DNA from: a virus
Length of the DNA: 64,000 nucleotides
Virus record (IMG/VR): IMGVR_UViG_3300032238_000599
Span: 1-64,000 of that record
Direction: 5' to 3' (one strand)
Part shown: in pieces, positions 1-64,000 of the stretch
How positions within the stretch are numbered: the first letter of the stretch is position 1
Layout of the letters: every line of letters starts with the position of its first letter
Made by a program: the position numbers and the translations under genes
Notes under the pieces: model-generated
The model's input: the letters and a program-made list of their open reading frames with translations, nothing else
What the model was told of the DNA's origin: nothing
Databases searched by the model: none

Positions 1-431
1 AATGGATCCTCTTTGAAAAATGTATGCGTGGTGATACCAGTGATAATGTCTTCTCGGCGTATCCAGGTGTGCGTACTAAAGGTTCTAAAAACAAAGTGGG
101 TCTTACTGAAGCGTTCGAAGATCGTAAAAGCCGCGGATTTTCGTGGAACAATCTCATGCTTCAGAGATGGGTTGACCATAACGGACAAGAACATCGTGTC
201 TTAGATGATTACGAACGTAACAGAGTTCTTATCGATCTAGCACATCAACCCGATAACATTAAAGCTCTTATTAAAGAAACTATTAACGCAGGTGCTGTAC
301 CTAAAGACGTTAGTCAGGTTGGAATTAAATTATTAAAGTTTTGTAATCTTTATGATTTAACTAAAATTGCAGACAGCGTACAACTATATGCAGAACCATT
401 TCAAGCAAAGTACCCAGGAGAATCAACATGA
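1..431 (+). CDS. rnh: RNase H / 5'-3' exonuclease (T4 rnh-like), 5'-truncated by the window edge
   Basis: Frame is open from the window edge (WILFEKCMRGDTSDNVFSAYPG). The GDxSDN..PG helix-3-turn-helix motif and RNxxLIDL are typical of FEN/T4 RNase H. Confidence 0.8.
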   Translation, partial: WILFEKCMRGDTSDNVFSAYPGVRTKGSKNKVGLTEAFEDRKSRGFSWNNLMLQRWVDHNGQEHRVLDDYERNRVLIDLAHQPDNIKALIKETINAGAVPKDVSQVGIKLLKFCNLYDLTKIADSVQLYAEPFQAKYPGEST

Positions 432-904
432 CAGACTTACACGCAAAACCCGTTATTGACGGTAAATTTTGGATCATCGAACAAAACGGAGTTAAAGTCG
501 GACTTCTACATAAAAAAGAAAATAACAAATTTATGTTAAGTTCAACTGAAGGTGAGAAAACATTTAACAAGAAAGATGATCTTGTTAAACAGTTTGGAAA
601 AGATTTTTTCTTACCTAAAGTTAAAACAACTACCAATGCTGTTGAAGAAGATCACGAATGCCACGGTTATCCAACTAGTTCAAAACCATATAATGCTATG
701 TATGATGTTCGACGTAAGCTACCATTGTTTACTAAATCAGGTGCTAGTAAGAGTTTATACTGTGCAGGGTACTATGTAATTAAATTTGACAAAGGCTGGG
801 TTAAATCATTCTGCCCCAAATTGATTACTATTGAACGCTATCCTTACAAAGGTCCATTTACTAGTGACATTGAAATGAAACAGGTATTAAGTAATGTCAA
901 ATAA
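428..904 (+). CDS. hypothetical phage protein
   Basis: 158-aa ORF, AGGAG SD, ATGA overlap with the upstream gene. Confidence 0.75.
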   Translation: MTDLHAKPVIDGKFWIIEQNGVKVGLLHKKENNKFMLSSTEGEKTFNKKDDLVKQFGKDFFLPKVKTTTNAVEEDHECHGYPTSSKPYNAMYDVRRKLPLFTKSGASKSLYCAGYYVIKFDKGWVKSFCPKLITIERYPYKGPFTSDIEMKQVLSNVK

Positions 905-1142
905 TACTATTAATACCATTCCTATTCAGTCATTTATACAACAAGTAAAATCGGCTGAAATGAGTCAACAACGTGAAATTCGGTTGGATATAAAAACAGC
1001 TAAAGTACTAGCCTTAACATTAGGCGAAGTTACCACTAAGCTAGCACAAGACTATGACGAATTGTTTAGTAAACTGCGTCAAAGTTCGGATAATCAAGTC
1101 ATTAATGTAACAATGGATGGTGGTGGTTTCGCTGACAAATAG
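894..1142 (+). CDS. hypothetical protein
   Basis: 82-aa ORF tightly packed in the operon. Confidence 0.7.
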   Translation: MSNNTINTIPIQSFIQQVKSAEMSQQREIRLDIKTAKVLALTLGEVTTKLAQDYDELFSKLRQSSDNQVINVTMDGGGFADK

Positions 1143-1150
1143 GATAAATA
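1143..1150 (+). promoter_or_regulatory. T4-like late promoter (GATAAATA)
   Basis: TAAATA core in a short intergenic gap. The same core recurs before many structural genes, and a gp55-like sigma is encoded in the window. Confidence 0.6.
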
Positions 1151-1177
1151 TATGCGTATATTACTTGGATACGCATT

Positions 1178-1462
1178 ATGTCGAGACCGAAACCAAAAGT
1201 ACTGTTAGAGTACGTTAATAAGAAAAATTATAAAAGTGAACAGATCCTAGAGTCGGAAGCCATCTGGGCTGTTTTCTATAAGGGTAAACCTTTTAATTTA
1301 AAAAGTTCTAATAATCTTACCAGTTACCCTGGTCCTAAATATAAAAAAGTTTCTTTTAGTAATCCAGGACATGCAATTAATTTAGCTAAAAAGCTAAACC
1401 TTACCTTTGGTTGTCAAGACTTCACTGTAGTCGAGTTAACTGAAGGTCGAATAATAAAATGA
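1178..1462 (+). CDS. hypothetical basic protein
   Basis: 94-aa ORF starting MSRPKPKVLLE, ATGA overlap with the next gene. Confidence 0.75.
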   Translation: MSRPKPKVLLEYVNKKNYKSEQILESEAIWAVFYKGKPFNLKSSNNLTSYPGPKYKKVSFSNPGHAINLAKKLNLTFGCQDFTVVELTEGRIIK

Positions 1463-1854
1463 TTGATCAAGAAACCTACACTAAAATATTTTTAAAAGAG
1501 TGGGGCAAGACAACTGATCAGGCCAATATTAAAATGTACACACGTACATGGTGGCAAAATACAAGAACTAAAGATGGCGGTGGATTACGCTTAACTGATA
1601 AGGGTTATGAATTTTTAGTTGGTACTTTAGAGTTACGAGAGTACGAAATTCCATTTACCGATCCGATTGATCTAAGTCCACAGACAATTATCTTTTTGGA
1701 CAGATTTATCGATTGCCCGTACTATCTTACTAACATGAGTATCACGGTATTTTCGGAAAAAAAACATTTTGAGCTTTACATGTTCTCAGATGATATCCGA
1801 AAATTTGGTATTGTAAAAGCTATTAACAAGCTCAAAAAATCCGAAGAAGAATAG
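1459..1854 (+). CDS. hypothetical protein
   Basis: 131-aa ORF, translationally coupled to the upstream gene. Confidence 0.75.
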   Translation: MIDQETYTKIFLKEWGKTTDQANIKMYTRTWWQNTRTKDGGGLRLTDKGYEFLVGTLELREYEIPFTDPIDLSPQTIIFLDRFIDCPYYLTNMSITVFSEKKHFELYMFSDDIRKFGIVKAINKLKKSEEE

Positions 1855-1874
1855 CCAAATTGGCTAAAATTGTG

Positions 1875-1903
1875 TTGACACTAACTAGGTTAGGCACTAT
1901 AAT
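1875..1903 (+). promoter_or_regulatory. sigma70-type early promoter
   Basis: TTGACA (1875-1880), 17 bp, TATAAT (1898-1903): perfect consensus. Confidence 0.85.
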
Positions 1904-1957
1904 AACTACATAGACAGTTAGTTCTTAACATATTTTTTTTCAACAACAGGAGTTTTT

Positions 1958-3049
1958 ATGGCAGAGATTGTTAGCCGCACAGTTGGTCCTAAGGGTGCAA
2001 TGAAGGGTATTCGTAAATCATTTAGCGCCAAACGTCCAATCTTTTTGTGGGGTCCTCCCGGTATTGGTAAAAGCGACATTGTACACCAAATCGGTGAATC
2101 GATCGAAGCTCACGTAATTGACGTTCGTTTAAGTCTTTGGGAACCTACAGATATTAAAGGTATTCCGTATTTTGATTCAAACTCAAGCACAATGCGTTGG
2201 GCTCCGCCTATTGAATTGCCTAGTCCAGAGCTTGCGGCTAAGCATAAAAAGATTGTTCTGTTCTTGGATGAAATGAACAGTGCCGCTCCTAGCGTACAGG
2301 CCGCGGCTTATCAGCTTATTCTTAACCGCAAAGTTGGTACTTATCACTTACCCGACAATGTGCTCATTGTTGCCGCTGGTAACCGCGAAACTGACAAGGG
2401 CGTTACTTATCGTATGCCTGCTCCGTTGGCTAACCGCTTCCTGCACTTAGAAATGCGTGTAGACTTTGATGACTGGTCAATGTGGGCCACTGACAATCGT
2501 ATTCACAAAGACGTTGTTGGTTTCTTGACTTTCTCTAAGAAAGATCTGTACGATTTCGATCCAAAATCTGCATCACGTGCATTTGCTACTCCTCGTTCTT
2601 GGACTTTTGTTAGTCAATTGCTTGAAGATGACGATACAGATAACGAAACTTTGGCAGACTTAATCTGCGGTACTGTTGGCGAAGGTCTTGCTGTTAAGTT
2701 TATGGCACACCGTAAAGTATCAGGAAAAATGCCTAATCCAACTGATATCCTTAAAGGTAAGGTTAAGAAAATGGAGTCAAAAGAGATTTCAGCAATGTAC
2801 TCTTTAACTGTATCATTGTGCTATGAGCTCAAAGATGCCGCTGACAAAAATGCCAAAGATTGGAATGATCAAGTTAACTACTTCTTCCAATTTATGATGG
2901 ATAATTTTGAAACAGAATTAGTTGTCATGGGCACTAAACTTGCATTAACACAATACAAGTTGCCATTAGATCCAGATGAGATTAAATGCTTTGACGACTT
3001 CCATGCTAAGTTTGGCAAGTATATTGCACAGGCTACTGAGAAGAATTGA
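1958..3049 (+). CDS. MoxR-like AAA+ ATPase
   Basis: Walker A GPPGIGKS, Walker B LFLDE, sensor AAGN, arginine finger LANRF, adjacent to a VWA gene. Confidence 0.88.
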   Translation: MAEIVSRTVGPKGAMKGIRKSFSAKRPIFLWGPPGIGKSDIVHQIGESIEAHVIDVRLSLWEPTDIKGIPYFDSNSSTMRWAPPIELPSPELAAKHKKIVLFLDEMNSAAPSVQAAAYQLILNRKVGTYHLPDNVLIVAAGNRETDKGVTYRMPAPLANRFLHLEMRVDFDDWSMWATDNRIHKDVVGFLTFSKKDLYDFDPKSASRAFATPRSWTFVSQLLEDDDTDNETLADLICGTVGEGLAVKFMAHRKVSGKMPNPTDILKGKVKKMESKEISAMYSLTVSLCYELKDAADKNAKDWNDQVNYFFQFMMDNFETELVVMGTKLALTQYKLPLDPDEIKCFDDFHAKFGKYIAQATEKN

Positions 3050-3065
3050 TCTTCAAACAAGTCGA

Positions 3066-3094
3066 TTGACACCTCCTTTGGGAGGTGTTATAAT
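3066..3094 (+). promoter_or_regulatory. sigma70-type promoter whose spacer is an inverted repeat
   Basis: TTGACA (3066-3071), 17 bp, TATAAT (3089-3094), with ACACCTCC-tttg-GGAGGTGT at 3069-3088. Confidence 0.8.
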
Positions 3095-3123
3095 ATATAC
3101 ATATAGCAAATTTAGGAGCAAAA

Positions 3124-4320
3124 ATGGCACATAGTTTAGACCCAATTGTAGACAAGATTATTGTAGCTCGTGTTGGCTTGTTACTACGTCACCCGTTCTT
3201 TGGTAACATGGCTACACGTCTTAAAATTGAAGACGGCACTGATTGGTTACCTACTGCGGCAACAGACGGTCGTACACTTTACTACAATCGAGATTTCTTT
3301 GCAGACTTAACTCCTAAACAAGTTGAGTTTGTTGTAGCACACGAAATCTTACACAATGTATTTGATCACCTTAGTCGTGTTGAAGGACGTAAAAAGAATA
3401 TTTGGAATGCCGCGGCTGATTATGCTGTTAACGGCCAATTGATTAGAGACCGTATCGGTGAGCAACCTCCTAAAATTAAAATTTTCCATGATACTAAACA
3501 TTATGGTAAAAGTGCTGAACAAATTTATGACGAAATTTATAACGACTTAGATGAGCAAGAACTTGCCGCATTAGGACAGTTACTTGACGAGCATGTTGAC
3601 TGGGGAGATCAAGATGGAAACGGTAAACCTGGACAACCTCAATACTCAAAAGAAGAGCTTAAAAAGATTCGAGACGAAGTTCGTGATGCAGTAATGCAAG
3701 CGGCCAGTGCCGCAGGTGCAGGAAATGTTCCAGGTAACATTCAACGCATGATTAAAGAACTTACTGAGCCTAAGATGAACTGGCGTGAAATTCTGCGCCA
3801 GCAAATCCAAAGCACAATTAAAAACGACTTTAGCTTTATGCGTCCAAGCCGTAAAGGCTGGCATACTGGTGCTATTTTACCAGGAACTAATTATGAAGAG
3901 ACTATTGACATCTGTGTAAGCATTGACATGTCTGGTTCTATCGGAGACGAACAAGCTAAAGACTTCTTGAGTGAAATTAAAGGCATTATGCAAGAGTATA
4001 AGGACTTTAAAATTAAACTGTGGTGCTTTGATACTAGCGTATACAACGAAGCCGATTACGATGGCTACACTATGGACGAGTTCGATGACTACGAGCCTAT
4101 GGGCGGTGGTGGTACCGAATTCGATGTTAACTGGGACTACATGAAAGAGCATGATATCCAACCTAAAAAGTTTATCATGTTCACAGACGGCTATCCATAT
4201 GGCTCTTGGGGTGACGAGAATTACTGCGATACAGTATTCATCATTCACGGTAACAATAAGATTGTTCCTCCATGGGGCAGTTATGGATACTATGAGCAAA
4301 ACGGTACGACTTCAAACTGA
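3124..4320 (+). CDS. HExxH metallopeptidase-like plus VWA domain protein (DUF2201-like), MoxR partner
   Basis: TAATDG, HEILH zinc motif, MIDAS DMSGS, GGGGT, FTDG. Confidence 0.85.
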   Translation: MAHSLDPIVDKIIVARVGLLLRHPFFGNMATRLKIEDGTDWLPTAATDGRTLYYNRDFFADLTPKQVEFVVAHEILHNVFDHLSRVEGRKKNIWNAAADYAVNGQLIRDRIGEQPPKIKIFHDTKHYGKSAEQIYDEIYNDLDEQELAALGQLLDEHVDWGDQDGNGKPGQPQYSKEELKKIRDEVRDAVMQAASAAGAGNVPGNIQRMIKELTEPKMNWREILRQQIQSTIKNDFSFMRPSRKGWHTGAILPGTNYEETIDICVSIDMSGSIGDEQAKDFLSEIKGIMQEYKDFKIKLWCFDTSVYNEADYDGYTMDEFDDYEPMGGGGTEFDVNWDYMKEHDIQPKKFIMFTDGYPYGSWGDENYCDTVFIIHGNNKIVPPWGSYGYYEQNGTTSN

Positions 4321-4846
4321 TGCATTCAGTGCCGGTCAGATTGAAAGTAAAATCTGGGCGGCTGAAGAATTAGAAAAAATAGCGGCCCATATTCATATTC
4401 TTAGGATTACAATCTTAGGAGGATGGTATGGGCTTCTTCATTTTATTCTCAAGTCTCGTGGGCGTCAAATGATCGAGTGGTGTCGAAGTTACGATCTTGA
4501 TGCGAGTGCGTGTGCCGGTGCTAATGCAATTAATAACACTTGGGAAATTCAAGACTGGAAGTTTAGAGCAACTCCAGCAGATGCTAATACATTAAAATAT
4601 GATGATGGTACTAATTGTATCATCAACACCTCAACAGAACATTTTAACAGTCAAGATTGGTTTAGCAATATACCCGAAGGAATGTTATGTGTTCTTCAAG
4701 GTAATGATTTAGATATCGAAGATCATATAAATCGCCCTAGTAACTTAGAGCATTTTAAAAAAATGTATCCGTTGCAAGTTTTATTATTTGCAGGCGAGAA
4801 AAAATTTGATAATTACACACGATATATGATAATAGGTCACAAATAA
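4292..4846 (+). CDS. putative class I SAM-dependent methyltransferase-like protein
   Basis: ILGGWYG glycine loop, acidic YDLD after beta-2, INTSTEH. Start revised to ATG 4292 to avoid a long overlap. Confidence 0.55.
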   Translation: MSKTVRLQTDAFSAGQIESKIWAAEELEKIAAHIHILRITILGGWYGLLHFILKSRGRQMIEWCRSYDLDASACAGANAINNTWEIQDWKFRATPADANTLKYDDGTNCIINTSTEHFNSQDWFSNIPEGMLCVLQGNDLDIEDHINRPSNLEHFKKMYPLQVLLFAGEKKFDNYTRYMIIGHK

Positions 4847-5128
4847 ATGGCAATAAAAAACGGAAAACCTAACCCTTTAAATTATTTTGATCTTAGGAGA
4901 GTTGACTTTCCTGCAACACAATTTCATTATACAACTGTGTCAAAATATTCACCTATGATAGTTAAACAGTTAAATTCTTGGATTTATGCAAATTTAAATA
5001 GTAGATATTACATAGGGCAAGATATAGAAATAGATAACCATACTAATTCAATAGTATACATAACTAAAATTGGATTTGAGCAAGAGAAAGAATTAAGCTT
5101 CTTCAAAATTGCAGGTCCACAAATTTAA
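4847..5128 (+). CDS. hypothetical protein
   Basis: 93-aa ORF directly after the upstream stop. Confidence 0.7.
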   Translation: MAIKNGKPNPLNYFDLRRVDFPATQFHYTTVSKYSPMIVKQLNSWIYANLNSRYYIGQDIEIDNHTNSIVYITKIGFEQEKELSFFKIAGPQI

Positions 5129-5170
5129 ACTAGATAATTATATGTGTACTTTATGTACAAAGGAGAAATT

Positions 5171-5401
5171 ATGACTGAACAAGTAGAAAAACAAGAACAA
5201 CCAGCACAAGACAAAAACGACACTGAATTAAATATCAGTGATCTTAATGCTATGAAATTAATCATAGATGTTGCTAGTTCTCGTGGTGCGTTTAAGCCAA
5301 ACGAAATGGTGTTAGTTGGACAAACATATTCTAAACTAACTGCATTCTTAGATGCTGTGGCTAAACAATCACAACAGCAACAACCACCAACAGGAGCTTA
5401 A
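5171..5401 (+). CDS. hypothetical protein
   Basis: AGGAG SD before ATG 5171. Confidence 0.75.
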   Translation: MTEQVEKQEQPAQDKNDTELNISDLNAMKLIIDVASSRGAFKPNEMVLVGQTYSKLTAFLDAVAKQSQQQQPPTGA

Positions 5402-5402
5402 T

Positions 5403-6014
5403 ATGGCTGACTTAAAACACGTAGGTCGTGTAAAGGCAAACGGACGTAAATGTCTTATTGCATATCGTACACTACCCGGCGATGCGTATCATTGCTTAAT
5501 TGTACCAACAGAAAATCTTCGAGATGATCAGCACGATTCTATTATTAATCTAGTTAATAGTCCTGCTGGACAAGATGCAAACGAATTTGCAGAAGTGTTA
5601 GCACGTACTAATTTTCCAGACGGAAGCATTATGTTAGCTAAACTTCACGTTGAAGGCAGATTTATTAAAATGCCAACAGATCAAATTGAAGTAACTCCAA
5701 ACCCTCAATTTACACTATCTTTAGCAGAACTTAATAGTATTATTGCAGAGCAACGCGGTGTTAGCGTTTCGGACCTTGCTATTATGCCGGGCGACAATGA
5801 CGATAAACTAAAAGACGGTGCTGTTGAAGTTCAAGAAGTACTTAAAGAAGTTAAAGATCTTAGCCCGCCACAGGGTCTCGAAGGATTAACATCTGAAGAA
5901 CGTGCAAGTCGACTACGCAGTGAAGCTGATCGTCTATACAAAGAAGCCGCAAAGTTACGCAAAGAAGCAGAAGATCTTGCTCCTACTAAGAAAAAGGTCA
6001 AAGAAGAGGCGTGA
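5403..6014 (+). CDS. hypothetical protein with C-terminal coiled coil
   Basis: AGGAG SD before ATG 5403 (MADLKHVGR), helical charged C-terminus. Confidence 0.75.
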   Translation: MADLKHVGRVKANGRKCLIAYRTLPGDAYHCLIVPTENLRDDQHDSIINLVNSPAGQDANEFAEVLARTNFPDGSIMLAKLHVEGRFIKMPTDQIEVTPNPQFTLSLAELNSIIAEQRGVSVSDLAIMPGDNDDKLKDGAVEVQEVLKEVKDLSPPQGLEGLTSEERASRLRSEADRLYKEAAKLRKEAEDLAPTKKKVKEEA

Positions 6015-6331
6015 CGAAACATGGGAAGTCTCTTCCCAAAGAAGTTATTGATCATTGGCCTGAAGTATTTAGTGAGATAAAACTCAACGTAGTACCTCTC
6101 AGGTATTTACATGCTATAATAGTAACTTTTAAAGACGGAAAAATTTGGGAAATTAAAATGAACGAACAGGGCCAAAAGCCCGACTGGGATGAACTTGAAA
6201 AGAACATCCAAGAAATGTTTCGTACTTACGAAGAATCTATTGAAAATATAGATTTTCGTCTTGATACCGAAAAGGTTAAAAAAGATGTTATTAAAGCGTC
6301 TCAAAAATTTTTAAAAAAGAAAAAACTATGA
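6011..6331 (+). CDS. hypothetical protein
   Basis: 106-aa ORF with 4-nt overlaps on both sides. Confidence 0.7.
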   Translation: MTKHGKSLPKEVIDHWPEVFSEIKLNVVPLRYLHAIIVTFKDGKIWEIKMNEQGQKPDWDELEKNIQEMFRTYEESIENIDFRLDTEKVKKDVIKASQKFLKKKKL

Positions 6332-7008
6332 ATGTCAAACTTCTTTCTTATTCACAACCAACTACTGAGTTTGCAGACTTGGGAATTGCAGATGCACAAG
6401 AACTAATTGCCTATTGTGCTAGAGTATCTAATCCAAGTAATCAATTTAATACCGAAACTTCAGAAAAACTTATCAAATATCTTGTTAAGCATAAGCACTG
6501 GAGTCCTCTTGAAATGGTTTCAGCATGTATTGAGATTACAACTACTAGAGACATTGCTAGACAAATACTTAGACACAGAAGTTTCTCCTTCCAAGAGTTT
6601 AGTCAACGTTATGCTGATCCAACAAAAGATCTTAATTTTGTCCTTAGAGATGCTAGACGACAAGATCTTAAAAACAGACAAAATAGTGTAGTATTAGATT
6701 TAGAAACCGATGCAGATCGATTTTTAGCATCGCAATGGGAAAACATTCAAAAGGGTGTAATTACTAAGGCAAGAGAGGCATACGAATGGGCCATTGCCAA
6801 CGGCATTGCTAAGGAGCAGGCTCGTGCAGTATTACCAGAAGGATTAATTGAAAGTCGTTTATATATGAACGGCACATTACGTTCATGGATTCACTTTATT
6901 GAATTACGTAGTGCTAATGGCACACAACTAGAGCATCAAGAAGTTGCTATTGCATGTGCTCGAGTTATTGCTGAGATATTCCCGATGACTTTAGACTTTG
7001 TTGAGTAA
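6328..7008 (+). CDS. thyX: FAD-dependent thymidylate synthase ThyX
   Basis: Signature RHRSFSFQEFSQRY, plus HWSPLE and EQARAVLP. Confidence 0.95.
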   Translation: MNVKLLSYSQPTTEFADLGIADAQELIAYCARVSNPSNQFNTETSEKLIKYLVKHKHWSPLEMVSACIEITTTRDIARQILRHRSFSFQEFSQRYADPTKDLNFVLRDARRQDLKNRQNSVVLDLETDADRFLASQWENIQKGVITKAREAYEWAIANGIAKEQARAVLPEGLIESRLYMNGTLRSWIHFIELRSANGTQLEHQEVAIACARVIAEIFPMTLDFVE

Positions 7009-8044
7009 ACTGCTCTTTTAACCAATCCCAATTATTGATTAGTTTTAATTTAGCAGGATTGCCTTTGTATTTCTCACCAAACTCTTTACCGGCGTTTGCA
7101 CCAGAAATAATGTATTCCCCGTACTTAGTATCTTTACCAATTGTTAGCCAAGTAACTAGTCTGTGATCAGTTTCTTCTTGTACTTGGCGATCAATTACAG
7201 CACTTGCTAATTTAGCACATTCCCTAAACGCGGCACGCCATGCACTAAATGGTCCGGTGGCAAAGTTATTATAATTGCTAACTTTTTCCATTATCTTAAT
7301 GTTAGCTCCTAGGCTAGTCGTGACGTCAACACTATTAGGGTCGGCATCTAATATCAAATGCCTTGGAAGCAGTTTGACTCCACCGTTGCCATATACTAAA
7401 TTGTTTACTTTATTCTTGCTGGGCCAAATATGTACTACATCAAAATCCCAACTAGGTACTTCGTAATCGAAATTAAAATCTTCCATAATTTCTGCATCAG
7501 CATCGACTACCCAGAAAAAATCTGTACTGCTGTCTAGTGCGGCTTGTAAGTGTGCATTAAAAATTCCTTTAACGTCTTTAACTCTACGTGCATAAGGATA
7601 TTTTTTTAACAATTCTTGGTAATTTTTTTCTGCTGTTTTTTCTTTGTAGCTTAAGAAAAATACATCATATATCTTTTTATAAAATAACCCAAAGTCTACA
7701 TCAAGTTTAACTTCATTAAAAAAGTTTTTTTCAAATTGATCATCTGTAAATACATGATTTTTTGGAATTAAGAATAAATTGTCGTAGCCAATTAGTTGAT
7801 GATGAACATAATTTACATCCCACTCAGGAACTGTAAATTTAAAAATGTTGTTGCTTATACCTATCTCTGCTGGTAAGAACCAAAACATAGAGGTATTAAT
7901 CTTTTTTAAAAGACGCTTAGTGTAAATTAAGTAGTTAAATGTTTCACCAACTTGTATAAAATGTGCAGTAGGATAAGTTTTCTTTAACCAATCTAATTTA
8001 TACTGAGGGAAATTTTTCTTGTAGTAAAAACCAATATCGTACAT
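6965..8044 (-). CDS. putative glycosyltransferase (GT-A fold)
   Basis: FLSYKE, VKGIFNAH, WVVDAD DxD motif, YGNGGVKL, AWRAAFRE. Paralog of the next gene. Confidence 0.6.
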   Translation of the reverse strand: MYDIGFYYKKNFPQYKLDWLKKTYPTAHFIQVGETFNYLIYTKRLLKKINTSMFWFLPAEIGISNNIFKFTVPEWDVNYVHHQLIGYDNLFLIPKNHVFTDDQFEKNFFNEVKLDVDFGLFYKKIYDVFFLSYKEKTAEKNYQELLKKYPYARRVKDVKGIFNAHLQAALDSSTDFFWVVDADAEIMEDFNFDYEVPSWDFDVVHIWPSKNKVNNLVYGNGGVKLLPRHLILDADPNSVDVTTSLGANIKIMEKVSNYNNFATGPFSAWRAAFRECAKLASAVIDRQVQEETDHRLVTWLTIGKDTKYGEYIISGANAGKEFGEKYKGNPAKLKLINNWDWLKEQFTQQSLKSSGISQQ

Positions 8045-8964
8045 TATTCTTTATCTATAATTTTAGAATTAAATCTAGTTTTATCAATGTGTACCATTTT
8101 AAAAAACTGACTAGCATTTTTATCAAGTACGCTAACTGGCAACTGTAATTGATCGTGTAAATCGGTACCTAGCTTTTCTGCTAGTGCCAATGCTTCTTCT
8201 TCAGTCTTAGGAGTATTATTTTCCCAAATTGTTTGTAAATGATCAAAATCACGAACGTTTACATAATCCCATGTAGTATCAAGATTAGTCATGTGACAGC
8301 CTTGTCTTGCGCCAAGTATTGCCCATATTCCATTTTTTACATCTGTTCCTACATTCATCCAGATTAATAATCTATTAAAATTTTTCCAATGTATTGAATT
8401 TTTAAAATTAGTAGGTGCAACTCTTACTCCGCGATCTAAACTCATCTTAACACCTTCGCGGAATCCTGCTCTCCATGCTTGGAACGGAGTAGCATTATTA
8501 TGAACATCGCTGAAACATCCGTTCATTTGAATGTATTCTGCATCCCAACAAAAATCTACCTGTGCGTTTGGATCATCAGCGGGTGCGTTTTCATGTGTTT
8601 TCATGTTAAGAACATATTCTTTTGGCCATAACTTTAAGCCGCCATTGCCATACATTAGTCCGTTGATAATGTTGTTACCTGCCCAACTAATAACACATTT
8701 GCTTAAATCTTTGTTCGATTCAAAATCTAATTCTTGATTAAAAAAATCTTCTCGTACAATGTTGTCAGCATCTACTGTGATGAATCTGTCAGTTTCACTT
8801 AGTCGAGCACAGGCTTTGTGTGCGCTGTCACTACCTTTTACACCATGTACACGTTTTGCCCAAGGTGCTTTATTACATAAGTCAGCATAATTTTTTTCTG
8901 CGTTTGGCTCATCATAACTTAGATAGATAATATCAAAATCAATTACTCTGAATTTCTGACTCAT
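8044..8964 (-). CDS. putative glycosyltransferase (GT-A fold)
   Basis: YLSYDE, VHGVKGSDSAH, TVDAD DxD motif, YGNGGLKL, AWRAGFRE. Confidence 0.6.
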   Translation of the reverse strand: MSQKFRVIDFDIIYLSYDEPNAEKNYADLCNKAPWAKRVHGVKGSDSAHKACARLSETDRFITVDADNIVREDFFNQELDFESNKDLSKCVISWAGNNIINGLMYGNGGLKLWPKEYVLNMKTHENAPADDPNAQVDFCWDAEYIQMNGCFSDVHNNATPFQAWRAGFREGVKMSLDRGVRVAPTNFKNSIHWKNFNRLLIWMNVGTDVKNGIWAILGARQGCHMTNLDTTWDYVNVRDFDHLQTIWENNTPKTEEEALALAEKLGTDLHDQLQLPVSVLDKNASQFFKMVHIDKTRFNSKIIDKE

Positions 8965-9586
8965 AAACTGTCCTTAAACTGTATTTTTTAAAAAATTGTA
9001 TGCTAGATAAATGTATTTTAGATGGCAAACTTTCAACGTCAAGTTGATGATCAATTGCAACTGAACCTTTTTCTACTAGCTCTTTTAAATCAACTGACAT
9101 TGTTCTGTATAAAAAGTTTTTATTTAATGATGAAGTTATAAAGAGTCCAATTCTATAATTAACTAAACGATATTGTTCTCTTGCGCCGTCATCTAAATTT
9201 AATTCAATAGTCCATCGACGATCTATTAAATTGTTTTTTATTTGTAGTATTGCATCGTCATGTTCTTTAACTTCAAGAATATTAACTAAAATAGTTGAGC
9301 TGATTCCGTAATCTAAAAATTTAGGAACAATCTCAAATTTATTTTGACTGGTAATTACAATTTTATAATTGTAAAATGTTTCTTTTGCTGTAAGAAATTT
9401 TTCAACTTCGTCATAGTTTACTTCAAAATAAGTGTTATATCTTGGATCTGGTTCGTTAGTAATTGATACAATATTTTTACTATCAAAATCAAAATATACA
9501 CGATAAGCATTTACACCGACTGATGGCAATGCATACTTTGCCATAATCTCCGGTGTCATATCGTTGATAATATAGTTAGTTGTCAT
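8939..9586 (-). CDS. hypothetical protein in the glycosyltransferase cluster
   Basis: 215-aa ORF overlapping both neighbours. Confidence 0.65.
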   Translation of the reverse strand: MTTNYIINDMTPEIMAKYALPSVGVNAYRVYFDFDSKNIVSITNEPDPRYNTYFEVNYDEVEKFLTAKETFYNYKIVITSQNKFEIVPKFLDYGISSTILVNILEVKEHDDAILQIKNNLIDRRWTIELNLDDGAREQYRLVNYRIGLFITSSLNKNFLYRTMSVDLKELVEKGSVAIDHQLDVESLPSKIHLSSIQFFKKYSLRTVYESEIQSN

Positions 9587-10409
9587 ACTTGTCTTCTAAA
9601 AACTTAATAACCTGTTCAGTTAAGAATTTATCTTCTGTGTAATGAAAAATGCCAGTCTGTTTAAATTGATTAATGTACAATTCTAAATCATCAGTGACAT
9701 AATAGTTAGATGTATCAACCCAACTAGAAGGAGCGGGTGACCAACCTTGTGCATTTGGTTTCATATGCACAAATGTAAAATCTATATTATCATTAGTTAC
9801 CCGACTTTCTAGGTCCAATAGTAACACAGAAATTGCCGCACTTACGTCCATGCTTACCCAGTTTTGATAAGAAAGAGGCGTAAATTTTCCATAGCAGGCT
9901 TGCCAATTATGTACTACAAACTCTAACATTTTATAAAAATTAAACGCTGTAGGAGTTTTCTTAAAGTAGTGCAATGCAAAGTATACACTTGGCAAGTTGT
10001 TTTCTATAAAAGTTTTTCGATTAGCTACATCGTTAATTTTTCTGCCTTTATAATCAATTACATTATTAGCAAAAAATAAATCGTATTCTTTTAATCTATC
10101 CCAAGTACCTGAAATATCTTTAAAAAATATCATGTCACTATCTAGTACAATAGTTTCATCATAGGGACTAGCGTGAATTAACTTCCAACGATTTTCAACT
10201 TTCCATTCGCTATCTGTAGATTCATCATTCCATGGAATTTCAATGATATTATCAAATACTAATTTGTATTTGTCTGGTACTACATCATTTGTTATAATGC
10301 TAACTGAATTATGTATTGATTGGCTTAATTTAATAGATAATGCTAAAGCATAAGCCTGTCTTACATATTCAGAACCTTGTGCAAAAATTAAAAATCCTTT
10401 ACTGCTCAT
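9576..10409 (-). CDS. putative glycosyltransferase (GT8/mannosyltransferase-like)
   Basis: SPYDETIVLDSD DxD motif, A..LA.SIK helix, FVHMK. Confidence 0.65.
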   Translation of the reverse strand: MSSKGFLIFAQGSEYVRQAYALALSIKLSQSIHNSVSIITNDVVPDKYKLVFDNIIEIPWNDESTDSEWKVENRWKLIHASPYDETIVLDSDMIFFKDISGTWDRLKEYDLFFANNVIDYKGRKINDVANRKTFIENNLPSVYFALHYFKKTPTAFNFYKMLEFVVHNWQACYGKFTPLSYQNWVSMDVSAAISVLLLDLESRVTNDNIDFTFVHMKPNAQGWSPAPSSWVDTSNYYVTDDLELYINQFKQTGIFHYTEDKFLTEQVIKFLEDKYDN

Positions 10410-11241
10410 CGATGCACCTTGATAAACTATATTTGTTCATTATGTGAACATCTAAATTGCGGACTTTCATTGCTGTATATTCTCCGTTGTATGATTGTTT
10501 TTCTAGCAAGAATGTTAATTCTGTATCGTTGCTGTTCAATAACAAATCTCTATCTAAAGTATAGTAGAGTTTTCCAGGTATCGGAGCAATAAAATCGGCA
10601 TCTAAACTGTTATTCATAATATGTATAGCCATGCTAAAAGCAAAATCATTTCTAAACATTGTGCTATCAATAGAATACAGCAGTCTGTAGTAATACCAGT
10701 TTTCTCTAATATGTTGTATAATCTTAAAAAATGCGCTAGTTTCTTCAGTCTTTTTAAAGTAAAAAACTGTAGCCCAATAAAATGGGATTGAATACTGATT
10801 TAGATACTTAAAGGCGCTAATATCTCGCCAATGTGCTAGATCATATGCATCTCGATATAACATTAAATCATGAGGACTCCCCCAAACTTTATTAATGTGA
10901 TCCGAAGACACAATATAATCTGCATCAATAACTAAAGTTTCGTCGTATGGCGTTAATTCAAAGCAATCACTTCTTGAAAAGTTTTTCCATAATAATACTT
11001 TAGAACTAATAGATCCATCATAAAATCTTTTGTTCTGGATCTTTTTAGTTTCGGTATCGATAACATGATCAAAAACTTTTGCTTTTTTGCCGTGTGTTTT
11101 AAACAAGTAATCTTTGTTATCCGTAACAAGACTTACTGGCACGTTGAGAAATTTTTGGACTCTCTCTGCTGTGAATATTGCTAACTTTGTATAATCAACG
11201 TCAGCATTATTTTGAGCGAAAATTAACACACCTCGCGTCAT
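10399..11241 (-). CDS. putative glycosyltransferase, paralog of 9576-10409
   Basis: TPYDETLVIDAD, RNDFAFS, HIMNK. Confidence 0.65.
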   Translation of the reverse strand: MTRGVLIFAQNNADVDYTKLAIFTAERVQKFLNVPVSLVTDNKDYLFKTHGKKAKVFDHVIDTETKKIQNKRFYDGSISSKVLLWKNFSRSDCFELTPYDETLVIDADYIVSSDHINKVWGSPHDLMLYRDAYDLAHWRDISAFKYLNQYSIPFYWATVFYFKKTEETSAFFKIIQHIRENWYYYRLLYSIDSTMFRNDFAFSMAIHIMNNSLDADFIAPIPGKLYYTLDRDLLLNSNDTELTFLLEKQSYNGEYTAMKVRNLDVHIMNKYSLSRCIDEQ

Positions 11242-11588
11242 AAGTTAATTAAATCCTCAGCTTTACGTTTTGATTTAATCGCAGTATAAGTTGAGTGGTA
11301 TTCACTTGTTGCGCTATAGTATTGTGCTAAAATTTCTTTTTGGAATACTGTTAAATCGTCAATGCTCACCGGAACATCATTGTCATCAATTAACACAATA
11401 TTTTGTGTGTAATTAAGATCAATCATAGATTTTACAAATGCAATTAATTCTCTAGTAATAACAAAACTAGAACCTTTAACATAGTAAATTGAGTTTTGAC
11501 GAAATTCTTCAAGGGCCGCTCGACGTTGATTTGTGAGCGTGGCCATAAAATTAGCTGTCTGGAATGCTTTCTCTAACCGTTCATCCAT
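11238..11588 (-). CDS. hypothetical protein
   Basis: 116-aa ORF with GAGGAG SD. Confidence 0.75.
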   Translation of the reverse strand: MDERLEKAFQTANFMATLTNQRRAALEEFRQNSIYYVKGSSFVITRELIAFVKSMIDLNYTQNIVLIDDNDVPVSIDDLTVFQKEILAQYYSATSEYHSTYTAIKSKRKAEDLINL

Positions 11589-11595
11589 GTGAACT

Positions 11596-11638
11596 CCTCA
11601 AGTAATATACACATATTTAACTGTGCAACTACCTGAGG
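11596..11638 (-). promoter_or_regulatory. late promoter (TAAATA, 11619-11614) in the loop of an SD-sequestering hairpin
   Basis: Minus strand reads CCTCAGGTAGTTGCACA-GTTAAATA-TGTGTATATTACTTGAGG. Confidence 0.6.
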
Positions 11639-11658
11639 GAAATATTTTTTATTTGAGA

Positions 11659-12570
11659 TTACAAGCCAGTTTGGCTTGCTGATGGACTTGCTACACTCAC
11701 ATTTGAACCAGATGGGCGGAACATTTGTAGCGAGCAACTTAGCGTACCGTATACGTTTTCGTCAACTTTAAAATCATATCCGTCTGCAATTTGATCGTCA
11801 CCTACGTCTAAGTCTTTATAGTAAACAGTAAAAATAACTTGACTTGCAGTACCGTTTGTTTTTGCATAAATTTCATACAAGTTTTCTGAGTACGAACCAC
11901 TTGGTGCAGTTTTCTGGAAGATTAATTGATCAGTAGTAGTTAAACTATAGAAGCCAATATTGTATGCACTTCCAAGATTTGATGTTGTAGTAGTAGTATA
12001 GTTCATAGTTACAACACCAGACTGGCTTAACATAGTAGTCCATGTAGAATCTTTTGAACTACTTACTGTTCCAGATCTACTTGAGGTAATTTGAAAATTG
12101 CCGCCTGCATTAAAAAAGTAACGGGCATGATTAGCATCTGAGAAACTAACTGTAATTTGATTTGAAAGAATGCCGTTCCATGGTCCTACGCTGTCACCGT
12201 TTCTCGATGATGCTATTAGTTCTGATGTAGACCCTTGTGAACCAGCTACTGTTAGTTTATTTGCAATTACAACATCGGAAAAATTGTTATATTCTACTTC
12301 AATTGAATTTGAAGCTACAGTTTCGCCGGCGTTAATTACAGTTAAATTACCGGATTCATCAGCACCAGTTTGGTGTTGACGAGCTCTTAACAAATCATTT
12401 CTTAGTGCAGTCCATTGACTTGCTCTAATAGGATCATTTACAGACACTTGGGCACTTGAAATAGTTTGTCCGTAGCCGCTAGTGCCTGAACCTACTCCTA
12501 ATATGCCATTGATTTTACTCTGAATACCATTGTAATCAGATGCTAAAATTAACGTACCTTGACCTGCCAT
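11659..12570 (-). CDS. virion structural protein (tail/baseplate associated)
   Basis: Ser/Thr/Gly-rich, GYGQ and ARYFFNAGG motifs, lies in the tail fibre operon. Confidence 0.65.
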   Translation of the reverse strand: MAGQGTLILASDYNGIQSKINGILGVGSGTSGYGQTISSAQVSVNDPIRASQWTALRNDLLRARQHQTGADESGNLTVINAGETVASNSIEVEYNNFSDVVIANKLTVAGSQGSTSELIASSRNGDSVGPWNGILSNQITVSFSDANHARYFFNAGGNFQITSSRSGTVSSSKDSTWTTMLSQSGVVTMNYTTTTTSNLGSAYNIGFYSLTTTDQLIFQKTAPSGSYSENLYEIYAKTNGTASQVIFTVYYKDLDVGDDQIADGYDFKVDENVYGTLSCSLQMFRPSGSNVSVASPSASQTGL

Positions 12571-12579
12571 AATAAATCC

Positions 12580-14148
12580 TTATAGAATAACTGCTTCGAC
12601 TAACTTAACACTTGTATCATCACTACTTTCTAAAGCAATAGCAAATACATCATTAGCATGTGGAACTGCGGCAACTGCTGTACCATCATTGGCCGCAACT
12701 AATCGTTGTCCTTTACGAACTGCTCCAACTACTTTTACTGGAACTCGACCTTTTAGGGCAATGTAAGTTCCACCTTCTAACTCGCTATTCATCATGTAAG
12801 CAGGCTTACCTGACACAGCACCTAGTGCTCTATCACCATATTTTGAAGCTGTTACTTCTTTTTCACCACCTACACTAACAACTGTACCAATTTCATAGTC
12901 AGCATCAGCTAGATATTTTTCTGCCAAGTCAGCATAGAATGATTGACTTGCAATACCTCGGAAGTGGTTAGCATATAAATCGCCAGTACCATCACGAACA
13001 GCAACAGTATTAATTGCAGATGTTACATCACCAAGTCGGTAATCAGCACCATCAAACAAAGTAGTTGCTTTAGTAGCAATACCATTAAAGCTAGTTGCAT
13101 ATACTGTAGCCCACTTAGCACTAGAAGAACCAAGATTGTTTACATTATTAGATGTTGCACCCGAACCTGTACCTCCAGGTAATACATCTTGTCCGCTAAT
13201 AGTTAATGGATACTTTGTTCCTGAGTTTTGTGTTCTAAATTCAATTGTACTACCAACGAAGTTTTCAACAATGGGTCTAGTTCCAGCTAAAATAGAAACT
13301 TTAAGCTGTGGAACATCTCCCATTTGCCAACCAACATCCTTAAATGTAATTAGCTCGTTGAACGTTCCGATTTGATCTTTTCTGACAAAATTATCTGATG
13401 GAATAATACTACCTTGAACTAGCAAAGCATCAGCTGTACTAGCAGTTCCCCAGAATTTAGTATCGTTATTTGTGTTATTTTTTACATAGGTACGTGAAAC
13501 AGAGTTTACAGTGATTAGCTCTTCAGTAGTATAAGCATGTGTTATACCTTTCTTAATCTTGCTAAATCCAGTAATTGTGTTGCCTGCGCCTGCACCAAGT
13601 GTAAATGCATCGGTAGAAATTACAAATGCCGTTGCACCATTAACTTTAGCTTCAATAATTGCATGGGTAGAAGGGGGAGCACCGTCATCAACAACAGTAC
13701 GGCTATACATTTCTGTTTGATTTTGTCCAGCGGCTTGCGGTCCAACAAGCACAAAGTCAGCAAGTGTTTGATCCCAAGCAAATAACTGTTTTGTAGTTGT
13801 ATTAAACCAAAAATCGCCAGTAGTTAAACCAGTAGGGGGATGGTCAACATCGGATACCTCAGCACCGCCAGTAGTGCGCCACTTACCTGTTAGAGAATCA
13901 CCATCGAAGAATTTTAACTTTTTAGTGCCGCTATCGAACCAAATTTGTCCGCTTAATGGCTTATTAGGCTGGGTAGTTCCAGCAAAATTTTCTAAAAGAT
14001 AGATAAAATTTTCGTTTTGAATTTCACCGTAACCGGCGTAGTTTTTACCAATAATTTTTAGACTGGTGCTTTGATCAATTGTTCCGTCAGCAACGACTAC
14101 CCCGTTACCTATCGGTGATCCATCATATCTAGTTATGCTATAAGGCAT
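12580..14148 (-). CDS. tail fibre-like protein with C-terminal chaperone/autocleavage-like domain
   Basis: Shared N-terminal module GKNY.GYGE..NENF..LLENFA, C-terminal YADLAEKY...GRVPVKV domain. Confidence 0.7.
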   Translation of the reverse strand: MPYSITRYDGSPIGNGVVVADGTIDQSTSLKIIGKNYAGYGEIQNENFIYLLENFAGTTQPNKPLSGQIWFDSGTKKLKFFDGDSLTGKWRTTGGAEVSDVDHPPTGLTTGDFWFNTTTKQLFAWDQTLADFVLVGPQAAGQNQTEMYSRTVVDDGAPPSTHAIIEAKVNGATAFVISTDAFTLGAGAGNTITGFSKIKKGITHAYTTEELITVNSVSRTYVKNNTNNDTKFWGTASTADALLVQGSIIPSDNFVRKDQIGTFNELITFKDVGWQMGDVPQLKVSILAGTRPIVENFVGSTIEFRTQNSGTKYPLTISGQDVLPGGTGSGATSNNVNNLGSSSAKWATVYATSFNGIATKATTLFDGADYRLGDVTSAINTVAVRDGTGDLYANHFRGIASQSFYADLAEKYLADADYEIGTVVSVGGEKEVTASKYGDRALGAVSGKPAYMMNSELEGGTYIALKGRVPVKVVGAVRKGQRLVAANDGTAVAAVPHANDVFAIALESSDDTSVKLVEAVIL

Positions 14149-14170
14149 TCGTATAACCCCTTGTTCTTAA

Positions 14171-14178
14171 TATTTATA
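14171..14178 (-). promoter_or_regulatory. T4-like late promoter TATAAATA
   Basis: Exact T4 late consensus about 22 nt upstream of the start at 14148. Confidence 0.7.
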
Positions 14179-14181
14179 CTT

Positions 14182-16278
14182 TTATACGCTACTTGGCTGC
14201 GGGTACCCATTTTGTAACTGCCATACTCCCGAAGTAAGTATGTATACCCGTAGTGTTCTAGTTACTTTTACAGCACCATTTCCGGCATTAATTGGTGTAC
14301 CTGCGGCAATATTTTGTACTACAGACACGTTACTACCGTTCACAAAGCTAGTTGTATTCTTATCAACTTGTACTTGAGAGAAGCTAATATTTGGTGTTCC
14401 AGTATCTGACACAGTTAGCGTAATAGCACTATAAGTTACCACTGTAAATTCACCGTGTACACGACAAACAGTTCCGTCAAAATAATCACCAGCTGGATAA
14501 GTTTCTTGGACAAGCGAAACAATTTGTGGTTCAGTTAGTTGTCCACCAGTGCTATTATTAAGGCTAACAATTAATGCTAGTGGTCTAGTTTTAAGATTAT
14601 TTTCAAAGTAAGTCTTATTAACAGCATCTGTGCCTGCGCTAGGAGCGGCTAGATTAGAAATACGTCTATTGTTGATACTAACGGTGCTAGCGCCCGGTGG
14701 AGATAGTACAATATCACCGCTAGCTGAACTAATTGTTCCTGCATTAATACTTAAATCGCCAGCAGTTAAAGATGTTAATGCGCCCACAGTTGCTAACGAA
14801 GGAGCACTTGTAACTAATGGAATAGAAGTAGCTGTTAGTACATCCTGTCCATTAATTTTGTATGTTCTTCCTGAATCAATACTAATGCTTTCACTAGACG
14901 CCCAGTGTGTACTACCGCTGTTAATTGAGTAGTGCCAGGCAAAAGTTTTATCTGTTGTACCTTTAACTGTAAATCCGGCGCCATCTGCAGACACATCAGT
15001 TGGGCTAGCTGTGCTTGCTAGTTCAATATTTTTGTCATCTAGCTTAACTATTACAGAATTAATGTTTGTAGTAGTACCAAATACTGTTAAGTCGCCTTGA
15101 ACAATAGCAGATCCGTTAACTTCTAAAGTTGCCGATGGAGTATCTGTAAGAATACCTACTCGAGGATCTATAGATTTAGTAACAATACCTGCTACCGTTT
15201 GTCCGCCTGTTGCTGTAGAAGCATATGTAACTGTAGTTATTGTTGAATCAGTAACAGCATAAACACCGTTATAAGCATTGGGCTCAACCCCAAGTACAGT
15301 AATAGTGTCTCCAATATTAAAAGGCGGAACAAATTGTTGAGGGAAAGTAAGAGTTGCATACAATCCAGTACCGCTAGCACCAGTAGTGCTCAGTGTAAAT
15401 GTTCCAGGATTATAAATTGATACGCCTTTTAAACCAGCGTCTGTTTTAACTTTAAATTTAAATGATTGATCTGTGTTGTTAGCACGTATTTCAAAATTGT
15501 TTATATCAACCCTAACTTCATTGTTTTGTCCAGGACCAAGTATTAAAGGTCTTCCACTTTCAATTGTTAGTTCGCCTGAAATAGTATTATCAACATCAAC
15601 GTTAACAAAACTATCAGTAGTTTTTAAATTACCTTCGGCATCTTTTAAATAGGTAGCTACTTCAACTGGTGCATTAAATATTAATCCTGTTGTACTTCCA
15701 ATATTAAAACCTGCTTGAATGTCACCTGAGAATTGATTTGATGGTAGTTGATTAGGTAATGGCGTAAATGAATCTTTACTAAAAATACCTATAATTAATC
15801 CGCCAACATATAAAATAGCAACAACGTGTGATTTGTTTAAGACATCAATTAGTGTTGTGATGTTAAATCCAGAAGTTCCTTGAGTTTCAGTGTATTGCCT
15901 ACTTGCTTCAACCCAAACTCCTGCATTTCTAAAAAATAATAAATTTCGGCTTGTATCAACCCACAAATCTCCGTCGACTGCGCTAGTCGGTGCTGTACTT
16001 TGAACTAACGTGCCGCCGCTAACTTTAAACCCGTTGCCATCATAAACTTTTAAGCGTCCGTCGGAAGTGTCAAACCATAGCTGTCCAGTAATTGGATAGT
16101 TTGGTTGGCTTGCACTAGCAAAGTTTTCTAATAAATGAACAAAGTTTTCATTAAATGCTTCACCGTATGCTGAAGAATTTTTACCAATTAGTGTTAAATC
16201 AGTTGCCGATTGGTCCAATGTGCCGTCAACAACTTCAGTTAAAACACTACCGTCTGTTTTGTTTATAATATAGCTCAT
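14182..16278 (-). CDS. tail fibre-like virion protein
   Basis: Same N-terminal module (GKN...YGE...ENF.HLLENFA...GQLWFD), beta-rich T/G/S composition. Confidence 0.7.
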   Translation of the reverse strand: MSYIINKTDGSVLTEVVDGTLDQSATDLTLIGKNSSAYGEAFNENFVHLLENFASASQPNYPITGQLWFDTSDGRLKVYDGNGFKVSGGTLVQSTAPTSAVDGDLWVDTSRNLLFFRNAGVWVEASRQYTETQGTSGFNITTLIDVLNKSHVVAILYVGGLIIGIFSKDSFTPLPNQLPSNQFSGDIQAGFNIGSTTGLIFNAPVEVATYLKDAEGNLKTTDSFVNVDVDNTISGELTIESGRPLILGPGQNNEVRVDINNFEIRANNTDQSFKFKVKTDAGLKGVSIYNPGTFTLSTTGASGTGLYATLTFPQQFVPPFNIGDTITVLGVEPNAYNGVYAVTDSTITTVTYASTATGGQTVAGIVTKSIDPRVGILTDTPSATLEVNGSAIVQGDLTVFGTTTNINSVIVKLDDKNIELASTASPTDVSADGAGFTVKGTTDKTFAWHYSINSGSTHWASSESISIDSGRTYKINGQDVLTATSIPLVTSAPSLATVGALTSLTAGDLSINAGTISSASGDIVLSPPGASTVSINNRRISNLAAPSAGTDAVNKTYFENNLKTRPLALIVSLNNSTGGQLTEPQIVSLVQETYPAGDYFDGTVCRVHGEFTVVTYSAITLTVSDTGTPNISFSQVQVDKNTTSFVNGSNVSVVQNIAAGTPINAGNGAVKVTRTLRVYILTSGVWQLQNGYPQPSSV

Positions 16279-18461
16279 GCTGTTACACCAGTATAAATGA
16301 TATAGTTAATAGTTAAGTACGGATTCATAACATTAAATGGTGTTGCTAGCGTTGTTCCCAGTGGAACATCGACGCCACCGCTATCTGTTAGATACTGTCC
16401 TTGTCCAGGAGCCGTTGCTCCAAACCCGCTAATTGCATTTGAATCTGGAGGACTTCCTGTAACATTACGCAATGCATAATATTGATTTCCAACATTTCCA
16501 TTTACAGTTCCCTTTAATGTATGCTTGTGTTCCGGTAAGTTTGCTGTAGTTAAACTAGCACTCTCAGATCCGACACCTGTACCTAGAATATCTGCAGATG
16601 TATCTGTAACTCGGTTAGCACTTCCGCCGCCTGCATCAATACTAACTGGATTGTTGCCCCCGCCGCTTTGAGAACTGAACACAGTTAAATTATTATCCAT
16701 GTTATCTCTACCTAGCGGGAATCTTCCTCGCATATCTGGTAGAGCAAATGTAGCATATCCATCCAATAGTCCAACGTCTTTGTACAAATATCCTATTACT
16801 GCAAATAATCCCGGATAGTCAGCAATTCTAACTTCACTACCATCACACAATAGCCATCCATCTGGGGCAGTTGCACCACCAAATGGCATAAATGCCCCGA
16901 TTGGTACTGTGGCTATATTTTTAAAAATAGAAGCTTTAGTAGTTTGTAAAAGTCCAGCACCAGATCTAAAAATTAAAAATTTATCACTGTTGTTTGAATC
17001 ACCAACAAGTGTTTTCTGTGTAATAAACGATGGACTAATAACTGTGTTTAAAGTTACTGTACCAGTAGCCGAAGTACCATTAAACGGCAAAGGTGTAGTT
17101 GTTAATACGTCCCCGTCTATAGTAATATCAACAAAGTTTGTTAATTGATCAGCACTTCCGGCGGCAGTTCCAGATGCTAGGCTACCTGAAAAGTTTCCTG
17201 AAAAGTTTCCAACAAAATTGTTAGCATAAATGTTATTAAATTTCTGTGTAGCACTACCAATATTATATTTTCCGGTGGCGGCTAGTATTGGAAGAATAAT
17301 CGGTGTTCCGTAGTCAATGCCTGTTTGTATGCCAGTAGTATCTTTATTAAGAATTATTTGTCCGCCAATTGTAGCATCGGTTCCAACTAATAATTGTTTT
17401 GTTATTGCCGCACCACCCTTGGCTACTAGACTTGCAGAGTTAAAGTTAATAACATCATCTGTTCCAGTAATTTTTAAACTGTCATCAGTTGCAATAGATC
17501 CGCCCACGTCAAGAGCCGCAGTCAATGCGCCTTGTTTGTTAATACCAACATTAGTTGTACTATCTACACGAAGTACTGTAGTAACGTTACCTTGATTGTT
17601 AACTCTTAAATCAATACTGGCTCCTGATACTTTGTTATAAAGTATAGCTTTGTTGCCGTCTGTAGAAACTGTAAAGTTTAAGTCGCCGCCAATGTTTAAT
17701 CCCGAATCACTTCTAACGTTAATTCCATAAGTTGTAGTACTAACTTGGTCGCTTCTTAAGAAGTTACTAGCGGCAATAGCAGTACCGTTAATAACTAACG
17801 ACTTTGCTTTTTCGCTTGTACCCCAAAATTGGTTATTAGTGATTTCTGAACTTAGGTTCATTCCTGGATTGATGGCATAGTCTCTGCCAGCTTGAAGTGT
17901 AAAACCTGGAATAGTTCCTTTAGGAGTAAATGCAGTACCAGATATAATTGCTACTCGATTACCGTCTGCATAAAATGTAATAACGTTATTTGTAGTATCT
18001 GTTAAGTCGACGATTGTTTCAAACTGTGGACCAGTCTTTGAACCAGTACTAAAAGTAGGACCTACTAAAACCCAACTTGAGCCAGTGTACAAGTATACTT
18101 GCTGTCCAGCTGTATCAACATACAAGTCGCCTTTGATAGCAGGTGTTGATAATGTAGGAGGCCCAGATTGTTTTTTAACACCACCGGTAGGTGCCCATCT
18201 TGAGCTGTCCCACACATAAAGTTGGTTGTTTCCAGCACTATTGTTAAACCATAATTGTCCTTGAACAGGATTCAATGGTGCTGTTGGTGCGGCAAAATTT
18301 TCTAGTAAATGTAAAAAATTTTCTGCAATTACTGTAGCATAGCCTGGATAATTTTTACCAACAAACGTTACACTGGTAGAAGTGTCAAGCGTTTGATCTT
18401 CTACTGTAATATCTGGTTTTGATTGATTATTAAGTTCAGTATGTTTAACTGTATATGCCAT
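16275..18461 (-). CDS. tail fibre protein with tail-collar domain
   Basis: PIGAFMPFGGATAPDGWLLCDG...LPDMRGRFP collar motif, C-terminal PYLTINYII. Confidence 0.8.
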   Translation of the reverse strand: MAYTVKHTELNNQSKPDITVEDQTLDTSTSVTFVGKNYPGYATVIAENFLHLLENFAAPTAPLNPVQGQLWFNNSAGNNQLYVWDSSRWAPTGGVKKQSGPPTLSTPAIKGDLYVDTAGQQVYLYTGSSWVLVGPTFSTGSKTGPQFETIVDLTDTTNNVITFYADGNRVAIISGTAFTPKGTIPGFTLQAGRDYAINPGMNLSSEITNNQFWGTSEKAKSLVINGTAIAASNFLRSDQVSTTTYGINVRSDSGLNIGGDLNFTVSTDGNKAILYNKVSGASIDLRVNNQGNVTTVLRVDSTTNVGINKQGALTAALDVGGSIATDDSLKITGTDDVINFNSASLVAKGGAAITKQLLVGTDATIGGQIILNKDTTGIQTGIDYGTPIILPILAATGKYNIGSATQKFNNIYANNFVGNFSGNFSGSLASGTAAGSADQLTNFVDITIDGDVLTTTPLPFNGTSATGTVTLNTVISPSFITQKTLVGDSNNSDKFLIFRSGAGLLQTTKASIFKNIATVPIGAFMPFGGATAPDGWLLCDGSEVRIADYPGLFAVIGYLYKDVGLLDGYATFALPDMRGRFPLGRDNMDNNLTVFSSQSGGGNNPVSIDAGGGSANRVTDTSADILGTGVGSESASLTTANLPEHKHTLKGTVNGNVGNQYYALRNVTGSPPDSNAISGFGATAPGQGQYLTDSGGVDVPLGTTLATPFNVMNPYLTINYIIYTGVTA

Positions 18462-18462
18462 C

Positions 18463-19071
18463 TTATACTCCAGCTAAACCAGTAAGTGTTTGAATACGAA
18501 CAGTATAATCGATTTGGATTAAACGGTTCAATGATTTTTGCACAGGATGAAACACCACGTGTGTTAATAACAAACTATTTCCTGTTTTGCTATAACTCTT
18601 AAGTCCAAGTTCGTCAAACACATAAGAATCTTGATTGTCGTTTGAGTTATCAAACGCTTGTTGCCCTGCAGGCTCACCATAGTCTAACAAACAAGTAATA
18701 AACACATCAGTGTAGTTTGTACCAGTAACGTGTCGAGTTTCGATATAATTTCTAGTAGGGTCAGAGTTTACACTACTTTGATCATCAACTACTTTACTGT
18801 ATGTTTCATTATATAAACTAGCATTAGATCCTGTACTGTTGGGAGAGAGATATGTAATAATTCCAGTAGGATCTACAGTTGTGCCACCGTTGCCGAAGGC
18901 CATTTCGTATATGAATCCTTGCCCGCTATCTGCAATACTCTGCGCTAGGGCAATACTCATGTTTTCGTAGTGAATTGCGTTGCGTTTATTAATGGCAACT
19001 TCGCCTGTTTCAGGATACCATATCTTAATATGCCCTTCTACATGAACTCCGGAAAAATCTTTACTCTGCAT
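18463..19071 (-). CDS. virion structural (baseplate-associated) protein
   Basis: 202-aa ORF in the structural operon, FDELGL / THVVFHPVQKS, TAAATA upstream at 19098-19093. Confidence 0.6.
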   Translation of the reverse strand: MQSKDFSGVHVEGHIKIWYPETGEVAINKRNAIHYENMSIALAQSIADSGQGFIYEMAFGNGGTTVDPTGIITYLSPNSTGSNASLYNETYSKVVDDQSSVNSDPTRNYIETRHVTGTNYTDVFITCLLDYGEPAGQQAFDNSNDNQDSYVFDELGLKSYSKTGNSLLLTHVVFHPVQKSLNRLIQIDYTVRIQTLTGLAGV

Positions 19072-19123
19072 TTTAATCTCTCTTTATTTGTATATTTACC
19101 TAAATAATTATCTGCTAGTTTTA

Positions 19124-20404
19124 TTAGACTGCTACTGTTCCAATAATAAAACTGCCGTGTGTTCGTTTAGTAAAAAATCCGTCCCATTTATAAACGGCAC
19201 AGCCAGCGTTTGGATCCTGTGTAAAATTGTCATTGTTGTAAGTAGTAGTCATCGGAATGTCAATATATGATCCATCAACTGCTGATAGGCTATTATTTGA
19301 ATAGGTCATATTAATTCTGTTTTCGCCGCGGGCTTCGATAAGCGTTCCGCTACATTTAACAATATAAGTACCTGCTCCGGTTTTTTGGCAAAGTATTGTT
19401 ATTGTACCAGAGTACACATTATATGGCGTTCCGCTAAAAGATCCGCTGCCAGCGTCTGATAGAATATCAATAGTCAAATTTAACTTTACTGTTGAAATTA
19501 AAGATGGAACAAATCTAAACCAGTAGTTTACTGCTACATCACTTCTCCACAAATAAGAAACATTTTGACCCCAAGCTCTAAATGTATGGTTGCCAAGTTC
19601 TTGCACCTCAGATGCAGCCACTCCCCAATTAGCTAGATCTGTTGCTTGACTAGATGTACTATAACTCTTTGTAACTATACCGCGCCATTTGCTAGACTTT
19701 CTAACTTGTAGTTCGCCAAATGAACTGTTCCAAATTAAAGCTCCGTCCGGTTCAGCTGTTAAGTAAGTATCTCTTGTTGTAGTAGTATAATCTGCAAGCC
19801 TTAAATCTCTTGTCAAAGCTACTGCTGTTGAGTTTCCAACACCTGTAGGAACAATACTAATAATGTTAGTCCAGAGAGTTGTTGAACTTCCATCTGTAGT
19901 TAATAGTCTACCAAAATTACCAGTCTGTGAAGGGAAAGCATCTACTCTGCTCCAACTTAAAGTTGTACCGTTAGTAGTTAAAAATTTTCCTGAATTTCCA
20001 GTTTTAGGGGGAAGTGCCTCACGCTCAGCAATTGGTTCCCAACTAGCTGTCACGCCATTAGTTTTTAACCACTTTCCAGATTTTCCTGATTGGTTAGGTA
20101 GTCCTGATGGAAAGTTAACTGCGCCCCAGGAAACTGTTGTTCCGTTGGTAGTTAAAAACTTGCCGCTATTACCTGTTTGAGTAGGCAAAGTTGACTGCAT
20201 AGCACTTAGCACACCGTCCTCTGTTATTTCTAAATTATTACCTACTTTTATTCCGCCGAGTGTTGATTCAGTAGCAGGCGCCACTACTGCTGTTCTTAAA
20301 TTAGCTACTGTAATTAGATTTGTATCAGTGTCAGTAACTAGCACTAGTGCATCAGCATCAGCTGGACTAGTTACCGGTGTTAAATCTTTAAGTCTTTTTG
20401 ACAT
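19124..20404 (-). CDS. fibre-like protein with tandem repeats
   Basis: AT...LGGIKVG motif and four LPxQTGNSGKFLTTNGxxxSW repeats. Confidence 0.65.
   Translation of the reverse strand: MSKRLKDLTPVTSPADADALVLVTDTDTNLITVANLRTAVVAPATESTLGGIKVGNNLEITEDGVLSAMQSTLPTQTGNSGKFLTTNGTTVSWGAVNFPSGLPNQSGKSGKWLKTNGVTASWEPIAEREALPPKTGNSGKFLTTNGTTLSWSRVDAFPSQTGNFGRLLTTDGSSTTLWTNIISIVPTGVGNSTAVALTRDLRLADYTTTTRDTYLTAEPDGALIWNSSFGELQVRKSSKWRGIVTKSYSTSSQATDLANWGVAASEVQELGNHTFRAWGQNVSYLWRSDVAVNYWFRFVPSLISTVKLNLTIDILSDAGSGSFSGTPYNVYSGTITILCQKTGAGTYIVKCSGTLIEARGENRINMTYSNNSLSAVDGSYIDIPMTTTYNNDNFTQDPNAGCAVYKWDGFFTKRTHGSFIIGTVAV
19871..20188 (-). repeat. four degenerate coding tandem repeats of 26-29 aa
   Basis: LPTQTGNSGKFLTTNGTTVSW / LPNQSGKSGKWLKTNGVTASW / LPPKTGNSGKFLTTNGTTLSW / FPSQTGNFGRLLTTDGSSTTLW. 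Confidence 0.85.
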
Positions 20405-23400
20405 TTAAATCTCCAAAATGTTACCATCATTGTCAGTTAATGGATCGCCGTTGATGTCTGAAATTACATCTATTAAGTCTAAGTCGGCTGTAATAAACTT
20501 AGCAATAGTATTATTAGAATATGTTAAAGAAGTGCCAGCATCTTCCCACAATGTGCCTTTCTTTTGAACTACTGTGAATCGTGTTCCTTCAGCAAGATTG
20601 TGAGTTAATCTAATTCCTTTAACTGGGCTAATAGCGGTTCCTCTTACAGAAAAATCAGATTCTAGCGTTATATCACCTTCAGGACTCTCGTAATGTATAT
20701 TTACATTATGTGCTTTGTATGGCTTCTTCTTTAAGTGGATATTTCCAACAAAGAATTTCCATTTATTTGAATCAGTCTCAAACGCTTCGGAACTTGTGTG
20801 TGCCGTTAGACATCTAAAAGTGTAACTTCCCACGTTAACAATATCGTTAACAGAATAAGATACATTTGAAGACCAGTCACCTAATATTTCGTAGCCACCT
20901 ACAAATACATCAATGTCATTTGACTGTCCGTAATTTACAGGAATAGTGTCTCTATACCAGCTAGTACCGATTGATGTTTCATCTAGTATTGGTGAAATTT
21001 CTTTTAATGTATAAGTTAATACGGCGGGATCTGTAACTGTGATTACATCTGATAAAGTTCTATCTTGATATGGCACCGTTTCACTTGCTCCGATATCCTG
21101 TACGATAGTTCCGACTGGATAACTATTCTTTACTCCAGTTCCTAGTGTGCCGCGACGTAGCTGGCTTAACACATTTCCAACTTTAGTAAAGTACTCAATG
21201 CGTTCACCGTTAACATAAATGATACCTGGCAAATTGTTAAATTTGTTTGGAGGATTTAAAACTCTATCGTCACGGATAATAATTTCAGTATCATTCCATT
21301 TTAACTCTTGCAGTAACACAGTTCTTCTTTCTCGACTTAAACGCTTGTAATGTGTTCGATTTAACATGTCTTTAAAGATCATAAATTCAAACTCTTTACG
21401 AACAACGTTACTTCCAAAAGTCATAACTGTAAACTTATCACCCACAAGTGGTAAATCTGTTAAAAATACAGATTCTAAATCAGGATTTAATTTATAATCT
21501 ACAGACTGTTGTAGCATACGTCCATTCTTAACGATCCATACTCTTGAATCATCAATTACTGGTCTATCTAATTTAATGCGCTTACCGAAAATACTTAGAT
21601 AGTTGTAATAGTAAACAGATTCTGGAGTAACACTTACATCCGCGGTTACTGTAATATTTGTGCGTTGAATATCAAGATACTCATGCTTGTAGTAACTTAT
21701 TACTGTAATTCTACGACCAGCTGGTTGAGCAGATCCAAAAATAATTGTGTTTCCAGAACACACGTATGTGTTTTCAGAGTTCACTGAAATTGTTAATGTC
21801 TTTCCTTCATACTTGTTAAAGATTTTTGCTTTAATCTTAACTGTAATTCCTGATAAATCTAAACTATAATCAATTCCCGGATCTAGCACAACGCCGTCAA
21901 CGATAACCACAACATTAACTGCGTCGATGCTATAAGGCAAATATCGTGTAGGAGGAATAGTATATTCTAATATTTTCTTACCGGCTAAATCTTTTTCAAT
22001 TGTAAAATATGTTCCGCTTGGGCCAGTGAATACTGAATTATTTTCATTTGTATAAACAATAACGTTAGCTTCTAGAGGAATAGTTGTTCCAACAGGATTA
22101 TTTAGAGTATATGTTGTTCCGCCATCTGCAAAGAATGTTTCTGTTTTCATTACACTAAACGACTGTTCTGCAGAATTAAAAATAGCATAGTTAATTAATG
22201 CATTTAAAGGAATAACACCTGCAAATCTAATTCCTACTAAATTTGCGACATCGTAAGTACTATCTGTTTTAAATATTTCATACGGTGGTACAACACCGTC
22301 GACATATACAATAGCATTGATTCCTTCGTCATTCCAACTAGCGCCGGTAATATATTCGTTAGTTTCACCATTGGCAACAAAATAATCAATTTCAACTAGC
22401 CCAATTCCTGAGAATCCAAAATCAATAACAGAAATCATTGCTCCTACCGGTGGCATAGTTAATAATGTAACTGATTGTTGTGCATAATCAACTGTAAAAT
22501 CTACATCTATAACTAAAGGTCGTTCTAAATTAGAAAATAGTACTGCAACTGCTTGAGGTCCATTTGGAACTTGTCCTAACGGGAATGTATCTGTCTCACC
22601 ATCATACACATAATTGTGATAGATAATATTTGCAGATCCGTCATTTGGTCTAGTCTTAACTTTAATTGCCAATGCATCTACTATTTGCCCAGGCACAACT
22701 TCTTCCGGACCGTGACTAGTATTAGCTGTTACTAAGCCGTCACCGTCAATGATGATGTCATCGGCAGCTAGTCCAGTAGCTGATTGGTATGCTAGATCGC
22801 CGCCAGTTATTGCAGTATCGTAGTCAGTTTCACTAGGTTTAATACTACCATCACTTGTTGATTTTCTAAAGATGAATTCGTCGCCAACAGTAATTGTATG
22901 ACTTACTGGAATGTTGATAGTTTTATTTGTACCATCTCCAACAAATGTCTGCATTATCACTAATGGTTTTTCAGGAATCTTAATTCCATTATATTCTAAT
23001 GCGTCAAGCCTAATAGGAGCAGTTGAACCAATTTTATGATAAACGTTAATTTGTTCTCCAGCTTCTGGAGTGTAAGGTAACGTAAATGTATGTGTAGTGT
23101 TGTTTGCTGATATTAAAACAATATAATCTTCAAACGTAGGATCTTGGCTATCCCAACCATCGCTGAACCATGGCAGGCTACCCCAGCCTCTAGGAACTTC
23201 AAATCCTAGTCCTGTAATCTGTACGCCACCATAGTCAACGCCAGTCATTAACTGTCTTACATCCTTTCCTAACTCGCCAGAGTCTGGATTATAATAAAAA
23301 TTAACACGATCAGCCGCTGATAGATAGTTAAAGTCTTTAATATAAGAAATTTTAACTACTGAACCAGCTACTGGCGGACTAGTAAACGATAGAGAGCCGT

Positions 23401-26400
23401 AGTAACTAGTATAACCTCTTGTTACAGATTTTTTGCTAGATAAAGAATATGTTCCATCTAATGCATCAATGCCATTTACAGTTATTGATGCATCTCCTCT
23501 ATTAAGTTTAGGACTCCATTTCAAATTAAATGATAGTTGACTTCCGCTAGCAGTAAATGTTTCAGTTTCTTGTAGATTTGTAATAAAATAATTTCCAGAA
23601 ACTCGATCAAATTTAATTTTTAATAAGTTAGAACGTACTAAGCCGTTACCAATAATTGCTACAGCTCTTGCACTATTTCCGTCAACATCTAGGCCGCCGT
23701 CAAATGTAATTGTTGGAGCTTTAAAATAGCCAGTTCCTCGATTTAAAATATCAATTCTATTAACTCGCCCGTTGGCAATAAATGCTGTTGCAGACGCTCC
23801 ACTGCCACTATTATTTTCAAATTTTATTAGTGGGGCAGACAAATATCCGGTGCCGCCGTCAACAATTTCTATACTAGTTATAGTATAGCCAGCATTATCA
23901 TACCAGTGCTTCCAAGGATATTCTAATACCACTGGAACATTACTTTCAATTGCGCCAGAGGATGCAGTTGTATAAATCTCATCAAGTTTTCCATCAATAT
24001 AGGCTGGCTGTAAATCAAAGTCAGTTACTACTGATTGAGTATTATCTAACGCAGTATAAGAGCTTACAAATTCTCTAATTTTTGTTCTATACGGTTTTAC
24101 TTCATTAACATAAGATTCAAAATCTGCAAGATTATCATTGTTATAAGTAACTTTTTCTTTTAAAGGTCCAACATTGTGTTGAGCTCTAACAAAACTAGTT
24201 TTAAATGCCCAATCAATAAATGTTTGTTCGCTAAAAGCGTAACGAATCATAGCAAAGAAGGCGTCTAAGTAATCTTGTTTTAGATTGTCTATTAACAGTT
24301 TATTTTTAATTGTTGTAAGAATAATTCTTAATTCACTAGACGCAGTATTGTCAAAGTTGTCGCCGTCGTATAAAGGACCGTCATATCCTAAATTAGTATT
24401 AGAAAATTTGTATAATTTATCTGATAGCTGTATTGTTCCGTTCTGGCGTCCTACAATTTTGTAACTTTGTGTATAATCAATTGAAGAACTATCTGCATAT
24501 TTTTCTAATAGCAGCCATCCTCCAGTACCGACGTTATTAACTTTAACAATTTGTCCAACTGTTGCCAAAACTGTTGGCAATAGATATGTTGCATCAACTA
24601 CATAATCAACTGGATCAAATTGTGTATATCCAGTTGAGTACCAATCAATATATTCCCAATAATTTCTAACGTCATAGCTTTGGCTGCGAATTCTAAACCA
24701 ATCTTCACTAGATGAATCGTAGGCGTAGATGCTCCAGTTGCCGTTTGCGCCACTGTCGTTTTTAACTAAGACTGTTAATCTTCTAATTGTTACTTGAGTG
24801 TATGTAACTCCGATACTGTTTATTCGATCATCATATCCCTCGCCTGGATTTTCAATGTTAACATCAACTACTTGTCCTCGTGTTCCAAGTATTGTTTTAA
24901 TTTTTGCATTAATACCAGACGGGCCGGTAACATCAAGATACGGTGCGTTCACATATCCAAGTCCGGCATCTATAATTTTAACTTCAATAATTCTGCCGTC
25001 AACGACTACAGGCACAAATATTGCTTGTCTAAATGTACTAGTACCAACGAATCTTAGTTCTGCATCAGTATCAATTACAGTATCATACAACCCTGTAATA
25101 GTACTTGGAGGTGCTTCGTATTGATTTAAATCACTGATATCTCTATCTTCTACAATCGTATTAGATTTCAATACTTTGTTAATTCTTTCAAGATACTGTT
25201 TCAACGCTTCGTATCTATTCATAAACATGCTTTGACGAGGACGGTCTTCAACACCGTATCTAATTTTTGCAGGTAAGTCTAAATCAGGAACTAGTCTGTC
25301 AGCTTGGTCTTTTCCGCAGAAACTATCAATTAGTTTATTTTCAATTCTAGCTGGTAATGAACTATTAGTATCATTACTAATAAGTTTCCATTGACTATGA
25401 CTATTAATATCATACTGATCAATAGTCCAGTATTCAACTACAAGGTGAACATCTGTATGCGCTAGGTTTGGTTTAACATTAACCAAACTAATACTATTGT
25501 TGCTGGTAAAAGCAACATATTGACATCCTTGTCCTTTTGGATCAGTAATTAATTTTGAAACATTGTTAGCACTTATATTTCTATTAGGTACATTAGGTGT
25601 TGTAGTTTTGTTTTTAACCCAGAAGTAGTAAATGTTTTTAAATGTCTTAGCTACATTATCATATCTCTTCTTAACACAATATGCAGAATCTCCGTAAAGA
25701 CTCTTGCCGCTAATATTAGCAACTAAACCGGCAGTGGTGTCTGCCTGTGCATCCCACTGACTAGGTTTAAGTGTTGTTTCAACCCATTCGTACACATCAA
25801 TGCTTGCTGTCGGATACAATGTATTCCAGTTAGTATTTCGATAGACAACATCTCCGTTATATGCATCAATAAATTTAGCAGTACGTAGATCCCACCATAG
25901 CATACCAACTTGACGATCATTCCAAGACATGCCATCGTCGACATTAACTGTATCTAATGTTGTAACTCCAGATGTATAAATTGCTGGGTCGTAGTATGTT
26001 TTGTATCGAATTTCTTGATCTGCAATACCAATTAAGTTTCCTTGGATTGGATCGACAATGTCTAGATATGTTACAATCTCATTTGAAACTTTGTTATATA
26101 AAAATACTTTTTTAATTTTTGCTAGATCAATCTTAGGTAACTCTTCTCTATAAGGTGTCCAAGAATAAGTGTTTGCATACTTTTGATAATCGTAAACTAC
26201 CCCAGTTAAATAGTTTCCACTAGTTTCTTCAGGAGCAGATACCAAGACATGATTATTAGCAACTGCAAACCCAGCGCCCCATATTGCACTTGATGCGTCT
26301 GTTGTCCCAATGCTTTCAGAATAGACCCAATTAATATTATAGCGATCGTAAACATCAACACGTCCAGAATCTGTTGTTGGTTGGAACGTCACCGGATCAA

Positions 26401-29400
26401 CGCTGTCTCCATTAGCACTATAAATTACTAATGTTTTATAGTCATTCATGAATGAAATTTTTGATCCAAACAATTCTTGATCTTCTACATTTCTACTGTA
26501 AATTTCTTGTAAAGATGAATATGATCCGCTATCTTGTAATTCCCAGATAACTACTTTACCTTCGTTGCTACTAGATAAATTTGGTCTATCATAGTAACTA
26601 CTACCAGTAGCAATATATGTTCCGTTGTCAGATGCTGTTAACGCACCTCCAAGATATTCGTTGGTTTGTGTTCCGTTGATAGTTGTTGTCCAAGTATAGG
26701 CATTGATTGTTAGTGTATAAACAAATGCTTTTCCTTGTCCCGAATTAGCGAACGGTGCCGATACTACTAACGTAGAAGCATCTTTAGATGTTGTAACAAC
26801 AAGCCCAAAGAATTTATTTGAACCCGGGACGTATGTAGAATCTTCTGAGCCATCAAATGTGTCTACAAATGTCCAAGCACCTGATGTATAATTTAACTGT
26901 TTAACATAACCTGTTCCGTTAGCAGTTCTTGCGCCAACAAACAAGGTGTTATTTCCTGCAAATTTAATTGATGTACCAAATTTATCGTTTGCGCCAGGCG
27001 TATTGCTAGGTATATGTGCTTCAGCATTGTATTGCCCGTTAGCGTCAGCTTTATACAGAGACACCATACCTTGATTTGTGGTGCCACTTCCTGCAACACT
27101 AGAGGCATTAGGAGTTGCTATAGCAATCCAAGTTTTATCATCACTGATTTCAACTGCTGATCCAAACTCTCCTAGGGTAACAGTTGCTTCATTACCATTT
27201 AATGTGATAATTTGTTTTTGTATCCAAGAAGCTTTTATACCTTGTTTAATATAGACAATGACTTCACTACGTCCATTTGTAACTGTAGCAACTTTAGCAT
27301 CTCTGCTAACTGCCAACGCTAGTCCTAATTCAAGTCCGTTGACTTTTACAGTATTATTAAATGTGCTTTGTGCATAAACTGTGTTATGTTGATAGACTGT
27401 CCATTTATTACTGCCGTTATTGTCAACCCAGATTAATTCATTTTGTTGTAGTCTTGATGGAATATTTGAACTAATGTTATCAATACTACTAGAACGTTGT
27501 ACTGTAAATCGTAAAGGAAAAATATTTGCGGCCAAATTTGTGTCTGGATCAGGATATGTAATATCTGGGGTATCTAGCACAATAGTTTGAGCACTAGCAG
27601 AAAGTACTTTGAAGAATCCAGCCGCCCCAATAAACGGTAAAGGGTTAACTGTTGGGTTTAGATTATACGCGGCAATATTTGCAGGAGTATTTGTAAGTGC
27701 AAAATATCGGTCGGGAAGGTTGTTTGTTGGGTTAAGCCCGTGAACCGAAGATGTAGTTAATGTAACTTGTTTTAGTGTACTGTTAAAAGAAATAGCAGTA
27801 ACAGTCCAAGATGGTTTTGTCATTCTATAGACATTCCACGACCTCTTTTCAAATGCACACCAAATATAACTTCCTTCTGCAAAGTCAAGAATATTAGTAA
27901 AATTTAAAACTTGATCTAAAGTATCTATGCTTGCAGATACATCTTCAACTCTCACATAACCAGGAGTTCTTAGATAAGAAGTAAAGTCGCTCTTTAATGG
28001 CCAAGGAGCATTGTTATAGTTTAACGGTTTTATATAAACATCATTCGGTGTTTGTCGGATGACAAAATCAACCGCAGTTGGGTCAGGTTGGTTAACCAAT
28101 AGAATTGGTTGAGGATTAAGTTTAAATAGACTCTCATCTAGAGTAAACTCAATTTCATCATATGATTTATTACTACCGTATTGCCCAACACGCAATGCCC
28201 ATTCTTCAAAAAACTTAATGCTTTCTTGATTATCAGCACTTAGTACATCAAACAATTTGTTTAATACGTTTTGTGTACCTTTTTCAATGATCATACCTTG
28301 ATAAAATTTGTATTCTGAAATATCATCTTTAATAATATTTTCAAGGTACTGTCTCTTTTGATAACCGATTAAATGCTGAGCCATCTTTTGTTGCCCGACA
28401 TCAAAGTTATCGCTGTCAAGGCTATAAAAATCTTCAAACTGCTCGGCTTTGTATGTCCAGTTAGGTAGCATCTGGCTCTTTGGTTTTTCTTTTAGTCGTA
28501 TCCAGTTTTCAGGATCGAACTCTTCAGTGCCAGGTAAAAACTTACTAGCACTATAATAAAATTCTTTATGTTTAACTGCATCACCTAAGTTATAATCAGT
28601 CCAAGGTTCCCAGTTTTTAACAGCACCCTCGTCATAGATGAATCCTGGAATGTCAAACCCGCCGAACCAGTCAGTGCTAATGTAAGCAGAAATTTTGATT
28701 TTTTCTTGACGGTATCCAGTTGTTTGTTCGTATATTGTATCGTTAAACAACGTACTATTATCTATTAATAATACATGTTCTTTTTGTACTAGATAAAAAG
28801 TAGCACCGTATATTCCAAAAACATTATTTGGAGTATACTGTACAACATTTCCATCTCTATAACTGTTTAAAAACTCTGGTTCTAATTTTTGACCGTCGGG
28901 TCTAAAAAATTCATATCCATTAAATTGATCTCGAATATCTTCAACTACATTATAACCTAAATCAATGATTAACGAACTTGCGGCAGGACTTAGTGCAATA
29001 ACACTAGAACCCACCGATGATAGTTCTTCAATTATTGAATAATTGTCTAAGTTAAAAGTAATTCCGGAGTCTCCTGATCTCGAAACTCTATAAATTTGAC
29101 CTTCATACCTAATTAAATTTCCAACTTCGTATTTTGTGTTTTCAGACCAGTCAACCCATTTTTCTTGGCCGGTACTCCAATTCTGTGTAGTCCAGAATAA
29201 GAATTCCTTTGAAGCTGTTACCCAGTTAGTGATTACATTTAAGTTATTATTAAAGTCATCAAAAATAAATCCTTGGTCCTGTAGATACTCGCCGTATCCT
29301 AATAAGAAATCAACAACCTCTTGAACTGTTCTAAAAATAGTTCTATAAGGAATAGTAATAATTTCTTCTTTATCCCAACCAGTTCTAATTTGTGCTTCTG

Positions 29401-32400
29401 TTCCGCCTACCATAGGTAAGCTAGGCAACTTTTGGAAATAATCAGTGTTGAACGAAGTTCTAGAAACGTGGCTTACTACAACACGATAAAAAATATTATT
29501 ACTTCTAACAATTTTTCCAGCAATATATTGCTTTTCAGCAGTCCAGTCACTAAATGCTTCGCTGATACCACCGATGTTAATAGTATACCCAACTTTGTTC
29601 CATGGATAATAATTGAAATAAGGGGCACTTGGACTGTAACCGTTAACTTCAAAACCTAATGGCGTTTTTGCAACTAGCACTCCACTGTATGTAAGTTTAC
29701 GAGTTGGACTACTTGTATTAAACACAATAGAATAATTTTCTTGTGGAACAAATACTCCTCCAACTGCTGTAGGATTTTTACTGTCTAAAAGTAAATTAAA
29801 TTTTTCTTTTTCTGTAAAGCCGGCAATACGATATGACAATTGTACAGACAAATTATCTAGATCGTATCTATATTGTTTTAGAGACTTTAAGTTGTCGCTT
29901 TGAATATAGTCAACTAGATAGTTTACTAGTCCAACAGTTTGAACTCTTGTAGTATCAGAATAAATGTTAGGCGTAACAACATCTGCTAATCGTGTTCTTA
30001 CTCCGGTATCTTTATAAACAATTTGTCCAGATAGATCTCGATATACTCTTGCACGATCATATAATCTTGAAACTAATTCTGCTGGGTGTGAAAGTATAAC
30101 CGAAGCTAGCACTCCAAAAGGATAGTAACTGCTTCGACGCCATGCAGACTCAACTGGTGCAACATCTCCGAACAAATAATCTTGTTGGATTGTTGTAGTG
30201 ATTAATCCTTGAGCAGTATTTGACTCTATTGGATTTGCTATTTCACCGTTTTCAGTTACAGGTATGCAGTTTAACAAATATGGTCTTGCAAATTTAGGAT
30301 TACGAACTACTGCCTTTCCTGGCTCTCTTATCACGCCTTCGCTAAGATCTTGCCACATTACAAGGTTGTTAGAAGTATACGGCGCAAGACCGTAGACATC
30401 TTGCCACCAGCTTGGTTCTATATAGTAACCTAACATTTCCCAAGGGCATAGATGAGGGCGATCTGTGTCGTATAACCAACGATATATACCTCTCCAATAT
30501 CCAGGAACTTCTCTACCGTCCGGTGCTGTGTGCCCTCTGTAGTTGTAAGTAATTGGATTGGTTGCGTCAAACTTTAAAGGTTTAGTAAAATCTTTATCAA
30601 TTAATTTTGACCATTGATAGAAATTATTTGAAAGAATTTTTGTAAATTCACTAAGAGAATAATCATTATCAACATTATAACGAGGCACATAATCAAGAAT
30701 ATCAAAAAGTGCGGTGTCGTATTTTACTTTGATATTATTAAAAATTCGCTTTTCTAATTCTAAAAGTAAATCATCTCTGTAATCGTTATATGCTACAACA
30801 ATGCTACCATCGTGTCCTTGTATTACATATGTTGGATTTACAAAAGAAGTATCAAGATACTTCATCGGTTTAAATCTTGGCCATAGTCCTAGTTTTGTAG
30901 GAGTCGATGGAACAAAACTTCCGTCTGTTGTTTCGTACTCAACAATTTTAATTACGTCATCGTTGGCTAATTCACTGTAAGTAATTGTAACAAAACCATC
31001 ACCGTGGAATTCATAATCTACTCCATGAACTAATTGTACATCGTTTACATAAACTAATACAGCATTTGGTCCTACTGTGTCTAATGTAAAATTGCTAGAA
31101 AGCGGATATTGTTTAATCCTGTAGTCAACAACTGTGATTGTAGTAATTTTGGCGGCTCCGTAAGGAACCATGTCACTGAAATAATAAGGAAATGTTGTTG
31201 GTTTATTTTTATTAATGTCTTCTAAAATTAAATCAACAAATCTTACAGGGTCAACATCAATACCCAATGATTCTGCAGAAATCATAAACTCTCGTTTAAA
31301 TTTTCCATAGTCATCTCGAGATTCTTGAATAGCCTTAATAACGTTACTGTTCTTAGAAGTAATATGATACATGGCCATAGGCAATGCACCACTATGTTGA
31401 ACAAATTTTGTACCGTACTGATTGATTGGACCAATATCTCTTAAGTTTGTAGGACCCGGAAAGGTCCCTTTAAATGTTGTTAGGTTATCAATAATACTAT
31501 CAACATGATCAATAACTTCGCCTAGTGTAAATTGATTAATATCTGCGTTTAACGGATTATTCTGTAGGTTAATTGGGATTTCGTAATAGCCGTTTGAATT
31601 TTTAGGCTGTGCTGAAAAGGCACGCATAGTTAAAACATCATCTAATGTGATGTCTGTATTAAGCACAATTCTTTTATATCTAGGAGAATCAATAATTGTC
31701 CAATGATCTTTAGATAATCGTTTTCCGTTGATATAAATTCTTAGTTCTAGATCATCTAAGTTAGTCTTGTCATCAAATACATCAAGGTCAAAGTTGTTAA
31801 TTTTTCCAGAGTTTCTATAAACTCTAACAATTGGTTGGTAATGAGAAACGTTGCTAATTTCCCAACCGTTGACATAATGAACATTACTTAACCCGTTTGA
31901 TTTAACTAGACTTCCTACATTAGTTGTTATTGTCTTAACATCGAGCAATGTTTTGTAAATGAAAGTATCTGTTAACAAGTTAAAATCAAAAACAATATCA
32001 CCTACGTTATTAATATTTTTATGTTTAAGAGCAAAGCCTAATTCACTATCTGCTGTTCCGGTGCCAATTGCATATGAAAATAATTTTGTACCGATGAATG
32101 TTGAACCGTCGTATATTGTTTTGTCGCCAAAACTATAACGGTTAGTATCAACTACATCAAACAATGGTGTTTGATTAAGGGAAGTTTTTGTCTGAGAAAC
32201 TACCCAAGTAGTTCCGTTATACCAGTACATTAATCCTTGATTATTATTTCCGTACTTAACTAATGCTGTCTGATAAAGGACCGGAGAACTTTCTTCAACT
32301 AATCGAATTTGTCTACGACGAGCTTCGCCGGGCGGTACAACTTCAATAAATTCAACTCGGTAAATTTTATTTTTTACAAGAATATCAGTGTCGGCTAAAA

Positions 32401-33835
32401 ATAATACACGCTGTCCTTGAGACAACTGCACACCGTCTACATTATAACCTAGCTGGCCTTCGATTGTACTAAACACATCTGCTGTAAATGTATCAATTAC
32501 ATCTACATCAAGTATAGCCTCAAGTCCAGAATTAAATAATTTTAAGCCAGCTTCAAATTCAATAATAGGACGAATAGCTCGAGCTAGTTGATCTAAACTA
32601 GCGATTTTGCCATTATAAGCCGCACTAGTTTCAATTACATCTTTGTGAAACCAGCGATTATATCTTGCCCATGGATTTCTATCCTTGCTTGCTCTGTTAA
32701 TTACAATATAATCTTTCTTGTTTGAGTATGACGTGGCAATATCAAAAGGATAGTAGTCAAACGTTGTATCATCGAACGGAACTACAACACTATCAGAATA
32801 ATTAGAAATAATTTCTAAGTCACGTTCTGCAACTAATTGAATTTTATCGCCAACACCTTCTACATAAAATAAATCTGTAGCATATTTTTCAGGTGTAACT
32901 ATTCCTCTAAATTTTAATTTCATACCATTGCTTAACTGTGTTCCGTTAGGCAATGTATAAGTTTTCTTACCTATAACATCTCTTTCAACATCAATTTCTG
33001 TATTTTCAGTAATGTTATAAATTTTAATAACGCCGCCAACGTTAGCATCATTTTCACTAACATAAAATAATACATTAGGCGCATTGTTTGGAATCTTAAT
33101 TGTGATTGTGCCGTCTTCTACCGCAGAAATAGTACTATCACCCCAATCATATCTGTCTGAGGTTCCGGCTGTTTTAGCAGTTTTAAAACTAAACGGTTCG
33201 CCTTGACTCTTAATAACAAAGTTATAAGTTTGTCCTCTAAATAGTTTTAATATGGGATTTCTAGTAAGGCCGTTTGGAGTAAACACATACTCTTTGCTTC
33301 CGCCCTCGTCTTCAACATTAACAGTATATGTACTTTCAATGGTACGTTGTTGTCCAACTATATCGATAACATCAGGACCGTAAGGCAACCAGTAGTATTG
33401 TTGGAAGTTAACAAACTTGTCCCAATCAATGTGCGGATTCCAAGAATAAAATTCTTGGCGATTTAAACGTTCGTGATTAGAAACATTGCCGCCAAACACA
33501 TCTAGTTGATTAATATAATCAATATAGTCTTTATAATATTCAACGTTACCTAACGAATCTTTAACTGTTAGACTTGGTTCTAACTGATAATTTTGTCTAT
33601 CGCCGTCAACCGATTTAACAAAAATATTTGATCCGGTTGAAGATTTTGCGTTTTGACGTCCGATATATCCGTTAACTTTTTTAACCGTTCCGGGTTGTAC
33701 TAATTGATCTAATGTAGCATTAGTAAATTTTTTGTTACTGTCTGTTCTATAGAACCGAGGTAACAACGAAGAAGTTTTAATAGTCTTCTTGCTACCTCTT
33801 GAAGGAACCGGATATTCGTTTTGATTCTTTGCCAT
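20405..33835 (-). CDS. giant (4476 aa) baseplate wedge / virion structural protein
   Basis: Single uninterrupted ORF after the gp6-like gene, with FG-GAP-like propeller repeats, W...Y..G..V carbohydrate-binding-like modules and G.GY..AP repeats. Confidence 0.75.
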   Translation of the reverse strand: MAKNQNEYPVPSRGSKKTIKTSSLLPRFYRTDSNKKFTNATLDQLVQPGTVKKVNGYIGRQNAKSSTGSNIFVKSVDGDRQNYQLEPSLTVKDSLGNVEYYKDYIDYINQLDVFGGNVSNHERLNRQEFYSWNPHIDWDKFVNFQQYYWLPYGPDVIDIVGQQRTIESTYTVNVEDEGGSKEYVFTPNGLTRNPILKLFRGQTYNFVIKSQGEPFSFKTAKTAGTSDRYDWGDSTISAVEDGTITIKIPNNAPNVLFYVSENDANVGGVIKIYNITENTEIDVERDVIGKKTYTLPNGTQLSNGMKLKFRGIVTPEKYATDLFYVEGVGDKIQLVAERDLEIISNYSDSVVVPFDDTTFDYYPFDIATSYSNKKDYIVINRASKDRNPWARYNRWFHKDVIETSAAYNGKIASLDQLARAIRPIIEFEAGLKLFNSGLEAILDVDVIDTFTADVFSTIEGQLGYNVDGVQLSQGQRVLFLADTDILVKNKIYRVEFIEVVPPGEARRRQIRLVEESSPVLYQTALVKYGNNNQGLMYWYNGTTWVVSQTKTSLNQTPLFDVVDTNRYSFGDKTIYDGSTFIGTKLFSYAIGTGTADSELGFALKHKNINNVGDIVFDFNLLTDTFIYKTLLDVKTITTNVGSLVKSNGLSNVHYVNGWEISNVSHYQPIVRVYRNSGKINNFDLDVFDDKTNLDDLELRIYINGKRLSKDHWTIIDSPRYKRIVLNTDITLDDVLTMRAFSAQPKNSNGYYEIPINLQNNPLNADINQFTLGEVIDHVDSIIDNLTTFKGTFPGPTNLRDIGPINQYGTKFVQHSGALPMAMYHITSKNSNVIKAIQESRDDYGKFKREFMISAESLGIDVDPVRFVDLILEDINKNKPTTFPYYFSDMVPYGAAKITTITVVDYRIKQYPLSSNFTLDTVGPNAVLVYVNDVQLVHGVDYEFHGDGFVTITYSELANDDVIKIVEYETTDGSFVPSTPTKLGLWPRFKPMKYLDTSFVNPTYVIQGHDGSIVVAYNDYRDDLLLELEKRIFNNIKVKYDTALFDILDYVPRYNVDNDYSLSEFTKILSNNFYQWSKLIDKDFTKPLKFDATNPITYNYRGHTAPDGREVPGYWRGIYRWLYDTDRPHLCPWEMLGYYIEPSWWQDVYGLAPYTSNNLVMWQDLSEGVIREPGKAVVRNPKFARPYLLNCIPVTENGEIANPIESNTAQGLITTTIQQDYLFGDVAPVESAWRRSSYYPFGVLASVILSHPAELVSRLYDRARVYRDLSGQIVYKDTGVRTRLADVVTPNIYSDTTRVQTVGLVNYLVDYIQSDNLKSLKQYRYDLDNLSVQLSYRIAGFTEKEKFNLLLDSKNPTAVGGVFVPQENYSIVFNTSSPTRKLTYSGVLVAKTPLGFEVNGYSPSAPYFNYYPWNKVGYTINIGGISEAFSDWTAEKQYIAGKIVRSNNIFYRVVVSHVSRTSFNTDYFQKLPSLPMVGGTEAQIRTGWDKEEIITIPYRTIFRTVQEVVDFLLGYGEYLQDQGFIFDDFNNNLNVITNWVTASKEFLFWTTQNWSTGQEKWVDWSENTKYEVGNLIRYEGQIYRVSRSGDSGITFNLDNYSIIEELSSVGSSVIALSPAASSLIIDLGYNVVEDIRDQFNGYEFFRPDGQKLEPEFLNSYRDGNVVQYTPNNVFGIYGATFYLVQKEHVLLIDNSTLFNDTIYEQTTGYRQEKIKISAYISTDWFGGFDIPGFIYDEGAVKNWEPWTDYNLGDAVKHKEFYYSASKFLPGTEEFDPENWIRLKEKPKSQMLPNWTYKAEQFEDFYSLDSDNFDVGQQKMAQHLIGYQKRQYLENIIKDDISEYKFYQGMIIEKGTQNVLNKLFDVLSADNQESIKFFEEWALRVGQYGSNKSYDEIEFTLDESLFKLNPQPILLVNQPDPTAVDFVIRQTPNDVYIKPLNYNNAPWPLKSDFTSYLRTPGYVRVEDVSASIDTLDQVLNFTNILDFAEGSYIWCAFEKRSWNVYRMTKPSWTVTAISFNSTLKQVTLTTSSVHGLNPTNNLPDRYFALTNTPANIAAYNLNPTVNPLPFIGAAGFFKVLSASAQTIVLDTPDITYPDPDTNLAANIFPLRFTVQRSSSIDNISSNIPSRLQQNELIWVDNNGSNKWTVYQHNTVYAQSTFNNTVKVNGLELGLALAVSRDAKVATVTNGRSEVIVYIKQGIKASWIQKQIITLNGNEATVTLGEFGSAVEISDDKTWIAIATPNASSVAGSGTTNQGMVSLYKADANGQYNAEAHIPSNTPGANDKFGTSIKFAGNNTLFVGARTANGTGYVKQLNYTSGAWTFVDTFDGSEDSTYVPGSNKFFGLVVTTSKDASTLVVSAPFANSGQGKAFVYTLTINAYTWTTTINGTQTNEYLGGALTASDNGTYIATGSSYYDRPNLSSSNEGKVVIWELQDSGSYSSLQEIYSRNVEDQELFGSKISFMNDYKTLVIYSANGDSVDPVTFQPTTDSGRVDVYDRYNINWVYSESIGTTDASSAIWGAGFAVANNHVLVSAPEETSGNYLTGVVYDYQKYANTYSWTPYREELPKIDLAKIKKVFLYNKVSNEIVTYLDIVDPIQGNLIGIADQEIRYKTYYDPAIYTSGVTTLDTVNVDDGMSWNDRQVGMLWWDLRTAKFIDAYNGDVVYRNTNWNTLYPTASIDVYEWVETTLKPSQWDAQADTTAGLVANISGKSLYGDSAYCVKKRYDNVAKTFKNIYYFWVKNKTTTPNVPNRNISANNVSKLITDPKGQGCQYVAFTSNNSISLVNVKPNLAHTDVHLVVEYWTIDQYDINSHSQWKLISNDTNSSLPARIENKLIDSFCGKDQADRLVPDLDLPAKIRYGVEDRPRQSMFMNRYEALKQYLERINKVLKSNTIVEDRDISDLNQYEAPPSTITGLYDTVIDTDAELRFVGTSTFRQAIFVPVVVDGRIIEVKIIDAGLGYVNAPYLDVTGPSGINAKIKTILGTRGQVVDVNIENPGEGYDDRINSIGVTYTQVTIRRLTVLVKNDSGANGNWSIYAYDSSSEDWFRIRSQSYDVRNYWEYIDWYSTGYTQFDPVDYVVDATYLLPTVLATVGQIVKVNNVGTGGWLLLEKYADSSSIDYTQSYKIVGRQNGTIQLSDKLYKFSNTNLGYDGPLYDGDNFDNTASSELRIILTTIKNKLLIDNLKQDYLDAFFAMIRYAFSEQTFIDWAFKTSFVRAQHNVGPLKEKVTYNNDNLADFESYVNEVKPYRTKIREFVSSYTALDNTQSVVTDFDLQPAYIDGKLDEIYTTASSGAIESNVPVVLEYPWKHWYDNAGYTITSIEIVDGGTGYLSAPLIKFENNSGSGASATAFIANGRVNRIDILNRGTGYFKAPTITFDGGLDVDGNSARAVAIIGNGLVRSNLLKIKFDRVSGNYFITNLQETETFTASGSQLSFNLKWSPKLNRGDASITVNGIDALDGTYSLSSKKSVTRGYTSYYGSLSFTSPPVAGSVVKISYIKDFNYLSAADRVNFYYNPDSGELGKDVRQLMTGVDYGGVQITGLGFEVPRGWGSLPWFSDGWDSQDPTFEDYIVLISANNTTHTFTLPYTPEAGEQINVYHKIGSTAPIRLDALEYNGIKIPEKPLVIMQTFVGDGTNKTINIPVSHTITVGDEFIFRKSTSDGSIKPSETDYDTAITGGDLAYQSATGLAADDIIIDGDGLVTANTSHGPEEVVPGQIVDALAIKVKTRPNDGSANIIYHNYVYDGETDTFPLGQVPNGPQAVAVLFSNLERPLVIDVDFTVDYAQQSVTLLTMPPVGAMISVIDFGFSGIGLVEIDYFVANGETNEYITGASWNDEGINAIVYVDGVVPPYEIFKTDSTYDVANLVGIRFAGVIPLNALINYAIFNSAEQSFSVMKTETFFADGGTTYTLNNPVGTTIPLEANVIVYTNENNSVFTGPSGTYFTIEKDLAGKKILEYTIPPTRYLPYSIDAVNVVVIVDGVVLDPGIDYSLDLSGITVKIKAKIFNKYEGKTLTISVNSENTYVCSGNTIIFGSAQPAGRRITVISYYKHEYLDIQRTNITVTADVSVTPESVYYYNYLSIFGKRIKLDRPVIDDSRVWIVKNGRMLQQSVDYKLNPDLESVFLTDLPLVGDKFTVMTFGSNVVRKEFEFMIFKDMLNRTHYKRLSRERRTVLLQELKWNDTEIIIRDDRVLNPPNKFNNLPGIIYVNGERIEYFTKVGNVLSQLRRGTLGTGVKNSYPVGTIVQDIGASETVPYQDRTLSDVITVTDPAVLTYTLKEISPILDETSIGTSWYRDTIPVNYGQSNDIDVFVGGYEILGDWSSNVSYSVNDIVNVGSYTFRCLTAHTSSEAFETDSNKWKFFVGNIHLKKKPYKAHNVNIHYESPEGDITLESDFSVRGTAISPVKGIRLTHNLAEGTRFTVVQKKGTLWEDAGTSLTYSNNTIAKFITADLDLIDVISDINGDPLTDNDGNILEI

Positions 33836-33838
33836 TTA

Positions 33839-36800
33839 TTACCCGCCTGATGCACTAGTGATTGTTTGTTGTGCTGTAGCTGTTGATGATGTTACAGCGA
33901 TGCCCGTTGTTTTAATACTACTTGCTGTTATGCCTGTAATAATTTCTATGTCGTCTACAGTAGCTCCGCTAATAAACAACTGATCGGCTTCTGCTTTAAT
34001 TTCATAGAAACTACCAAATCCTAAACTACCTGATCGTGGAACTATTACGAAATTAGTAATTGTAGGTGCAAGATTGTTCATAACATAAGTTGCTAGTTCT
34101 GAGAAATAGAAAGTATCTCCAAAGTCCCAATTTTCTAAAGCAAAAAATTCATTAATTGCAATTAGAACATTTGTTTTAATTTCATTATCACTTACTACTT
34201 GTGCAGAGTTTTTAACTACTTTAAATATAGCCTGGACATCTGCATTTGATTTGGTACCAAATAGTACTCGGTACTTTACTGGGTGATAGATAATTTCATC
34301 ACTAATTGATTTAATTAAATTTAAACTCGGGCTAAGTGAACTGTATAATTGATCTGAACTAGGTGCCAATGGTTCATAAGTTCTGCTACCATCTAGCCAT
34401 TGTCTAAATTGTACATCATAATTTCTAGTCAATACAAAAATGTCAATGATATTACTAATTGTTGGATCAATCCTAGTCTCATAGTCAGCACTATGCACAT
34501 ATTGGAATTTGATATTTCCACGCCCAGAAAAAACTTTATAATCTAAACTAGGCACTAACTTACTTTGTAATAAGTTTAGTCGTTTAACAACGTTAGTTTT
34601 TACAAAATAAAAATATTGCCCGTCAGTATGATTAATTAACGGATACGCATTATTTTCCGCATAAAATATTTTAACTTTGTTGTTTATATTACTAACATAT
34701 CTATAATCTTCTTGTCCTTTTTCAACAAGGTATTTTTCTAAGATAACAAATTTTGTTTGCAGTACTGCGGCTTCTGTTTCATTAACATCCGGCGGGGCAA
34801 CTAGATTAAAAAACAAATCTGGATTGTCTACAATGCCGTCATCGTTTTCATCAGAGAATGTAATTTCAATCTTTTTAGTATCTTTATATCCATCTAATCC
34901 TATAAACTCTTTCGATATTTCCCAATTCAAATCATAGGTAAAAGGTACGGTATCATCTGGTTGAGTGTTGATGTTTAAAATTCGAATTTGATCTTTAACA
35001 ATTAGGTTAGTTCTACTATCGTAGATTTTATTTGTTTCATCAAAATAAAAACGAACTTTTGCGTCACTTTCAAACACATATCTTAATAAACGAGATGTAA
35101 CAGTATAGTATTCATTATCTGTAGTAAACAGTATTAGCCAGCTTGAATCTAACTGCTGATTTGTGTTATCACCTTGTTTACCTAGACTAAAATTACTCTT
35201 AGAGTCAAGATTTGTTTCAAAAACTATTACCCAACTCTTCTGATCAATATCATAACGTAAGCCAAAAGGCTTGTTAGAAAAGATTAAATTGATCATTGTA
35301 GAAATAGTACTAGTATCTAAAGTAGTTCTCCACTTTGGAATTATCCTATTAAGAATAGCACCGTCAGGAACGATAGAACTTAATACCACTGGACCAAGGC
35401 CTGTTAATAATGTTCCTACTCCGCCGGCGCGGCCGTCGCCTGTTACTCCGACTACAGTAGCCCATAATTCAGTAGAAGTGTTAAGTCCTTGAACAGTTGT
35501 TAGCTCATTATTCTTGTCTCTTTGAAAATATTGAGGAAGACCACCTGGAGTGTCAGGAGCGGTAAATTTAATCAAACTTCCAAGATCGACATACTTTAAA
35601 GTAGTAAGTGCATAGGTAGAAACTGGCAATATTGCGCCGTCATTTGTTGATCGAAAATACCCAGTGCCTTCATTTGTATCACTAGTTACAAATCCCCATG
35701 CTACTTCTGCTTCAGTATAAGATATTAAATTAAAGTTAGCATAATAGTAATTTCTTAGAGCAGGTTCTTTTAGAGTATCAATAATTTTATTGTATATAAT
35801 ACCTTCAATGTCAGTTCTAGTTACGTAAGTAAATCTATAACTGTCATTGTATTCTTCTCGATAAATCACGCCATCGTCAGCAAATATATTTGTTGAGCTA
35901 TACTTTCCTGTAGGATCAACTAGATCAAAATATCGACTAATTCCGCTTGCTGAACGATTCATTGCTTTAACTTTAGCAACATCTTGGCTAACGCCTAGCG
36001 GACTAATATTATAATCTTCGCCTGTAATCATACGGTTTTGTGTATAATAAGTTTGAGGCGCATTAGTCTTGATACTGTCGTTTGTTTCACTAACACTCGA
36101 ATTAGTTACAGATGTTTGTAAACTTAAAGTTAAAGTCAATACTTCTTGTTGTCCTACATTTGAAATGTACGGAACATCAATGCTTATACTTTTAATGTCT
36201 TTAGCATTAATTGTATAAGATAGTGCATTGCTAGTTCTATAGTAAGTACGGAATGTGCCTAGTGGAAGGCTCCCAAACGTTCCATCACTAAATGTTAAAC
36301 TAACTCGATCGCCTGCACGAGTTACAACACCATAAATGTTTTTAATATTTTTCTTTAGACTATTATAGATAATGTTGTTGCCTTCAAAGCTAGGAACTTT
36401 TGCCCATAGTTCTGATTCAACACCGTTTTGATTTAATCTGTATAACCATACATCTGAGTCGTTAACGTTTACTGCGTCAATGTCAACGCTTTCGTTATTG
36501 CTAGGCTGAGTAATTGTAAACGTGCCTTGATTTAATGTTCCTTGACGGAAATGTAAAAAGAATCCTGAACTAGGACTTGCCGCGCCGCGGCCGTCATTTC
36601 GATACAAGAACGCAAGATGGTTACCAATTCTTGGGGGTTCTTCATAGATGAATGTTTCGTCTTTGAAAACCGTTGACACTATTTCAAATGTCATAGAACG
36701 TCCGTCGATTGCTTTACTAAAAGTATAAACCGGAACATCAGTATTAGTAGCTTGGAAACGATATTGTTCTGTTGGAATGCCGTTAATTACTGCTTTGTCA

Positions 36801-37321
36801 TCAGGATTACCAAACTGTCCTGTTGTAGGAAGAGATGCATTTATAACTTTAGTAAATTGATCATACCAGTTAGTATTTGCTGGATCATTCCATACAACGA
36901 CTTGTCCAGATAAATTTCTACCATTACTATCTAAAACAGTTTGTGTGGTTTTTACACTGGTAAATTTTAATAATCCGTTGGCAGCAACATTACGTTTTGC
37001 ATTGTAACTTAGCATACGTGCTAGACGTAAGACCGACTCTCGGCGTTCTGCTAGTTCTAAAAAGTTTTCACGAGCATTTAAATCAACACGGAAAGCAATA
37101 CTCTGTCCAAGGAAAGCAATAAGATCAATTAGAGCAAGATATTCACTAGATTCAATATAATCATTGTAATCTTCTGGGTAATTTTGGCGGATGTAGGAAA
37201 TCATTGTCCTACGCAAGTTTTCAAAGTCGTAGCTTTGGAAGTCAGCATTGCGGAAAGATTGGTAAACTTTTTTCCAATCTTCTGCTACTAATAATCTATT
37301 TTGTCTATCTGTTGATGACAT
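33839..37321 (-). CDS. baseplate wedge subunit (T4 gp6-like)
   Basis: SYDFENLR, ENFLELAERRESVLRLA.MLSY, ET...IK..AP..Y.TQNRM.T..DY motifs. Follows gp25. Confidence 0.8.
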   Translation of the reverse strand: MSSTDRQNRLLVAEDWKKVYQSFRNADFQSYDFENLRRTMISYIRQNYPEDYNDYIESSEYLALIDLIAFLGQSIAFRVDLNARENFLELAERRESVLRLARMLSYNAKRNVAANGLLKFTSVKTTQTVLDSNGRNLSGQVVVWNDPANTNWYDQFTKVINASLPTTGQFGNPDDKAVINGIPTEQYRFQATNTDVPVYTFSKAIDGRSMTFEIVSTVFKDETFIYEEPPRIGNHLAFLYRNDGRGAASPSSGFFLHFRQGTLNQGTFTITQPSNNESVDIDAVNVNDSDVWLYRLNQNGVESELWAKVPSFEGNNIIYNSLKKNIKNIYGVVTRAGDRVSLTFSDGTFGSLPLGTFRTYYRTSNALSYTINAKDIKSISIDVPYISNVGQQEVLTLTLSLQTSVTNSSVSETNDSIKTNAPQTYYTQNRMITGEDYNISPLGVSQDVAKVKAMNRSASGISRYFDLVDPTGKYSSTNIFADDGVIYREEYNDSYRFTYVTRTDIEGIIYNKIIDTLKEPALRNYYYANFNLISYTEAEVAWGFVTSDTNEGTGYFRSTNDGAILPVSTYALTTLKYVDLGSLIKFTAPDTPGGLPQYFQRDKNNELTTVQGLNTSTELWATVVGVTGDGRAGGVGTLLTGLGPVVLSSIVPDGAILNRIIPKWRTTLDTSTISTMINLIFSNKPFGLRYDIDQKSWVIVFETNLDSKSNFSLGKQGDNTNQQLDSSWLILFTTDNEYYTVTSRLLRYVFESDAKVRFYFDETNKIYDSRTNLIVKDQIRILNINTQPDDTVPFTYDLNWEISKEFIGLDGYKDTKKIEITFSDENDDGIVDNPDLFFNLVAPPDVNETEAAVLQTKFVILEKYLVEKGQEDYRYVSNINNKVKIFYAENNAYPLINHTDGQYFYFVKTNVVKRLNLLQSKLVPSLDYKVFSGRGNIKFQYVHSADYETRIDPTISNIIDIFVLTRNYDVQFRQWLDGSRTYEPLAPSSDQLYSSLSPSLNLIKSISDEIIYHPVKYRVLFGTKSNADVQAIFKVVKNSAQVVSDNEIKTNVLIAINEFFALENWDFGDTFYFSELATYVMNNLAPTITNFVIVPRSGSLGFGSFYEIKAEADQLFISGATVDDIEIITGITASSIKTTGIAVTSSTATAQQTITSASGG

Positions 37322-37339
37322 ATTCTTTCCTATTTTACA

Positions 37340-37347
37340 TATTTATC
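37340..37347 (-). promoter_or_regulatory. late promoter GATAAATA
   Basis: Intergenic, about 18 nt upstream of the start at 37321. Confidence 0.55.
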
Positions 37348-37368
37348 GGATACTATTAACTGGGTAGT

Positions 37369-37815
37369 TTATCTTGTTAGTAGCCCGTTATCTTGATCAA
37401 ATTTTAATTGCATACTTTGACTAATGTTGTAGGGCAAATAAGTTAGTACACACTCTATTTGTATTCCTGATTCATAGCTAGTAATTGTAATTTGATCAGC
37501 TTTTATCCTAGGGTCGTAGTTGATAATCATTTCAACGTTTTTAGCAATTGCCTGTTTAAGATCTTCTGTTAATGGTTCAAACAACATATCCCAGATAATG
37601 GTTCCAAAATTAGGATTCATTAATCTTTCGCCTTGTCGTGTATGGAAATGATTTAACAAGTCTTGCTTAATCAATTCTAAATCAAATAAGCTAAAATTTT
37701 CTGTAGACGGATTGACCGTACTAAACCCTTTGTATGTTTTAGTTCCCGGAATATCGTTATTCCTACGTCCAGGAGTTAGTACGATTTTATCGTATAGATT
37801 AGAGTTTGTTGTCAT
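37369..37815 (-). CDS. gp25: baseplate wedge subunit gp25-like
   Basis: T.QGER.MNP.FG..I..LFEP...YDPRI GPW/gp25 motif. Confidence 0.85.
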   Translation of the reverse strand: MTTNSNLYDKIVLTPGRRNNDIPGTKTYKGFSTVNPSTENFSLFDLELIKQDLLNHFHTRQGERLMNPNFGTIIWDMLFEPLTEDLKQAIAKNVEMIINYDPRIKADQITITSYESGIQIECVLTYLPYNISQSMQLKFDQDNGLLTR

Positions 37816-39179
37816 TATTCTTCCTCATTGCTTGGCGGTTTAATCTTTGCAAATGTGTCTGTTTCAGTTGAATACTTTTTAAATCTTGCAGGAGTTGCTT
37901 GAGCAGGAACAACTAATTTTGCTTCTGTCTTTGCAGGAGTAACTGCTGTTGGATCAAGATTTTCATGTCCTGCCCACGGTTCATGCTGAGGTATCCTAAC
38001 AGGTTTTGATGCTTTAGTTGCTACTGGACCGTTCATATCAATTCTTCCAGCAGTTTCTCTATGAGCTGTAGTACTATTAATATGGCTAACTGCTCCTGAT
38101 GTTATTTTTGTATCTCGCCCAGCACTTAAATTAATATCTCGAGCGGCTGTAAGATTAATGTCTCTATCGGCTGTAACATTTAAATCATTTTTAGTATGGA
38201 TACTAATACTGTCTTCTGCGAAGATATCAATCTTGCCGTTGCTAGTTAATTCAATCCAAGTAGTACCTTTAGCGTTGCCAATATAAATTAAATCTTCGCT
38301 GTTGTGCAATAAAATTTGATGCCCAGTACGTGTTCGTATACGGACTAATTCGTTATGAGGAATTGTTTTAATTCCATCAGTTTCTCCTTGCTCAACGGCC
38401 GCATATAATGGAGGGCCTTCGTCAGCTTTGGTTTTACGAAGAAACTTATCATCACCATCATCCATTACAAACGTTGTACCGCCAAGTCTGCTTACAAAAG
38501 CACCACTAATTCTAGAATCTTTTTTTCCTATATTACCTTTTGTAGCGCCATCTTGTTTGTCAACAGGTCCCGGAGTACTGATACCAAAAACCATACTAGG
38601 AGTTTCGCGACGAGCACTTGATGTAGTAATACCTCGAATGTCGTCTTCAATTAATCCTTGATCAGCTAGAACTTTTGCCAAAGGATGTTTTGGTTTTGTA
38701 ATTTTAGTTGGATCTGTTTCTGGCTTGTCAATTCTTTTATTGTATTCAGCAACAGGAACTCTTGGATAGTCACCGTCGACGTTATACAATGTTGCGGCAA
38801 CACCTGGCATACTAAAATTAATATTTTCATCTTGTACACAACCAATCCAATAACCTTTACGTGGATCTCCGTCAATAAAAATAACCATAACAGTTGACCC
38901 AACATCTGGCGGTATCATCCACATTCCGTAGGCTTTCTGCGTAGCATTATAATCGTCGGTGCCTTCATTTACATAGTCAACACTAGTTTGTCCAAAAAAT
39001 GGACTCATATATTTTACTTGATGTAACTGGCCATCGGCGGCTTCATCGTTCCCTACAGGTCTTAACAACTCAACCTCAAGTCCACCCATGTAGTTAGGAT
39101 CGAGGTGGCTGATAACTTTAGCCAAGTAAGGACCGGGCTTGGGATCTGGTTGTGATGTTGATCTGACTTCTACTGGCAT
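37815..39179 (-). CDS. baseplate hub / spike protein (gp5/Vgr OB-fold like)
   Basis: PDVGSTVMVIF..GD...GYWIG OB-fold, RTRTGHQI, beta-helix-like repeats (ADRDINLTAARDINLSAGRD), HEPW terminus. Confidence 0.75.
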   Translation of the reverse strand: MPVEVRSTSQPDPKPGPYLAKVISHLDPNYMGGLEVELLRPVGNDEAADGQLHQVKYMSPFFGQTSVDYVNEGTDDYNATQKAYGMWMIPPDVGSTVMVIFIDGDPRKGYWIGCVQDENINFSMPGVAATLYNVDGDYPRVPVAEYNKRIDKPETDPTKITKPKHPLAKVLADQGLIEDDIRGITTSSARRETPSMVFGISTPGPVDKQDGATKGNIGKKDSRISGAFVSRLGGTTFVMDDGDDKFLRKTKADEGPPLYAAVEQGETDGIKTIPHNELVRIRTRTGHQILLHNSEDLIYIGNAKGTTWIELTSNGKIDIFAEDSISIHTKNDLNVTADRDINLTAARDINLSAGRDTKITSGAVSHINSTTAHRETAGRIDMNGPVATKASKPVRIPQHEPWAGHENLDPTAVTPAKTEAKLVVPAQATPARFKKYSTETDTFAKIKPPSNEEE

Positions 39180-39182
39180 ATT

Positions 39183-41528
39183 TTAACCGTACCAATCTAA
39201 TAAATCGTTATCAGGAACTGTTTCAGTACCTGGGAACTTAGTTCTAGCTTTTGCCGCAAGCTCTTTATTAAGCTCGGCAGCTTCCTGTAATCCTCTTCTT
39301 AGTAAATGAAGAGTTTGTGTAAATTTTCCACTTGAAAAATTTGTTGAGCAAGTTTGTACTTTATACAATCCTGAAAAATTTAATAAAAGTTTATCGGATG
39401 CAAAATCGTACATGCCTGCGCTTTGGTTAATATCAACTGGCGTTTTAAAATTAACAATAATATCAACTTCGCTCGATTGATAATCAATTGCTCCGTCATT
39501 GTTAATGTTGTCATACCCTGTTTCGTTCTTAGCTGTATAATTACCCATTCCGCTGTCGCCAAGATAATACGGATCACCCATGATCTTCATATCAACTTCA
39601 ATCATGTCTGCACCTTCACTTAACGCTTCGTGGAATTGTCGAGCTCGACGAGTAGCAGAATTTTCAGATCCACCTCCGCCAAGTTTATCTGTCGATGTTT
39701 GCAAACCAACTGGCAATGTCTTCGATCCAGTAGATCCAGTTACTACTGTTTTTTCACCGTCTAACGGAGGAAGTTCTGTGTCGGTTGCATCTTGGCTTCC
39801 TTGTTCTGCTTGCATTTTAATATCTTGCGAATTATTGCCGCCATCAGCCGCAAACTTTTGGAAGAAACTATTTTGAATAGTAATATCAAAGTCTAAAACG
39901 TCTAAATTCTTACCAGTATAAATGTAGTTATACTCTTTAATAGCCTGCTTCTTAAGTTCTTCAAACCCTGGAGCAGGCACGTTAGCTGGCATAAATTTTC
40001 CAGAATGTACTTTATATGGCACAACTCTATAGACAACAATTTTAGGTTTTTGTCCTGTTTTGGCTAAGTTAGAATCATCTGATATTTGATAAAATTGTGT
40101 TTCAATTCTCCACCAAGGTAAAAATCCTTTGTCGTCAATCATGTTACCTTTAAGAGCTTGTTGAGCATAGTTACTTTGTAAAATAACTTGATTAATACTG
40201 TTCATTACGTCAGTATCTTGTCTAAATTTAAACTCGCTCATTGCAGGGTCTTGTTGACTGTCAACTTCACCTCGAATATAAGTTCCACTAGTCTCATCAT
40301 AGGCTTTGTTTTCTTTTCCGTATGATGGATCACCTTTTCTTTCTAAATTAAATCCCATGCTTGATTGTCCAACTGCATTGCAAGCATCTGTATTTTGCAC
40401 TACATTAGTTCCTGCACTAGTTGTAACTTGTGTAACGCCTAACTTTTCAAAAAGAGTAGAAGATGCATTTGCTTTGCTAGTGTCGGCAGTAGCTGGTGTG
40501 CTATCTTCCGGAGTTGCATCTGAGCCTGAAGAATTTGGCGTGGCACTACTTGCAATTTCTTGCGGGAATAAAATTAAAATTTGATCCGCAGTAGCAAGAA
40601 CTTTGTCCTTAACTAATTTTGCTTGATAATCGTTTAAAACTTTTTGTAAACTTTTTTCACCCGTTTGTAAAACTTCTTGAACTGTCTTACCACTAATCGA
40701 AATATCAGTTTTGTTTTTAGTGTAGTTGTCGCTGAATGCACCATCATTCCAAATAATACATTGAACTTGATACGTTGCGCCTTTACCAGTAACTTTCATT
40801 ACTACTTCACGAAATTTAATTGGAAAATATTTTCTTAGCTGAGGTAAATCAACTGTTTCGTTTTGTTCAGTAAATCCTTTAAAATCAATTTGAAACAAAA
40901 ACGGGCATTCAACATAACTAGGTTGTCCTGCTTGGTCGGCGGCAATAGCAACTGACTCCATAAACAATCCCATACTGTATGGTTCTGTAACTGTAAAATT
41001 TAAACTTGTTGCACTACTATTACCTGTATTTTTATCAAATCCTACAATACTTTCAATATTAACGTTATCAATAAAAAAATCAAATTTTCCGTAATCTGTT
41101 TCAATTCGGTTGTCTGGACTACCGGCGGCGCTTTTTGCAATAATAAATTGTGGTATACCTGCTCTATAAGTAGAATCGGGATTGTTAATAGAATTGTCTG
41201 GCAACGCACTTAAAGTAAAAATATAAGTGTAACTAGAAAAAATATTTAAAATATTAGGATAAGGCGGAGCTGGAATATCTCCAGCTGCCTTAGCCAGCAT
41301 TGAAGGTGCTTTAAGTAATTTTGTAATATCAACATTAAATGCACCTAGTGGATCTCTAATTAAGTTACTAACTTGTCCAGCAACTTTGTTTGCCGCGCCA
41401 GCAATTTGTCCTGCTGTTTGAGTAACCGTAGCACTTAAATTACTTGCTAGTCCTGAATTTGTTAGTGTATTCTTTGCTGAGTTGACTGCATTAGTCGCCG
41501 CTGATTGTATAACATCAAAATTTGGCAT
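39183..41528 (-). CDS. baseplate hub-type structural protein
   Basis: I.GDPY and FSG.YKV....F..G.F.Q.L motifs typical of hub proteins, positioned between gp53-like and gp5-like genes. Confidence 0.55.
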   Translation of the reverse strand: MPNFDVIQSAATNAVNSAKNTLTNSGLASNLSATVTQTAGQIAGAANKVAGQVSNLIRDPLGAFNVDITKLLKAPSMLAKAAGDIPAPPYPNILNIFSSYTYIFTLSALPDNSINNPDSTYRAGIPQFIIAKSAAGSPDNRIETDYGKFDFFIDNVNIESIVGFDKNTGNSSATSLNFTVTEPYSMGLFMESVAIAADQAGQPSYVECPFLFQIDFKGFTEQNETVDLPQLRKYFPIKFREVVMKVTGKGATYQVQCIIWNDGAFSDNYTKNKTDISISGKTVQEVLQTGEKSLQKVLNDYQAKLVKDKVLATADQILILFPQEIASSATPNSSGSDATPEDSTPATADTSKANASSTLFEKLGVTQVTTSAGTNVVQNTDACNAVGQSSMGFNLERKGDPSYGKENKAYDETSGTYIRGEVDSQQDPAMSEFKFRQDTDVMNSINQVILQSNYAQQALKGNMIDDKGFLPWWRIETQFYQISDDSNLAKTGQKPKIVVYRVVPYKVHSGKFMPANVPAPGFEELKKQAIKEYNYIYTGKNLDVLDFDITIQNSFFQKFAADGGNNSQDIKMQAEQGSQDATDTELPPLDGEKTVVTGSTGSKTLPVGLQTSTDKLGGGGSENSATRRARQFHEALSEGADMIEVDMKIMGDPYYLGDSGMGNYTAKNETGYDNINNDGAIDYQSSEVDIIVNFKTPVDINQSAGMYDFASDKLLLNFSGLYKVQTCSTNFSSGKFTQTLHLLRRGLQEAAELNKELAAKARTKFPGTETVPDNDLLDWYG

Positions 41529-41529
41529 A

Positions 41530-41829
41530 TTATAGTCCTAAAATAGTTTTTAAACTATTTCCTTTAGGTATGTATATTTGAGTTCCAGGAATAAAATCAA
41601 GGATAGGATCTTGAATAGCATCAAGATTGCGTTGAACAAACACCCACCACAGTGCCGAATCTCCATACAAGTCATGCGCTAGTAGATCTGGACGATGTGT
41701 ATATTGCGGTTCAATTGTATACAAGAAATCATCTTCTTCGGCACTAACTGGTCGAATTTTTAAAATGCCTAGATAATTATCTTGTACTTGAGTGGCGAAC
41801 CAAGGACTTTTAGGAGAATATTTTGCCAT
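41530..41829 (-). CDS. baseplate wedge gp53-like (LysM-like)
   Basis: RPDLLAHDLYG...LWWVF...N motif. Confidence 0.75.
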   Translation of the reverse strand: MAKYSPKSPWFATQVQDNYLGILKIRPVSAEEDDFLYTIEPQYTHRPDLLAHDLYGDSALWWVFVQRNLDAIQDPILDFIPGTQIYIPKGNSLKTILGL

Positions 41830-42851
41830 TAGATATATCCTGCACCAGAACTTGTCAATGTATCGCCATTGACAAATTTTTGTAAATTAAATGTACGCAC
41901 ACTTTCTCTGCTGTAGGCAACTTGAAGTGTAACGCTGAAAGTACTTTTTGTAGGAACGTGTGTTGTTCCACTAGCTGAGGTGCCGCCTAACCCGCTAATA
42001 AAATTACTAACGCTTGCGGCTGCTCCTGCTACTCCTGCAACTGAATTTGCTAAATTTGATATAGCTGGTATTCCCCCAGTTAGTCCTGCAATAAGGCCTG
42101 CTTGGTTAGCAATTCCTCCTAAGCCCGACGACCTTGATCCTGCCATTGGACTAGTAGCAATATAATCAGAATTTGCATCAAGCTGTACACTAAAGTTTGA
42201 AATTACTACAGGAACATTTTTAAAAACAAAGTCTCCGTATCCATTAAGTGCTAGAATAACAGGAGGATTGCCTGCTGGACTACTGTCGCCAGTAAACATT
42301 TTTGTGGCACTTCTTAAAAAGTGAACTGCCGCAATCCAGTACGCACCTTGTACGCTATCCTCAACTATAAAAGGTGCAGAAATTGTTATTGAATCTGGTT
42401 GACTATTTTGATATGCTTGGAACGGATAGTTATTGTGTACCGGACTTATTGCTTCATACTTAGCACTTCCTGATATATTAATAGTGGGTGTGTAGGGAAA
42501 CACAAGTCCGCCAGCAGCCTTTAACGGTGCAAACACCGAACTTGAATCAAATATGGTTCCGCCTGGTACACTTAATCGAACACGCCAATCGTTGTTAGCA
42601 TCGGCGCCGCCAAATATTGCAGACGCAGAAATTACCTTTCCAACAATGTTTCCACCAGCTGGTAAATTAATGCTTCGCAATTTACTGAGTAGATTAGTTG
42701 GGTTGGCTAAATTACTAAGTGCCGAACTTAATTGCATTCCTGCGCTACTTAAACTGCCTAGTTGCCCAAAGGCAGCTACGGCATTTGAACCCACCGATTG
42801 CGCCGCGTTTGCGACTGTGTTTATACCTGCGCCTAAGTCAAATCCTGCCAT
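41829..42851 (-). CDS. tail tube initiator / baseplate-tube junction protein
   Basis: FPYTPTI, PPV..LNGYG..VF.NVPVVI..F motifs, first gene of the baseplate operon. Confidence 0.55.
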   Translation of the reverse strand: MAGFDLGAGINTVANAAQSVGSNAVAAFGQLGSLSSAGMQLSSALSNLANPTNLLSKLRSINLPAGGNIVGKVISASAIFGGADANNDWRVRLSVPGGTIFDSSSVFAPLKAAGGLVFPYTPTINISGSAKYEAISPVHNNYPFQAYQNSQPDSITISAPFIVEDSVQGAYWIAAVHFLRSATKMFTGDSSPAGNPPVILALNGYGDFVFKNVPVVISNFSVQLDANSDYIATSPMAGSRSSGLGGIANQAGLIAGLTGGIPAISNLANSVAGVAGAAASVSNFISGLGGTSASGTTHVPTKSTFSVTLQVAYSRESVRTFNLQKFVNGDTLTSSGAGYI

Positions 42852-42871
42852 TTTGAGTATCTCCTATACTC

Positions 42872-42879
42872 TATTTATT
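42872..42879 (-). promoter_or_regulatory. late promoter AATAAATA for the baseplate/tail operon
   Basis: TAAATA core directly upstream of the AGGAG SD hairpin. Confidence 0.6.
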
Positions 42880-42907
42880 TGACAAAATTATCTGCGTAGT
42901 TTATAAT
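42879..42907 (+). promoter_or_regulatory. sigma70-type promoter for the late sigma/gp47/gp46 operon
   Basis: TTGACA (42879-42884), 17 bp, TATAAT (42902-42907). Confidence 0.85.
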
Positions 42908-42930
42908 AGCACATCAGGATCCGAGGAAAG

Positions 42931-43755
42931 ATGACTAAAGTAAATTACTTAAACAACAAAGACATATTAGAAGAAATCCACCGTTCGAAGAATACCTATT
43001 CGAGCTATACAAAACCAGAATATAGTAGCTACGATCTTATTCTGCCTAATTTGGATAAAATTAATATTCGCACTATAGCAGAAGCTAAACGTGCTAAAGC
43101 CAAACGACAAAGCCAAGCTGAGTACGAAAGGCGCAAAAAAGAGGGTGAAAAAGTCAAACAAGCAGACTGCGAAGTTGACTATAAAAAGATTAAAAAAGAA
43201 GATCTAGTATTCCGTATAATGACGTTTGATCATATACCGACAAACAGCACACGAAAGAAAAATCCTAAAACAGTTGCTGACGGACGAGACAAAGTTAATT
43301 TTCCTCCATATCAGCACTGGAAGTTTGATGAGAATGATCAATTAATCTGTGTTGGAAAGAGTCACTGGAAAGGTCCGGTGGACACTGGCAAGTTCAACAA
43401 AGATCATGGGCAAATTACAAACACCTTAGCTCGTATGTACATTAAACTCTGCGAACGATATGCTACTCGCGGAAACGTTCGCGGCTACACATATAACGAC
43501 GAAATGAAAGGGCAGGCTATTTTACAGCTTACACAAATTGGTTTACAGTTTGATGAAAGTAAATCAAACAATCCGTTTGCCTATTATACTGCGGCTGTTA
43601 CTAACAGTTTCGTTAGAGTTATTAATATTGAAAAACGTAATCAAAACATTCGAGATGACATTTTAGAAATCAACGGCATGAATCCTTCTTACACTAGAAC
43701 AGGGGAAGGTGAATATGCTAATGCTATGAAACGCCACAACGAGGATCATGAATGA
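42931..43755 (+). CDS. gp55: late-transcription sigma factor (T4 gp55-like)
   Basis: NYLNNKD N-terminus, YTY.DEM...A, FD..KS.NPFAYYT, SF.R.I..EK. Sits upstream of gp47/gp46. Confidence 0.8.
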   Translation: MTKVNYLNNKDILEEIHRSKNTYSSYTKPEYSSYDLILPNLDKINIRTIAEAKRAKAKRQSQAEYERRKKEGEKVKQADCEVDYKKIKKEDLVFRIMTFDHIPTNSTRKKNPKTVADGRDKVNFPPYQHWKFDENDQLICVGKSHWKGPVDTGKFNKDHGQITNTLARMYIKLCERYATRGNVRGYTYNDEMKGQAILQLTQIGLQFDESKSNNPFAYYTAAVTNSFVRVINIEKRNQNIRDDILEINGMNPSYTRTGEGEYANAMKRHNEDHE

Positions 43756-44762
43756 GCTTATTTAAAAAAGCCGCATTATTTACAGACATACACTTTGGTT
43801 TAAAGTCTAACAGCCATACACATAATCAAGACTGTGAGGATTTTGTAGACTGGTATATTGCAAAAGCCAAGGAGGAAGGCTGTGACACTGGAATTTTTAT
43901 GGGTGATTGGCATCACAATCGGAACAGTCTTAACATCACTACTATGGACTATAGCCTTAGGGCCTTGGAAAAACTGGGTCAGGCGTTCAATCAATTTTAC
44001 TTTTTCCCTGGTAATCATGATCTATATTACAAGGACAAGCGGGATATCCATTCAGTCGAGTTCGGTAAGTACATACCTGGAATTACTGTGGTACATGAAC
44101 CTATTACCATTGGCGATGTTACATTATGCCCTTGGCTCGTCGGCGACGAATGGAAGGCAATAGGTAAAAAGAAAGCCAAATATATCTTTGGGCATTTTGA
44201 ACTTCCGCATTTTTACATGAATGCAATGGTACAAATGCCAGACCATGGGGAAATACAACTAGATGCATTTAACGGTTATGAGATGGGCTTTAGCGGGCAC
44301 TTCCATAAGCGTCAAAGCAAAGGTAATATGCACTATATCGGCAATGCATTTCCACACAACTATGCAGATGCTTGGGATGATGACCGAGGAATGTGTATAT
44401 TAGAGTGGGGTGGCACGCCAACTTATCACAGTTGGCCTGAACAACCTACATTCCGTACAGTAAAACTAAGTCAGCTTATCGACGAAGCTGATACTCTGAT
44501 TAAACCTAAACAACACTTGCGTGTTAGCTTAGACATTGATATTAGTTACGAAGAGGCAAGTTTTATTAAAGAAAAGTTTATGTCGGATTATGAGATTAGA
44601 GAACTTACTTTAATCACTGAAAAGAAAGACGTTGAAATTAATACAGACATCAATATTCAAGCCTTTGAAAGTGTTGATCAGATTGTGTCCAATCAGATTG
44701 TAAGTATTCAAAGCGATACGTATAATACAAATACTTTACTGGCAATTTATAACAGCCTATGA
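43752..44762 (+). CDS. gp47: recombination nuclease (Mre11/SbcD, T4 gp47-like)
   Basis: Metallophosphoesterase motifs DIHFG, GDWHH, GNHD, GHF, SGHFH. Confidence 0.9.
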   Translation: MSLFKKAALFTDIHFGLKSNSHTHNQDCEDFVDWYIAKAKEEGCDTGIFMGDWHHNRNSLNITTMDYSLRALEKLGQAFNQFYFFPGNHDLYYKDKRDIHSVEFGKYIPGITVVHEPITIGDVTLCPWLVGDEWKAIGKKKAKYIFGHFELPHFYMNAMVQMPDHGEIQLDAFNGYEMGFSGHFHKRQSKGNMHYIGNAFPHNYADAWDDDRGMCILEWGGTPTYHSWPEQPTFRTVKLSQLIDEADTLIKPKQHLRVSLDIDISYEEASFIKEKFMSDYEIRELTLITEKKDVEINTDINIQAFESVDQIVSNQIVSIQSDTYNTNTLLAIYNSL

Positions 44763-46540
44763 TAAAAATTAAAGATTTAACTGTAAAAAACTTTATGAGT
44801 GTGGGCAATCAAACCCAGGCTGTAGATTTTTGCAAAGAACAACTTACACTAGTTCTAGGAGAAAACTTAGATCAAGGTGGAGATGATAGTGGTTCACGTA
44901 ACGGCACAGGTAAAACAACAATTGTCAATGCATTAAGTTATGCACTTTACGGGCAAGCACTAACAAACATTAAAAAAGATAATTTAATCAACAAGATTAA
45001 CAATAAGAATATGTTGGTTACACTACATTTTGAAAAAGATGGGGTAGATTATCGAATCGAGCGTGGACGTAAGCCTAACATTCTTAAGTTTTATATTAAC
45101 GATCAAGAACAAGACGCCGAAGAAAGTGATGATGCACAAGGCGACATGCGTGAAACACAAAAGGATTTAGATGATATCCTAGGTATGAGTCACGATATGT
45201 TTAAGCATATTCTAGCACTTAATACCTATACTGAGCCTTTCTTAAGTATGCGTAGCGGTGATCAACGTGCTATTATTGAACAGTTGCTAGGTATTACTAT
45301 TCTTAGCGAAAAAGCAGAAGCACTTAAAGAATTAGTTCGGTTAACTAAAGAACAAATAACACAAGAAAGTGCTAACATTGAAGCGTCACGTAAGTCTAAC
45401 GAAAAAATACAAGAAAGTATTCTAGCATTAGAGCGTAGACAAACTATGTGGTTAGCAAAGAAAGAAGAAGACTTAACTAAGTTACTAAATCAATGGAACG
45501 AATTACAAAAAATCGACATTGAAGTTGAAATTCAATCTTGGAAGGATTTATCTGCGTACAATCAAAAGAAAAAAGATATTGGTGATATTACTTCAGCTAT
45601 CGCAAGATCCGAGACTGATCTAAATCGAGAACAATCTAATGTTAAGAAGCTAAACAAAGAACTAGCTTCATTAGCAGAACACAAATGTCATAGCTGTGGA
45701 CAAGAACTACATGATACTAAACATGAAGAACTGGTAAAAACTAAAACTGATAGTTTAGTAGAATCTGAAGAAACCATTAAAGAATATGAAGATCGTATTG
45801 TACAACTTCAAGAAGCAATTACAGAGCTAGGTGAATTAGGTCCTCAACCTAGTGTAGTCTATGCAAAAGAAGAAGATGCTATTCATCATCGTAGTACATT
45901 GTCTAGTTTAGAAAAACAAATAGCTTCTAAACAAGAAGAAACAGATCCATATCAAGAACAAATTGACGATATTAAACAAACTGCCTTACAAGAAATTGTT
46001 TGGGACAAAGTTAATGAACTTAACAGTTTAAAAGATCATCAAGAATTCCTACTTAAACTTTTAACTAGCAAAGATAGTTTTATCCGTAAGAAGATTATTG
46101 ATCAAAACTTAGCATACTTAAACAATCGTTTAACTTATTATCTTGATAAGATGGGTTTGCCGCACACTGTCAGTTTCTTAAACGACTTAAACGTAGAAAT
46201 TACACAACTAGGGCAAGACTTAGACTTTGATAACTTGTCACGCGGTGAACGCAACAGACTTATCTTAGGGTTGTCATGGGCATTCCGTGATGTGTGGGAA
46301 AGTTTATATCAAAACATTAACTTGTTATTCATTGATGAGTTAATTGACAACGGACTAGATGCCAACGGTGTTGAAAACGCACTAGCAGTTCTTAAGAAGA
46401 TGGGCAGAGAACGTAATAAAAACGTTTATCTAATTAGTCACAAGGATGAATTAATTGGGCGTGTTAACAATGTACTTAAAGTTATTAAAGAAAATGGCTT
46501 TACATCATACGCGAACGATTTAGAAATAGAAGATGAATGA
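44759..46540 (+). CDS. gp46: recombination ATPase (Rad50/SbcC, T4 gp46-like)
   Basis: KNFMSVG, Walker A NGTGKT, coiled coil with CHSC zinc hook, LSRGE signature, FIDE, ISH. Confidence 0.92.
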   Translation: MIKIKDLTVKNFMSVGNQTQAVDFCKEQLTLVLGENLDQGGDDSGSRNGTGKTTIVNALSYALYGQALTNIKKDNLINKINNKNMLVTLHFEKDGVDYRIERGRKPNILKFYINDQEQDAEESDDAQGDMRETQKDLDDILGMSHDMFKHILALNTYTEPFLSMRSGDQRAIIEQLLGITILSEKAEALKELVRLTKEQITQESANIEASRKSNEKIQESILALERRQTMWLAKKEEDLTKLLNQWNELQKIDIEVEIQSWKDLSAYNQKKKDIGDITSAIARSETDLNREQSNVKKLNKELASLAEHKCHSCGQELHDTKHEELVKTKTDSLVESEETIKEYEDRIVQLQEAITELGELGPQPSVVYAKEEDAIHHRSTLSSLEKQIASKQEETDPYQEQIDDIKQTALQEIVWDKVNELNSLKDHQEFLLKLLTSKDSFIRKKIIDQNLAYLNNRLTYYLDKMGLPHTVSFLNDLNVEITQLGQDLDFDNLSRGERNRLILGLSWAFRDVWESLYQNINLLFIDELIDNGLDANGVENALAVLKKMGRERNKNVYLISHKDELIGRVNNVLKVIKENGFTSYANDLEIEDE

Positions 46541-46778
46541 TTCACATGACGAATTACTAAAGGCTTTCAGGCAATACTTTGAAGCTAACCAACGGTGGAT
46601 TAATGACCAAACACGAGTTGCGGGCATGGATATGCGGTGGTGGCTTTCAGAAATTAGGCGAATATGCACAAGGCGACGGGCAGAGGTACAGGAATGGCGC
46701 CACGAAGTGGACAGCGCAAAGCGCGAACGGAAAAAGCGCCAAAAAGAGGAGGCCAGTAAAGGCAAAGATAATACATAG
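46533..46778 (+). CDS. small basic helical protein (possible nucleic-acid binding)
   Basis: 81 aa, Arg/Lys-rich, overlaps the gp46 stop. Confidence 0.65.
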   Translation: MNDSHDELLKAFRQYFEANQRWINDQTRVAGMDMRWWLSEIRRICTRRRAEVQEWRHEVDSAKRERKKRQKEEASKGKDNT

Positions 46779-46781
46779 TTG

Positions 46782-47219
46782 ATGTCATGGTATTATCAAA
46801 ACTCAATAATCGAAACTCTACCCGAAGAATGTATAGGCTTCGTTTATTGTATCACTAATAACATCACTGGTCGCAAGTATATAGGCAAGAAATTAGCAAA
46901 ATTCTCTAAGACAACTTATAAAACAGTAAAACTCAAAAACGGCAACAAGAAGAAAAAACGGATTCGATCTAAAATCGATTCTGATTGGCGTGAATACTAT
47001 GGCAGCAACGACCAACTAAACAAAGACGTAGAACAACTAGGCGCAGAAAACTTTCACAGAGAGATACTTTATTACTGCACATCAAAGGCTGAATGTAGTT
47101 ATATCGAGGCTCGAGAACAATTCTCAAGGCGAGTATTAGAATCAGACGACTACTACAACGGACAAATCGCTGTTCGTGTACACGGCTCACATATTAAAGG
47201 CAAACAATTAAACGGTTAA
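46782..47219 (+). CDS. stand-alone GIY-YIG endonuclease
   Basis: GFVY...YIG motif, W..YYGS, candidate catalytic Glu in SYIEAREQ, YYN. No C-terminal DNA-binding domain. Confidence 0.82.
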   Translation: MSWYYQNSIIETLPEECIGFVYCITNNITGRKYIGKKLAKFSKTTYKTVKLKNGNKKKKRIRSKIDSDWREYYGSNDQLNKDVEQLGAENFHREILYYCTSKAECSYIEAREQFSRRVLESDDYYNGQIAVRVHGSHIKGKQLNG

Positions 47220-47221
47220 GG

Positions 47222-47575
47222 CAAGCGTCAGCTAATATCAGACGCCCTATACCTGGATCTTGGATCGCAGGGATGGAAAACTCTCGCCGTTAAGAGTGCT
47301 CAACCACTACCCGAAAGGATGAGGATCGCTTGTAAGCCCTGCGATTTGGTTGTTTGAAAAGGAAAGTATAGGCAAAAGGAAGGGAGAAAAACCCTACGTA
47401 TACGCTAGTGATAGCAGATTTGCGTATACCGCCGTTGTAAGAAGACGGAGCTCGTGGTACAGGACAACCGCCACTGTAATGCTCTACTGCTGTGTGACAT
47501 TGTGCAACTCAGATAATGTTTATTTTTAGCCCGGAAACGGGCTAAGTGTGACTGAACAATCTAGATAATATCTTA
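47222..47575 (+). ncRNA. candidate large structured non-coding RNA
   Basis: No long ORF, about 48% GC by hand count over 47221-47550, more than 10 nested helices, GAAA tetraloops and possible pseudoknots. Strand inferred from the GNRA loops and operon direction. Confidence 0.65.
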
Positions 47576-47649
47576 AGTGCTTCGCACTTCATTATAACTA
47601 GTAAAATGCGTTGAGCTTTAGCGAAAACGCAAGTGAGCTTCAGCTCACT
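47575..47649. repeat. cluster of three short hairpins
   Basis: AAGTGC-ttc-GCACTT, TGCGTT...AACGCA, AGTGAGC-ttca-GCTCACT. Confidence 0.7.
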
Positions 47650-47652
47650 ATT

Positions 47653-47660
47653 AATAAATA
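47653..47660 (+). promoter_or_regulatory. late promoter AATAAATA
   Basis: TAAATA core 20 nt before ATG 47681. Confidence 0.55.
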
Positions 47661-47680
47661 AACTATATTGAGCTTGAACG

Positions 47681-48685
47681 ATGAAAATTTCTGAATTATT
47701 AATTGAAAAAGAAACACCTGTTAAGGGAAAGACTGACTCAGGTAATCCTGCTGGTGCGGCTGTAATAGCAGGTGGTGCTGTTGCTGGCGGAGCAATGGCC
47801 TTAAGTAAAGAATCAATTGGTAAATTTATTAAGACTAGCCAACGTCGTTGGAAAGTTAAAAACAAGATGACCGAGCGCAAAGTCGCTCGTATGATGGAAA
47901 AGTGGGGAACAGGTACTGTATGGTTGTTCCGTATTCTAGGAATGACCACAGTTGTATACCAATGCTACAGTGATCTTGCTAATCTAGAAGAAGATTACGA
48001 ACGTGGTGATGAAGAATTCTTAAAGACTCAGGCTGCTTATGAAGCTTGCCGTGAGTATGTATTCGGTGTAGCCATTGCTCAATTTGCTGTACAGACAGTA
48101 CATTGGGTAGCAGGTGGACGTATTGCTATGTGGATCTTCCGTGTGATACGTTGGGTTACAGCTGGTGCTACTGCTGGATTTACTGCTGGAGCTTCCGTTG
48201 CGGCTCTAATTGCCACAGAAGCTATGTTTGTATGGTTTGAAACTTGGATCGGTAGTGAAGAAGGTAAGCGTTGGATCTCTGAAACATTCTTAGGTGGTAT
48301 CTTACGTAACTTTGGTAAGATTCCTGATGGTGCTATCAGCAAACTAACTGATCACTATAGTAAAGCTAACACTAAAAAAGATGCTAATGCCGAGAAAACT
48401 GGCAAGCCAACAGCAAAAGATGACAGTAGAGATCCAGATAAAAACGATCGTTATGTTGACGGTGTGCTAGTAACTAATCCAGACGGATCAATTATTCCAG
48501 GTATTGAATCTAATGTTCGTGTTAAAAACGCTATTACACAAGCGGCAAAAGATGGCAAACCTAATCCATTAACTGCAATACGTGACGAGCTAAAAGCAGA
48601 CCCTGCTAAGACTCAACAAACCGCTCCTAGTCAAGGAGCACCAAAGAGTGCAGATGACTTGAGTTCTTTCAAGTACAGTCTTTAA
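47681..48685 (+). CDS. hypothetical protein with Gly/Ala-rich hydrophobic helices, possible internal virion protein
   Basis: 334 aa, N-terminus MKISELLIE, GxxxG-rich segments. Confidence 0.7.
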   Translation: MKISELLIEKETPVKGKTDSGNPAGAAVIAGGAVAGGAMALSKESIGKFIKTSQRRWKVKNKMTERKVARMMEKWGTGTVWLFRILGMTTVVYQCYSDLANLEEDYERGDEEFLKTQAAYEACREYVFGVAIAQFAVQTVHWVAGGRIAMWIFRVIRWVTAGATAGFTAGASVAALIATEAMFVWFETWIGSEEGKRWISETFLGGILRNFGKIPDGAISKLTDHYSKANTKKDANAEKTGKPTAKDDSRDPDKNDRYVDGVLVTNPDGSIIPGIESNVRVKNAITQAAKDGKPNPLTAIRDELKADPAKTQQTAPSQGAPKSADDLSSFKYSL

Positions 48686-48912
48686 AGTAAAGCAATTCCA
48701 GATTTTTTAGTTAGATCAATATTGTCTTTGACAATTTCGTTGATGATTGTTCGATCTTCTGCAGAGTAAGTATAGAATAATTCATGTGCTGTAACACCTC
48801 CACGCATGTACCAGCTTAGTCTGAAGAACTCATCTTTTAATTCTTTAACTTCTTTTTCTAAACGATCAAAAAAGTTTTGCATGTCAGAGTTCGACAAGCG
48901 CATTATTCTCAT
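48682..48912 (-). CDS. baseplate hub assembly / tail chaperone (T4 gp51-like), possibly expressed by -1 frameshift
   Basis: 76 aa, WYMRGG, ER/DR-type helix, follows the gp26-like gene in the -1 frame. Confidence 0.6.
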   Translation of the reverse strand: MRIMRLSNSDMQNFFDRLEKEVKELKDEFFRLSWYMRGGVTAHELFYTYSAEDRTIINEIVKDNIDLTKKSGIALL

Positions 48913-49733
48913 ACGAAAAAATTTGATTGATCCAATGTAACAACAATGTCATCTTCGTGTTGACATTCTGTGCAGGTAACGTGTTGTTTTGGAATATCCC
49001 AAACAGATTTGTTTTCTTCTAGTTTAGATTTTACTTTAGCATACACAGAACGCTCGCAGTTGCGTAGCCATTCTTCAATAAACTGCTTTTCTGTAACTAC
49101 TGTGCCTGGCAAGTTTACACTTTCAATGCTGGTTAAAAACAGTTGTAACTGTATTTCGCTAAGTGTTTGATAGATTCCGTCAATGGCTTTTTGCTTTTCT
49201 TCGTCTGTGGCTAAGTCTTGTGTTTGATATAGCTGACGCTGTAGTTTAAAGTTTTCAACACTGAAATGTGTCATTTCTTCGTACTGTAAAGGACGAATCT
49301 TTAGGGTAACTTCATCATCGACTTCAACAGAATTAATGAATTTAATGCCATTAAAATAATCAAGTAGTGTGCCAAGACTAATAGTATATTCGTTTTCACT
49401 ACCACATTCTTTGCAGGTATGGGCAACACTTAGCTCAGGACCAAATGTAGCAGTACGAATTGCAATCATTAACGAGTCAACATCAATACTAGGAATAGTA
49501 CGTGCATTAGTAATAAATGGACAGCATGATTCAATTACTTTAGCAGTAGCTTCCCCGTTAAACAAGGCATCGGGAGTTTTATAAATGATCTCGTCCATAC
49601 CACTCATGGCAAAGATAGGTACATTATTGTAGTCGCCTTTTAGATTTCCGGGCTCGTAGAAAAGCCCTTTGCTGGGCAGGCTAATGTAGATTTTAGGCTG
49701 TCTAAAATACTTTTGTAATGGATTTGGTGTCAT
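48909..49733 (-). CDS. baseplate hub subunit (T4 gp26-like)
   Basis: LPSKG, D.D.L.IAIR..T.G, two CxxC pairs (CKEC, CTEC). Start revised to MTPNPL at 49733. Confidence 0.75.
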   Translation of the reverse strand: MTPNPLQKYFRQPKIYISLPSKGLFYEPGNLKGDYNNVPIFAMSGMDEIIYKTPDALFNGEATAKVIESCCPFITNARTIPSIDVDSLMIAIRTATFGPELSVAHTCKECGSENEYTISLGTLLDYFNGIKFINSVEVDDEVTLKIRPLQYEEMTHFSVENFKLQRQLYQTQDLATDEEKQKAIDGIYQTLSEIQLQLFLTSIESVNLPGTVVTEKQFIEEWLRNCERSVYAKVKSKLEENKSVWDIPKQHVTCTECQHEDDIVVTLDQSNFFV

Positions 49734-49743
49734 TTTTAGTCTC

Positions 49744-49774
49744 GATAAATATCTTACGTATATCAATATTTATA
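49744..49774. promoter_or_regulatory. face-to-face late promoters (GATAAATA on + at 49744-49751, TATAAATA on - at 49774-49767)
   Basis: Both motifs lie in the 66-bp gap between divergent genes. Confidence 0.65.
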
Positions 49775-49799
49775 TACGCAGATTTTAGGTGAAAAATTA

Positions 49800-52310
49800 A
49801 TGGCTGATTTTGATTATGATAAACTGTCGGAAGCGATAAAACGCGGTTCAGGCGGCGCAGGCGGCAATACTGTCAGTGCCGGTTATGCTGACTTATTTAA
49901 AAAGCTAGGAACCGATGTTAATCCTTTAAGTCTAGCACTTAAAGGTGCTGGTGAAGCCGCAGGAAAAGTCAAAGATGCCTATGATAAAGTTAGCCCAGTT
50001 GTACAAGAAAACTTAGATACATGGCGTAAGCTGAGTACTACAGGTGCGGCATTCAGCAACGATGTTGTAGGAATGAGCGTCGCAGCCGCAAGTACTCGAA
50101 TGAGTTTGTCTGAATTCGCTGATACTGTTGGTAAAAATGCCGCACAGTTAAGCGGCCTGGGCGGAAACGTTACTAGAGGTGCAGAAGCATTCTCTAGATT
50201 AAGTAAAGAAATGTTTGACAGTGGTGCCACTGACCAACTCAAACAAATGGGTTACACTACAAAAGAAATTAACGATGTTCTAGCTTTACAAGTTGGTTTC
50301 CAAGGTGCTACCCTAGCAAATAGTAAAGCCGCACAACAACAAGCACAACAGTCAGCCATTGAACTTGCCACCGAAATGGACGAGTTAGCCAAGCTAACTG
50401 GTAAGTCTCGTAAAGAACAAGAAGACTCAATGAAGAAAGCTGCCGCAGACATGCAGGCAGAAGCTAAACTTCGCTTGATGACCATGGGCAAGAGTGAAGA
50501 AGAAGCCGCGCAGATACGTGCAGAATACTTAAAAAATTATAACGAAGCTGAAGCTCGCGGTCAAGGACAAATGTTTAAAGAAGTCTTTGCTACTGGTACA
50601 GTTCAAAGTAAAGAAGCTTCGATGCAAGTTGCTTTACAAGGTAAATCAGCTGCCGCAACAGTAGCACAAGCTAGTGCAATATCAAAAGGAAATCTTGACG
50701 CGGCTCGACGCCACAATGAAGATGCTACTAGAGAAATGGGCAGGTTGAATAACAATACTGCTTACTTGTCTGTGGCCATGATGGGAACTGGTGAAGCATC
50801 AAAGAGTGTACAAAAAAGTATGCTTGATACTAGGACTGCATACAACAACGAAAAAGCTATTCGAGACGAATTATTAAAAGATGAAAAGAATAGAAATTTA
50901 AGTAAAGACGATTTAGAAAAGAAAGTACAAGCTACACTTAAAGAACGTGCAGGGCAAGCTCAAGCTGGTAAAAATGAAAAAGGTGAAGATGTTAGTGGAG
51001 CAACTCGAGCAGTTGTTCAACTAGGTAATCGTGTTGGAGATGTTAATAGTGCATTAATGAACGGATTAGTTACTCCATTAAACAAAACTGTTGGGCCTGC
51101 AATAGGAGAGTTTGCAGATAAACGATTAAAAGCTCAGACAAATGTAGTTGATCCAAAAACTGGCAAAGCTGAAAGAAGATCCTTTGCTAAAGATATTGAA
51201 CTCGAAGCCGAAGCAGGATTTAAAGCAGGGTTTGAAGGTAAGAAGCCAAGCGACACGTTACCTCCTGATTCAAGTAATCGACAGGGTTGGCGAGCAAATA
51301 TGGGAGCTCAAGGTGGAAAGTCAACACTTGGCGGCGCCGCAAACTCAATTGGTGAAGCATTAGGCTCAATTACAGCAAAAACTTTAAACATCACAGGCGA
51401 AGTTACTGGACTAAAAGCACACGCAGAAGGCGGCTACATCGGTAAACCTGAGATAGCACTTATCGGTGAGGCAGGTCCTGAGTTTGTATTAAACCAACCT
51501 CAAATGAAATCTTTAATTGAAGGTGTTGGGGATATAGGTAAACAATCAGGTGCTGGACTAATGCAAATGGGCAAAGACGTAACTGATTCTGGAAAATCAT
51601 CTAGCGTTAGCCTTTCTCAAATAAGCAAAGACATTAGTACAACATTTAGCGCCGTTGCTGGTGGCGGAGCCGGTGGTGGTGGAATGGATAAAGCGCAGGC
51701 AAAAATTGACGAAGCAATTCGATTAAAAGAACAAGCGCAAGAAAAGTTAAACAAATTATGGAATGAAGCAAGTGATGACGAACTAAATGAAAAACATGAA
51801 CAACTTGCTGAAGAATTAAAAGCCGCTAAAGAAAACTTAACTAAAGTAATTGACGAATCAATGTCAGACCTAGTTGGTAGCTTTGATGATTTTGGAGATG
51901 TATTTGAAGACAGTCCAATAGCAGACGCTGTTGAATCAGCTAGCCCAAAAGCAAATCCATTGGCTGGATTGGATACTAGCGGTATTGTGTTAGGACCAAA
52001 CGGTATGCCTATGCCCGGCAGCATCAAAGCCAAAGCCGCAACACTTGCCGCTGAACCAGCAAAGAACGAAACTGCCGCTGCCGCTGCCACAGCCGCTGAA
52101 GAAGAAAAGAAAAAGAAAGAAGCCGCTCAAAAGAAAGAAGAAAAGCCAGCTGGCTCTACTAAAGACGCTACTCTATCTGACGTAGTCAACAAGCTAGATT
52201 CGTTAAATAAGACTATGAACCGTCTACTGTCAACTAGCGAAGATTTGGGTAACAAGCAAGTTAAAGCTACTAAACAAGTTGCCGCAGCCGGTAACACTTT
52301 TGCTAGGTAA
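49800..52310 (+). CDS. tape measure-like protein
   Basis: Long Ala-rich helical protein with the HAEGG...GEAGPEFV motif, upstream of portal. Confidence 0.7.
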   Translation: MADFDYDKLSEAIKRGSGGAGGNTVSAGYADLFKKLGTDVNPLSLALKGAGEAAGKVKDAYDKVSPVVQENLDTWRKLSTTGAAFSNDVVGMSVAAASTRMSLSEFADTVGKNAAQLSGLGGNVTRGAEAFSRLSKEMFDSGATDQLKQMGYTTKEINDVLALQVGFQGATLANSKAAQQQAQQSAIELATEMDELAKLTGKSRKEQEDSMKKAAADMQAEAKLRLMTMGKSEEEAAQIRAEYLKNYNEAEARGQGQMFKEVFATGTVQSKEASMQVALQGKSAAATVAQASAISKGNLDAARRHNEDATREMGRLNNNTAYLSVAMMGTGEASKSVQKSMLDTRTAYNNEKAIRDELLKDEKNRNLSKDDLEKKVQATLKERAGQAQAGKNEKGEDVSGATRAVVQLGNRVGDVNSALMNGLVTPLNKTVGPAIGEFADKRLKAQTNVVDPKTGKAERRSFAKDIELEAEAGFKAGFEGKKPSDTLPPDSSNRQGWRANMGAQGGKSTLGGAANSIGEALGSITAKTLNITGEVTGLKAHAEGGYIGKPEIALIGEAGPEFVLNQPQMKSLIEGVGDIGKQSGAGLMQMGKDVTDSGKSSSVSLSQISKDISTTFSAVAGGGAGGGGMDKAQAKIDEAIRLKEQAQEKLNKLWNEASDDELNEKHEQLAEELKAAKENLTKVIDESMSDLVGSFDDFGDVFEDSPIADAVESASPKANPLAGLDTSGIVLGPNGMPMPGSIKAKAATLAAEPAKNETAAAAATAAEEEKKKKEAAQKKEEKPAGSTKDATLSDVVNKLDSLNKTMNRLLSTSEDLGNKQVKATKQVAAAGNTFAR

Positions 52311-52312
52311 TT

Positions 52313-54040
52313 ATGAGCTGGAAAAAATATTTTACACCGGTGCCAACTGGTCAACAATCTGCTACAGTAAGTCCGCTGTCTAATGCTAGCCGCGCAGGTC
52401 CAGCTAGAACAAACTACAGTTCGTACCTACCAGATATCTATACAGGCAGTCCAAATCGTGTTGAACGTTATATGCAATACGACACAATGGACGGAGATCC
52501 CGAAGTTAATGCCGCGCTAGATATTCTTGCAGAATTTTGCACACAACTAAACAAAGAAAACGGAGTTCCATTTGCAGTAAAATGGAAATCACAAGCTACT
52601 AACTCTGAAATTAAAATTCTAGGCGAGTACTTACAGCAGTGGACAAAGTTACAAAATTTTGAAACACGTATCTTCCGTATTATTAGAAACACTTTTAAAT
52701 ACGGTGACGGGTTTTTTATTCGAGATCCTGAGACACAAAAATGGTTTTACATTGATCCAGGTAAAATAGTTAAGATTATTGTTAACGAAAGTGAAGGTAA
52801 AAAACCTGAACAATACGTTATTAGAGACATTAATCCTAATTTTATGAATTTAGTTGTAACACAGATTACACCTAACACGACACAGACTAATAATCGAGGA
52901 ACTAGTTATGTAGCAGGCGGTGGCCTTGCACGTGGTATGACTGGAGCATATCCTACAGAATCTGGTTCAAGATTTAGCCAAGGCTTAAACGAAATGGCAA
53001 TTGATGCTAACCACGTAATCCATTTATCGTTAAGCGAAGGATTAGATAATAACTATCCTTTTGGTAATTCTCTGCTTGAAAACGTTTTTAAAGTTTACAA
53101 GCAAAAGGAACTATTAGAAGATGCAATCATTATATACCGTATTCAACGAGCGCCCGAACGCCGTATTTTCTATATCGACGTGGGCAATATGCCAAGCCAC
53201 CTCGCTATGGGCTTTGTGGAAAGAGTTAAAAACGAAATTCACCAACGCAGAATCCCAAGTCAAAACGGTGGCGGAACCAACGTCATTGATAGTGCTTACA
53301 ACCCGCTATCGATTAATGAGGACTACTTCTTCCCACAAACAGCAGAAGGTAGAGGTTCAAAGGTTGAAACACTTCCAGGTGGCACAAACTTAGGTGAAAT
53401 TGACGACTTAAAGTATTTTACAAATAAGTTGTTCCGTGGTTTAAGAATTCCAAGTAGCTATCTGCCAACAGGTGCAGATGATAGTCAAGCGCAGTATAAC
53501 GACGGGCGTGTTGGCACAGCATATATTCAAGAACTACGCTTTAACAAGTACTGCGAGCGTTTACAAAGTTTAATTTCTACAGTGTTTGATCAAGAATTTA
53601 AGATGTATTTGTACAGTAGAGGCGTTAACATTGATGCGGCCCTATTTGATCTTAAGTTTAATCCACCTATGAACTTTGCAAGTAGTCGACAAGCGGCTAT
53701 GGATACTGAAAGAATCAACACATTTAATACTGTTCAAGCAATACCTTACATTAGTAAACGCTTTGCTCTTAAACGTTATTTGGGTCTTACAGAAGAAGAA
53801 ATTGCAGAAAACGAACGCTTATGGGCACAAGAAAAAGGCGAAAACGTTCCTGAACATACAGATAGTGCAGGTGAATTACGCTCAGTTGGTTTAAGTATGG
53901 CTGGCATTCAAGCCGATGTGCAAGCCAGTGATGCAGAAGATGCACCAGAAGGAATGGAAACACCAGAAGGACAAGAAGGTGCTCCACCAGCCGCTCCAGC
54001 AGGTGCTCCGGTTACACCAGCAAGTCCACCTGCCGCATAA
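52313..54040 (+). CDS. gp20: portal protein (T4 gp20-like)
   Basis: LLEDAIIIYRIQRAPERRIFYIDVGNMP, EDYFFP, GSKVETLPGG.NLG. Confidence 0.95.
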   Translation: MSWKKYFTPVPTGQQSATVSPLSNASRAGPARTNYSSYLPDIYTGSPNRVERYMQYDTMDGDPEVNAALDILAEFCTQLNKENGVPFAVKWKSQATNSEIKILGEYLQQWTKLQNFETRIFRIIRNTFKYGDGFFIRDPETQKWFYIDPGKIVKIIVNESEGKKPEQYVIRDINPNFMNLVVTQITPNTTQTNNRGTSYVAGGGLARGMTGAYPTESGSRFSQGLNEMAIDANHVIHLSLSEGLDNNYPFGNSLLENVFKVYKQKELLEDAIIIYRIQRAPERRIFYIDVGNMPSHLAMGFVERVKNEIHQRRIPSQNGGGTNVIDSAYNPLSINEDYFFPQTAEGRGSKVETLPGGTNLGEIDDLKYFTNKLFRGLRIPSSYLPTGADDSQAQYNDGRVGTAYIQELRFNKYCERLQSLISTVFDQEFKMYLYSRGVNIDAALFDLKFNPPMNFASSRQAAMDTERINTFNTVQAIPYISKRFALKRYLGLTEEEIAENERLWAQEKGENVPEHTDSAGELRSVGLSMAGIQADVQASDAEDAPEGMETPEGQEGAPPAAPAGAPVTPASPPAA

Positions 54041-54043
54041 ATA
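54036..54043 (+). promoter_or_regulatory. late promoter CATAAATA
   Basis: Overlaps the portal stop codon, 7 nt before ATG 54051. Confidence 0.5.
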
Positions 54044-54050
54044 CACTACT

Positions 54051-54293
54051 ATGATCTTAAGAGAACTGTTTTATATTGATCCAGAAACTAAAAACATTGC
54101 TACAGATTTGAGATATAATCCGGGCAATGATCGTTCTATGTTTCGTAAACACGATACACGTAGAACACGCCTTACCTTAGGACAGATCAACGAATTAAGA
54201 AAAAGCAGTGAAGCTCACATTCTTGAACAAGAAGATGAGTTATCTTTTATTAACACTATGTACGGAGCAGAGCCTGCGGCGCCTCCGGCATAA
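54051..54293 (+). CDS. small head-cluster protein
   Basis: 80 aa starting MILRELF, TRRTRLTL motif, between portal and core genes. Start revised. Confidence 0.7.
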   Translation: MILRELFYIDPETKNIATDLRYNPGNDRSMFRKHDTRRTRLTLGQINELRKSSEAHILEQEDELSFINTMYGAEPAAPPA

Positions 54294-54399
54294 ATATCAC
54301 ACGCGGCAAAAAACGGTCGTTTTTTCGCCATTTCACGCTTAATATTACATTTATATGTAAATATAATTGACAGCCTTGCACAATTCACAGGAGACAAAC

Positions 54400-55266
54400 A
54401 TGACTGATCGCAACAAATTCGAGCAGATGCTTGAATATCTAATTAACGAAGATAAAGAAAAAGCCAAAGAAGTTTTTCACGATATCGTGGTAGCAAAATC
54501 ACGTGAAATCTATGAAAGCCTTCTAGCTGAGGACTTTGAGGATTCTGAGCTAGGAGAAGCCAGCGACGACGAAGAGGACATGGAAGAATCCATGGAAGAC
54601 GACGAAGTTGAAGAAGGTTTTGGTATGGAACTAGAAGCCGGACACGAAGAAGACGAAATGGGCGGTGACCCAACAGACGACCTAATGGGCGATGTTGAAA
54701 TGGGTGACGGCGAAGACGAATTCGGTGGTGATGAAGAAGGCGAAGAAGGTATTGAAGATCGTGTAATGGATCTAGAAGACGCACTAGACGAACTAAAAGC
54801 AGAATTTGAACAGCTAATGGCTGGCGAAGAAGGCGAAGAGCACATGGGCGGTGACGACATGGGCGGAGAAGAGCACGGTGAAGAAGAACACGAAGAAGAA
54901 AGCTACGGTTTTGAAGATATCGAAACAGAAAATTTTGAAGAAGGCCTAATGCGTGAATACGTAGAAAAAGTTGCCGCTCCATCACATGGCGACAACGGTG
55001 CTAATACAAAATCAATCGTAGCAGGTAAGAACGATATGGGCGGAACATCTGCTAATATCGCTAAGTCTTTCTCAACAGAGAAAGGCGGCACACAAGGCGG
55101 GTTATTAAACCCAACTACAAAACCACAAGACGGTGGAAACATCAATGTCCCAGGTGGTAAAGCTGGTAAAACAGCATTTAAAAAGCATGAACCAGGTCAT
55201 GGCGCCGAGAAAAAGGGCAAGGCCGAACAAGCTGATAACAAGAAAAGTATCGTAGGTTCAAAGTAA
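54400..55266 (+). CDS. acidic prohead core/scaffold-type protein
   Basis: AGGAG SD, extremely Glu/Asp-rich, immediately before the protease, TAAATA at 54291 and 54358. Confidence 0.7.
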   Translation: MTDRNKFEQMLEYLINEDKEKAKEVFHDIVVAKSREIYESLLAEDFEDSELGEASDDEEDMEESMEDDEVEEGFGMELEAGHEEDEMGGDPTDDLMGDVEMGDGEDEFGGDEEGEEGIEDRVMDLEDALDELKAEFEQLMAGEEGEEHMGGDDMGGEEHGEEEHEEESYGFEDIETENFEEGLMREYVEKVAAPSHGDNGANTKSIVAGKNDMGGTSANIAKSFSTEKGGTQGGLLNPTTKPQDGGNINVPGGKAGKTAFKKHEPGHGAEKKGKAEQADNKKSIVGSK

Positions 55267-55267
55267 G

Positions 55268-55900
55268 ATGAACTATCTTCGCGAACATTTGAGTTTCGAC
55301 CAAGCTGGAATTACCATCTCTGAATCGGAAGAGAGAGATGGTAAGAAGAGTTTGTACATGAATGGTATTTGCATTCAAGGCGGTATACGCAATGCAAACC
55401 AGCGTGTATATCCTGTACAGGAAATTGGGAAGGCTGTCAAAACCCTCAATGATCAGATTCAGGGTGGTTACTCAGTTTTAGGCGAAGTTGATCATCCAGA
55501 TGACCTAAGAATTAACCTGGATCGTGTGTCACATATGATAACGAATATGTGGATGGACGGTCCTAATGGTTACGGAAAAATGAAAATTCTACCAACTCCA
55601 ATGGGACAACTAGTTAAGTCTATGTTGGAAAGCGGAGTTAAGTTAGGAGTTTCAAGTCGTGGATCAGGAAACGTCCGTGAAGACGGAAGTGGAGAGGTAA
55701 GCGATTTTGAGATTATCACAGTTGATGTGGTAGCTCAGCCCAGTGCGCCTGGGGCATATCCTACAGCAATTTATGAACACCTGATGAACAGTCGTGGTGG
55801 CTATAATGCTCTACGCATAGCGAAGGAAGTTCAGGGTGATCCACAAGCGCAACGTTACATTAAAGAGAGCTTATTATCCGTAATAAGCAAGCTCCAATAA
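55268..55900 (+). CDS. gp21: prohead protease (T4 gp21-like)
   Basis: NANQRVYP, GEVDHP, GVSSRGSG, DVVAQPSAPGA. Confidence 0.93.
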   Translation: MNYLREHLSFDQAGITISESEERDGKKSLYMNGICIQGGIRNANQRVYPVQEIGKAVKTLNDQIQGGYSVLGEVDHPDDLRINLDRVSHMITNMWMDGPNGYGKMKILPTPMGQLVKSMLESGVKLGVSSRGSGNVREDGSGEVSDFEIITVDVVAQPSAPGAYPTAIYEHLMNSRGGYNALRIAKEVQGDPQAQRYIKESLLSVISKLQ

Positions 55901-55914
55901 CAAGGAGAATCACA

Positions 55915-57009
55915 ATGTTGGACGCATTAAAACCGTTATTAGAAAACAATGTGATTTCTGAGGAGATCAAAGTAGCTATTGAGTCAGCTTGGCAAGCGAA
56001 GATCGATGAGAATCGCCAACAAGTTACTCAACAACTACGTGAAGAATTTGCTCAACGTTACGAACACGATAAGCAAGTGATGGCAGAAGCTGTTGATCGC
56101 ATGATCACAGACCATCTATCAGTTGAAATCGCAGAATTTGAAGAAGATCGTAAACAACTAGCACAAGCTAAAGCCAAGTATGCAGTAAAAATGCACGAGG
56201 CTGGCGACGTAATGAAGCAATTTGTTACACGCCAATTAGCTAATGAAGTTCGTGAATTACACGAAGATCAGAAACAAATGGCTGACAAGTTCGGTAAACT
56301 TGAAGAATTCGTAGTTGAGGCTCTAGCTCAAGAAATTACTGAGTTCTACAAGGACAAAGCAGACTTAGCAGAAGCTAAAGTTCGTTTAGTTCGTGAAGGA
56401 CGTGAAGCACTAGCAAGTATGAAAGAAAAATTTGTACAACGTGCCGCTAAGATGGTCGAAGCAACAGTTGAACAAACTCTATCAAAAGAGATTGGACAGC
56501 TACGCGAAGATATCGAGACTGCTCGTCGTAATGACTTCGGTCGCAAGTTATTCGAAGCATTTGCTAATGAATATCAAACAAGTTATCTATCAGAGAAATC
56601 TGAAACTGCAAAATTGCTCAAGGTTATAAACTTGAAAGATCTAGAAATTGCCGAAGCGCAACACGCTGTCGTCGAGGCAAAGAAGATCGCAGAAAGCAAA
56701 CAAGCAGAAGCTCGTCAGCTTGCTGAAAGCATCGAGCGCCAGAAAATTATGAATGAATTGTTAGCTCCTTTGGCTAAAGACCAAAAGGCTATCATGACAG
56801 AATTGTTGGAAAGTGTACAGACTGGCAAACTACAAAATAGTTTTGACAAGTACCTACCCGCAGTAATCGAAGGCAAAACACCGCAGAAGAAACAGGCATT
56901 AGTAGAGGCTAAAGAAGTTACAGGCAATAAAACACAAACTAACAGCGTAAGTAGTAGCGAGATGGATAACATCATTGATATCCGCAAACTCGCTGGATTA
57001 AAAATTTAA
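55915..57009 (+). CDS. gp22: prohead core scaffold protein (T4 gp22-like)
   Basis: Coiled-coil protein between the protease and the major capsid protein. Confidence 0.8.
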   Translation: MLDALKPLLENNVISEEIKVAIESAWQAKIDENRQQVTQQLREEFAQRYEHDKQVMAEAVDRMITDHLSVEIAEFEEDRKQLAQAKAKYAVKMHEAGDVMKQFVTRQLANEVRELHEDQKQMADKFGKLEEFVVEALAQEITEFYKDKADLAEAKVRLVREGREALASMKEKFVQRAAKMVEATVEQTLSKEIGQLREDIETARRNDFGRKLFEAFANEYQTSYLSEKSETAKLLKVINLKDLEIAEAQHAVVEAKKIAESKQAEARQLAESIERQKIMNELLAPLAKDQKAIMTELLESVQTGKLQNSFDKYLPAVIEGKTPQKKQALVEAKEVTGNKTQTNSVSSSEMDNIIDIRKLAGLKI

Positions 57010-57020
57010 GGAGATTTTAA

Positions 57021-58184
57021 ATGTCAGAACTACTACACGGTCGCTGGACAGAAACTAAAGAAGCCCTATTAGAAGGCTTACAAGGCACAAAAAAATCAGT
57101 AATGGGTGTCGCTCTAGAAAATACTCGTAAGTATCTTTTAGAAAGCCCAACTGCAGGTGCTACTTCTGCCGGCAACGTTGCAACATTAAATCGCGTGATT
57201 CTTCCAGTAATCCGTCGCGTTATGCCAACCGTTATTGCTAACGAGTTAGTTGGTGTACAACCAATGACTGGACCTGTGGGTCAAATCCACACACTACGTG
57301 TTCGTTATGCAGATAACGGTGACAACGTGGTAGCAGGTGAAGAGGCATTAAGCCCATTCAAGATTGCTGAGGCTTATTCTGGTAATAACAACCAGAGCAA
57401 TCCAAAGGCTGCTTCAACAGCAACTCTTGAAGGCGCCGCTGGTAAGCGTATGTCTATTCAAATCTTGAAACAAACAGTTGAAGCTAAAACTCGTAAATTG
57501 TCTGCTCGTTGGACATTTGAGGCTGCTCAAGACGCACAAGCCCAACAAGGTATTGACGTTGAAGCAGAAGTTATGGCTGCTCTTGCTCAAGAAATTACTG
57601 CTGAAATCGACCAAGAAATTCTAAATAGTCTAAGCGTTCTAGCTGGTTCAGCTGTTGAAACTTATGACCAGACTCAAGTTTCTGGTACAGCAACATTCGT
57701 TGGTGACGAACACGCCGCTTTAGCTGTTCAGATCAATCGCGTAAGCAACTTGATCGCTCAGCGTACACGTCGTGGTGCTGGTAACTGGTGTGTGGTTTCT
57801 CCATACACATTAACAGTTCTACAAAGTGCTACAACTTCTGCGTTCGCAAGAACAACAGAAGGTACATTTGAAGCTCCTACAAACACTAAGTTTGTTGGTA
57901 CATTGAATGGCGCGATGAAAGTATATGTTAACACATATGCAAACGACAGCACACCAGTGTTGATCGGTTATAAGGGTGCATCAGAGAGCGATGCGGCAGC
58001 ATTCTATTGCCCATACATTCCTCTAATGAGCTCTGGTGTTGTGTTAGATCCATCAACATTTGAACCAGTCGTATCATTCATGACACGTTATGGTTATGTT
58101 GAACTAAGCAACACAGCTTCTTCTCTAGGTAATGCGGCTGACTACCTAGGTAAAGTTAACGTACAAGGCGTAAGCTTCAAGTAA
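57021..58184 (+). CDS. gp23: major capsid protein (T4 gp23-like)
   Basis: RRVMP...GVQPMTGP.GQI, A.TRKL.A.WT.E..QD, FYCPYIPL, F.P...FMTRYG. Confidence 0.96.
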   Translation: MSELLHGRWTETKEALLEGLQGTKKSVMGVALENTRKYLLESPTAGATSAGNVATLNRVILPVIRRVMPTVIANELVGVQPMTGPVGQIHTLRVRYADNGDNVVAGEEALSPFKIAEAYSGNNNQSNPKAASTATLEGAAGKRMSIQILKQTVEAKTRKLSARWTFEAAQDAQAQQGIDVEAEVMAALAQEITAEIDQEILNSLSVLAGSAVETYDQTQVSGTATFVGDEHAALAVQINRVSNLIAQRTRRGAGNWCVVSPYTLTVLQSATTSAFARTTEGTFEAPTNTKFVGTLNGAMKVYVNTYANDSTPVLIGYKGASESDAAAFYCPYIPLMSSGVVLDPSTFEPVVSFMTRYGYVELSNTASSLGNAADYLGKVNVQGVSFK

Positions 58185-58214
58185 TTAACTTTAGAGGTTG
58201 TTTTAAACCACAGC

Positions 58215-58239
58215 AAAGGGCTCTTCGGAGCCCTTTTTT
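58215..58239 (+). terminator. intrinsic terminator with cUUCGg tetraloop
   Basis: AAAGGGCTC-TTCG-GAGCCCTTTTTT after the capsid gene. Confidence 0.92.
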
Positions 58240-58247
58240 ATTCTCAG

Positions 58248-58254
58248 CTAAATA
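58248..58254 (+). promoter_or_regulatory. late promoter CTAAATA
   Basis: TAAATA core immediately after the terminator. Confidence 0.55.
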
Positions 58255-58262
58255 CATAGTAC

Positions 58263-58336
58263 GATCTACATGCCGTAGATTTTATGCGGAAATCCAACCG
58301 CGTATGGCCTAGAACGCCAACTTTCTTAAGGAGAAA
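58263..58336 (+). promoter_or_regulatory. structured 5' leader (candidate cis-regulatory RNA)
   Basis: Three consecutive hairpins before the AAGGAG SD. Confidence 0.5.
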
Positions 58337-58341
58337 ACAAA

Positions 58342-59319
58342 ATGGGACGTCCTTTAAACAAAAAATATTTTGGTAACCGAAACATCGGTACCAACGGCTA
58401 TGTAACAGACAATAGCCCAAACGCTAATACACCAGAAGGTGATGATAAGATTGGTGGTGAAGGTATTGAATCTTACACACTACCAGTACAACTAGGTAGT
58501 ATCGAAGTTGATAGTAATAGCGGTCAACCAACATTAACAATTCCAGCACCGCAGATACCAGGCGGTGTACAAGCTACAGCTACAGTAGTTTGGGAAGTTG
58601 CAAGCATTACCATTAAAAATACAAATGACTATGGTACAAGCTATGTTAATGGCGAAACTGTAACATTTACAGGTGCTACTGGTGTAACTGCTACTGTTGC
58701 AGTTGCCGCAGACGACATTGGAGTTATTACCCCAGTTCTCCGCGGATCATTTACTACAATTCCATCGAGCGAATCATATAATATCATTGGCGCTGTAGGT
58801 AACGACGCACAAGCAGAAATTACTTGGCGTGTTAAATCTATTACTAAATTACAAAGAGGTTCAGGTTATACTACAGCTCCAACACTATCGTGGGCCGCTG
58901 GATTAGCTGGCGCAATTTCTGGAACAAGTCCAGGAGCTCCAACTGCGGTATTAACTGTTGATACAGGTGCAGTTGGTTCATCTACTAATCAAGAAAACGC
59001 AATTATTATTCGTGCTAACACTACTGATGATGGCACAAAAGTTGGCGATATTACTAAACAAACTAACACACGTAGCTACAAAGTTAAAACAGCAGACGGC
59101 ACAGCAGTTTGTAAACTAGTTGCAGACTCAACTCCAGGTTTTCAAGAAGCATATATTGTTGCTACTTCTGCATCGGGTGCTACATATTATGTTACTAAGC
59201 TAACAGGCCACAAAGCAACACTAGTAACAAAAACTGGTGACGGAGCATTAAATGGTAAAGCCGCTCCATGGACATTTAACTCAACAGCTAACGGTCGAGT
59301 AATCATCGAAAACGCATAA
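58342..59319 (+). CDS. virion structural protein (possible head decoration)
   Basis: Strong SD, follows the capsid gene, MGRPL N-terminus, T/G-rich. Confidence 0.65.
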   Translation: MGRPLNKKYFGNRNIGTNGYVTDNSPNANTPEGDDKIGGEGIESYTLPVQLGSIEVDSNSGQPTLTIPAPQIPGGVQATATVVWEVASITIKNTNDYGTSYVNGETVTFTGATGVTATVAVAADDIGVITPVLRGSFTTIPSSESYNIIGAVGNDAQAEITWRVKSITKLQRGSGYTTAPTLSWAAGLAGAISGTSPGAPTAVLTVDTGAVGSSTNQENAIIIRANTTDDGTKVGDITKQTNTRSYKVKTADGTAVCKLVADSTPGFQEAYIVATSASGATYYVTKLTGHKATLVTKTGDGALNGKAAPWTFNSTANGRVIIENA

Positions 59320-59328
59320 GGATAAATT

Positions 59329-60435
59329 ATGGGACGCCCACTAAGCAGGCAACAATTTTTTGGTGCCAATGAAAAAAACAATATTAAAGTACAATTCTTT
59401 AATGGTACTGCTAGTGTCCCAGGATTTATTGTAAAGCAAACAGGTTCTAAACGTTTTATCTGTCAAGATGCAGATGGAATTAGAAGAACTTGTTTGTTAG
59501 TTGATAAAAATTCTGCAGACCTAGGGTACAAAGAAATGACTATTACAGTCAAGTATGACAACGGTGATGTTGACCAAGTTACTAAGATTTCAAGACACGT
59601 AGTAACAGTAACTGGTACACGTCAACCTTGGACATTTGATCCAAGTAATACAGATGGTCGTGTACAAATTGAAGAAGCTGGTACCGATGATCAGTTAACT
59701 GATGCTACAGACTTGGAAGGTGATGGGTTTAGCACATTAGCAGACTATCCAACACCAGGATCAGGTGATTTAACATCAGTTGCTGATGCAATCGGTACTG
59801 TTACATTCCAAGCAGGATTTGAAACTAACGAGCCAGGCTTTAGCAAGACAAATTCACAAGTTGCTGGTTATGGCACAGGTCTACGTCGTCAGAAATATGA
59901 CGGCAACTTCTCGACAAGCGGCAACATGTCCAGCTATTCAAATTGGGACTTCACGTTCTTCTCAGGTCAGACTGTTCCACCTCTTGGCGAAATATTTGAC
60001 TCAACAATCAACTTTGGTGATCAAGAAGACTTACCTATCCCAGGCGGTAATCACTTTAGTTTGCAATGGGTTGGATATATCAAAGCCCCGGCGGCAGGTG
60101 ACTATAACTTCTATGCTAGTTCAGATGACCAAGTTGGACTGTGGATAGGCAGTGGAGCTCTTGATATCGCAGGAGGTACCGGCACTTCAGGAACCCAATT
60201 TATTTTAGGCAGTGCAGGACTAGCATTAGGTCCAGGTGCGCCTATTATTGGTGGTGAGAATTGGGGTAATTATACAGTCACTATGCAAGCAGACACTTGG
60301 TATCCAGTTGTAATTTGGTTCGGTGAGTTTGGTGGAAATTGCACATGCGAAATATTTGCTATAGAATCTGCCGGAGCTAAACTTGCAATGGGAGACTTTG
60401 CGTTCAAATATAATCCAGGCTCTATAGGTTTGTAA
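59329..60435 (+). CDS. virion protein paralogous to 58342-59319, with C-terminal PA14/GLEYA-like domain
   Basis: MGRPL...KQTG.KRF...VTKI...PWTF core, plus FSLQWVGYIKAP..GDYNFYASSDD PA14-type motif. Confidence 0.7.
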   Translation: MGRPLSRQQFFGANEKNNIKVQFFNGTASVPGFIVKQTGSKRFICQDADGIRRTCLLVDKNSADLGYKEMTITVKYDNGDVDQVTKISRHVVTVTGTRQPWTFDPSNTDGRVQIEEAGTDDQLTDATDLEGDGFSTLADYPTPGSGDLTSVADAIGTVTFQAGFETNEPGFSKTNSQVAGYGTGLRRQKYDGNFSTSGNMSSYSNWDFTFFSGQTVPPLGEIFDSTINFGDQEDLPIPGGNHFSLQWVGYIKAPAAGDYNFYASSDDQVGLWIGSGALDIAGGTGTSGTQFILGSAGLALGPGAPIIGGENWGNYTVTMQADTWYPVVIWFGEFGGNCTCEIFAIESAGAKLAMGDFAFKYNPGSIGL

Positions 60436-60449
60436 AATAGGAACAGTAC

Positions 60450-61394
60450 ATGTCACAGAAGATAGTTAAAGTAAGTAACGGTGATTATACTCTTTCGGTG
60501 CAAACTGGAGGTAATATCACTTTGGATACAGGAGCCAGAGTTGGTCTAACAACTATTACTGGTAATTTAGATGTTCAAGGAACTGTTACTTACATTGAGT
60601 CTACAAATACTAGCATTAATGATAATATTATTCTATTAAATCAACAAGAAACAAACTCTTATGTTTCTTTACAATACTCTGGTATTGAAATTAGTAGAGG
60701 AACAAATAATACATACGGTAATGTTAGAATTGTATACGACGAAAAAACAAATATCAATGGTGACGGTACTATTGCATTAAAATATACAATTGGAGGAACA
60801 TACGTTCCTCTTGAAACAAACAAAATTACCAGCTACGGAGATTTAATTTTATTTCCGGGAACTACAACAGGCGTTGTTACAGTTGACGGAACAACAAATT
60901 ATGAATCTCGAGTGACTACTAACACTACGCTAACTAACAAAAAATATGTTGACGACTATGTAGCTGTTTATTTTGCCACACACTTTCCAAATCAAATTCA
61001 AGATTTGAACACTAGAGTAACAGTTCGAGATTTTGCCACTACAGGACTACCAAGTGAAATTGGTTTCGTTCTTGATAACACACAAAAAGCAAAAGTTAAC
61101 TCTTTTGGAATTACTGTAGATGGCACTATAAATTTAAACGGCAGTAGTTTATCTAATTTAGATCTTACTAGCAATTTAATTTTAGCATCGGAAAATGGAA
61201 CAATTGAAGTAGATGGAGTTTTGCAATTAGACGACACTACCGGACCTACAGCAGTTGCCGGTTCAACAAAGATATATACACTAAATTCAAGTTCTCCAGG
61301 ACCAGGAGACACTGGTATATACTTTACAAGCTACGGTAACTCGGACGAACTTATAGCTAGAAATAGAGCGTTGCTTTGGTCTATGTTATTTTAA
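60450..61394 (+). CDS. virion structural protein
   Basis: ITGNLDVQGTVT...DNIILLN and NKKYVDD fibre-type motifs. Confidence 0.65.
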   Translation: MSQKIVKVSNGDYTLSVQTGGNITLDTGARVGLTTITGNLDVQGTVTYIESTNTSINDNIILLNQQETNSYVSLQYSGIEISRGTNNTYGNVRIVYDEKTNINGDGTIALKYTIGGTYVPLETNKITSYGDLILFPGTTTGVVTVDGTTNYESRVTTNTTLTNKKYVDDYVAVYFATHFPNQIQDLNTRVTVRDFATTGLPSEIGFVLDNTQKAKVNSFGITVDGTINLNGSSLSNLDLTSNLILASENGTIEVDGVLQLDDTTGPTAVAGSTKIYTLNSSSPGPGDTGIYFTSYGNSDELIARNRALLWSMLF

Positions 61395-61403
61395 GGAAAA
61401 ATT

Positions 61404-61733
61404 ATGTCAATTCGAAACGCATCAGTTGGAACTTCAATCGGACAAGTGTACGCAAGCACCAACCAGACTGCTATTACTACTTTAGTATTTTGCAATACTA
61501 GTGCTTACAATGCATCTAGTCCTACCGCAAACACTTCAAACTTAACAGTTTATGCTGTACCAAGCGGACAAGCCGCGGGTACTAGTAACATGGTAGTTAA
61601 TGCTCTACCAATTCCAGCAGGCGAAACATTTACATTTGACACTGAAAAAATGGTGTTAGATAACAATGATGCAATTTACGCAGTTGCTACAGTTGCAAAT
61701 ATTACTGCTACAATTTCTTACATGAGTGTATAA
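61404..61733 (+). CDS. small virion structural protein
   Basis: 109 aa, beta-rich, AAGGA SD. Confidence 0.65.
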   Translation: MSIRNASVGTSIGQVYASTNQTAITTLVFCNTSAYNASSPTANTSNLTVYAVPSGQAAGTSNMVVNALPIPAGETFTFDTEKMVLDNNDAIYAVATVANITATISYMSV

Positions 61734-62530
61734 TGAGATTTTTAAAACGAACCACCGTTAATCCAAGAGATCCTCGAGATGCAAGGATGTATGTCGATGT
61801 GACCAGCAACGTGGTTATGACTGGAAGAGCCAGTTTACAACTTCCAAAAGGTTCAACTAGCGATCGACCAGTTGCCGCTATTCCTACATCGTTAGGAGCA
61901 ACTCCCGGTGTTGCTGATATGAACGGAATGATTCGTTATAATACTACTACTGATGAGGTAGAAGTATATCAATCAGGGACTTGGAGAGCTCTACGTTTTA
62001 AAGAAGCTTCGGGTATTACACAACAACTTATCGGTACAGGTAATGGCGCTACTACATATTTTGGTGTATTAAATCCGGCTCCTCCGGCTACAGTTCAAAG
62101 CGGTTTTTCTTGGGGCGCACAAAATATTATTGTGTTAATTGAAAACGTAGTACAAATTAGTACAACTAATTATGATGTTGTACAAAATCCTACACCAACA
62201 CTAACAGCCACAGGTACTAATCTATCTGGCGCAACAACTATTAATGTTACTCCAACAAATAATGCGGCAACAAATTTTACTAACACACTACCAAACATTA
62301 AAGCTGGAGCAACTGTTACTGCTACAGTTTTAGGAAGTCCAGCATTTGCCGCAAATACAACAGTACAAACTGTTGGAACTAGTAGTTTTACAATTAACAA
62401 TGCTACGCTACAAGCAATTCCTCCAGGAACAACAATTACTATAACTTTACCTTCAGGGTATTACGTTAACTTTACATCACCGGCAACACTCAGCAAATCT
62501 ATTACAGTACTACACGGTTTTGACAAGTAA
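61733..62530 (+). CDS. virion structural protein
   Basis: LPKGST..RP...GMIRYNTT...EVY..G.W module typical of phage fibres. Confidence 0.65.
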   Translation: MRFLKRTTVNPRDPRDARMYVDVTSNVVMTGRASLQLPKGSTSDRPVAAIPTSLGATPGVADMNGMIRYNTTTDEVEVYQSGTWRALRFKEASGITQQLIGTGNGATTYFGVLNPAPPATVQSGFSWGAQNIIVLIENVVQISTTNYDVVQNPTPTLTATGTNLSGATTINVTPTNNAATNFTNTLPNIKAGATVTATVLGSPAFAANTTVQTVGTSSFTINNATLQAIPPGTTITITLPSGYYVNFTSPATLSKSITVLHGFDK

Positions 62531-62565
62531 CTAGCTCTCCATAAATACTATATATGGAGCGATAA

Positions 62566-64000
62566 ATGCCAGAAATAGGAAAAATCTCAGGACAACTACT
62601 AGCAGATGATCTTGCAAGAGACGGCTGGAACTTATCGTTCGACTCAGATTTATTATACCTAGATGTTCGTAACCGACGCATTGGTGCAAAGAACACTGGA
62701 CCTACTGAAGCTTTCTTAGTATCCGGCGACATTAAAACTACTGACTTGTTAGTAGACACAAGAGCAGATATAGCAGATACTGCTTGGTATAGTAATACTA
62801 TTCAAAATGCTACCGGTGGCCTTGTTTTAACAGCTACTGGACTGAATCCTATAGTGTATGCTACTGGATGGAGAACAGGTTCCGAGGCAAGTCCACAACT
62901 TGATGTTCGCTCAAATAATATTACAAACTTAGTATCCGGGCAAGATATTAATTTGTTGCCGACTGGTACAGGTAAAGTAATTGTTAATAGTAGTGTAGAT
63001 ATTTTTGGTAACTTACACGCCACGGGAAATATTACATTTACCGGTGATTCAATTACTATTGGTGACAATGATTCTGATAGCGTTGATTTTAAAGCTGACA
63101 TTGCTTCTAATATTAGGCCAGATGTAACTGAAACAAACAGTTTAGGTACAAGCAACAATCGCTGGTTAAATTTATACACAAAAAACATTACAGCACCGAC
63201 AATAAATGCTGGTCCTAATTTATATGAAGGAACTATTAATTTAGGATTACGTCAAGGTAAAAGTTGGTATGTCAGCGTAAATGGCAACGACACTAATGAC
63301 GGCAATCATCAAAGCGGACCGTTTTTAACAATCACTAGAGCACTATTAGCCGCACAAGCTAACGATACTATTTTTATATTTCCCGGAACTTATACTGAAG
63401 TTACTCCAATGACTATTCCATCCGGAGTAAGTGTTAAAGGATTAGATATACGAACTGTTATTATTCAACCTACTAGTGGCACAAGGAATAAAGATATATT
63501 TTTGTTAAATGGCGAAACTACAGTTGAAGACCTAACAATTCAAAATTTTGAATATGACAACGTGAACAATACTGGGTATGCATTTAAGTTTGCTAATAAT
63601 ATGACCGTGGTTAGTCGTAGCCCTTATATTAGAAATGTTACAATCTTAACGTATGGCAGTTCGGTAAGATTAGCAACAAACCTACCAGAAGATCCAAGAG
63701 GATACCTTGCAGGTGATGCAGGCCGTGCTGCCTACATTGACGGTTCAGTGGTTAACTCCGAAAGTAAAGAAGCTACTATGCTATTTCATTCTTTAACTTG
63801 TATTTGTCCCGGAACAGAAACTGTTGTAATGACTAACGGAGTAAGAGTAGAATGGTTAAATTCTTTTACTTACTTCGCTGAAAAAGGATTATATGCTACA
63901 CAAGGCACACTAGGTTTTGCTAGCCTTGGTGTTAAATTTGGAGCTGAATTAAGATCTATTAATAGTGCCAATGTCTACGGAGATTGGGCCGCATACGGCA
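62566..64000 (+). CDS. large virion protein with pectin-lyase-like beta-helix, 3'-truncated and absent from the ORF track
   Basis: CATAAATA promoter (62540-62547) and GGAG SD. Reads MPEIGKISGQLLADDL...WYVSVNGNDTNDG..SGPFLTITRAL...DTIFIFPGTYTE, and the frame appears open to the window end. Confidence 0.75.
   Translation, partial: MPEIGKISGQLLADDLARDGWNLSFDSDLLYLDVRNRRIGAKNTGPTEAFLVSGDIKTTDLLVDTRADIADTAWYSNTIQNATGGLVLTATGLNPIVYATGWRTGSEASPQLDVRSNNITNLVSGQDINLLPTGTGKVIVNSSVDIFGNLHATGNITFTGDSITIGDNDSDSVDFKADIASNIRPDVTETNSLGTSNNRWLNLYTKNITAPTINAGPNLYEGTINLGLRQGKSWYVSVNGNDTNDGNHQSGPFLTITRALLAAQANDTIFIFPGTYTEVTPMTIPSGVSVKGLDIRTVIIQPTSGTRNKDIFLLNGETTVEDLTIQNFEYDNVNNTGYAFKFANNMTVVSRSPYIRNVTILTYGSSVRLATNLPEDPRGYLAGDAGRAAYIDGSVVNSESKEATMLFHSLTCICPGTETVVMTNGVRVEWLNSFTYFAEKGLYATQGTLGFASLGVKFGAELRSINSANVYGDWAAYG

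What the first reader, a model, noticed from the sequence alone, without database searches (positions are those of the whole stretch)
47222..47575. Large, ornately structured orphan ncRNA directly after a GIY-YIG gene
Seen: this is the only long non-coding gap (about 460 bp, 47220-47680) in a densely coding window, and it is about 48% GC while other gaps are AT-rich. Helices readable by eye: GCGTC 47225-29/GACGC 47241-45; CCTATAC 47246-52/GTATAGG 47366-72 (long-range, closes a domain); ATCGCAGGG 47264-72/CCCTGCGAT 47337-45; ACTCT 47280-84/AGAGT 47293-97; CAACCA 47301-06/TGGTTG 47347-52; CC-GAAA-GG 47311-18; AGGG/CCCT 47381-95; GTATACGC 47398-405/GCGTATAC 47422-29; CCGT/ACGG 47432-48; GAGC 47448-51/GCTC 47481-84 enclosing GTGG/CCAC; GACATTGT 47496-503/ATAATGTT 47513-20; TTAGCCCG-GAAA-CGGGCTAA 47526-45. 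The loop sequence ATAGCAG 47411-17 can pair with CTGCTGT 47487-93, a pseudoknot. I see no tRNA, tmRNA or RNase P hallmarks. Inference: a multi-domain RNA comparable in complexity to large phage/bacterial ncRNAs such as HEARO, GOLLD or ROOL, or a ribozyme, possibly a new class.
Basis: partly seen in the sequence, partly recalled or inferred. Interest (0 to 1): 0.88.

Follow-up and report, generated by a model that had tools for sequence, protein, structure and literature searches.

The report
Known Polynucleobacter-1 RNA, full-length phage copy
The gene-free stretch behind a small nuclease gene of this uncultured freshwater T4-like phage encodes a real, knotted non-coding RNA of about 430 bases, but it is not a new class: its first third is the Polynucleobacter-1 motif catalogued in 2010, and its function is still unknown.

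Summary
The RNA is real. It is not an orphan. Window 47220-47355 matches Rfam RF01718 (Polynucleobacter-1) at 115 bits against a cut-off of 37. The 3' tail with the pseudoknot is already in the 2010 authors' supplementary alignment.

What goes beyond the literature I could search:
- The RNA runs to about 47649, roughly 430 nt.
- It has a second, loop-loop pseudoknot.
- Its 3' domain carries two 7-nt words (AGAUAAU at 47511-17 and 47563-69). They are identical in 75 of 76 relatives, although the word changed at least 22 times on the tree.

The small GIY-YIG gene is nearly always followed by such an RNA in this phage group (at least 64 of 67 loci). Distant homologues of the gene lack the RNA. 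Polynucleobacter chromosomes carry the RNA without the nuclease, on tRNA-Phe islands beside DUF6641 and a 188-aa tyrosine recombinase. An RNA-guided nuclease is therefore unlikely. My best reading is an autonomous RNA that shows one word twice to an unidentified partner.

This scan has met the same RNA at least eight times on other DNA.

The parts
46779..47219 (+). Small stand-alone GIY-YIG nuclease gene (146 aa, SegE-like, phrog_447). Its stop codon abuts the RNA.
   Evidence: Pfam PF19835, E 5e-33, covering residues 4-130. phrog_447, E 1e-37, over the whole 148-position profile. Homologues at 74-95% identity lie upstream of the RNA in 71 of 76 testable loci chosen by the RNA.
47220..47355 (+). 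5' domain, the Rfam Polynucleobacter-1 motif (RF01718). It has four hairpins and an enclosing stem, 47301-06/47347-52.
   Evidence: cmscan 115 bits (cut-off 37), model positions 1-141 of 141. Compensatory changes occur in all its stems. Two further covarying pairs are 47279/47297 and 47307/47321.
47381..47429 (+). Two tail hairpins: 47381-84/47392-95, and 47398-405/47422-29 continued by 47407-10/47417-20. The loop of the second forms pseudoknot 1.
   Evidence: In helix 12, 11 of 12 pairs have changes on both sides. One search gives the pair types. Both hairpins are in Weinberg's SS_cons.
47411..47493 (+). Pseudoknot 1: loop 47411-16 pairs with 47488-93.
   Evidence: 6 of 6 pairs have changes on both sides and 97.5% of cells are paired (helix 13). 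47416/47488 is GC 60 and AU 16; 47415/47489 is CG 61 and UA 15. It equals the 'tailpknot' of the 2010 alignment.
47434..47485 (+). Core: hairpin 47434-35/47445-46 and the three-tier stem 47447-51/47481-85, 47453-57/47471-76, 47461-63/47468-70. The stem holds the near-invariant GGUAC(A/C)GGACAACCGCC. Pseudoknot 2 is the loop-loop pairing 47436-38/47464-66.
   Evidence: 47448/47484 is CG 32, GC 28, UA 11, AU 3. For pseudoknot 2, 47436/47466 is UA 41 and CG 35, and 47437/47465 is GC 51 and AU 23, all standard pairs. 3 of 3 pairs are compensatory (helix 15). Pseudoknot 2 is not in Weinberg's consensus.
47491..47518 (+). Module 1: GUGUGAC, 10 nt, CUC, then box 1 AGAUAAU (47511-47517).
   Evidence: The four variable box columns share all or nearly all their information with the twin columns (MI 0.62-0.91 for entropy 0.62-0.99), and far less with any other column.
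47525..47546 (+). Hairpin between the two modules (UUAGCCCG-GAAA-CGGGCUAA).
   Evidence: 47528/47543 is UA 49, AU 8, CG 4; 47525/47546 is CG 48, UG 21. It has no U-run after it on either strand, so it is not an intrinsic terminator.
47545..47570 (+). Module 2: AAGUGUGAC, 7 nt, UCU, then box 2 AGAUAAU (47563-47569).
   Evidence: It is identical to box 1 in 75 of 76 relatives across 9 different words. The word changed at least 22 to 23 times on a tree built without these columns, always in both boxes. The spacing of 47-56 nt varies continuously.
47575..47649 (+). 3' end with three hairpins: 47575-89 (GC-UUCG-GC type), 47607-12/47626-31 with the loop GAGCUUUAGCGAA, and the terminal hairpin 47632-49.
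   Evidence: 47578/86 and 47579/85 covary. The loop consensus GAGC..AGCGA is found in 50 of 76 phage tails and in the bacterial copies, with stems of different sequence.
47653..47660 (+). AATAAATA, which matches the T4-type late promoter TATAAATA at 7 of 8 positions. It lies just after the terminal hairpin and 20 nt before the next gene (ATG at 47681).
   Evidence: In many relatives UAUAAAUA or AAUAAAUA follows the terminal hairpin directly. The T4 consensus is quoted from established knowledge. Function was not tested.

Best explanation
Window 47220 to about 47649 (+) encodes a full-length member of the Polynucleobacter-1 RNA family (Rfam RF01718). It is a non-coding RNA of about 430 nt, most likely transcribed as the 3' end of the gp47-gp46-ORF81-GIY-YIG operon, because no promoter of its own was found. 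It ends at a terminal hairpin just before a late-promoter-like box.

Shown:
- A 5' four-hairpin domain.
- A core locked by two pseudoknots.
- A 3' domain in which two similar modules flank a hairpin. Each module displays the same 7-nt word.

Inferred:
- The RNA works on its own, as a folded scaffold that offers one sequence 'address' twice to a single partner. That partner would be a dimeric protein or two copies of a complementary RNA, and it is not encoded next to the RNA.
- The word is a specificity determinant that keeps changing.
- The same RNA sits both in T4-like phages and in mobile islands of Polynucleobacter. The most likely arena is therefore conflict or hijacking between phage, host and island (decoy, mimic or immunity-type RNA), not service as a guide for the neighbouring nuclease.
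For: Identity:
- RF01718 at 115 bits.
- The published tail and pseudoknot.
- The same upstream gene family as in the 2010 alignment.

RNA rather than DNA or protein:
- 89.8% of cells are paired against 77.1% in shuffles. 57 pairs have changes on both sides against 38.4. The covariation score is 0.379 against 0.151 (0 of 500 shuffles reach it) and at most 0.086 with slid partners.
- G-U pairs are frequent on the + strand only.
- No conserved ORF: the longest ATG-ORFs are scattered between 10 and 90 aa.

Extent: similarity in more than 110 loci runs from the nuclease start to about 47575-47595. Conserved hairpins then follow to 47649.

Twin words:
- Identical in 75 of 76 relatives, with at least 22 joint changes.
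- No covarying complement in the RNA, none within a few kb on either side (whatever each locus holds), and no third module in the 145-kb record.

Autonomy:
- 17 of 151 sampled Polynucleobacter species carry 1-2 copies that have twin boxes but no GIY-YIG gene. These copies sit beside DUF6641 (20 of 20) and a 188-aa tyrosine recombinase (15 of 20), in a roughly 10.6-kb tRNA-Phe island.
- Phage records with the RNA, the window's own among them, have neither of these proteins. One of them is a complete 347-kb genome whose copy has a different 5' domain.
- No residue of the nuclease tracks the word.
Against: - No transcript data exist, so the 5' and 3' ends and the stability of the RNA are inferred.
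- No partner was found, so 'one reader, two sites' is an inference from identity alone.
- In this phage group the RNA is glued to the nuclease gene (at least 64 of 67 loci). A functional link with it is therefore not excluded.
- The conflict or decoy role rests only on where the RNA is found.
- Part of box 1 could pair with the invariant AUCU before box 2. No compensatory change supports this.
Confidence: 0.6

Rival explanations
1. The RNA is a cis-acting 3' UTR element of the nuclease operon. The folded RNA would protect the upstream mRNA from 3' exonucleases, direct its processing, or insulate early and middle transcription from the late gene that follows.
For: - The RNA starts at the stop codon of the GIY-YIG gene, with no promoter-like site in between.
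- It ends at a hairpin just before a late-promoter-like box.
- It stays next to the gene in at least 56 of 67 loci.
Against: - About 430 nt with two pseudoknots, near-invariant junction nucleotides and co-evolving twin words is far more than stabilisers or terminators need.
- In 8 loci a whole ORF lies between gene and RNA.
- In bacteria the RNA stands alone, divergent from DUF6641.
- The terminal hairpin lacks a U-run in the window.
Confidence: 0.15
2. The RNA is a guide or targeting subunit for a catalytic-domain-only DNA enzyme. That enzyme would be the 146-aa GIY-YIG nuclease in phages and the 188-aa tyrosine recombinase in the bacterial islands, by analogy with HEARO (the omega RNA of IscB). 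The twin words would specify the DNA target.
For: - The nuclease is essentially a bare GIY-YIG domain: Pfam covers residues 4-130 of 146.
- The island recombinase is a bare catalytic domain: Pfam covers residues 6-176 of 188.
- Both lie next to the RNA.
- A fast-changing word of fixed length is what a guide would look like.
Against: - The same protein family (phrog_447) is widespread in cultured T4-like phages (506 records). Six checked loci have no RF01718 hit, twin boxes or core motif.
- RNA and nuclease occur apart.
- No nuclease residue covaries with the word.
- Neither the word nor its complement is enriched nearby or in the 145-kb record: 20 and 22 copies against 26 expected.
- 7 nt is very short for a DNA guide.
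Confidence: 0.06
3. The RNA is a self-processing or otherwise catalytic RNA (ribozyme) of an undescribed class.
For: - Invariant nucleotides are concentrated in junctions and loops, for example CAGGGAUGGAA, CACUA and GGUACCGGACAACCGCC.
- There are two pseudoknots, as in many ribozymes.
Against: - No match to any Rfam ribozyme or intron, even at E up to 10.
- No exon context.
- Nothing testable by computation points to a cleavage site.
Confidence: 0.08
4. The conserved block acts as DNA: a replication origin with iteron-like repeats, a packaging signal shared by helper phage and satellite island, or a pair of recombination sites whose 7-bp cores must match.
For: - Direct repeats that are identical within a genome but differ between genomes are typical of iterons and of crossover cores of tyrosine recombinases (established knowledge, not tested here).
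- The element is shared by phages and an integrative island that encodes a recombinase.
Against: - Strand-specific G-U pairs and compensatory changes across 88 pairs, pseudoknots included, show selection on a folded single strand.
- The spacing of the boxes varies continuously, 47-56 nt in phages and 58-72 nt in bacteria, so there is no helical phasing.
- The phages lack a recombinase.
Confidence: 0.05

Closest known systems
Polynucleobacter-1 RNA motif (Rfam RF01718; Weinberg et al. 2010, Genome Biol 11:R31, PMC2864571)
   Same: - Full-length match of 47220-47355 to the model (115 bits).
- The same tail hairpins and 7-bp pseudoknot as in the authors' alignment.
- The same position, right after the same small gene family ('GOS11034', homologous to PSSM2_218 of cyanophage P-SSM2).
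- The same freshwater habitat.
   Different: - The catalogued model stops at 141 nt, and the authors' motif stops at the pseudoknot (about 47493).
- Here the RNA continues for about 155 nt more: twin-box modules, three more hairpins, and a second pseudoknot.
- The authors found it in no sequenced purified phage. Here it lies in a 145-kb T4-like phage record, and it lies in hundreds of IMG/VR contigs.
RF01718-negative 'twin-box' RNAs after the same gene in sister phages
   Same: - The same core, GGUACCGGUCAACCGCC.
- Module 1, hairpin, module 2 with identical 7-nt words.
- The GAGC..AGCGAAA loop hairpin and the terminal hairpin.
- The same position after the GIY-YIG gene.
   Different: An unrelated 5' domain of about 250 nt. 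No Rfam hit.
HEARO RNA, the omega RNA of IscB (an orphan motif of the same 2010 survey, later shown to guide the adjacent nuclease; from memory, a lead only)
   Same: A large structured RNA next to a small nuclease gene on mobile DNA.
   Different: - No Rfam hit to HEARO, and no IscB or TnpB-type protein.
- Nuclease and RNA occur apart.
- No guide-like segment was found that matches flanking or other DNA.
GOLLD and ROOL large non-coding RNAs of phages and prophages
   Same: Large, ornate, function-unknown RNAs carried by phages and mobile elements.
   Different: No sequence or structure match at E up to 10. This RNA is smaller and has no tRNA genes nearby.
Specificity words kept identical at two sites: the seqA/seqC targets of the phage P4 CI immunity RNA, and the spacer cores of lox/FRT-type recombination sites (from memory, analogies only)
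   Same: Short words that may change freely, provided both copies change together.
   Different: - In P4 a complementary seqB lies close by. No complement exists here.
- lox/FRT cores lie between inverted arms and need a recombinase, which the phages lack.

Membership tests
Polynucleobacter-1 RNA (RF01718) | Score at or above the family's gathering cut-off over the whole covariance model | tested here: met
   115 bits against 37; model positions 1-141 of 141; E 3e-24.
Polynucleobacter-1 RNA (RF01718) | The consensus helices are kept through compensatory changes in relatives | tested here: met
   Helices 1-9 are 94-100% paired. 21 of their 34 pairs have changes on both sides.
Polynucleobacter-1 RNA (RF01718) | The 3' 'tail' hairpins and 7-bp pseudoknot of the authors' full motif | tested here: met
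   Helices 11-13 and 16-18. Pseudoknot 47411-16/47488-93 has 6 of 6 compensatory pairs. SS_cons and SS_cons_1 are shown.
Polynucleobacter-1 RNA (RF01718) | Location directly downstream of a GOS11034 / PSSM2_218-like gene | tested here: met
   The C-terminal 34 residues of the flanking ORF in the 2010 alignment and in the window are about 75% identical. The stop codon abuts the RNA in both.
Group I or group II intron carrying a homing endonuclease gene | Match to an intron model, and flanking exons of an interrupted gene | tested here: not met
   No Rfam intron hit at E up to 10 in 46700-47900. The upstream ORF81 ends with its own stop, and the downstream gene has its own start. The neighbours differ between loci.
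HEARO / omega RNA guide of IscB or TnpB | Match to the RNA model, and an adjacent IscB or TnpB nuclease | tested here: not met
   No Rfam hit. The neighbour is a GIY-YIG protein.
GOLLD, ROOL, RNase P RNA, tmRNA, tRNA | Match to the respective model | tested here: not met
   cmscan finds nothing but RF01718 in the gap. ARAGORN finds no tRNA or tmRNA in the 64-kb window.
Free-standing GIY-YIG homing endonuclease (T4 SegE type), for the neighbouring gene | A GIY-YIG catalytic domain joined to a C-terminal DNA-binding domain, with patchy presence among close relatives | tested here: inconclusive
   - The catalytic domain is present (PF19835, E 5e-33).
- Only about 16 residues follow it, and the whole family profile is 148 positions long.
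- The gene is found in 506 cultured phage records, which looks more like a conserved phage gene than a selfish one.
- I did not search for empty sites.

The most novel reading that the evidence does not exclude
The twin 7-nt words are an exchangeable address by which the RNA recruits a DNA enzyme that lacks a DNA-binding domain to a matching nucleic-acid sequence. The enzyme would be the bare GIY-YIG nuclease in phages and the bare 188-aa tyrosine recombinase in Polynucleobacter islands. That would be a new RNA-programmed nuclease and recombinase platform, shared by phages and the islands they meet.
Probability: 0.05. Interest if true: 0.95.

Novelty: new member of a known kind. Interest (0 to 1): 0.45.

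Why it matters
Polynucleobacter-1 has been an orphan RNA since 2010, and only one paper in the searchable library mentions it. This window gives a clean full-length copy in a T4-like phage. Comparison with relatives shows that the catalogued 141-nt model covers only a third of the RNA.

The uncatalogued 3' domain has an unusual signature: two 7-nt words that stay identical while changing at least 22 times. That signature defines a direct experiment, swapping one box or both.

The RNA also occurs on tRNA-Phe islands of an abundant freshwater bacterium, which points to a tractable host system. If the partner of the twin words is found, it may reveal a new mode of phage-host or phage-island interaction.

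As it stands, this is a known family with unknown function, met repeatedly in this scan.

Tried and rejected
1. blastn of the gap against 50,697 cultured phage records gave no match.
2. The pattern scan of genome contigs gave 120 hits. All were chance: none shares RNA or protein similarity with the window. The pattern was too loose for 596 Gb.
3. Rfam at E up to 10 on the gap gave nothing besides RF01718 and one noise hit.
4. I looked for a partner of the twin words.
   - No column of the RNA covaries with them apart from the twin.
   - The reverse complement occurs at background rate in the DNA held around each RNA: 0.5 per locus against 0.45 for foreign words.
   - There is no third module in the 145-kb record, and the 7-mer occurs at chance frequency.
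   - No nuclease residue tracks the word.
5. I considered sigma-70 promoter and intrinsic terminator readings of the modules and hairpins. The scan finds none on the + strand, and the GUGAC-to-box spacing of 12-14 nt is too short.
6. I considered stop-codon and mini-ORF readings of the boxes. U(A/G)A is always present in phage boxes but absent from the bacterial boxes (AGCGAAA and others), so I rejected this.
7. DUF6641, the island neighbour of the RNA, gave an AlphaFold model of pLDDT 82. It has no informative structural match: Foldseek E at least 0.36, VIA Z at most 5.4 with only coiled-coil-like hits. No paper mentions it.
8. DUF6641 and tyrosine recombinase were sought in the window's own record and in five other phage records. 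None was found.
9. My first assumption that the complete 347-kb phage carries RF01718 was wrong. It has a variant RNA with a different 5' domain.

Full report
**What is there**

The window belongs to a 145-kb IMG/VR virus record that CheckV rates 39% complete. The genes around the finding are those of a T4-like phage:
- a gp47-like phosphoesterase (43752-44762);
- a gp46-like SMC/AAA ATPase (44759-46540);
- an 81-aa ORF;
- a 146-aa SegE-type GIY-YIG protein (46779-47219; Pfam PF19835, E 5e-33; phrog_447);
- then the gap, a 334-aa ORF, and a T4 baseplate gene on the other strand.

The gap 47220-47680 has 43.8% GC (46.1% for 47220-47575), against 37.3% for the window. Two other ORF-free stretches exist, but they sit at background GC.

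**It is a known family**

cmscan against Rfam 15 places RF01718, Polynucleobacter-1 RNA, on 47220-47355. The score is 115 bits against a cut-off of 37, and all 141 model positions are matched. Nothing else in Rfam matches the gap, even at E up to 10, and ARAGORN finds no tRNA or tmRNA in the window.

The only paper in the library that names the motif is Weinberg et al. 2010. Its supplement says the motif lies downstream of genes of family GOS11034, with possible homology to PSSM2_218 of cyanophage P-SSM2. It also says the 3' half is not always detected, and that no sequenced purified phage had it.

The authors' Stockholm file separates a short SEARCH_MOTIF, which became the Rfam model, from a longer ACTUAL_MOTIF. 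The longer one has further hairpins (several covarying pairs in their cov_SS_cons line) and a 7-bp pseudoknot. The flank of one of their sequences translates to EQFSRRVLESEEYYNGHIQVRVHGSHILNKISNG*. The window's nuclease ends REQFSRRVLESDDYYNGQIAVRVHGSHIKGKQLNG*. Gene, junction and RNA are therefore the published ones.

**Is the structure real, and how far does it reach?**

blastn of the window against these loci shows one conserved block, from the start of the nuclease gene to about 47575-47595. I aligned 76 distinct RNA sequences that are 63-81% identical to the window. Per-pair counts show compensatory changes in the Rfam part and equally in the tail. Examples are 47448/47484 (CG 32, GC 28, UA 11, AU 3) and 47455/47473 (AU 56, UA 20).

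A formal count on 34 diverse sequences, using my structure of 88 pairs, gave these results:

| Measure | Observed | Shuffles | Slid partners |
|---|---|---|---|
| Cells paired | 89.8% | 77.1% | - |
| Pairs changed on both sides | 57 | 38.4 | - |
| Covariation score | 0.379 | 0.151 (0 of 500 reach it) | at most 0.086 |

Mutual information also revealed a second, loop-loop pseudoknot, 47436-38/47464-66. At 47436/47466 the pairs are UA 41 and CG 35. At 47437/47465 they are GC 51 and AU 23. This pseudoknot is not in the 2010 consensus.

47264-72/47337-45 and 47496-503/47513-20 are not conserved. Of 47246-52/47366-72, only three invariant pairs remain.

Frequent G-U pairs mark the + strand as the folded one. 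No ORF is conserved in the region.

**The 3' end**

After 47575 the sequence diverges but the structure continues:
- a short GC-UUCG-GC hairpin (47575-89, with covarying pairs);
- a hairpin (47607-12/47626-31) whose loop, GAGCUUUAGCGAA, follows a consensus GAGC..AGCGA seen in 50 of 76 phage tails and in the bacterial copies;
- a terminal hairpin (47632-49).

In many relatives the terminal hairpin is followed directly by UAUAAAUA or AAUAAAUA. This is the T4-type late promoter word, which I quote from memory as consensus. The RNA is therefore about 430 nt, not 354.

**Twin boxes**

Earlier agents of this scan reported 'twin 7-letter boxes' in this family. I checked this independently.

Two similar modules flank the hairpin 47525-46. 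Each is GUGAC, about 10 nt, CUC or UCU, then 7 nt. In the window both 7-mers are AGAUAAU (47511-17 and 47563-69).

Across the 76 sequences there are nine words: AGAUAAU, GGAUAAU, GGAUGAA, GCAUAAU, GGAUGAU, AGAUGAG, GAAUGAU, AGAUGAU and GAAUAAU. The two copies are identical in 75 of 76 sequences. Each variable column shares practically all its information with its twin, and far less with any other column.

On a tree built without these columns the word changes at least 23 times in box 1 and at least 22 times in box 2. For position 1 of the word, well-supported independent contrasts show box 2 following box 1 in 5-6 of 6 pairs and never going the other way (p about 0.03). The 3 supported contrasts each at positions 5 and 7 also all agree, but are too few to test.

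The spacing between the boxes varies smoothly from 47 to 56 nt. This argues against a phased pair of DNA sites.

I found no reader:
- The complement is not enriched in the DNA held around each RNA.
- There is no third module in the 145-kb record.
- No residue of the nuclease tracks the word.

**Relation to the nuclease**

Among loci chosen by the nuclease that have enough downstream DNA, 64 of 67 carry the pattern CTC-N7...TCT-same-N7 within 2 kb. In 56 of them it lies 276-450 nt after the gene, and in 8 it lies behind an inserted ORF. The control rate is 7 of 160.

Fifteen of these loci have no RF01718 hit. One of them lies in a complete 347-kb phage that has no RF01718 hit anywhere in its genome. 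Alignment of five of them shows that these RNAs share the core, the modules and the 3' hairpins, but have a different 5' domain. The 3' half is therefore the constant part, and the Polynucleobacter-1 5' domain is one of at least two variants.

More distant homologues of the nuclease (47.5% identity or less) occur in 506 cultured phage records. They include T4-like cyanophages, Melnitz, phiN3 and Cellulophaga phages, and they are often mis-named 'NAD synthetase'. Six loci I inspected have no large gap, no RF01718 hit, no twin boxes and no core motif.

**Bacterial copies**

Searching sampled Burkholderiaceae-level relatives and then one genus found RF01718 above the cut-off in 17 of 151 species, with 1-2 copies each. 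One hit has the coordinates of the type-strain hit in the 2010 paper.

In these genomes the conserved block consists of three parts:
- a divergently oriented DUF6641 / phrog_31551 gene, present in 20 of 20 loci;
- an RNA of about 490 nt;
- a 188-aa tyrosine recombinase that is a catalytic domain only, found within 1.5 kb in 15 of 20 loci, sometimes behind an inserted ORF.

No GIY-YIG gene is present in these blocks.

In the type strain the block lies in a segment of about 10.6 kb, bounded by a copy of the 3' end of tRNA-Phe and by the tRNA itself. Further remnant copies lie nearby, so this is an integrative island.

The bacterial RNAs also have twin boxes, CUC-AGCGAAA and UCU-AGCGAAA. Variants are AACAAAA, AUCAAAA, AGAGAAA and GGAGAAA. 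The two copies are identical in 13 of 18 loci, at 58-72 nt spacing.

The window's own record and five other phage records with a twin-box RNA have neither DUF6641 nor a tyrosine recombinase. A confident model of DUF6641 (pLDDT 82) matched no solved fold informatively.

**Interpretation**

Shown:
- A real, strand-specific RNA of about 430 nt with two pseudoknots.
- Membership in RF01718.
- Two co-evolving words.
- Conserved adjacency to the nuclease gene in one phage group.
- Independent occurrence of the RNA, and of the nuclease family, elsewhere.

Inferred:
- The RNA acts on its own and presents one address twice to a single partner that is not encoded beside it.
- Its presence both in phages and in host islands suggests a role in their conflict.

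The rivals remain open at lower odds: a cis-acting 3' UTR element, a ribozyme, a guide RNA for the bare nuclease or recombinase, and a DNA-level element.

The bare catalytic-domain enzymes next to the RNA in both settings are a suggestive coincidence, and I list them as the novel case at 5%.

**Standing**

The finding is a correct observation of a known, still unexplained RNA family. This scan has already described it on other DNA at least eight times. The island context (DUF6641, minimal recombinase, tRNA-Phe) did not appear in those notes.

Noticed in passing
window 58264-58344 (+): Full-length match to Rfam RF02980, freshwater-2 RNA (72 bits, cut-off 49.9). It ends in AAGGAGAAAACAAAAUG, so it sits directly on a ribosome-binding site and start codon. 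It is another orphan freshwater motif in the same phage.
   Followed up: no
L185:3424-3860 and also L152, L171, L166, L168 (viral contigs): Sister phages, one with a complete 347-kb genome, carry an RNA after the same nuclease gene. It shares the core, the twin-box modules and the 3' hairpins, but its 5' domain of about 250 nt is unrelated and matches no Rfam family.
   Followed up: partly
L350 (Polynucleobacter genome G186, contig 1, 2122000-2141000): The bacterial RNA copy lies in a segment of about 10.6 kb between a 45-nt copy of the tRNA-Phe 3' end (7301-7379) and tRNA-Phe itself (17907-17982). Four more remnant copies lie nearby. This is an array of integrative elements. Neighbours include patatin, an AAA ATPase and several ORFs without any Pfam hit.
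   Followed up: partly
L337:866-1303 (-) and L350:10260-10826 (+): In 20 of 20 bacterial loci a DUF6641 / phrog_31551 gene is divergent from the RNA. In 15 of 20 a 188-aa tyrosine recombinase consisting of the catalytic domain only follows within 1.5 kb. The three parts diverge together (54-100% identity).
   Followed up: partly
window 47613-47625; bacterial loci, for example L337 about 1950-1965: The loop GAGC..AGCGAA(A) of the penultimate hairpin contains the word AGCGAAA. This is also the commonest twin-box word of the bacterial copies, which thus hold up to four copies of it. The loop word does not change when the boxes do.
   Followed up: partly
L335 (G265 contig C80): One contig of a Polynucleobacter-genus assembly holds a phage-type copy of the RNA (box GCAUAAU, with a late-promoter-like word after the terminator). 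This probably reflects phage DNA binned with the host. If so, it hints that Polynucleobacter is a host of these phages.
   Followed up: no
window 46779-47219 and cultured phage records: This GIY-YIG family (phrog_447; 'T4-like GC 213' in cyanophages) is widely annotated as 'NAD synthetase'. The label is contradicted by its clear GIY-YIG domain.
   Followed up: partly
window 47649-47632 (- strand): Read on the minus strand, the terminal hairpin is followed by UGCGUUUUCG and scores as a terminator-like site. It might stop antisense transcription coming from downstream.
   Followed up: no
window 4321-4846 and 54041-54366: Two further stretches without ORFs of 75 aa or more, at background GC (36-37%). 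Not examined.
   Followed up: no
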